IMG/VR virus record: IMGVR_UViG_3300011339_000664
Coordinates: 1-27,167 of that record
From: a virus
Lineage: Duplodnaviria > Caudoviricetes
Reading direction: 5' to 3' (one strand)
Length of the DNA stretch: 27,167 bases
The first letter of the stretch is position 1; each line of letters begins with the position of its first letter. Shown here in pieces: positions 1 through 27,167 of this stretch. The notes under the pieces are model-generated. The model was given only the letters and a program-made list of their open reading frames with translations. It ran no database searches and was not told the DNA's origin. Both the position numbers and the translations under genes were made by a program.

Positions 1-1105
1 TGCCCGCCAAGGTAATAGTCCCAGACGTAGTTATCGGGCCGCCAGAAGTGGTCAGGCCCGTAGTGCCGCCGGACACTGCCACCGAGGTCACAGTTCCAGA
101 CCCACCGCCACCACCTGTGGAATTAATCGTCTGATTTGGCCAAGTGCCCGTGATGGTAACGTTGGTGCCCGCGACCAGCGCCGGAGTGGCCGTGCCGGTG
201 CCGCCATTGGTTACAGGCAGCAGGCCCGTCACGCCGGTTGTCAAGGGCAAACCCGTGGCGTTGGTCAGAGTGCCGCTGGATGGCGTCCCAAGGGCGCCGC
301 CGGGGGCTACATAGTCAGTGCCTGCTGTGGCCGCAGAAATGGCCGTTCCGTTGCCTTTAAGGATGCCAGTGACGCTGGTAGACAGCGTAATGGCCGGAGT
401 GGTCGTGGCCGTGGCCACTGTGCCAGCAAGTCCATTGGCAGAAACAACAGAAACCGAAGTAACCGTGCCCGAGCCGCCGCCGCCAGGAGGCGTGGCCCAA
501 GTGCCATCGTTACGCAAAAAGGTCGTTGTGCCGCCGGTCGGGGCTGGGATGGCGTAGGAGTTCCAAGTGAACGTGCCGTCGCCCAAGTACAAGGCTTTCC
601 ACCTGAGTGACGAACCACCCAAGAAATACAAGTTGTCTGTGGCCGGAGCAAATCCAACGCCCGCAACGGCAGCCGCCACAGCGTTGAGCACCAAGTTGTT
701 GCCCGAGGCCGTTATGCTGGCCGTTCCCGCGCCTACGTTATATGTCGTGGCGTAGACGTTGTTCCAATTTGTACCGGACGCGCCTAGGTTGTTGGTATTG
801 TTACCCGCGCCGCGCCATGCGTCAGCCAAAAGAACAACGGCGTTAGTGGAGTTAGCCAAACCCACTGAGGAGCCAACAGATGTAACGGCTTGGATACCAC
901 TGTAAGTACCAATATTGGCGCCGTTAAAAGTTGAATTGTTGGTTGTGATTGCGCCGTTATTGGTAACGGTCTGCAATGTCTGAGAAACGCTCAAGCTAGC
1001 AACGGTGGCCTTCTTAGTGACGCCACTTTGTACCAGCGGAACTTCCTCAGACCCAGTTAAGGGGGTCGTTGCTGCTGGCAGTTGGGAAATCTTTACATCT
1101 GCCAT
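1..1105 (-). CDS. Fibre/spike-like virion protein, 3'-truncated by window start (>=368 aa; not in ORF track)
   Basis: ATG at 1105 with AAGGAG SD overlapping the upstream stop. Open frame runs to position 1: [37 protein letters not shown]...[16 protein letters not shown]...[11 protein letters not shown]...[32 protein letters not shown]. Gly/Thr/Ser-rich and shares modules with the fibre at 25190-27167. Confidence 0.85.
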
Positions 1106-1116
1106 TGCGGCGCTCC

Positions 1117-1383
1117 TTATTCGTACACGATTGTATATTCAATGGTACTAGCAACGTCAATGTACAGACCATTGCTAAACCAGATACCAGCGGGAAACGA
1201 CAAATACTGCGTGCCCGCAGTCACGGTCACAGTATTAGCAATTTTAGGGTCGCTGGTGCTAGCCGTTGCGCTATCGTACAGCGCAAAGGTGCCGCTGCTG
1301 GTAGAGGAGATAAAAATACCGTACAGCTTGCCGCCGCCGATTTTGACCTGCGCGTCTGCATTGCCTTGTTTATAGATAGCCAT
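1117..1383 (-). CDS. Small all-beta virion-associated protein (88 aa), function unknown
   Basis: AAGGAA SD, in operon between the Dps-like gene and the fibre gene. Alternating hydrophobic pattern ([29 protein letters not shown]) suggests a beta-sandwich. Confidence 0.75.
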
Positions 1384-1393
1384 GATTGTTTCC

Positions 1394-1762
1394 TTATGCT
1401 AAAAAGCGGAGTTTATACAGGGTAGTCAAGTACAACTCTACGATATTATCAATGAGTTGCTGGAGCGACGAATCAGATTTATCGCACACTTCATAGCGAA
1501 CTTTCTCGATTTCATCGAGTTGGCTCTTTAAAAAGTCAATAATGTTGGCCGTCTTGGTAGCCGAATGCAGAGTAATTGGCCCCATCAAACCATGACGGCC
1601 CTGATAGGCTTCTGCAAACGCGTCGGCGTGGTCAATGATGGTGTCGTAGAAGGTATTGAGCGCGACGTGCTTGGAGTAGCTGCGCGTGTTTAGGTGGACG
1701 CTATGGGCCACGTCGCGGGCTAGGAATAGCATTCCTACAAAGTCTGCGGCTTTGTATGTCAT
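1394..1762 (-). CDS. Dps/ferritin-like four-helix protein (DUF5856-like), 122 aa
   Basis: HLNTRSYSKHVALNTFYDTIIDHADAFAEAY parallels the Dps signature H-W-N...H...Y...D-x-x-A-E. ATGA overlap with the portal stop. Confidence 0.7.
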   Translation of the reverse strand: MTYKAADFVGMLFLARDVAHSVHLNTRSYSKHVALNTFYDTIIDHADAFAEAYQGRHGLMGPITLHSATKTANIIDFLKSQLDEIEKVRYEVCDKSDSSLQQLIDNIVELYLTTLYKLRFLA

Positions 1763-3939
1763 TGTGGCATTCCCATAGGTTGTTGCTCCATGCCTTCTTG
1801 CGGCATCTCGGTGTCCATATCACGCCCAGGCATCTCAGATACCAGATCGCCAGAGGTAATCATGCCGTGGACGGTGCCCAAAACGATGTCTTGAATCTGC
1901 TCGGGCGACATAGACGCCTGCACAGCGGAAATGCGCTGCGTCTCGGCTTGGTACGCCTTGACTTGGGCCTCGAAATCCTTGCGGTGCATATCTTGCGCCT
2001 CAATAGACTTGCCAGCATTCACAATCATTTGGTGCATCTGCTCCATCTCTTGGCCCATCGCCTGGATTTGCTGCTCAGCGGCCTGCAGCTCGGGCGGCTT
2101 GTCGCCGTCTTGCATCAGTTTGGGGTCGATGGTCTTGGCAAACCGCTTGGCCATCTCTTGGGCGCCCGGCCAGTCCATGTTCTTGACGAACAGATCACCA
2201 GCCACCTGCCATAGCTGCGGGTTGCCCTGCAACAGTTGGCCCATCGCCTCCAGCGCCTCTTGGCGCTTGGTCGCGTAGCCTGGGCCGGTGGTGGCCACCA
2301 CGTCGTACTTGCCGACGCCGGGGTTGTAAATCTTGTCGATCACAATGCCCTGCTGATCCATGATCTTCTTGACCGGCTCGGCCTGCATCGGGTCAATCTT
2401 GACCATGCTTGTCTCGCCGTCCTCACCAATCACCCGCGCAATGCGCTGGGTGTCGTAGATTTTAGGGATCAGGTCGATCAGTTGGCGTGTCAGGTAGCGC
2501 ACGCCACGGGCCAGGTTGTCACCATAGTGGTAAGTCCCAACATCACCCTCGCGCTGCCGCGCAAGGATAGCTTTGCCGCTGCGCTCGTTAGATGTCATAC
2601 CCAAAGAAGCGTTGTACTGGCCAGTGGACGATTTAATGTCCTCAGAGGCACCAGCTTTCGCCTGCAACAGACCGCTGGAGGCCATTGGGGGCTGGGCACG
2701 CTGTGGTAGCGGCAAAGTGGCGCCTTGGCCGTCTGTAACGTCTGGATTGACCTCCAAATATGGCCAGTTGGTCGTATTGGCTGTTTTCCACTGGTTTTCA
2801 TAGCCTTCAAACTGACCGCCGTACCCAATAAATGGTGCTTTGGGTGCCAGCGCCAGCATTTCAGCTTCTTGGGACACCCAATAGTTGTACATCCGCTGGG
2901 CATCCTTGGCGTTACGCACCAGGCCAGAGACATACAAGCGACCGTCAACCTCAAATTCATTGCCAACAATGCGTACAACGGGGATATATTTGCCCGCCCA
3001 CTCGCGTTCTTCAAGGATTTCGTAGCCGTTGATCTTGCAATACTTGATTCGTGGCCGGTCAGACTGACGCGACTTCTTGGGCTTGCCATAAATGGCCCGC
3101 AACTGCTTGTCCTCGGGCGTCCCGTTAAACGCCGTGGCGTTGCCTGGGTACAAATTGAGCGTACCCTTGTCGTAATCAACGTAATAGTAATCAGCAATGC
3201 GGATCGTGTCCTCATTGAGCCACTGGGACAGGTTTTGGTCGCCTACACCCAAAGATTGCAGCGTCGTAATGGGCGCCGAATTGGGGTACATCCGCACATA
3301 ATCGTCTTTGGTGATGTCCTCGGTGATAAAACACCATTTGGCATCCGATCCGCACGGGTCTTGGATGGTCGGGTCCATGTAGACCGAAAAGCTGTTGCGA
3401 ATCCGGCCAATTTTGATATCTTGGTCAAAGGTGTCGTCGTCGCAATACTCGGTCAGGATGCGGATGTAGCCTTCTCCGTAGGAGACTTGGTTTTCGCAGG
3501 CGGTGTCGTAAGCGACATCTGCGTCCGAGATGTACTCAATATGCCTGACCATGCCGTTAAATACTTCTGCGACATCAATGTCTGCGTGGTCATCGGCTGG
3601 AATAACCTTGCCAGTTGGCCTGTTTTGACGTTGGTCATTGGTCACTTGCCGGACGTGCTGCGGCAGTTTGTTGATAGTTAGGCATGGGCGGGCGTTGATC
3701 GTCTGACCCTGGACCGCGCCGCGAGTGGCCAGCACATCAGCGGGCCATTGCCACTGGTTGTCTGGGCTACCGGCGTAGAACCGCAGGTCGTCGATCTCAT
3801 CTTCGCGGCTTTCGGACAACGCCGAGATCGCCATGTCCAGTCGGCTGCGGGCGGTGGCCAGGATATTGGAGGTGCTGTCCTTTTGACCGCCTCCGTTGGC
3901 TACCGCTCCGGCGGCTGCTATGCCTGTGTAATCAGCCAT
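1759..3939 (-). CDS. Portal protein, P22-like (726 aa)
   Basis: P22-portal-like segments (DDLRFYAG...QW, RPCLTINKLPQHVRQV, GLVRNAKDAQRMYNYW, SGKAILARQREG, GKYDVVATTGPGYATKRQEA), Gln-rich C-terminal coiled barrel, position after terL. Confidence 0.92.
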   Translation of the reverse strand: MADYTGIAAAGAVANGGGQKDSTSNILATARSRLDMAISALSESREDEIDDLRFYAGSPDNQWQWPADVLATRGAVQGQTINARPCLTINKLPQHVRQVTNDQRQNRPTGKVIPADDHADIDVAEVFNGMVRHIEYISDADVAYDTACENQVSYGEGYIRILTEYCDDDTFDQDIKIGRIRNSFSVYMDPTIQDPCGSDAKWCFITEDITKDDYVRMYPNSAPITTLQSLGVGDQNLSQWLNEDTIRIADYYYVDYDKGTLNLYPGNATAFNGTPEDKQLRAIYGKPKKSRQSDRPRIKYCKINGYEILEEREWAGKYIPVVRIVGNEFEVDGRLYVSGLVRNAKDAQRMYNYWVSQEAEMLALAPKAPFIGYGGQFEGYENQWKTANTTNWPYLEVNPDVTDGQGATLPLPQRAQPPMASSGLLQAKAGASEDIKSSTGQYNASLGMTSNERSGKAILARQREGDVGTYHYGDNLARGVRYLTRQLIDLIPKIYDTQRIARVIGEDGETSMVKIDPMQAEPVKKIMDQQGIVIDKIYNPGVGKYDVVATTGPGYATKRQEALEAMGQLLQGNPQLWQVAGDLFVKNMDWPGAQEMAKRFAKTIDPKLMQDGDKPPELQAAEQQIQAMGQEMEQMHQMIVNAGKSIEAQDMHRKDFEAQVKAYQAETQRISAVQASMSPEQIQDIVLGTVHGMITSGDLVSEMPGRDMDTEMPQEGMEQQPMGMPQ

Positions 3940-4079
3940 TATTTTTTCTTTGCTGGCGCCGGTTGGCGCTTGACCGCATACGCTATGGCAACGGCCTGTT
4001 TGACCGGCTTACCGGCCTTAACTTCAGCCGCCACGTTCTTGCGGAAGGCTTCAGGTGATTTTGATTTAACCAGCGGCAT
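3939..4079 (-). CDS. Small basic protein (46 aa) with KQAVAIAY motif
   Basis: ATG at 4079 directly after the terL stop; TAATG overlap with the portal start. [46 protein letters not shown]. The longer track start lies inside terL. Confidence 0.75.
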
Positions 4080-4080
4080 A

Positions 4081-5604
4081 TTAAGACCCCATCCATGAGT
4101 TATGCACTGCGCTGCCTTGGGAGTTAACGCGGCGTGTCGGCTCAGTATACTCGCGGTGGGCCACGGGAAAAGCAAACGTCACGCAAATAGCGTCCGCTGC
4201 GTCTGGTGATGCAAGGCCCCGCGATTTCATATCTTTCTTGCTCTCCAAGAAAATGGTTCCACGTGAATCAGGCTTCATCTTAGGCGAAATCAAGTCCGTC
4301 TTCAAGAACCTGTCTGTCGGAATACTAGCAGATTTTAGCCACTCCCGCATCTCGCCCCACATCTGGGCGCGCATATTTCCGTACATTATCGGGTTTTTCG
4401 CCTTATTCCCGAAGTTTATGCCCTTGATTTTGTACCGCTGCTCCTTGAGCCTGTCCACGATCCCAGCGCCCAGCCCACCCTCGTCGATCACCACCAGCGT
4501 CGGCTTGTACTCCTCTATGGCCTCAATGACGTGCCCGACCACCGTCATAGTGTCGTCGCCCCGATGCCGCGCTATATGCACGATGTCCCGCCCCTGGCGC
4601 ACGGCGATGACCGTGGCGTCGGCGCCGTAGCGCGCCGGATCAACCCCAATGATAATCGGCGCCGACAGGTCTTTGTACCGCTCCCGCTTCATGGCCTCGT
4701 CCACCACGTCCGCTGGAATGAACTGGTCATCCCCCGCGCTGGGGAACATCCCGTAGACCTCAACGTGCGCCTGACTGCTGTCTGCGCCGTACTCCTGAAT
4801 GATCCGCTCGTAGACCTGTTTGTCGGTGCCCTCGACCGTGCGGGCGTCTACCACCTTGGTTTTCCAGAATTCCCGCTTGGAGTTAAACGCCTCGTAGAAG
4901 TACCCCGTGTTGCGCCGGGGGTTGGAGAACGCCAGCCAGAACCTGTTGGGCGTGTTCTCGGTGAAGAACCCGCTGGTCACCGCCCAGATCGCGTCGGCGA
5001 TACCACTGGCCTCGTCGAAGATCACCAGCACCCCGTCGTAGTTATGCACCCCAGCGTAGGCGTCTGGGTTCTCCTCCGACCACAGCCGCCCCTCGACGCC
5101 CCAGTAGCGCGTGCCCTTCTTGAGGTCACGCTCGACCAGTTCGGTTAGCCACTTGGCCGGCATCAGCCGAGTGGCGCTGACCTCAAACCAGTGCGAGTTG
5201 AGCGACATCGCCAGCCACTTGGTGATCTCGGCCCAGGTGATGCTGCGCAGTTGGGACTCCGAGTTGGCCGAGATGATGGTCGATGACCCGATGCGGGTGG
5301 ACAGCATCCAGATCGTGACCCAACTGACCAGGGCCGACTTGCCAATACCGCGCCCCGACGAGATCGCCTCTTGCAGCACGTTGAAGTCCACCTGCCCCTT
5401 GTTTTCTTGGATGTGGTCGGCGATGTCTTGCAGCACCTCGCGCTGCCACTTGCGCGGCCCCTTGAAGTGTTCCAGCGGCGTGCCCTTGACGCCCCACGGG
5501 AACACCAGCATCACAAAGTTCAGCGGGCTGTCTTTGATGCGCGGCGTCCACAGACGCGCCATCAGTTCCTGTTCGTCTTCAGCGCTGTATCTGGTGGACT
5601 GCAT
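4081..5604 (-). CDS. terL: Terminase large subunit (507 aa)
   Basis: Walker A SGRGIGKS, Walker [10 protein letters not shown], coupling motif SNP, RNase H-like nuclease acidic motifs [17 protein letters not shown] and SPDAADA. GAGG SD before ATG 5604. Confidence 0.95.
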
Positions 5605-5989
5605 CGACAACCTCAATTACGCGCAATTCGGCTTCTTGAAGCGCTTGGGTGATAGAAATGCGCTGGTCGATGTCCACCGAGATGGACTGCTTGGCCACCC
5701 AGCCGTGTTGGTGCTTGAGGACTTCAAGCGCCGCCTTGGCGTCGCCCTCTAACGCTGCTTTGCGCAGTATCTGGGCCATCTCGCGTTCGCCGTCGGCTTT
5801 GCCCTTGTCTGCGGCCATCTTGGCCAGTGGGTCAAATTGGCACAAATGGTGGTACTCATCAGGTCGCATTCCAGAAGCAAGCGCCAGAGTGTCGCCCTTG
5901 AGCCCCAGCCTACCGGCGTCGTAAATTGCTTGCAAGCGCGACTCAGTGGCCTTGACATGGCGGACTGTAAGCGGCAGTGACTTGAACAT
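5579..5989 (-). CDS. terS: Terminase small subunit (136 aa)
   Basis: AAGGAGAA SD before ATG 5989. HTH-like N-half (GDTLALASGMRPDEY), helical oligomerisation segment (GDAKAALEVLKHQHGW), overlaps the terL start. Confidence 0.8.
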   Translation of the reverse strand: MFKSLPLTVRHVKATESRLQAIYDAGRLGLKGDTLALASGMRPDEYHHLCQFDPLAKMAADKGKADGEREMAQILRKAALEGDAKAALEVLKHQHGWVAKQSISVDIDQRISITQALQEAELRVIEVVDAVHQIQR

Positions 5990-6021
5990 CTGTTCTCCTT
6001 CGCCTGGTGGCGTGTTCTGTG

Positions 6022-6045
6022 AGTTTATACCAAAAAAAATTTTGT
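6022..6045 (-). promoter_or_regulatory. Putative late promoter (extended -10 TGGTATAAACT preceded by an A/T tract)
   Basis: Minus strand reads AAAATTTTTTTTGGTATAAACT about 33 nt upstream of the terS ATG. No clear -35. Confidence 0.5.
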
Positions 6046-6119
6046 TTGTGGCCCCTCCGTCAACGTTGGCCCTTCCGCTCGGCCCTACCCGGGTGGCCTC
6101 GAGCAAAAAGCGATTGAGC

Positions 6120-6271
6120 GCCAGGCCGGCAGGCCGATGGCCAGGCAGGCCGATGGCCAGGCAGGCCGGCAGGCCGGCAGGCCGGCAGGCCGGCAGGCCG
6201 GCAGGCCGGCAGGCCGATGGCCAGGCAGGCCGGCAGGCCGATGGCCAGGCAGGCCGGCAGGCCGATGGCCT
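6120..6271. repeat. Tandem array of 19 octamers of two types, GGCAGGCC (A) and GATGGCCA (B)
   Basis: Parsed by hand as A' A B A B A A A A A A A B A A B A A B' (13 perfect A, 4 perfect B, plus GCCAGGCC and GATGGCCT). Every unit contains GGCC. Confidence 0.95.
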
Positions 6272-6276
6272 GGCGG

Positions 6277-6632
6277 TGTTGGCTATGTTGGCTATGCCAA
6301 CGCCATCGGTGCGCAGGCCGATGGCCATCGGACCATGTTGGCCATGTTGGCTATTTGATTTGCATGGCCAACATGGCCTAAATAATGCGCCAGCGCAGCG
6401 CGCAGTTTTATGCGTGGATCATGGGGGCGTGGGTCACATTGGCACTTTAGACAGCCAATTTAAATCGCTACAGCTAAAACACATACATTTCACATTATGA
6501 AATATATAGATAATCTGTTTTTAAGATATATAAACAAATAGCCAATATAGCCAACAAGCTACATTTTGAGAGGAGCGCAGCACAATGCAACCACGCCAAC
6601 ACAGCACCCACACAATCGCCAACAGCACCCAC
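6277..6632. repeat. Iteron-like TGTTGGC(T/C)A repeats, direct and inverted, flanking an AT-rich core; putative replication origin
   Basis: Direct copies at 6277, 6286, 6336 and 6345. Perfect 14-bp inverted repeat 6333-6346/6363-6376. 22/25 inverted repeat 6336-6360/6532-6556. 14-bp palindrome 6318-6331. AT-rich stretch ~6457-6540. Direct repeat CGCCAAC(AC)AGCACCCAC at 6594 and 6617. Origin function is inferred. Confidence 0.6.
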
Positions 6633-6678
6633 TAAAACAGCCAATGCGTACAATTCTATAAATTGTCACCATCTAAAC

Positions 6679-6722
6679 TGTAAAGAAATCTATTACAATA
6701 CAACCATGGCAACATCGCCATG
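6679..6722 (+). promoter_or_regulatory. Putative early promoter with operator-like TGTAA-N9-TTACA and a 5' hairpin
   Basis: TACAAT at 6694-6699 overlaps the right arm of TGTAA(6679-83)...TTACA(6693-97). CATGGC-AACATC-GCCATG hairpin at 6705-6722. AAAGG SD before ATG 6746. Confidence 0.5.
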
Positions 6723-6745
6723 CAATAAAGTAAAGGCAAATCACC

Positions 6746-7501
6746 ATGACTAAAATTCTAGGCTACATCGCATACGAGGGCCCCAGCAAAATAGACGGCG
6801 CGCCCATTGTCGTTATCATCAATAAAATCACCGACGCTAGTAAGAACGAGAAAACCGGCGCGCTGGTGCAGTCGTTCATTATTCGGTCCGACGTTAACCC
6901 GGTCCAAGCACTGCAAACCGGCGCCGATGCAAGCATATGCGGCGATTGTGTGCACCGGCCGATCACAGCGAAGGAAACCGGCGATCCACCATGCTATGTG
7001 CAGGTGGCCAAATCGGTGCTATCGGTTTACAACGCATATAAACGAGGCCGCTATGTTAAGGCGGACCCGGCCACAATCGCGCGCGCACTGGCCGGTAAAG
7101 TAGTGCGCATTGGCACTTATGGCGATGGCGCGGCCGCACCAGTGCGGATGTGGACCCAAATAACCCGATACGCGGCCGGCGTGCGTGGATATTCGCACCA
7201 GTGGCAGAACAAGGGATTTGATCACGCCGCATGGGCGCCGCTAGTGATGGCCAGCGCCGATACCCTGGAACAAGCTGCATTGGCCAATCTTTACGGTATG
7301 CGGGTTTTCCGGGTATCAATCGGCGTGGATAAACAACCCGGCGAGACAGTATGCCCGGCCAGCGCCGAAGGCGGCCGCAAATCGACGTGCGTTAAATGCA
7401 CGCTATGCAGTGGCACCCGCGTCCAGGCGCGCGACGTAGTGATCGCCGATCACGCGGCCGGGCACGACCGGCGCCGCGTGATTATGATGGCCAGCGCATA
7501 A
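6746..7501 (+). CDS. Cys-rich radical-SAM-like protein of the GP88/DUF7227 type (251 aa), first early gene
   Basis: SKNEKTG, C-x2-C-x14-CY (ICGDC...PPCYV), VVRIGTYGD, GYSHQW, VMASAD and C-terminal CPAS-x8-CVKCTLC. Family recalled from the motif pattern, not searched. Confidence 0.65.
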   Translation: MTKILGYIAYEGPSKIDGAPIVVIINKITDASKNEKTGALVQSFIIRSDVNPVQALQTGADASICGDCVHRPITAKETGDPPCYVQVAKSVLSVYNAYKRGRYVKADPATIARALAGKVVRIGTYGDGAAAPVRMWTQITRYAAGVRGYSHQWQNKGFDHAAWAPLVMASADTLEQAALANLYGMRVFRVSIGVDKQPGETVCPASAEGGRKSTCVKCTLCSGTRVQARDVVIADHAAGHDRRRVIMMASA

Positions 7502-7512
7502 AGGGGCACATT

Positions 7513-7740
7513 ATGAGCATTAAGACTATGCGCGCACGTTACCCCGGCCGGTGCGCGGCCACTGGCGCGCCGTTTAAACCCGGCGCGCTGATTTATTACG
7601 ACGGTCGCACTAAACGTGCGACGCTGGCGCCGGTGGCCAATACCATAACGTTTATCGGCGAGCATGGCCCAACGACGTTTATTCGAAACGCGCGCGGCCG
7701 GTGCGAAGATGCACCATGTTGCGAATGCTGCACTATCTAG
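7513..7740 (+). CDS. Small Cys-rich putative metal-binding protein (75 aa)
   Basis: AAGGGG SD then ATG 7513. RARYPGRCAATG at the N-terminus and RCEDAPCCECC at the C-terminus. Confidence 0.8.
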   Translation: MSIKTMRARYPGRCAATGAPFKPGALIYYDGRTKRATLAPVANTITFIGEHGPTTFIRNARGRCEDAPCCECCTI

Positions 7741-7782
7741 GGTTATCTGCAAGCGCTGCGCGCCAGCGCTTGCGGGCTAATC
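7741..7782 (+). other. Long intergenic RNA stem-loop (possible RNase III processing site)
   Basis: GGTTA-TCT-GCAAGCGCTG-cgcgc-CAGCGCTTGC-GGG-c-TAATC: perfect 10-bp core extendable to ~18 bp with G-U pairs, no U-tract. Confidence 0.6.
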
Positions 7783-7811
7783 TTGGCCGATACAGTAAAT
7801 TGGAGTACATC

Positions 7812-8012
7812 ATGCGAAATTATGGGGAAACTAAAGCCCAGCGCCAAGCGCGCTACTTGGCCGAATTTAGCGACGCCGTCGTAAGCGCCGACCCTACGCA
7901 CGCTGGCCGGATCGAATGGCCAACGGCGCTACACTTTTATTTTACCGGCGTGCCGGTCGCCGACGCGGCGGCGCAATATGTGGCCAACCGTGCCGATGAG
8001 GTGGCCAAGTGA
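7812..8012 (+). CDS. Hypothetical early protein (66 aa)
   Basis: GGAG SD at 7802, ATG 7812 (MRNYGETKAQRQARYLAEF...). The track start at 7701 would run through the hairpin. Confidence 0.8.
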   Translation: MRNYGETKAQRQARYLAEFSDAVVSADPTHAGRIEWPTALHFYFTGVPVADAAAQYVANRADEVAK

Positions 8013-8143
8013 AGGCGGGCCAATATATCCACATTAGTCTATATGGCCGTCTTGAGCGCGTGCTAATTCTGGCCATACGTCGCGCCGGGACCATCGACGT
8101 GCAGCGCAGCGATGGCCAATGTTACAGAGTGAGCGGCCTATGA
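8009..8143 (+). CDS. Hypothetical early micro-protein (44 aa; not in track)
   Basis: GAGG SD, GTGA overlap with the upstream stop. MKAGQYIHISLYGRLERVLILAIRRAGTIDVQRSDGQCYRVSGL, with a small beta-barrel-like pattern. Confidence 0.7.
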   Translation: MKAGQYIHISLYGRLERVLILAIRRAGTIDVQRSDGQCYRVSGL

Positions 8144-8319
8144 TGCACCCGCTATTCGCGGCCATCCTACGGCCATACACACCACCACCACAACCGCCAG
8201 TGCAACCGACGCCGGAACAGATCGACCGGGCCATGATGGCCGATAAACTGACCCATGATGCGCGCCACGCGGCGCGCGCTATAACCCTGGAGCACCGTTA
8301 TGCTAAGCCTGAAAATTAA
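8140..8319 (+). CDS. Hypothetical Pro-rich early protein (59 aa)
   Basis: ATGA coupling to the previous ORF. MMHPLFAAILRPYTPPPQPPVQPTPEQ... Confidence 0.65.
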   Translation: MMHPLFAAILRPYTPPPQPPVQPTPEQIDRAMMADKLTHDARHAARAITLEHRYAKPEN

Positions 8320-8623
8320 TTCCACCACCTATAAACTGACATCCCTGGAGCGCGTGCTAGAGGTCCAAGCCCTGGCCAGCAAAATCACGGGTAAGCATAA
8401 GCCGGTGAAAAGCCGGGGCGCCGATAAACGTTTATTTCCGGCCTATGGGGAGACAATGAGCGCGGCCGAATACGTCAGCCAGTACTATGTTTTAAATTCG
8501 ACCCGGCGCAACTTTAAGGGCGGCGCGCCTTATGGCGACGCAAACCTGGCCGGGTTCTATGAGGGCTTGAGCGATCGCGTGAGCGTGCCCCAGGGCGTGG
8601 ACAGCGTGGAGGTGGAAGCATGA
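8300..8623 (+). CDS. Hypothetical early protein (107 aa)
   Basis: GGAG SD; tiles the operon and is ATGA-coupled to the next ORF. Confidence 0.75.
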   Translation: MLSLKINSTTYKLTSLERVLEVQALASKITGKHKPVKSRGADKRLFPAYGETMSAAEYVSQYYVLNSTRRNFKGGAPYGDANLAGFYEGLSDRVSVPQGVDSVEVEA

Positions 8624-8730
8624 CCCGGCAGCATTACACCCCCGACCCGGCGCCGCGCGACGCGGCCGGCATAGCCTTGGCCGTGGCCATCGGCCTGGCC
8701 CTGGCCGTTCTACTGGTGCGTTACTTATGA
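8620..8730 (+). CDS. Single-TM membrane micro-protein (36 aa; not in track)
   Basis: GGAGG SD, ATGA overlaps at both ends. MTRQHYTPDPAPRDAAGIALAVAIGLALAVLLVRYL. Confidence 0.75.
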   Translation: MTRQHYTPDPAPRDAAGIALAVAIGLALAVLLVRYL

Positions 8731-8879
8731 GCGCCGACGACCAGGCCCTAGCGGCCATCGCTACCGCGCGACGCCATTACTTGGACCGCATCACGCACTT
8801 GGAAGACGTGTTGCGCGCCCTGCTAGACGATGACAACGAGGAAACGCGCGCCGCCGCAAGGCGCGCGCTAGAGTGCTGA
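8727..8879 (+). CDS. Helical micro-protein with a single HEAT-like motif (50 aa; not in track)
   Basis: ATGA-coupled. MSADDQALAAIATARRHYLDRITHLEDVLRALLDDDNEETRAAARRALEC. Confidence 0.7.
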   Translation: MSADDQALAAIATARRHYLDRITHLEDVLRALLDDDNEETRAAARRALEC

Positions 8880-8935
8880 TACTCTTAGCGGCCATCCTGG
8901 CCGCGATCCTGGCGATCCTGCTCGATCTAGATTAG
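8873..8935 (+). CDS. Possible 20-aa hydrophobic peptide (MLILLAAILAAILAILLDLD)
   Basis: GTG overlapping the previous stop; fills the gap up to the terminator exactly. SD is weak. Confidence 0.5.
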   Translation: MLILLAAILAAILAILLDLD

Positions 8936-11214
8936 GCCCCTTCGGGGGCTTTTTCTATGGCCCTGCGCAGTTCTGAGCGCGTGCTATGCGCCAATTCGGG
9001 CGCGCAGAATATATGCTTTTTGGTTTGAAACTCGCGGGATGCTAGGCGCCCCATATCATGCCAGCCCGCCTCCTTGAGCGCGTGCAGTAGCGCGGCAGGC
9101 ACAATGCGCACGCCCTGGGGGGCGTATAGCTGCAACTCATCGCAGAGGGCGTAGAAGGGCGCGCCGACCACGCCAGCGCTGAACGCGCGCGCCCTGGAGC
9201 GGATCAGGTTAACGAGGAAGGACTCAGCGCCCGACATCCCATGCTCGACCATGATAGCCTTCGCTTCGGTGAACGGGGGCGTTGCGTTGGGGTTAAACGC
9301 TGACACGTCTCTGGTGTGCAGGTAATGCGCGACCGCCTCGAACCCGCTTCGCATGGTGTACCAGTTCCACATTCTGAGCGCGTCTGCTTCGGGCATTTTG
9401 GTCGCTTCAGACCATAGAACAAACCAGCGGCGATCTTCTGAGGGCAGGGAGATCGCCACCCGCTCATTGGAGAACGCGACCACGAACACGCGGTTGAGCG
9501 CTTGGTATGGGTGCAGGCCCTTGCGGTTGACTGTCAGCAACTCCGGGGGCGCCGCGATGATGGGCTTTAGGATGTTCTCCAACGCGCGCCGGTCTTTGGC
9601 CTCCGGCTGGCGCAGTTCTTGGATTTCCATCACTTCGCATTCGAGCGCATAGCCCCATTGACTGGTCAAGTCCTCGTTCTTGACCAACGAGCAATTGAGT
9701 TTGGCTTTGCCGCCTATGGCCCAAAAGAACGGCGCAAAGAGGGTGTCTTTGCCCGACCCGTGATTGCCGCCCATCAGGACGGCGTGGTTGATCTTATGGC
9801 TTGGGAACTGTACTTTATGGGCCAAGACGTTCAAGAGGTGTTCGCGCTCAAAGTCAATCGGCACCATGCGCTCGACATGGCGCAGCCACGGCGATGCGTC
9901 GCCGGCCACGGGCGCAGGGCGCGCATCGCGCCAGCGGTTGCCGTACACCAGCCCCTCACGCGACACCAGCACAGTCTCACACGCAGCGTAAGTGATGCCG
10001 ACCAAGGCGCGGGCGCCCTTGTCTTGGCGGTGTTCGTCGAACGCTACCGACGCCTCGACCTTGCCGTGTTTGCCGTGACGCGAACGGCAGTCGAAGTGTC
10101 TGAACATGGCGTTGAAGGGCTTGCGCATCAGTTCGCGCCGGTCTTGCCTATCAAAATAAGAGTCGTCGTCTTGGATGTACGCAAACCGCTCGAACCACCC
10201 GCTCATCTCCACGCGGCCCAACTCGCGCCGCTCCACCTCGGCGATGACCGCAGCGGCCTCGTCGGGGTATTCTACATTAGGGGTCAGCTTGGCGAGGGTG
10301 TTCTCCATCACGGCGGCCAGCAACTCATCGCGCAGGCCGTGGGCGCGCTTGGGACCGCCCTGCTCCTCGACCCACGCCAAGTAGGCCACGCTGTCCAACT
10401 CGGAGCAATGCTCATGCAGGCAGCAGTAGGCGCGGCTCACGGGGTTGTATCGGCCCATCGGGTTGCCGTCTGAATGCTCGCCGTGATTGGGGCAGACCAC
10501 GCCCCACCAGCCGCTGGAATTGCCCTTCTCCAGCAGGTCGCCACGCGCAGCAGCCCACGCCAGCACATCGTCGCCGCCGTCGTCGGTGAGGCGTATGGGG
10601 CGCACTGTGGCGGTGTCGGCAGGGTGGGGCGTCACGCCCAGCGCCTCGCATATCTGGGGCAGGGCGAACTCACGCTCGGGGTGGAACTCGACAAGGCGGG
10701 AAACAAAGTCCTCGCGGCCTGGTTTGAGGTTGACCGAGCCGGGCAGCCGGAAGTTGCGCACTGGGTTGATGGCCCCGCCGTCGGTGTAGCCGGCCTCGGC
10801 GATGGCCACGATAGCGGCGCTGAAGTCGGCCTTCATCGGCTGGTCGTCCAGCGCGAAAGTGTAGCCGTACTGGTAATTGTTGGGGCTGGTCTCCATGATC
10901 CACGTCGGGGCGATGGGCGGCTCCTTGGCCTTGGTGCCCACGTCGTCCAGCACGAGGAAGGCGACCCGCTCGCAGTTGTCGGCGCGGGCAGAGGGCTTGC
11001 CCTGGTCAAATCGGTCAATGATGAAACAGCCGGTATTGGCGTACCACGCTTGGTCGGGCTTCCATCTCTTGGGCAAGTAGGCCGGCCAAGTGCACTTAAT
11101 GGCGCCGTCCGCATGGTATTGCAACTCGCCCTCGGCCAGTATGGGCTTTTGGCGCACAAACAAAATGACCTCGCCCTCGGGCGCCACGTCTTCGAGATAT
11201 TTTAAGAAACTCAT
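8932..11214 (-). CDS. Primase-helicase: RepB-type AEP primase, Zn-ribbon and SF3/DUF5906-type helicase (760 aa)
   Basis: FLVLDDVG, WIMETSPNNYQYGY and RNFRLPGSVNLK (RepB'-like primase); CPNHGEH...CLHEHC; Walker A GNHGSGKDT. Start at 11214 by ATGA overlap with the polymerase stop. Confidence 0.88.
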   Translation of the reverse strand: MSFLKYLEDVAPEGEVILFVRQKPILAEGELQYHADGAIKCTWPAYLPKRWKPDQAWYANTGCFIIDRFDQGKPSARADNCERVAFLVLDDVGTKAKEPPIAPTWIMETSPNNYQYGYTFALDDQPMKADFSAAIVAIAEAGYTDGGAINPVRNFRLPGSVNLKPGREDFVSRLVEFHPEREFALPQICEALGVTPHPADTATVRPIRLTDDGGDDVLAWAAARGDLLEKGNSSGWWGVVCPNHGEHSDGNPMGRYNPVSRAYCCLHEHCSELDSVAYLAWVEEQGGPKRAHGLRDELLAAVMENTLAKLTPNVEYPDEAAAVIAEVERRELGRVEMSGWFERFAYIQDDDSYFDRQDRRELMRKPFNAMFRHFDCRSRHGKHGKVEASVAFDEHRQDKGARALVGITYAACETVLVSREGLVYGNRWRDARPAPVAGDASPWLRHVERMVPIDFEREHLLNVLAHKVQFPSHKINHAVLMGGNHGSGKDTLFAPFFWAIGGKAKLNCSLVKNEDLTSQWGYALECEVMEIQELRQPEAKDRRALENILKPIIAAPPELLTVNRKGLHPYQALNRVFVVAFSNERVAISLPSEDRRWFVLWSEATKMPEADALRMWNWYTMRSGFEAVAHYLHTRDVSAFNPNATPPFTEAKAIMVEHGMSGAESFLVNLIRSRARAFSAGVVGAPFYALCDELQLYAPQGVRIVPAALLHALKEAGWHDMGRLASREFQTKKHIFCAPELAHSTRSELRRAIEKAPEGA
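8934..8954 (+). terminator. Rho-independent terminator of the early operon
   Basis: AGGCCCC-TTCG-GGGGC-TTTTT with a C(UUCG)G tetraloop, embedded in the last codons of the convergent primase gene. Confidence 0.85.
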
Positions 11215-13112
11215 TTTCCATACCTTTCCATGATTGATACTTCGGCATCTAGGGGTAAACCCTTGGCCCAGTCGGGCGGGGTGCACATGACCGAGCGCAG
11301 GGCGTCGGGGTTGGGCGTACTGGTTTCGATCACGATCTCGTCGTGGACGTGCAGCACCACGTCGTCAAGCTGGCGCAGCGAATGGCGCAGCAGGTCATTG
11401 GCCACGGCCTGGGTGATGTTCTCGCAGGCCAGCCCCTTCCACAAGCGGGCGCGAGGCCACTCCTTGGCGTCAGCGGCGGGTTTCCAAGCGGCTTTGGCGT
11501 AGGTCACACCTTCGGTTTCCAGTCGTGCGTAGGGGTAGCAAAGAACGCGACCCGATGGCAGGATGTACCACAGGTGCAGGCCGTCAAACATATAGGTCAC
11601 TCGGCCGGCACTGAACTCTTTGCCTTTGTTGCGCATGGCGCGGGTGTAGGCAGATTCTAGGTCTTGCCAGTACGGCACCGACCAAGGGTTTGCCCTACGC
11701 CATGCGTCTACCATGCGCCGGGCGTCCGACTCCGGCAACAGGATGCCGTAGGCGCGGCCCATCGCAGCAAAGGCGCCCACGCCGCCAGCGAAGCCGCAGG
11801 CCAACTCTTGGACCTTGCCGATCTGGCGTTGGTCTTTGGTGACGTGATCAACGCCGACGTGAAAGGTGGCGGCTGCGTTGACTTTGTACACGTCCTCGCC
11901 GGACGCGAACAGGGCCAGCTTCTCATCGCCCCTGCCGGACAACCAAGGGTTTACCCTAGCTTCAATGGCCGACCAGTCGGCCACCACCAAGACCTTGCCC
12001 TTGGCCGGTATCAGTGCAGGACGGAGCATCCCTTTGAGTACATCGGTGACGCGCTTGCCGTACTTGGGGACGATTGCGTGTCCGCGTACCATCGCCAGGC
12101 GCACATCTTCAGGAGATTGAGCACATTTTCGGGTGAAGTTGTGGACTTGAGCGCCATAACTTGATGCACGGCCTGTGGCGGAACCCCCCGCAAACACAAA
12201 AGCGCCGCGAACTCGTCGATCTTCTTCATCTGCCAGACCCGCAAGGCGGCTGAACTTCGCAACCGAGGACGCCCATAGGTCGTCGGCGCATTGGATGACT
12301 TCTTGAACGTCATGGGGAACCTCATCAGGGTTATCCATCAGCAGCAGGTTTGCCCTGACGGTTTTGTCAATGGAATATTTGCCGTCCTTCTCCATCAGCT
12401 TCTTGGCCTCGGGCCCGACGCGCTCCAGCACCCACTCGCGCATCTTGGGGGAGCGCACGCTGGTGATCTCGCCGCCGGTCACCTCGGTGACGATCTCTTG
12501 AATCTCGGCCAACTCAGCGCTGGCGTACTTGACGGCGGCTTGGCACAGGGCCACGTCCACCAGCACACCTCGGTCGTTGATGCGCTCGTTGACGTGGTAG
12601 TCTTTTAGTTCGGTAGGTGAAAGCGGACGCATGGCCATATTGATGGCCCGCATGGCGCGCACGTCTTGCTCGCAGTAGGCCACCATCTCGGCGGTCAACT
12701 CGGGCGACTCCTCGTAGGGCGGGATCGACATCTTGCGGATCAGTTGGGCGCCCCGGTGGTCTTTCTTCATGGACGCGCCAGCAAAGCGGCCCACGTCCTC
12801 CAGCGAACCAGGCGCACAGTTAGCGCGGGCCTGCGCTGCGGTGCAAATAAACTGCTCCAGATCAAAGTTGATTTGCAAGACGTACCAAAAAATTAAGCGC
12901 TCAAACGCGGCGTTGTGGGCGTAGATTTCGCCAGCCCATGCGCGCACCCGCTCGGGAAACGGCTGGCCAGGCAGCCACGTCTGCACGTCTTCGTCGCCAA
13001 AGGCATACGACATACACAGCACTTCGGTACTGGCGTGCTGGGCGTAGTTGTAAACGCCCGCGACCTTCAGGTCGCAGGCGCTACGGGTCTCAAAATCAAC
13101 CCAGAGAGTCAT
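11211..13112 (-). CDS. polA: DNA polymerase family A with 3'-5' exonuclease (633 aa)
   Basis: ExoI DFET, ExoII HNAAFE, ExoIII YCEQD; TGR; motif A DWSAIEAR; motif B RQIGKVQELACGF; motif C HVHDE. Confidence 0.95.
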   Translation of the reverse strand: MTLWVDFETRSACDLKVAGVYNYAQHASTEVLCMSYAFGDEDVQTWLPGQPFPERVRAWAGEIYAHNAAFERLIFWYVLQINFDLEQFICTAAQARANCAPGSLEDVGRFAGASMKKDHRGAQLIRKMSIPPYEESPELTAEMVAYCEQDVRAMRAINMAMRPLSPTELKDYHVNERINDRGVLVDVALCQAAVKYASAELAEIQEIVTEVTGGEITSVRSPKMREWVLERVGPEAKKLMEKDGKYSIDKTVRANLLLMDNPDEVPHDVQEVIQCADDLWASSVAKFSRLAGLADEEDRRVRGAFVFAGGSATGRASSYGAQVHNFTRKCAQSPEDVRLAMVRGHAIVPKYGKRVTDVLKGMLRPALIPAKGKVLVVADWSAIEARVNPWLSGRGDEKLALFASGEDVYKVNAAATFHVGVDHVTKDQRQIGKVQELACGFAGGVGAFAAMGRAYGILLPESDARRMVDAWRRANPWSVPYWQDLESAYTRAMRNKGKEFSAGRVTYMFDGLHLWYILPSGRVLCYPYARLETEGVTYAKAAWKPAADAKEWPRARLWKGLACENITQAVANDLLRHSLRQLDDVVLHVHDEIVIETSTPNPDALRSVMCTPPDWAKGLPLDAEVSIMERYGK

Positions 13113-13747
13113 CAGGCCGCACTGCGACGACGACGACCCGCTGCGGGGGCTTCTTCAACCTTCTTCGGCTCGGCATCGCCGTCCAACGAAAGCCACTGCA
13201 CTACCTCGAAGACCGGCGTGAAAATCCGGCCATACGATTTGTGCTGGTAATGCTCCTTCTTGAGGGACACCACCGGCACGGGCTTGCTTTGGTCTTTCTC
13301 GACCTGATCTGCCAAGGCAACGGCCAAGGCTTGAACCGCTTTCTTCCCGCCCACCGAGGTGGTCGTGAAGCGCGCTTCCATGCCCTTGTCTTCGCCGGTC
13401 AGGCATTTCAGGCTCATGCCCACTTGAGTTTCCCAGCCCTTCTTGGCGGCTGGGGGCGCACCGTCCAACTCCGGCAGGGGCTGGGACACGGGCACCATCT
13501 TCTCGCCCAACACCTCGCCGTCGCCCCAGGCGATGAAGCCGTGGACAAACGAGAAGGGATTGACCGCCCAAGTGCTGTCCTCTTCGACTTCGGTTTGGTC
13601 TGCACCAAACACCCAATGGCCGGTCTTGTCCATTTTCAGGATGACCGTGCCGCTGCCGCCGACATCGGATTGAATTGCACGCAGGGAAGTTGCGAGGGTG
13701 GAAACTGCGGGCAAGCCCGCTTGGGAGAACGCTACTATATTTGACAT
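13112..13747 (-). CDS. Putative single-stranded DNA-binding protein (211 aa)
   Basis: Occupies the SSB slot between the DUF2800 nuclease and PolA. Aromatic beta-rich core (GHWVFG, HYQHKSYGRIFTPVFEVVQW). AAGGA SD. Call is from synteny. Confidence 0.6.
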   Translation of the reverse strand: MSNIVAFSQAGLPAVSTLATSLRAIQSDVGGSGTVILKMDKTGHWVFGADQTEVEEDSTWAVNPFSFVHGFIAWGDGEVLGEKMVPVSQPLPELDGAPPAAKKGWETQVGMSLKCLTGEDKGMEARFTTTSVGGKKAVQALAVALADQVEKDQSKPVPVVSLKKEHYQHKSYGRIFTPVFEVVQWLSLDGDAEPKKVEEAPAAGRRRRSAA

Positions 13748-13755
13748 GATAGTCC

Positions 13756-14883
13756 TTAGTTGAGTTTAGAAAGGGCAGCGGTTAATTGCTTACCCAAGAG
13801 CATCACCTCGGGGCGTGGATCATCCACGCTGGCCAAGGTGTTACCTGAACTGATGGCGACGACCAGATCGTCCGGCAGGGCCTGCTTGCGCTTTTTGAGC
13901 GCCTTCTCGGCCTTTGCCGGAGAGATCACGGATGTCTCCAACACTTCAGATTCGGTGAGACCAAACGCGAACAGGGCGACCTTGGCCTTGTCCTCGCTAG
14001 TCCATGAACGGATCGCTCGCTTGGCGACCAGTTTGTAGTCAGGTAGTTTGGCGCCAGACTCCAGCAGTTGGAGAGCCAAGGCGCGCAGGTCAGTGATCCA
14101 CTGCTCCAGCATATCAGCATTTTTAAGATAGGTGGCAATGGTCGGCGGGTCAAGGTTGTCGATGATTGTCTTCAATGCGCGGTCAACTGCGCCGGTCATT
14201 TGTGGGCACACCGGCTTGGCTGCGCACCAGCGGCAGTGTTCGCCAGCGCGCAGAACCGCGTCGGGTTTCTCGGACGCCTTAACGGCCTGCACCAGTTGCA
14301 ATTCAAACTCAGCGATGCGCTTGGGCGTGGTCACCCAACGCTTGACAGCAGGTGGCTGCACGATCACCATTTCAATCTCGGTGACGCCCTCAAAGGCCCA
14401 TGCAGACGCGGGGGTGCGCATGGCAGCCGCAGCGTAAAACATCAGTTGCGGGTTCTCCTCGACATCCACAGCAACACCGTCGCCAAACTTCCAATCGAGA
14501 ACAACAGCGCGAGTGCCCTTGCGACCAATAAGGTCAGTCGAGCCAAATACGCCAGGGAGCAGGTCACCAAAGTTAACGCTTGTTTCGGCTTCAATTTCCA
14601 TCTCCTTGTTGGGGTCGATCTCGTCAAGCGCGGCCAGTGCTGGCTTGAGTTTGTAGTCGATCAGTTCTTGGGTCAGCACCTGCGCTTCGTACTTGTGGCC
14701 AAGGTAATGCTCGGGCGGGTTGTCCGACATGATGATCTCGGCGATGACGTTGTGCAGCAGTGTGCCCTCGTCTGCGAATTTGCTTGATGGCTTGGGCGGC
14801 ATCTTGGCCACCAAGGCCACAGAGCCAGGGCAGTTGATTACGCGCTTGGCGGTCGAGCCGCCGACGATGTTACTGTGGTTCAT
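13756..14883 (-). CDS. DUF2800 / Cas4-like PD-(D/E)XK exonuclease (375 aa)
   Basis: N-terminal CPGS, GTLLH, FGSTD...DWKFG, QLMFY and C-terminal HCRWC...CP Fe-S cysteines. GGAGG SD. Confidence 0.88.
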   Translation of the reverse strand: MNHSNIVGGSTAKRVINCPGSVALVAKMPPKPSSKFADEGTLLHNVIAEIIMSDNPPEHYLGHKYEAQVLTQELIDYKLKPALAALDEIDPNKEMEIEAETSVNFGDLLPGVFGSTDLIGRKGTRAVVLDWKFGDGVAVDVEENPQLMFYAAAAMRTPASAWAFEGVTEIEMVIVQPPAVKRWVTTPKRIAEFELQLVQAVKASEKPDAVLRAGEHCRWCAAKPVCPQMTGAVDRALKTIIDNLDPPTIATYLKNADMLEQWITDLRALALQLLESGAKLPDYKLVAKRAIRSWTSEDKAKVALFAFGLTESEVLETSVISPAKAEKALKKRKQALPDDLVVAISSGNTLASVDDPRPEVMLLGKQLTAALSKLN

Positions 14884-15185
14884 ACTTTACCTCCTGCTCG
14901 TTTAGCAACTCTTTCCATCGCATCGCCGTAACTCATACCCAATGCTTTGTCGATCAGCGCCAATGACTCATCAATGATTTGGTCAAAGGTATCAGGCTCT
15001 ACTTCTTTAATGGTTCTCAACGTAATCTTTGCGTCTTCCAGCGCTTCAATGTCCGCGCTGTTTACTTCGTACAGCAGATCAATGTCTGCTTGAATAGGGG
15101 GCTTGAGCGGTTGTATCCGATCAAACATTATTTTGCCTCGTTCGTAGAACTCTTTGTCTTTTCCTGTACTGTTGTCTTTAGCCAT
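14880..15185 (-). CDS. Hypothetical acidic protein (101 aa), first gene of the replication operon
   Basis: AAGGA SD, ATGA-coupled to the nuclease gene. Confidence 0.75.
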   Translation of the reverse strand: MAKDNSTGKDKEFYERGKIMFDRIQPLKPPIQADIDLLYEVNSADIEALEDAKITLRTIKEVEPDTFDQIIDESLALIDKALGMSYGDAMERVAKRAGGKV

Positions 15186-15215
15186 TTGGACTGTCCTTTA
15201 GTTGATGAGGCGTTC

Positions 15216-15248
15216 AGTGTAGCACAGAAAATAAAAGTGTGCTAAACT
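15216..15248. promoter_or_regulatory. Symmetric divergent promoter pair
   Basis: AGTGTAGCACA-N11-TGTGCTAAACT inverted repeat (10/11). Each arm reads outward as an extended -10 (TGcTACACT leftward, TGcTAAACT rightward). Confidence 0.65.
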
Positions 15249-15255
15249 TCTTGAC

Positions 15256-15540
15256 ATGAAAGAAAAAGACATCGAAAATTATTTTGTATGGACGGTAGCA
15301 CAAGCAGGCGGACGGTCGTGGAAGTTCACCTCGCCAGGGCGCAAAGGCGTAGCCGACAGGATAGCGTGCTTTCCTGACGGCAGCACTTGGTTTGTGGAAT
15401 TAAAGACCGATAAAGGCAGGCTATCAGAACTTCAAAAGCAATTTGCTTTGGACATGATCCGGCTGAATCAGAAGTATTTGTGTTTGTGGAATAAGGAACA
15501 GATAGATGAATTTGCGGCCATACCAAGAACAGGCGGCTGA
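15256..15540 (+). CDS. VRR-NUC domain endonuclease / Holliday junction resolvase (94 aa)
   Basis: EKDIE, PGRKGVADR, FVELK and GRLSELQ motifs; precedes the SNF2 helicase. Confidence 0.9.
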   Translation: MKEKDIENYFVWTVAQAGGRSWKFTSPGRKGVADRIACFPDGSTWFVELKTDKGRLSELQKQFALDMIRLNQKYLCLWNKEQIDEFAAIPRTGG

Positions 15541-16816
15541 CTTCTTGTTCGAGCGCGACAGGGCGATGATTCTCGCCCCCGTCGGCGCGGGCAAGACGGC
15601 CATCACGCTGACAGCCATGCAGGATATGCTGCTGGCCGGCCACGCCAAGCGCTTCCTGGTGCTGGCGCCCAAGCGCGTGGCTGCCAGCGTCTGGCCAACC
15701 GAGCAACCCAAGTGGGCGCCCAACGTCACGCTGGCCGCCGCCGTGGGCTCGGCCAAGCAGCGGGCGGCGGCGTTCGCATCAAACGCCCAGGTCGTGGTGA
15801 CCAATTACGAGAACCTGCCGCAAGGGCACTTCGACGCGGTGGTGTTCGACGAACTGACGCGCCTGAAAAACCCGAGCGGCAAGCGCTTTAAAGAGCTGCT
15901 TAAATTTCTGACGCCGATTGGCATTCGCTGGGGCCTGACGGGCTCGTTTACCAGCAACGGCTTGGAGGACGTGTTTGGCCAATGCAAGATCGTTGACCAG
16001 GCGCTGCTGGGGCGGTCCAAGGGCGCGTTCATGCAGCAGTATTTCGTGCTGACCAACCCCGACTTTGGCGAGTGGTCGCCTCGCAAGGGCAGCTTGGAAA
16101 AGGTCATGGCGGTCATCAAGCCCGCCACGTTCGTTTTGGACGCGGGCGAGTACAGCGACAAGCTGCCCCCGCTGCACATCGTGGAGGTGCGCTGCGACCT
16201 GTACGACCGCAAGCCCTACGACACCATGAAAAAGGATTTCAAGCTGGAGGACATTACCGCCGTCAACGCCGCCGTGGTCACCGGCAAGTTGCAGCAGCTT
16301 GCCAGCGGGTTTGTGTACGACACCGTACAGACACCCTCAGACGTGCCAGGCAAGTGGATTACCACACAGACGCCAGTGTGGTACGACACGGCCAAATTTG
16401 ACCGGCTGCATGAATTACTGGAGGAGAACCAACGTGCGAACACAATCATCGTATACAACTACCAAGAAGAACTCGCGGAACTCAAACGTCGATATAGACA
16501 GCTTAATACGCTGGATGATGAGCGAGCAATTGAACGGTGGAACGAAGGCGCCATTGAACTTCTCGCCGTGCACCCAAAATCAGCCGGTCATGGACTTAAC
16601 TTGCAGCATGGCGGCTGCCGGATTGTTTTCTTGTCGCTGCCCTGGTCGCTCGAACTGTACGAACAGACCGTAGGGCGGCTGCACCGCAGCGGCCAGCGCC
16701 ACGACGTGTGGTGCTACGTCATGCTGACCAACAAGACCGTGGACGAACGCATCTGGGCGGCGCTGCACAACAAACGCGCTATTTCTGATATTGCAATGGA
16801 GGAACTATGTTACTGA
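15506..16816 (+). CDS. SNF2-family helicase (436 aa)
   Basis: LRPYQ, GAGKT, VVFDELT, LTGS, GHGLNLQ and QTVGRLHRSGQ. Confidence 0.92.
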   Translation: MNLRPYQEQAADFLFERDRAMILAPVGAGKTAITLTAMQDMLLAGHAKRFLVLAPKRVAASVWPTEQPKWAPNVTLAAAVGSAKQRAAAFASNAQVVVTNYENLPQGHFDAVVFDELTRLKNPSGKRFKELLKFLTPIGIRWGLTGSFTSNGLEDVFGQCKIVDQALLGRSKGAFMQQYFVLTNPDFGEWSPRKGSLEKVMAVIKPATFVLDAGEYSDKLPPLHIVEVRCDLYDRKPYDTMKKDFKLEDITAVNAAVVTGKLQQLASGFVYDTVQTPSDVPGKWITTQTPVWYDTAKFDRLHELLEENQRANTIIVYNYQEELAELKRRYRQLNTLDDERAIERWNEGAIELLAVHPKSAGHGLNLQHGGCRIVFLSLPWSLELYEQTVGRLHRSGQRHDVWCYVMLTNKTVDERIWAALHNKRAISDIAMEELCY

Positions 16817-16959
16817 AAGCACAACTCAAAGCGGCCAAGGCCGAACTCAAACTACGGTCACGCCAACTGACCATCGCCTACCGAGCGTATGACCGTTGCG
16901 TCAACCTGATAGCTAAACTGGAGACACGAATTGAAAAACACTTGGCGAGGTCTAAATGA
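16807..16959 (+). CDS. Basic coiled-coil micro-protein (50 aa; not in track)
   Basis: GGAGG SD. MLLKAQLKAAKAELKLRSRQLTIAYRAYDRCVNLIAKLETRIEKHLARSK. Confidence 0.65.
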   Translation: MLLKAQLKAAKAELKLRSRQLTIAYRAYDRCVNLIAKLETRIEKHLARSK

Positions 16960-17122
16960 CCGTCTGCCCACGCTGTCTGAAGAAGAAGTGCTGGGCCTAC
17001 TAAACAATGAACGCAAGACGTTCCAAAGAGTATCAGTGCTGGAGCGGTTGCACCAGCGGTACAACACCCTGCGCGTCGCGCGGGAGAGAATGGAAATATT
17101 AAAGGAAGCTAAATTACCATGA
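16931..17122 (+). CDS. Hypothetical protein (63 aa)
   Basis: GGAG SD with TTG start; ATGA-coupled to the next ORF. Confidence 0.75.
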   Translation: MKNTWRGLNDRLPTLSEEEVLGLLNNERKTFQRVSVLERLHQRYNTLRVARERMEILKEAKLP

Positions 17123-17313
17123 AATTCTTAAAATTTTTTAGAGACTACTGGCGTGACATGACCCCCCGCGAGGTGATTATTCGAGAACTGGCCCAGGCCC
17201 ACCTCGACCGCCTCGAAGCAGAGGGCGCCACTGAGTACGCAACGGCAGTGCTGGCGTACAACGAGAAGCGAATCGAACGTCTTAACGAACGACTGAAGGA
17301 GTACAAGCAATGA
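17119..17313 (+). CDS. Hypothetical protein (64 aa)
   Basis: AAGGA SD; ATGA overlaps on both sides. Confidence 0.75.
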   Translation: MKFLKFFRDYWRDMTPREVIIRELAQAHLDRLEAEGATEYATAVLAYNEKRIERLNERLKEYKQ

Positions 17314-17477
17314 CCGATGCGGACAAAAAGTACATGGAGATCAAGCAAAAGGATTGGGAGTTTGATGAGCCCGAGCCCAGCGACTATGCCATGTTCGTGC
17401 AGCAGGTCAAGGGTTTAGTTGCGTGGGTGATCTTTGTAGTGGGTGCGTCAATTCTTGTTGCGGCGGTGTTCAAATGA
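17310..17477 (+). CDS. Single-TM membrane protein (55 aa; not in track)
   Basis: AAGGAG SD, ATGA-coupled. ...GLVAWVIFVVGASILVAAVFK. Confidence 0.7.
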   Translation: MTDADKKYMEIKQKDWEFDEPEPSDYAMFVQQVKGLVAWVIFVVGASILVAAVFK

Positions 17478-17605
17478 CTGACACACAGTTTTTGACAATA
17501 CTAGGAACCATTTGGATTGCGCCCTATGTAAACAAATTGGTAGCGCAATTTACTGGCCTTGCTTTTATGCTTATTGTTATTTGCAAACACTTGGGGTGGA
17601 TATGA
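17474..17605 (+). CDS. Hydrophobic micro-protein (43 aa)
   Basis: ATGA-coupled at both ends. MTDTQFLTILGTIWIAPYVNKLVAQFTGLAFMLIVICKHLGWI. Confidence 0.65.
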   Translation: MTDTQFLTILGTIWIAPYVNKLVAQFTGLAFMLIVICKHLGWI

Positions 17606-17865
17606 CAGGCTACGAATCAAAGCGCGCAGCAGCGCGGGACAAGTTGGTTGATGATCGGCGGGCTTACTACGAAAAGTTTGACGACTTGTATGCTGTTTAT
17701 CTCAACGGTGTTTACGATGGCAAGAAAGCAGCGCAGCGCCCTTGGGTTGGGTTGATGCGCGGTGCCCGTGTTGAAGGCGACACTGTAGTCATCAAAGTGC
17801 AAAGTAACAACGAGGCACGACTGCTGTGCAGCGAACTGGTTAACGAGATGGGAAAGAACACATGA
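17602..17865 (+). CDS. Hypothetical protein (87 aa)
   Basis: ATGA-coupled start MTGYESKRAAARDKL, chosen in place of the track start. Confidence 0.7.
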   Translation: MTGYESKRAAARDKLVDDRRAYYEKFDDLYAVYLNGVYDGKKAAQRPWVGLMRGARVEGDTVVIKVQSNNEARLLCSELVNEMGKNT

Positions 17866-18098
17866 ACACACCTCCCCAACACCGCATACGAATGCTGTTG
17901 CACAAGTACGCCGACGGCCTGACGCTGCTGGACATATCCAACTACCTCAACATGAACTACACCAACGCCGGGCGCAGCTTGCAGAAGATGCCCGACGCCT
18001 ACATCGACCGCTGGATTGCCAAAGAGGGCCGTGGCCCAGGCAAATGGAGCGCCGTCTGGTGCGTTGTTGTTCCACCTGAAAACTGCCCAATGCCATGA
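17862..18098 (+). CDS. Putative winged-HTH DNA-binding protein (78 aa)
   Basis: IRMLLHKYADGLTLLDISNYLNMNYTNAGRSLQKM fits a three-helix HTH followed by a beta-hairpin (AYIDRW...AVWCVV). Confidence 0.6.
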   Translation: MNTPPQHRIRMLLHKYADGLTLLDISNYLNMNYTNAGRSLQKMPDAYIDRWIAKEGRGPGKWSAVWCVVVPPENCPMP

Positions 18099-18262
18099 AC
18101 GACCTACCAAACTTTGCAGCTTGGACAAACGAGAACTTGGCCAAGTTTGCTACCGAAGCCTACTTGCGCTTACAGGCCCAGCAGGACGCCCTTGAACAGT
18201 TGCGTGGCGACTTGAGGGACGCTATGAAGGAAATAAGGCGCATTCGGCAGCCCGACGCTTAA
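18095..18262 (+). CDS. Coiled-coil micro-protein (55 aa; not in track)
   Basis: ATGA-coupled. MNDLPNFAAWTNENLAKFATEAYLRLQAQQDALEQLRGDLRDAMKEIRRIRQPDA. Its 3' end overlaps the endolysin by 41 nt. Confidence 0.7.
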   Translation: MNDLPNFAAWTNENLAKFATEAYLRLQAQQDALEQLRGDLRDAMKEIRRIRQPDA

Positions 18263-18668
18263 CCAGACCAGGCAGCACACGCCCGCCGCCCTTAGTCCAG
18301 AGCATTAATTGCTCTTTGGCCCCGTCCCAGTCCTGCGCGTTGATCTTGCGTTTGAGCGTGCTGGTCTGGAGACGGCCAATCCCAAGGTTGTAGACAAAAT
18401 CCACTACAGCGTTGCACTTACGTTCATCCGTCAACAGGATGGGGCAGTGGCGCAGGACGCCAGGCAGGTAAGTATGGTGCAGTTCGTGCAGCAATAAAGC
18501 CTCTGCATCTTGGATTGAGATCGGCGCGTCTGTCAGGCTAATTTTGCGCCCGTCAGAGTAGTAGGTCGAGCCGTAGCCGATTGTTGGGATACCGGCTGGG
18601 CACAGGTAAGGCTTGGACGAAAAGCCCTCGAACTGTTTGCACAGCGCGGCGGCGATTTCCAGTTTCAT
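18222..18668 (-). CDS. Endolysin, GH24 phage lysozyme (148 aa)
   Basis: Catalytic E-x8-C-x5-T (FEGFSSKPYLCPAGIPTIGYG), FVYNLG, STL and GLVKRRAAE. Confidence 0.93.
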   Translation of the reverse strand: MKLEIAAALCKQFEGFSSKPYLCPAGIPTIGYGSTYYSDGRKISLTDAPISIQDAEALLLHELHHTYLPGVLRHCPILLTDERKCNAVVDFVYNLGIGRLQTSTLKRKINAQDWDGAKEQLMLWTKGGGRVLPGLVKRRAAECALFPS

Positions 18669-19159
18669 ATTCCGCGCTTGGCCAAGGTGCGGTCAAGAAA
18701 CCAGTAGTTGAGGGTGCCGCTGACCAGCGCGGCAAAGTCTCCAGACATCATCAGCTTGAACACGGCGTCAGGGTGTGCGCCCGTTGCCCAAGCGTTCCAT
18801 GCAAACCAGATGTGGACAAACGACCAAAGCAACAAAATCCAGTACGTCACCACAGGGCGCACGCTGGCCGACAGACTGGCCACCCAGCCCCCGGCAGCCT
18901 TAACCATCTCTGTTTGTTGCTCAATGGCGCTGTTAAATGCGTCCATGACGCCAGCGTCCACCGTAGCCTCGCGCTGGGCACCGATCTCGGCCAGCTTCTG
19001 TTGACCGCGCAGCGTCTCTAACTGGCACTGCTGCTGGAACATGGCCAACTCATGGGTACGCTCGTTCTTCTTGTCCATCCACTTGAGCACCTCCGGCGCA
19101 AGCCGGAACACGCCGCCAAGTAGGGAGCCCAAAATACCACCACCAAGCATTTCAAACAT
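18665..19159 (-). CDS. Putative holin (GTA 3TM holin-like), 164 aa
   Basis: Start at 19159 by TGATG overlap. SASVRPVVTY followed by a TM helix and YWFLDR; adjacent to the endolysin. Confidence 0.7.
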   Translation of the reverse strand: MFEMLGGGILGSLLGGVFRLAPEVLKWMDKKNERTHELAMFQQQCQLETLRGQQKLAEIGAQREATVDAGVMDAFNSAIEQQTEMVKAAGGWVASLSASVRPVVTYWILLLWSFVHIWFAWNAWATGAHPDAVFKLMMSGDFAALVSGTLNYWFLDRTLAKRGI

Positions 19160-19635
19160 CAGTGTTTCTCCATCAAAAGTGTTAACCACCAGACGATAAA
19201 CCCCAGCACCATGACGACGATGCCGCCGCCCAGCAGCCAGTTAATCAACTCGTCCATTTCTTTCTTCTTGGCCGCTGCGTGCTGTTCATCCAAGATTTCT
19301 TGTTTCTTGCGCTTTTGAATCAGGTTGTTGCGCTCAATCAGTAGTTGCTGCCAAACGTCAGCATGGCCGTTCAGCACCAACCATTGGTTTAACTCCTTCT
19401 CAGCGTCGTCCAAGCGCTTGGCCTGCATGACGATCTCAAACGCCTGCGCCGTATCCGACCCTGCGAACCCTGTCTTGGGCTTGGAAGCGGCGCGCTGCAC
19501 CACGTCTTTGGCTTCAAAAAACTTCATCGCCTCGCCAGTGATGGCGTGGATGTCCTTGCCCAACTTGATAGCTGCCTGTACCCCCTTAACAGCCGCTTGA
19601 GCAGCGGCAAAGGCAGTTACGGGATCGACGATCAT
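19159..19635 (-). CDS. Coiled-coil protein with C-terminal TM anchor, lysis-cassette associated (158 aa)
   Basis: DPVTAFAAAQAAVKGV N-terminus, coiled coil and WLLGGGIVVMVLGFIVWWL. Coupled on both sides. Confidence 0.75.
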   Translation of the reverse strand: MIVDPVTAFAAAQAAVKGVQAAIKLGKDIHAITGEAMKFFEAKDVVQRAASKPKTGFAGSDTAQAFEIVMQAKRLDDAEKELNQWLVLNGHADVWQQLLIERNNLIQKRKKQEILDEQHAAAKKKEMDELINWLLGGGIVVMVLGFIVWWLTLLMEKH

Positions 19636-19850
19636 TTGTCAGCTTTATTTTCCAGCCGGTCAAAAATTTTACTCAGCATTTCCTTGACCTCGCGCATATC
19701 ATCTTTGTAATCCAGACGGGCCACATAGACCAGCGGCAGTTTGGCCAGGTCGTTCTTCAACTCCTGCACGGCTGTCCACAGTTCGCGGGCGAACCAACCG
19801 GCCACGGTTAAGCACGCGCCGATGATGATGTTGATAGTCTGCTGGTCCAT
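19632..19850 (-). CDS. N-terminal TM plus coiled-coil protein, holin/antiholin-like (72 aa)
   Basis: INIIIGACLTVAGWF TM then a charged coiled coil ending IFDRLENKADK; first gene of the lysis cassette. Confidence 0.7.
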   Translation of the reverse strand: MDQQTINIIIGACLTVAGWFARELWTAVQELKNDLAKLPLVYVARLDYKDDMREVKEMLSKIFDRLENKADK

Positions 19851-22555
19851 TATTGGTTACTCAATGCGTTAACGGCGGCGACAGGCGGCGTGTTAGGAAT
19901 TAAATTTGTGATGGCTTTGGTTGTAGTCCCAACGCCTAATTGTTTAGCTTGCGCTTTTCCTACGGCAGCTGCAGCCGTCGCGGGGTTGGCAAGTTCAGTA
20001 GCAATTTCAACGGCCAGCTTTTTGTCAATGCGGCCTTCTAGCCTGCCCAATATCATGTTGGCAACAGACCAGACTTTGTTGAGCGGAAAGACGTGCGGGG
20101 TTGTTTCTTCTCTGAACAATTTAAGCGCAGAGTTTTTACCCAGCTTGCCTTGCGCGGCTAAAGTCTCAAACGTTTCGCCCTGCGCCAATTGCGTCTGAAT
20201 GTCCTTAACCACGGCCCGTACTTCTGGCAACCGCATAGTTAAGCTATCCAAATTTTGCTGCGAAAGCATTGTATTGGCGGGCATTTTTACGCCCAGTTTA
20301 TTGCCTGTTTGTTCAATGATCTTGAGCAGTTCTGCCGAATCTTTGGCGGCGTTAAATGTAGCCTTGGCCGTCTTGGGATCGTGCGCGTTAAGCACCCGCA
20401 TAATCCCTTGCTCGTTATCGACCAGGTGTTTCAGTGGGTCAGACGCCTTGCCTGCGTCTTGCATGACGCCACGGGCCAACGATGACCTGGCCGGCGCGTC
20501 CATCCGCGCCAATGCTTGGCTGGCCGTCTCCGGGCTGCTGACGATTGCAGAACGCAACTTATCAGTTTGCTTAAATCCTAAAGTGGTTGAGGCCAAGTTA
20601 AGCGCCTCGTCTTCGGCTTTAAAAGCCTCTGCAACTTTGCTTGGAATTGCTTTGCCCTGCGCGGCCAATGTTTCTTCAGCAGCGGTCAGACCTTTAATTT
20701 GACCACCGATTTGGTTTAGCCGCGTGGTCATGCCCATCCCGGCGCTGTCAAGCGCGCCAAGTTGCTTGGCGTTGTCAGCGATAAATTTGGCGTGCGCTTG
20801 CGGCGTGGCGGCTTTGCCGCCCGATAACACTTGTTGCCGGTATAGGTCTTCTACGCCGGTCTTCAAGTTTTGCATCGCCGCCGCGTCTTGCTTAAACACA
20901 TTTAAGAATTGCAGCGTGCTGCCTTCGTCGGCCATTGCTTTGCTAACAATGTCCCCTGGGCGCAGCATGGGTTCGTTAAGCGTGCTGGTGCGAGTTAGGT
21001 TAGATGGCTGGCCAGTACGATGGACGCCCACAATCCGTTCTTTAAATAGTGCGTTAGCGTTCTCAAACAGCGCTTTGGCTTCGGGTGCGACATCGCGGCT
21101 AATTGCGGCGTTGACCGAATCGTACAACTCGTTTAACCGCGCGCGGGTTATGTTTGCGCCAGACTCGTTAGACCCTTTAAGCGCGGCCCTGTCAATATTG
21201 ATAGCCTGGCGTATGGCGTGCGCTTCCTCCAGCGTAATTGGCGCTGGCGGGATAGTTTGCTTAACCGGCACGCCCTGTATTATGGCTTCCACTTGTTTGG
21301 GACCATAGCGTTCAAGCAGCGCAGCCGAATTGGGCGCCAGCCCTTTAAGCTGGGTAAGCAGTTCGCCTCGCTGCTCTTTGGCCACTCCAGCCACGCCTGT
21401 CAAATTGATAGTGGCTTCTGGCGCTGCGTCAAAGGCGGCTTGGTACGCTGGCCCAGTGACCGTGCGTTGGGTGTTTCTCAGTATTTCTTCGTTGGCTTTT
21501 GCCAGCGCACGCCCAGTTTCAAGCTGGCTCACGTTTGCTATGCCACCCTCAACGCCTTGGCGTTGCGCAGCCAGCGCTGCTTCAGCCGCCTGCTGCTGCG
21601 CGGTAAGCTGACCTGTCAACGCTGTTTTCTGGCCTTCTAGCGCGGCGGCTTCGCCTGCAAGGGCTTGCTTCACCGCACGACGCGGTGCGGTAGGTGATGC
21701 GGTAGCAACAGGCAAATTGCGTTGGGCCAGCGCATTGGTGACGGTCGTTGCGGCCGCGAGTTTGTTTTCTTGCGTAGCTTTTAACGCTGCTGCCAAATCG
21801 TTGTACAGCATTTGCGTAGCGGGGCTGGCGTTTCTTGCCGTCTGCGCAAATGTCGCCAAGCCTGGGCTACCTACAATAGCCGCCGCCTGATCTATAGTTT
21901 TGCCTTGCTCAAGCAAAGTTTTAACCCGCCCCATAAGCACTGGGTCGTTATTTAAGACTTCAGCAAGACCTGTAGTTTTTAGCCTAGATGGCGCTAATAC
22001 GTCGGCAACGCTGCTGGCCATTTTTCCTACTTTAGGACCAATATAGTTAATGGCCGGTTTAACAAGCGTTGCTCCGGCTGCAAGCGCGGGGAATATCTCT
22101 CCACCAAATTGCGCGGCTTTTAATACTTCTGTTGTTGGCTCGGGTGAGCCAAGTTTTGCGTACAGTTTTCGGATGTTTTCAGGTGTTGCGTCTTGGACGC
22201 TTTCAGCTTCAGTTCTGTTGGGGTTAAACATCCCTGTAACGCTACCTGGAATACCCAGTATGCTGGAACTTAACCCTCTGAAAGCCGCCATTGCACCCTG
22301 CGCTTCTGCCACAGGCTCCGGCGCCGTTGTAAACATACTCGGCAGTTTTGGTGCGGGGCGGCGCGGGCCGTACGCGCCCATCGTTCCTTCTTGGGTGCTT
22401 GCGGTGCGGCCCGTGGGCATTCCTTCAACACTAAGCGCTGCCGCAGGAACGGTTTGCATTTGACGAATAGCGTCGGCTAACGCTTTAGCATCCTCGACAT
22501 TACCCGCAGCGTCTGCCTTGACCAACGCCGCGCTAAGTTGTTCAAGTGTGGCCAT
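19850..22555 (-). CDS. Large internal virion / DNA ejection protein (901 aa)
   Basis: Ala-rich helical protein, third of a small-medium-large trio at the P22 gp7/gp20/gp16 position. Call is positional. Confidence 0.7.
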   Translation of the reverse strand: MATLEQLSAALVKADAAGNVEDAKALADAIRQMQTVPAAALSVEGMPTGRTASTQEGTMGAYGPRRPAPKLPSMFTTAPEPVAEAQGAMAAFRGLSSSILGIPGSVTGMFNPNRTEAESVQDATPENIRKLYAKLGSPEPTTEVLKAAQFGGEIFPALAAGATLVKPAINYIGPKVGKMASSVADVLAPSRLKTTGLAEVLNNDPVLMGRVKTLLEQGKTIDQAAAIVGSPGLATFAQTARNASPATQMLYNDLAAALKATQENKLAAATTVTNALAQRNLPVATASPTAPRRAVKQALAGEAAALEGQKTALTGQLTAQQQAAEAALAAQRQGVEGGIANVSQLETGRALAKANEEILRNTQRTVTGPAYQAAFDAAPEATINLTGVAGVAKEQRGELLTQLKGLAPNSAALLERYGPKQVEAIIQGVPVKQTIPPAPITLEEAHAIRQAINIDRAALKGSNESGANITRARLNELYDSVNAAISRDVAPEAKALFENANALFKERIVGVHRTGQPSNLTRTSTLNEPMLRPGDIVSKAMADEGSTLQFLNVFKQDAAAMQNLKTGVEDLYRQQVLSGGKAATPQAHAKFIADNAKQLGALDSAGMGMTTRLNQIGGQIKGLTAAEETLAAQGKAIPSKVAEAFKAEDEALNLASTTLGFKQTDKLRSAIVSSPETASQALARMDAPARSSLARGVMQDAGKASDPLKHLVDNEQGIMRVLNAHDPKTAKATFNAAKDSAELLKIIEQTGNKLGVKMPANTMLSQQNLDSLTMRLPEVRAVVKDIQTQLAQGETFETLAAQGKLGKNSALKLFREETTPHVFPLNKVWSVANMILGRLEGRIDKKLAVEIATELANPATAAAAVGKAQAKQLGVGTTTKAITNLIPNTPPVAAVNALSNQ

Positions 22556-22557
22556 GA

Positions 22558-23925
22558 TTATTTGTACTTGTTAAGAAGGGCGTCAATGTTGGGCGCAACA
22601 GGCGCGGGTTTAGGCGCGGCGGCGGCTGGGGCGTTAGCCCTATAGGCATAAGTATCTTCAAACGATTGATTGACTGCGTTTTTTGTAGATGTTGATTGCG
22701 ATTTCAATCGTTTTAACGAGTCTATTAAATCACTTGTCGATTGCGTTTGGTCAAGAGACGCCTTTAAGTTTTCAAACCTATCACCTTCTTTATTACTTAC
22801 GTTGCCTACGCCAGCGCCTGTAGAAGATGCGTTGCGCAGTTCAGTTAAGCCTTGGACAAAAGCCAAGTTCTTTAACTGCTTTAAGTCGGCTTCGGCTTTA
22901 CGCGCTTCGTTTGTTATTGCAAATGTTCTGCCACCAACAAAACCAGTTATGCCGTTTAAACCGCTTTCGTTGGCTAACAATCGGTCAATCGTAGATTCAA
23001 TTTCAGTCATTGTTGAAGCAACCGTAGTAGCTGCGCGTCTGGCTACGGGGTACTTAGCTTCACGGTTTTGAATTTCCTTGGGTGATAATCCTTCCATCGC
23101 CGATGCAGGCGTCATGCCTTTGCCAATAGCTTCTTCGCGGCTAACATATTTAACTTTTCCGTCCTCACCGACAACAGCAACCGGCGCGGCAGGCGTAGCA
23201 GGCGTAGCAGGTGCGCGGCTTGCTTCTTTAATTTTTTTCTCGTAATCAAATATTGACCCAACAAAGCCTTGTGCTTTGGCGGCGTCATAATTTAATTGGA
23301 GATCAGTCTGCCTAAGTTTTTCAGGCGCAGCAGGTGCTTGTTTAAATGTACCTGTAGTCGGGTCGTATACGCTGGCGCTTGGAGCAGCAACCAAAGGTTT
23401 CATGCCCTCAAGAATTTGATTTACGCTTTGCATTGACGCCATGCGTAGTTTGTCAAAAGTACCCGTAGAAACCGCTTGTTGAATTTTAGCAAGCCCTTGT
23501 TCTTTGGTTGCGCCCACGCTGTTTAGCCAAGGTCCAAGCACTGGGTCGTTATGGACTGATTCGTGAAGTTTATAGTATGCCTCTGGCGTATCTGCCATGC
23601 GGTAGGCATCAGGAAGAAGCGCCAACTTGTCGGCGATTAATTTTGTCTCAGCGCTTGACGCGGCGTTTCGGTCTTTACGGTACGCAATGCCAAGCGACGG
23701 GTTTAATTTAGATAGTTGCGCCTCATAGCCAGGGTCGCTAGGGTTAAGCCGACGAAGCGCGTTACGTTGCTCTGCGTCTGCGCGCATCTCCTCCATTTTC
23801 ATTTGATTCAGTTGGTTTGCTTGATCGCTTTGTTGCAACTGCTGCATTTGGGCGTACTGAGCAAACGGATTGGGTGGCGCTTGGAATTGCACGCCCTGCG
23901 CGATAAGTGCGTTTAGATCGGCCAT
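22558..23925 (-). CDS. Internal virion / DNA ejection protein (455 aa)
   Basis: Gln-rich N-terminus, helical, GNVSNKEG motif; middle member of the trio. Confidence 0.7.
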   Translation of the reverse strand: MADLNALIAQGVQFQAPPNPFAQYAQMQQLQQSDQANQLNQMKMEEMRADAEQRNALRRLNPSDPGYEAQLSKLNPSLGIAYRKDRNAASSAETKLIADKLALLPDAYRMADTPEAYYKLHESVHNDPVLGPWLNSVGATKEQGLAKIQQAVSTGTFDKLRMASMQSVNQILEGMKPLVAAPSASVYDPTTGTFKQAPAAPEKLRQTDLQLNYDAAKAQGFVGSIFDYEKKIKEASRAPATPATPAAPVAVVGEDGKVKYVSREEAIGKGMTPASAMEGLSPKEIQNREAKYPVARRAATTVASTMTEIESTIDRLLANESGLNGITGFVGGRTFAITNEARKAEADLKQLKNLAFVQGLTELRNASSTGAGVGNVSNKEGDRFENLKASLDQTQSTSDLIDSLKRLKSQSTSTKNAVNQSFEDTYAYRANAPAAAAPKPAPVAPNIDALLNKYK

Positions 23926-23934
23926 GATTTATCC

Positions 23935-24759
23935 TTATACAGGGCGCATAGCAGAAATAGGTGGGCCTACTTCATTTGGGTCAGAGTACATATAGTTATA
24001 CCCCGCCTGCGGCTGTCTAGCTAACCAGTTACTAAAATTATTTTGGTTTTGATACGACGATACGCCAGTGTTAAGAGCGTTGGCGAATGTGTTGGCCGCG
24101 CCGTATTGGCCAGCGGCGGCGGCTTGGCCCGCGCCCATGATGCCGCCCGCCATAGCGTTGCCTGCGCCGGTAATTAGATTGCCTGCGCTAGTTCCATAGT
24201 TGCCAGCAGCCGCGCCTTGATTAGATGCGGCAGATTGCCCCGACGCCATCAAGTTGCCCAACGGCTGCAATTGATTGGCGCGGTTTTGCTGATAACGGTT
24301 GAAGGCGCTTTGGTACTCTTGCGATCCCATGTCTTGGCCATACCGAGTGGCGGCTTTAAGCGCGCCCCCAGAGATAAGTCCGCCACGCGCAGCAGCCTGC
24401 CGGTCAAGCGCTTTCTGTCCTTCGGACAATCGGAATGCGTACCCAGGGTCAGCTTGGAAATCAGCAGCGCCAAAGTCTCGCGCATATTGGCCGTACCCGG
24501 CTGCGCCTGCGTTGCCGCCCAAGCCCAGCAGTTCCATCAGCCGGTTCTGGCCAGTTAAACCGGCTTGACGGTACGGTTCTTGAAGGGCAACCTGTTGGTT
24601 GTACAGCTTCTCTTGTAGCGCAAGCGCTTTATCAGAGGATTCTGCTTGAGTTTGCGCCGCTCGTGTAGAAGCGTCTGCTTGTGTTGATGCCGCAGATCGC
24701 GCACCTGATGCTCCAATAAGGCTGCTTGCAACAGCGGCTCCAGCTACCCAGAATGTCAT
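23935..24759 (-). CDS. DNA transfer / pilot protein, P22 gp7-like position (274 aa)
   Basis: Hydrophobic Gly/Ala N-terminus, QEPYRQAG and DPGYAFRLSEGQKALDRQAAARGGLISGGALKA, typical of podoviral small ejection proteins. Confidence 0.78.
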   Translation of the reverse strand: MTFWVAGAAVASSLIGASGARSAASTQADASTRAAQTQAESSDKALALQEKLYNQQVALQEPYRQAGLTGQNRLMELLGLGGNAGAAGYGQYARDFGAADFQADPGYAFRLSEGQKALDRQAAARGGLISGGALKAATRYGQDMGSQEYQSAFNRYQQNRANQLQPLGNLMASGQSAASNQGAAAGNYGTSAGNLITGAGNAMAGGIMGAGQAAAAGQYGAANTFANALNTGVSSYQNQNNFSNWLARQPQAGYNYMYSDPNEVGPPISAMRPV

Positions 24760-25193
24760 GTCAACTCCTTCGCTTTAACTTGATTACCGACCGCGAACAT
24801 GGATGTCGCGTCGTCTTCAACTAATTCAGCTTCGGCATCTTCCACGTTGTCAGATTCTACTCGGTGGAAAGTCATGCACAAAGCATCCGTTTCGGCATAA
24901 ACCGCCCGTTTGGTGCCTGGTTTGCTGCATAGCAGCTTGGGGCCGGTCACAAACTGAACGCCCTCGTCGGTCGTAATCGCCACGGTCCCGCCCGCGATTA
25001 AGTAGAAATGTTCTTTTTTGTGGACCTTGCCGACTACCAGCACGCCCGCGTGGCGAAACACTTCGCGGCAGTACATTCCGCCGTGAAACGTGTGCTTGGT
25101 AATGGGCTCGTACTGCGGCATCTGAGACACCGCAGCTTGGAGCGCCTCCACCTTCTGGCGCATTTGGTCGGGCAGCGTAAGCGTTTCGGTCAT
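24756..25193 (-). CDS. Cupin-like beta-barrel protein (145 aa)
   Basis: HTFHGGMYCREV...VVGKVHKKEHFYLIAGG...SKPGTKRAVYAETD...TFH. ATGA-coupled on both sides. Confidence 0.7.
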   Translation of the reverse strand: MTETLTLPDQMRQKVEALQAAVSQMPQYEPITKHTFHGGMYCREVFRHAGVLVVGKVHKKEHFYLIAGGTVAITTDEGVQFVTGPKLLCSKPGTKRAVYAETDALCMTFHRVESDNVEDAEAELVEDDATSMFAVGNQVKAKELT

Positions 25194-27167
25194 AGTACAG
25201 CAATCACAAAAGCCAGCAATTCCTCGTAGCGCACGCCGTAGATTTCGGTGCCTTCCAGTTCGTCGCGGCAGAACATCCCGTAATTGGTAGCGTCCAGCCC
25301 CTCGGCTGCAAAGGCGTCGGCCAGTTCCTGCGCGTACACACCAATGTGGATGCGGGCTCCATCGCCCTTGGCGGCAACTGCATCGTTGAACTTGAAGGTC
25401 TTGATCAAACCCTTGACGCGGACAGCCACGGCGCGCTCGGCTTCAGATAGCGGTCGATCCTGCTGTTTCTGGCGGGCGTCGGATGTGTTGATAGTGCCAG
25501 TAGTAGCATAAACCGTAGTCCAGCGGAAGGACGGCGAGCCAAGGACATACGCGCCGTCAACAGAAGGGGCAAACCCAGTGCCAGGAGACACAAACACCGT
25601 GTTGCTTCCCAGCGTTGTGTTAGTTCCAACCGCGCCAACCGCCCCAGTGATTGAGCCTACATTGAGGCTGGCTATCGTAATAGTAGGCGATCCACTTAGC
25701 CCAGCAGCGGTGCCGGTAACGTTAATGCCCCAAGTTCCCGACGCCCCCGTACCTGTTGTGCTAGGCGCGCCGACAGTGTTGTAAGAAACAGTCAGCGCCG
25801 AGCCGCCGTTAAACGTGCTGCCCGAGCCGCCACCAGAACCGCCGTTGTTAAAAGTAACTGCGTTGGTGGTGGAACCAGTTGGAGTAGCCCAAGTACCGTC
25901 ATTGCGCAAGAAAGTAGATGTGCTGCCAGCAGGCGCAACAATAGCGTAAGAGTTCCAGTTAATTGACCCTGTACCCAAATACAGGCTTAACCAACGCAAA
26001 GTTGAGCCGCCCAAGTAATAAGTGTTATCTGCGGAAGGAGAAAAGCCAACTGTGGCCACTGCCGAAGCTACGCCGTTAAGTACAACGTTATTGCCAGACG
26101 CTGTAATGTTGGCGGTGCCAGAACCTACGTTGTAAGTTGTTGCGTAAACGTTGTTCCAATTTAAACCCGACGCGCCAAGATCGTTAGTGTTGTTGTTTAC
26201 ACCTTGCCAAGATGAGCCGTTAAGGATAACAGCGTTAGTTGAGTTACCTAATCCAACTGTTGATCCTGTAGATGTAACACTTGGGACAGTTGAGAATGTA
26301 CCTATGTTGGCGCCGTTAAAGTTTTGATTAACTGTCCAAGTATTGGCACTTCCAAAATTTATCGCTACGGTGCCTGTAGTAGTGATCGTCCCCCCAGTTA
26401 GGCCAGAACCCGCCGCAACAGATGTAACTGTGCCTGTCCCGTACCCTGCTGGGTTAGATGCAGGGTACGCACCAAGTGAAGTCAACGCGGCCCCAGCCGT
26501 AGTAGCGCCGGTACCGCCGTTAGCAATAGCAAGCGTACCGGCCAAGGTTATGGTTCCTGCGGTGGTAATTGGGCCGCCTGATGTTGTCAATCCTGTGGTG
26601 CCGCCAGATACGTCAACCGAAGTCACAGTACCACCGCCACCACCAGAACCACTTGCGGCAGCCGTGATGCGCCCTTGCGCGTCCACGGTAATATTGGCCG
26701 CCGTGTAGGTGCCTGCTGTTACTGCGGTATTTGCAAGAGCAATAGTGCCAGAACTTGTTATCGTACCTCCGCTTAAACCCGTACCCGCAATAATACTGGT
26801 CACTGTACCGCCGCCCGCAGGGGTTGCCCAGGTTCCATCATTACGCAAAAATGATGTTGTAGACCCTGCTGGCGCGGAAATAGCGTATGTGCCCCAAGTT
26901 AGCGCCGCCGTACCGCTTAAATACAGGCCTTTCCATTTAAGCGTGCTGCCGCCTAAATAATAGGTGTCATCCGTAACAGGGGCAAAACCAGCAGATGCCA
27001 CTGCCGCTGCTACACCATTAAGGTTAATGTTGTTGCCAGACGCCGTTATATTAGCAGTGCCTGACCCAATTCGGTAAGTAGTTGCGTAAACATTGTTCCA
27101 GTTGTAACTAGAAGCGCCAAGATCGTTAGTGTTGTTGCCAGCACCGCGCCAAGCTGCGGAAACAAGC
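25190..27167 (-). CDS. Tail fibre/spike with C-terminal peptidase S74 intramolecular chaperone, 5'-truncated by window end (>=658 aa)
   Basis: Frame stays open beyond the track start to the window edge ([19 protein letters not shown]...). Autocleavage motif TSDARQK, HIGVYAQEL and GVRYEEL; internal repeats. Confidence 0.9.
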   Translation of the reverse strand, partial: LVSAAWRGAGNNTNDLGASSYNWNNVYATTYRIGSGTANITASGNNINLNGVAAAVASAGFAPVTDDTYYLGGSTLKWKGLYLSGTAALTWGTYAISAPAGSTTSFLRNDGTWATPAGGGTVTSIIAGTGLSGGTITSSGTIALANTAVTAGTYTAANITVDAQGRITAAASGSGGGGGTVTSVDVSGGTTGLTTSGGPITTAGTITLAGTLAIANGGTGATTAGAALTSLGAYPASNPAGYGTGTVTSVAAGSGLTGGTITTTGTVAINFGSANTWTVNQNFNGANIGTFSTVPSVTSTGSTVGLGNSTNAVILNGSSWQGVNNNTNDLGASGLNWNNVYATTYNVGSGTANITASGNNVVLNGVASAVATVGFSPSADNTYYLGGSTLRWLSLYLGTGSINWNSYAIVAPAGSTSTFLRNDGTWATPTGSTTNAVTFNNGGSGGGSGSTFNGGSALTVSYNTVGAPSTTGTGASGTWGINVTGTAAGLSGSPTITIASLNVGSITGAVGAVGTNTTLGSNTVFVSPGTGFAPSVDGAYVLGSPSFRWTTVYATTGTINTSDARQKQQDRPLSEAERAVAVRVKGLIKTFKFNDAVAAKGDGARIHIGVYAQELADAFAAEGLDATNYGMFCRDELEGTEIYGVRYEELLAFVIAVL

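Follow-up and report, generated by a model that had tools for sequence, protein, structure and literature searches.

Uncultured freshwater phages of a large group carry, next to their packaging genes, a block of small genes about 3 kb long. Its composition makes it possible to ask from sequence what protects DNA as it enters the host, and against which enzymes. A few cultured phages are already known to avoid individual motifs in the DNA that they inject first. What is new here is a gradient, seen across a whole class of motifs and across the clade, that tells apart two forms of restriction pressure acting on a single genome. We analyzed the block, referred to as the leader, in a window of 27,167 nt (the whole of the stretch of DNA under study, from IMG/VR record IMGVR_UViG_3300011339_000664) and in its relatives. 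The features in and around the leader are as follows.

5579 to 5989, minus strand: probable terminase small subunit gene (terS), named by its position upstream of terL, with no family match
6032 to 6086, no strand: conserved junction motif (A-tract/T-tract, CCGT, GGCCC and CGGCCCT in that order, then usually a C-tract)
6087 to 9191, no strand: zone of reciprocal signature, with asymmetric motifs depleted on both strands and palindromes released, fading into the primase 3' end
6119 to 6272 (approximate), plus strand: tandem array with an 8-bp period, CAGGCCGG x17.9
6273 to 6560, no strand: direct and inverted repeats of the TGTTGGCTA type, 9 bp each
6677 to 6699, plus strand: putative host-type promoter, -10 TACAAT at 6694 to 6699 inside TGTAA-N9-TTACA
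6746 to 7501, plus strand: first gene, 251 aa, phrog_2554, related to DUF7227/GP88
7513 to 7740, plus strand: 75-aa ORF with a C-terminal CxxxxCCxCC-type cysteine cluster
7737 to 7786, plus strand: long intergenic hairpin of about 22 bp
7812-8012, 8009-8143, 8140-8319, 8300-8623, 8620-8730 and 8727-8879, plus strand: coupled small ORFs
8873 to 8935, plus strand: possible 20-codon hydrophobic ORF
8934 to 8956, plus strand: intrinsic-terminator-like hairpin with a U-tract, facing the primase 3' end

The divergence point that a sequence-only reading of the window had placed next to terS is present, with terS on the minus strand. Across 34 loci, terS lacks the leader signature (observed/expected VAG 1.11/0.92, palindromes 0.45), so the zone has a sharp left boundary there, and the onset of the signature coincides with the junction motif. 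A regular expression located this motif in 56/81 loci, and about 260 stretches are estimated to carry it in IMG/VR. As far as contigs can tell, one of them (L041) begins at the C-tract of the motif. We infer that the motif is a packaging or end signal. The low-complexity array reported beside it was recovered; its slot is conserved but its unit is not, since arrays with differing units occupy 29/33 loci. The 9-mers related to the TGTTGGCTA-type repeats turn up again in relatives, and these repeats are possible protein-binding sites.

The asymmetric motifs depleted in the zone, DNA words of a kind that many bacterial restriction systems target, are those ending in AAG, CAG or GAG. In our main set of 44 loci, evaluated against an amino-acid-preserving null, core genes hold palindromes at 0.44 (below 1 in 44/44) and asymmetric motifs at 0.99 (26/44), while the first gene holds them at 1.48 (only 11/44 below 1) and 0.72 (44/44) and the other leader ORFs at 1.17 and 0.79 (43/43), respectively. 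Relatives carry a bias as well, in 44/44 loci. The non-coding first 500 nt behave likewise, with GAG/CTC at 0.34 in 33/33 loci. The site-avoidance signature is reciprocal and polar, and both synonymous sites and non-coding sequence show it. Six-base palindromes in the window number 35.3 per kb in the leader (32.7 without the array) against 8.5 elsewhere, palindromic Type II sites number 254 against 73 per 10 kb over the 44 loci, and leader palindromes overall reach three to four times their level in the remaining genome. The proposal that the leader avoids defence target sites therefore survives only in part: asymmetric (Type I/IIG/III-like) sites are scarce in the zone, if more weakly in one further analysis, but neither the window nor the 44 loci showed scarcity of palindromic Type II sites, and because the leader has 3.5 times the density of Type IIP sites seen in core genes, a general avoidance of defence sites is unsupported. 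The counter-intuitive half of the pattern is that palindromes purged elsewhere in the genome are tolerated in its most exposed part.

Several comparisons support the conclusion that the words lost from the leader are those of asymmetric restriction motifs. Depletion of the 16 A-centred trimers was correlated with how often each occurs around the penultimate A in the listed motifs (Spearman -0.72, p 0.0016). Under a trimer-matched null, real motifs in the leader fell below both shuffled and same-3'-end controls (0/100 each), whereas in the core they were not lower than controls (26/100 and 22/100). A set of 48 bipartite motifs was also depleted (0/30).

The signature also changes along the leader, from the first gene (VAG 0.69/0.53, palindromes 1.57) through the distal ORFs (0.85/0.76 and 0.77) to the final 300 nt of the primase gene, which is read in the opposite direction (0.82/0.83 and 0.84), and is back at baseline by about 1.2 kb. 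A second set of 46 loci, picked by the junction motif, of which 41 lack the first gene, showed the same onset and decay as the first-gene set; in its paired test (n=35), palindromes were up in 31, asymmetric motifs down in 33, and VAG down in 35.

Published work on murciaviruses (PMC12455610) and T5-like phages (PMC10644984) shows restriction through Type I sites only where these are injected early. In T5, first-step DNA has VAG at 0.73-0.91 compared with 1.03-1.22 beyond, and its asymmetric motifs drop likewise. The regions that T7/T3, T5-like phages and murciaviruses inject first resemble the leader in having an early operon, small variable genes and a host-type promoter, with asymmetric restriction sites scarce only in that zone. 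They differ in that single sites are avoided there and a whole word class here, and in that T5 and T7 show no palindrome excess, which here is three- to fourfold over core. Both halves of the signature are present in Mydovirus VLCpiM5a, and our scan detected no local signal in BPP-1, AF or DU_RP_II.

The first gene also points to early regions of cultured phages. Its homologues precede RNA polymerase in three Autographiviridae, one (gp96) is third from the end in the M. smegmatis phage Centaur, another is gp64 of Caulobacter phage S2B, and among 50 listed homologues (of 152 records), 32 lie within 5 kb of a record end and point inward. Because of the polar gradient, which is indirect evidence, the T5-like motif depletion and these early-region homologues, the block reads as first-entering DNA. 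The signature would offer an inexpensive means of recognizing the injection end in uncultured phages.

The first-gene product shares with DUF7227 (PF23872) and GP88 (PF17338) an N-terminal S-N-K-T-G, a cysteine triad ending in C-Y, an R-x-G/x-GD strand, and a C-terminal CP-x-CxxCxxC and H-G. Its invariant residues are C65, C68, C83-Y84, C203, C215, C218, C221 and H236. Homologous over its full length by profile and fold, it aligned with a DUF7227 protein by hhalign (94%, 183 columns) and by Foldseek with the DUF7227 (E 1e-6) and GP88 (4e-3) models, and atlas clusters agree. It scored 24 bits against the Pfam cut-off of 27, and 69/121 family members matched at E up to 0.01. Its profile match to GP88 reaches only 3.7%, and the family is a separate subfamily beside DUF7227/GP88; clustering at 50% identity gives 3,270 clusters. 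Leaders of the clade contain all three types, and we found no function for these phage proteins in the literature. Within the clade the gene is long established and its synonymous sites are close to saturation: the 44 copies share a synonymous identity of only 0.46, and their palindromes fall at 203 positions.

The description of the first gene as radical-SAM-like needs qualifying. The product is predicted to have a beta/alpha fold weakly like that of radical-SAM enzymes: the best 12 of 48,161 chains in a fold search were all radical-SAM-fold entries, the twelfth being a DUF512 entry that we take to have this fold, and likeness of the predicted fold was weak. Together with these matches, three N-terminal cluster-type cysteines after the first strand of a putative partial (beta/alpha)6 barrel (C65, C68 and C83), invariant in 121/121 family members, make up its likeness to the superfamily of QueE, PFL activase and viperin. 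The canonical CxxxCxxC motif, however, was present in 0/121 members, and PF04055 had no match in the window. The product is predicted to be an iron-sulfur protein, possibly one that weakens defences of the host, which makes this large, unstudied family a candidate early counter-defence enzyme. Profile searches gave no Ocr or SAM-lyase homologue among Pfam and PHROG matches for the eight leader ORFs of this record, a 72% fragment, or among NCBIfam matches for the first gene's family, and no phage RNA polymerase homologue was detected in the window of the same fragment.

The rest of the block, at the level of its letters, looks like an inward early operon with a host-type promoter and a closing terminator, as in T7, T3 and T5. 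The promoter claim found mixed support: a TACA(C/A)T -10 element with upstream AATC occurs in 23/44 loci and in 0/44 on the opposite strand, and several relatives have TTGACA, but the -35 of the window is poor and a consensus scan listed no promoter ahead of the first gene. The 75-aa ORF matches phrog_5664 (4e-8) and phrog_2656 (2e-6) and has homologues in relatives. The claimed hairpin folds well (-33.8 kcal/mol over 7735-7815, z -3.2, 1/200 shuffles), is without an Rfam match, and is a candidate for RNase III processing. The small ORFs are indeed coupled by overlapping stop/start junctions; those in 7812 to 8935 had no family match above cut-off, and the 8300-8623 family recurs in 17/46 motif-selected loci. 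Gene content of the leader turns over among relatives. A terminator was likewise confirmed (z -2.6, 1/200 shuffles), but not as the place where the bias ends, which continues to about 9191, fading inside primase.

We consider it likely, at a probability of roughly 0.6, that the genome has fixed ends, that the leader is the end to enter first, and that it was shaped by asymmetric-site defences that an early product later switches off. The genome end would probably lie at the 6032-6086 motif, with DNA entering there through the early operon and the terS end coming last. Type I/IIG/III/BREX-like systems would select against sites only in DNA arriving before early proteins act, and core genes would keep asymmetric sites yet still have to avoid Type IIP palindromes; we regard this confinement as probable. 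Within the zone, palindromes would cost little or nothing, most simply if a cut is survivable or the zone briefly shielded. In the most tentative step, the DUF7227/GP88-type iron-sulfur protein would belong to a set of early genes for counter-defence or host takeover that can stand in for one another, and it might act on SAM, though a SAM-directed inhibitor is a doubtful identity for it. An unlikely extension is that the genome has two immunity zones: the radical-SAM-like family, which is widespread (thousands of clusters) and comes first in early regions of unrelated phages, would disarm SAM-dependent asymmetric-site defences, so that hiding from them would be needed in the first 3 kb alone, and that segment would be immune to, or bait for, palindrome cutters. 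If true, any uncultured phage genome could be searched with the signature for its injection end and for candidate anti-defence genes.

The alternative that survives best, although still doubtful, is that the leader is terminally redundant, as a long direct repeat or by headful overshoot from the motif, so that a palindromic cut within it is survivable while long-range asymmetric-site enzymes remain lethal. The sharp start and gradual fading of the palindrome excess would suit this, as would the raised palindromes in the first 5 kb of a Mydovirus, a phage with a long terminal repeat, and the clade's longest contigs, mostly 36-39 kb and presumably below the capacity of a P22-type head. However, the 10-kb repeat of T5 shows no palindrome rise, and a mild rise also occurs in S2B, jiawei and Centaur, which are of short-repeat or cos type. 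A local mutation regime (e.g., loss of G/C next to A/T), with weak selection erased by repeated sweeps in an arms-race region so that palindrome avoidance and optimal codons lapse in the absence of site-specific selection, is unlikely, though it may account for the palindrome half. In its favor, codons move to NAA/NAT, CTA, TTA and ATA, leader GC is a few points below core, trimer-matched palindromes are near neutral (1.21 and 1.03), and the motif-specific residue is weak in one analysis. Against it, TAG is up (1.38) while AAG, CAG and GAG are down (0.81, 0.70 and 0.52), the change is marked where A/T precedes but minor where G/C does, and real motifs beat trimer-matched and same-3'-end controls. 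Very unlikely is positive selection for palindromes, as bait occupying Type IIP enzymes or as sites drawing host methylation, even though first-gene palindromes exceed every neutral model tried (1.64 against 1.04-1.10, 11/44 loci; also 1.21-1.34, 22/44) and 4-bp palindromes stay at 1.17-1.20 after trimer matching; other leader ORFs reach only 1.03, CCGCGG is missing from leader and core samples alike, and bait without methylation would be cut. The least probable account, an ordinary variable early operon with composition set by tuning for translation, by avoidance of UV lesions or by genes newly taken up, is largely refuted by a rise in TAT, CAT, GAT, CTA and ATA that runs contrary to the usual translational optimum and by a bias extending to non-coding DNA and the primase tail. 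Unchanged TT with TTT/AAA up speaks against UV avoidance, and the age and near-saturation of the first gene also count against this account. Gene turnover would favor it, as would plasmid leading regions, which according to PMC13478746 are codon-adapted and not site-depleted; as described there, they resemble the leader in being first-entering, anti-defence-rich and not consistently palindrome-poor, whereas the leader's codons move off the usual optimum and its asymmetric motifs have gone.

Two compositional traits first ascribed to the leader proved narrower than the signature. A low vocabulary is a slight effect (595 vs 641 distinct 5-mers per 1,400 nt, lower in only 25/44 loci) and does not hold as a property of the group. 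The strand-specific motif avoidance over 2.8 kb is real in the window, where the plus strand from 6101 to 8881 has 0 CTC and 27 GAG; the next longest CTC-free run is 1,328 nt, the longest run free of any other trimer is 1,505 nt, and leader genes recoded with the phage's own core codons carried a mean of 19 CTC (minimum 8 in 1,000 runs). It is not a family trait, as the longest CTC-free run among relatives is 1,914 nt, and one locus with a 91% identical first gene (L005) has 11 CTC.

The window is a virus record, 72% complete. The phage is a podophage that encodes a P22-type portal, a terminase, ejection proteins, a primase-helicase, PolA, DUF2800, an SNF2 helicase and a lysozyme. DNA near-identical to it is contained in river and lake runs; within the primase (window 9981-10148), five identical positions differ from the window in all four runs compared, reflecting either a strain difference or an assembly error. 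DSL-LC05, a metagenomic relative at greater distance (terL 68%), has been assigned to a proposed new family (PMC10611076). The finding lies in the leader, the block of small genes beside terS; core genes served as reference.

Bounded by terS (5579-5989, a name based on position) and the primase 3' end (8932), + strand: island with the finding
6032-6086: conserved junction motif, left edge of the signature, 56 of 81 loci
6746..7501, + strand: first gene, 251 aa, phrog_2554

Relatives were retrieved by the first gene, and the best 80 of 216 loci were kept, 71 of which have a terL or terS match to its left. With the window included there were 81 loci, 57 with sufficient leader and core DNA and 44 after dereplication. 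Compared with core, leader DNA was lower in AG and CT (44/44 loci), GA (43/44) and TC (36/44), and higher in AT, TA and CG (44/44) and GC (43/44). Six-base palindromes numbered 254 per 10 kb in the leader, 73 in the core and 156 in random sequence. Motifs came from the Biopython site list (617 distinct sites), whose asymmetric members we take to derive mostly from m6A-marking Type IIG/IIS/III enzymes, and which presumably holds few classical Type I motifs and no BREX motifs. In the core, palindromic sites were depleted (median log2 observed/expected -0.67 to -0.86) and asymmetric sites were not, whereas the leader showed the reverse, to a degree that exceeded letter-shuffled motifs (0/40). With amino acids fixed, asymmetric sites in the first gene stood at 0.72 of expectation (below 1 in 44/44) and palindromes at 1.48, as against 0.99 and 0.44 in core genes. 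Among the 268 asymmetric 6-7-mers listed, 102 end in GAG, CAG, AAG or RAG and 3 in TAG; in leader genes GAG stood at 0.52, CAG at 0.70 and AAG at 0.81, with TAG up at 1.38. A further test, in which trimers were matched as well, used 55 random core pieces and all leader ORFs of the 44 loci; ORFs other than the first gene were the product of automatic calling, and some may be false frames. Real asymmetric motifs fell below both kinds of control in the leader (0/100 each) and not in the core (26/100 and 22/100), although the effect beyond trimers was small (-0.23 vs -0.11 log2). Bipartite motifs (n=48) behaved as asymmetric ones did (0/30). Counting against the pattern, the dinucleotide-level correlation was not significant (p 0.14).

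What is surprising is the release from palindrome avoidance. In the first gene, palindromes were observed at 1.64 (11 of 44 loci), where a model with core-strength selection predicts 0.47-0.50 and one without selection 1.04-1.10; trimer-matched values (22 of 44 loci) were 1.03-1.21 in the leader and 0.39 in the core. Avoidance is thus switched off in the leader, with a mild excess at most. Because synonymous identity among first genes is 0.46, near saturation, the release is maintained rather than inherited. Palindromic cuts might be survivable in a redundant genome end; entering DNA might be briefly shielded, as is reportedly the case in T7; selection might be weakened in the leader; or leader palindromes might act as bait. 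CCGCGG is missing from leader and core samples of the 44-locus set alike, in contrast to most palindromes, which come back in the leader.

The signature is polar, being absent from terS, peaking in the first gene and weakening through later ORFs. Since it is also carried by the first 500 non-coding bases and its tail extends 300-600 nt into the 3' end of the primase, which is read in the opposite direction, it tracks position and not a transcription unit. Arrays follow the junction motif in 29 of 33 loci, and their repeat units differ even between close relatives. Close homologues of the first gene adjoin a different terminase in loci L022, L067, L074 and L018 and different replication genes in L026 and L053: the leader module moves between backbones.

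A scan by junction motif alone obtained 120 of about 260 stretches, 40 of them with short flanks; 117 new loci were re-found, of which 95 had terS or terL, 50 had 2.5 kb to the right and 46 remained after dereplication. The first gene is missing from 41 of these 46, and signature onset and decay match those of the first set. In a paired test (n=35), palindromes rose in 31 loci, while asymmetric motifs fell in 33 and the trimers AAG/CAG/GAG in 35. Compared without amino-acid control, however, real motifs in these leaders were barely under shuffled ones (3/50 and 5/50), palindromes were only half released, and the contrast came mostly from the core, where real motifs lay above shuffled (50/50). 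Leaders without the first gene encode a true DUF7227 protein in 5/46 loci and a GP88 protein in 4/46 (e.g., L143:2364-3023 (-) and L091:2567-3223 (-)), and the leader region is common to three related cysteine-rich subfamilies. Other leader genes include an acidic 108-aa protein without a named match (phrog_9974; L102:4582-4905 (+); 11/46 leaders), a DNA-mimic candidate by composition only; a gene in 8/46 loci (L140:3388-4053 (+)) with a match to phrog_3007 and a weak one to a polymerase processivity factor (phrog_947); and, in some leaders, DNA methyltransferases, with a C5 methyltransferase annotation among them (L159:5532-6128 (+), phrog_757; L082 (MW202483) 30041-31018).

Control phages were scored against a base-composition null only, with T5, phiKMV, LUZ24, VLCpiM5a and DSS3P8 represented by 14-20-kb pieces. 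The annotated first-step DNA of T5 has the asymmetric drop of the leader but not the palindrome rise, whereas Mydovirus VLCpiM5a has both. Mild forms of both halves occur at the early ends of S2B, jiawei, Centaur and CRP-403 and in the DSL-LC05 leader. In the Manatee Spring relative, palindromes are raised only where the leader starts; in T7 and LUZ24, asymmetric motifs fall slightly. The AAG/CAG/GAG drop is absent in phiKMV, a local signal is absent in BPP-1, AF and DU_RP_II, and the DSS3P8 stretch is ambiguous. Record OR464703.1, named Mycobacterium phage jiawei, shares its gene order with Caulobacter phage S2B (an integrase-bearing member of the Autographiviridae), and its host label may deserve a check.

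In published work, Type I sites restrict murciaviruses only when early-injected, and headful packaging would not be expected to lead to such avoidance (PMC12455610); in T5-like phages, Type I and II sites matter in first-step DNA only (PMC10644984); asymmetric sites are used by Type I, IIS, III and BREX systems (PMC12707154); and palindromes are not consistently scarce in plasmid leading regions (PMC13478746). A search of main texts, mostly of papers outside subscription, found no published report of the reciprocal signature and no published function for the first gene's family. Sequence gives good support to an early module that probably enters first, and to the loss of asymmetric sites from it; where injection begins, which systems select and what the first gene does are inferences. 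We put at roughly 60% the probability that the leader is the first-entering end of a fixed-end genome, shaped by asymmetric-site defences that are later switched off.

The landmarks named in the sequence-only reading are present in the window DNA. Its strand-specific avoidance holds for the window, where a 2,781-nt run on the + strand, starting at that reading's left limit, is free of CTC yet contains 27 GAG; when leader genes were recoded with core codons of the phage itself, each of 1,000 runs gave at least 8 CTC. Total absence of CTC, however, is not common to the relatives, and neither is the low vocabulary once proposed for the leader. The window's one-strand GAG pattern may have arisen because Type III enzymes require two opposed sites, so that strand bias can evade them (PMC10644984). 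General poverty in restriction sites is contradicted by six-base palindromes at 35.3/kb vs 8.5/kb elsewhere in the window; for CCGG, GGCC, CGCG and GCGC, density in the zone exceeds that elsewhere by a factor of two to four. Between junction motif and promoter, the 9-bp units TGTGGACAA, TTTGGGTCA, TGTAAGTCA and TGTTGGCTA recur as direct and inverted copies (window 6273-6560 and relatives) and are possible terminase or origin binding sites. At window 6677-6699, a -10 element lies within an inverted repeat, TGTAA-N9-TTACA, that is conserved in several relatives and is a possible operator.
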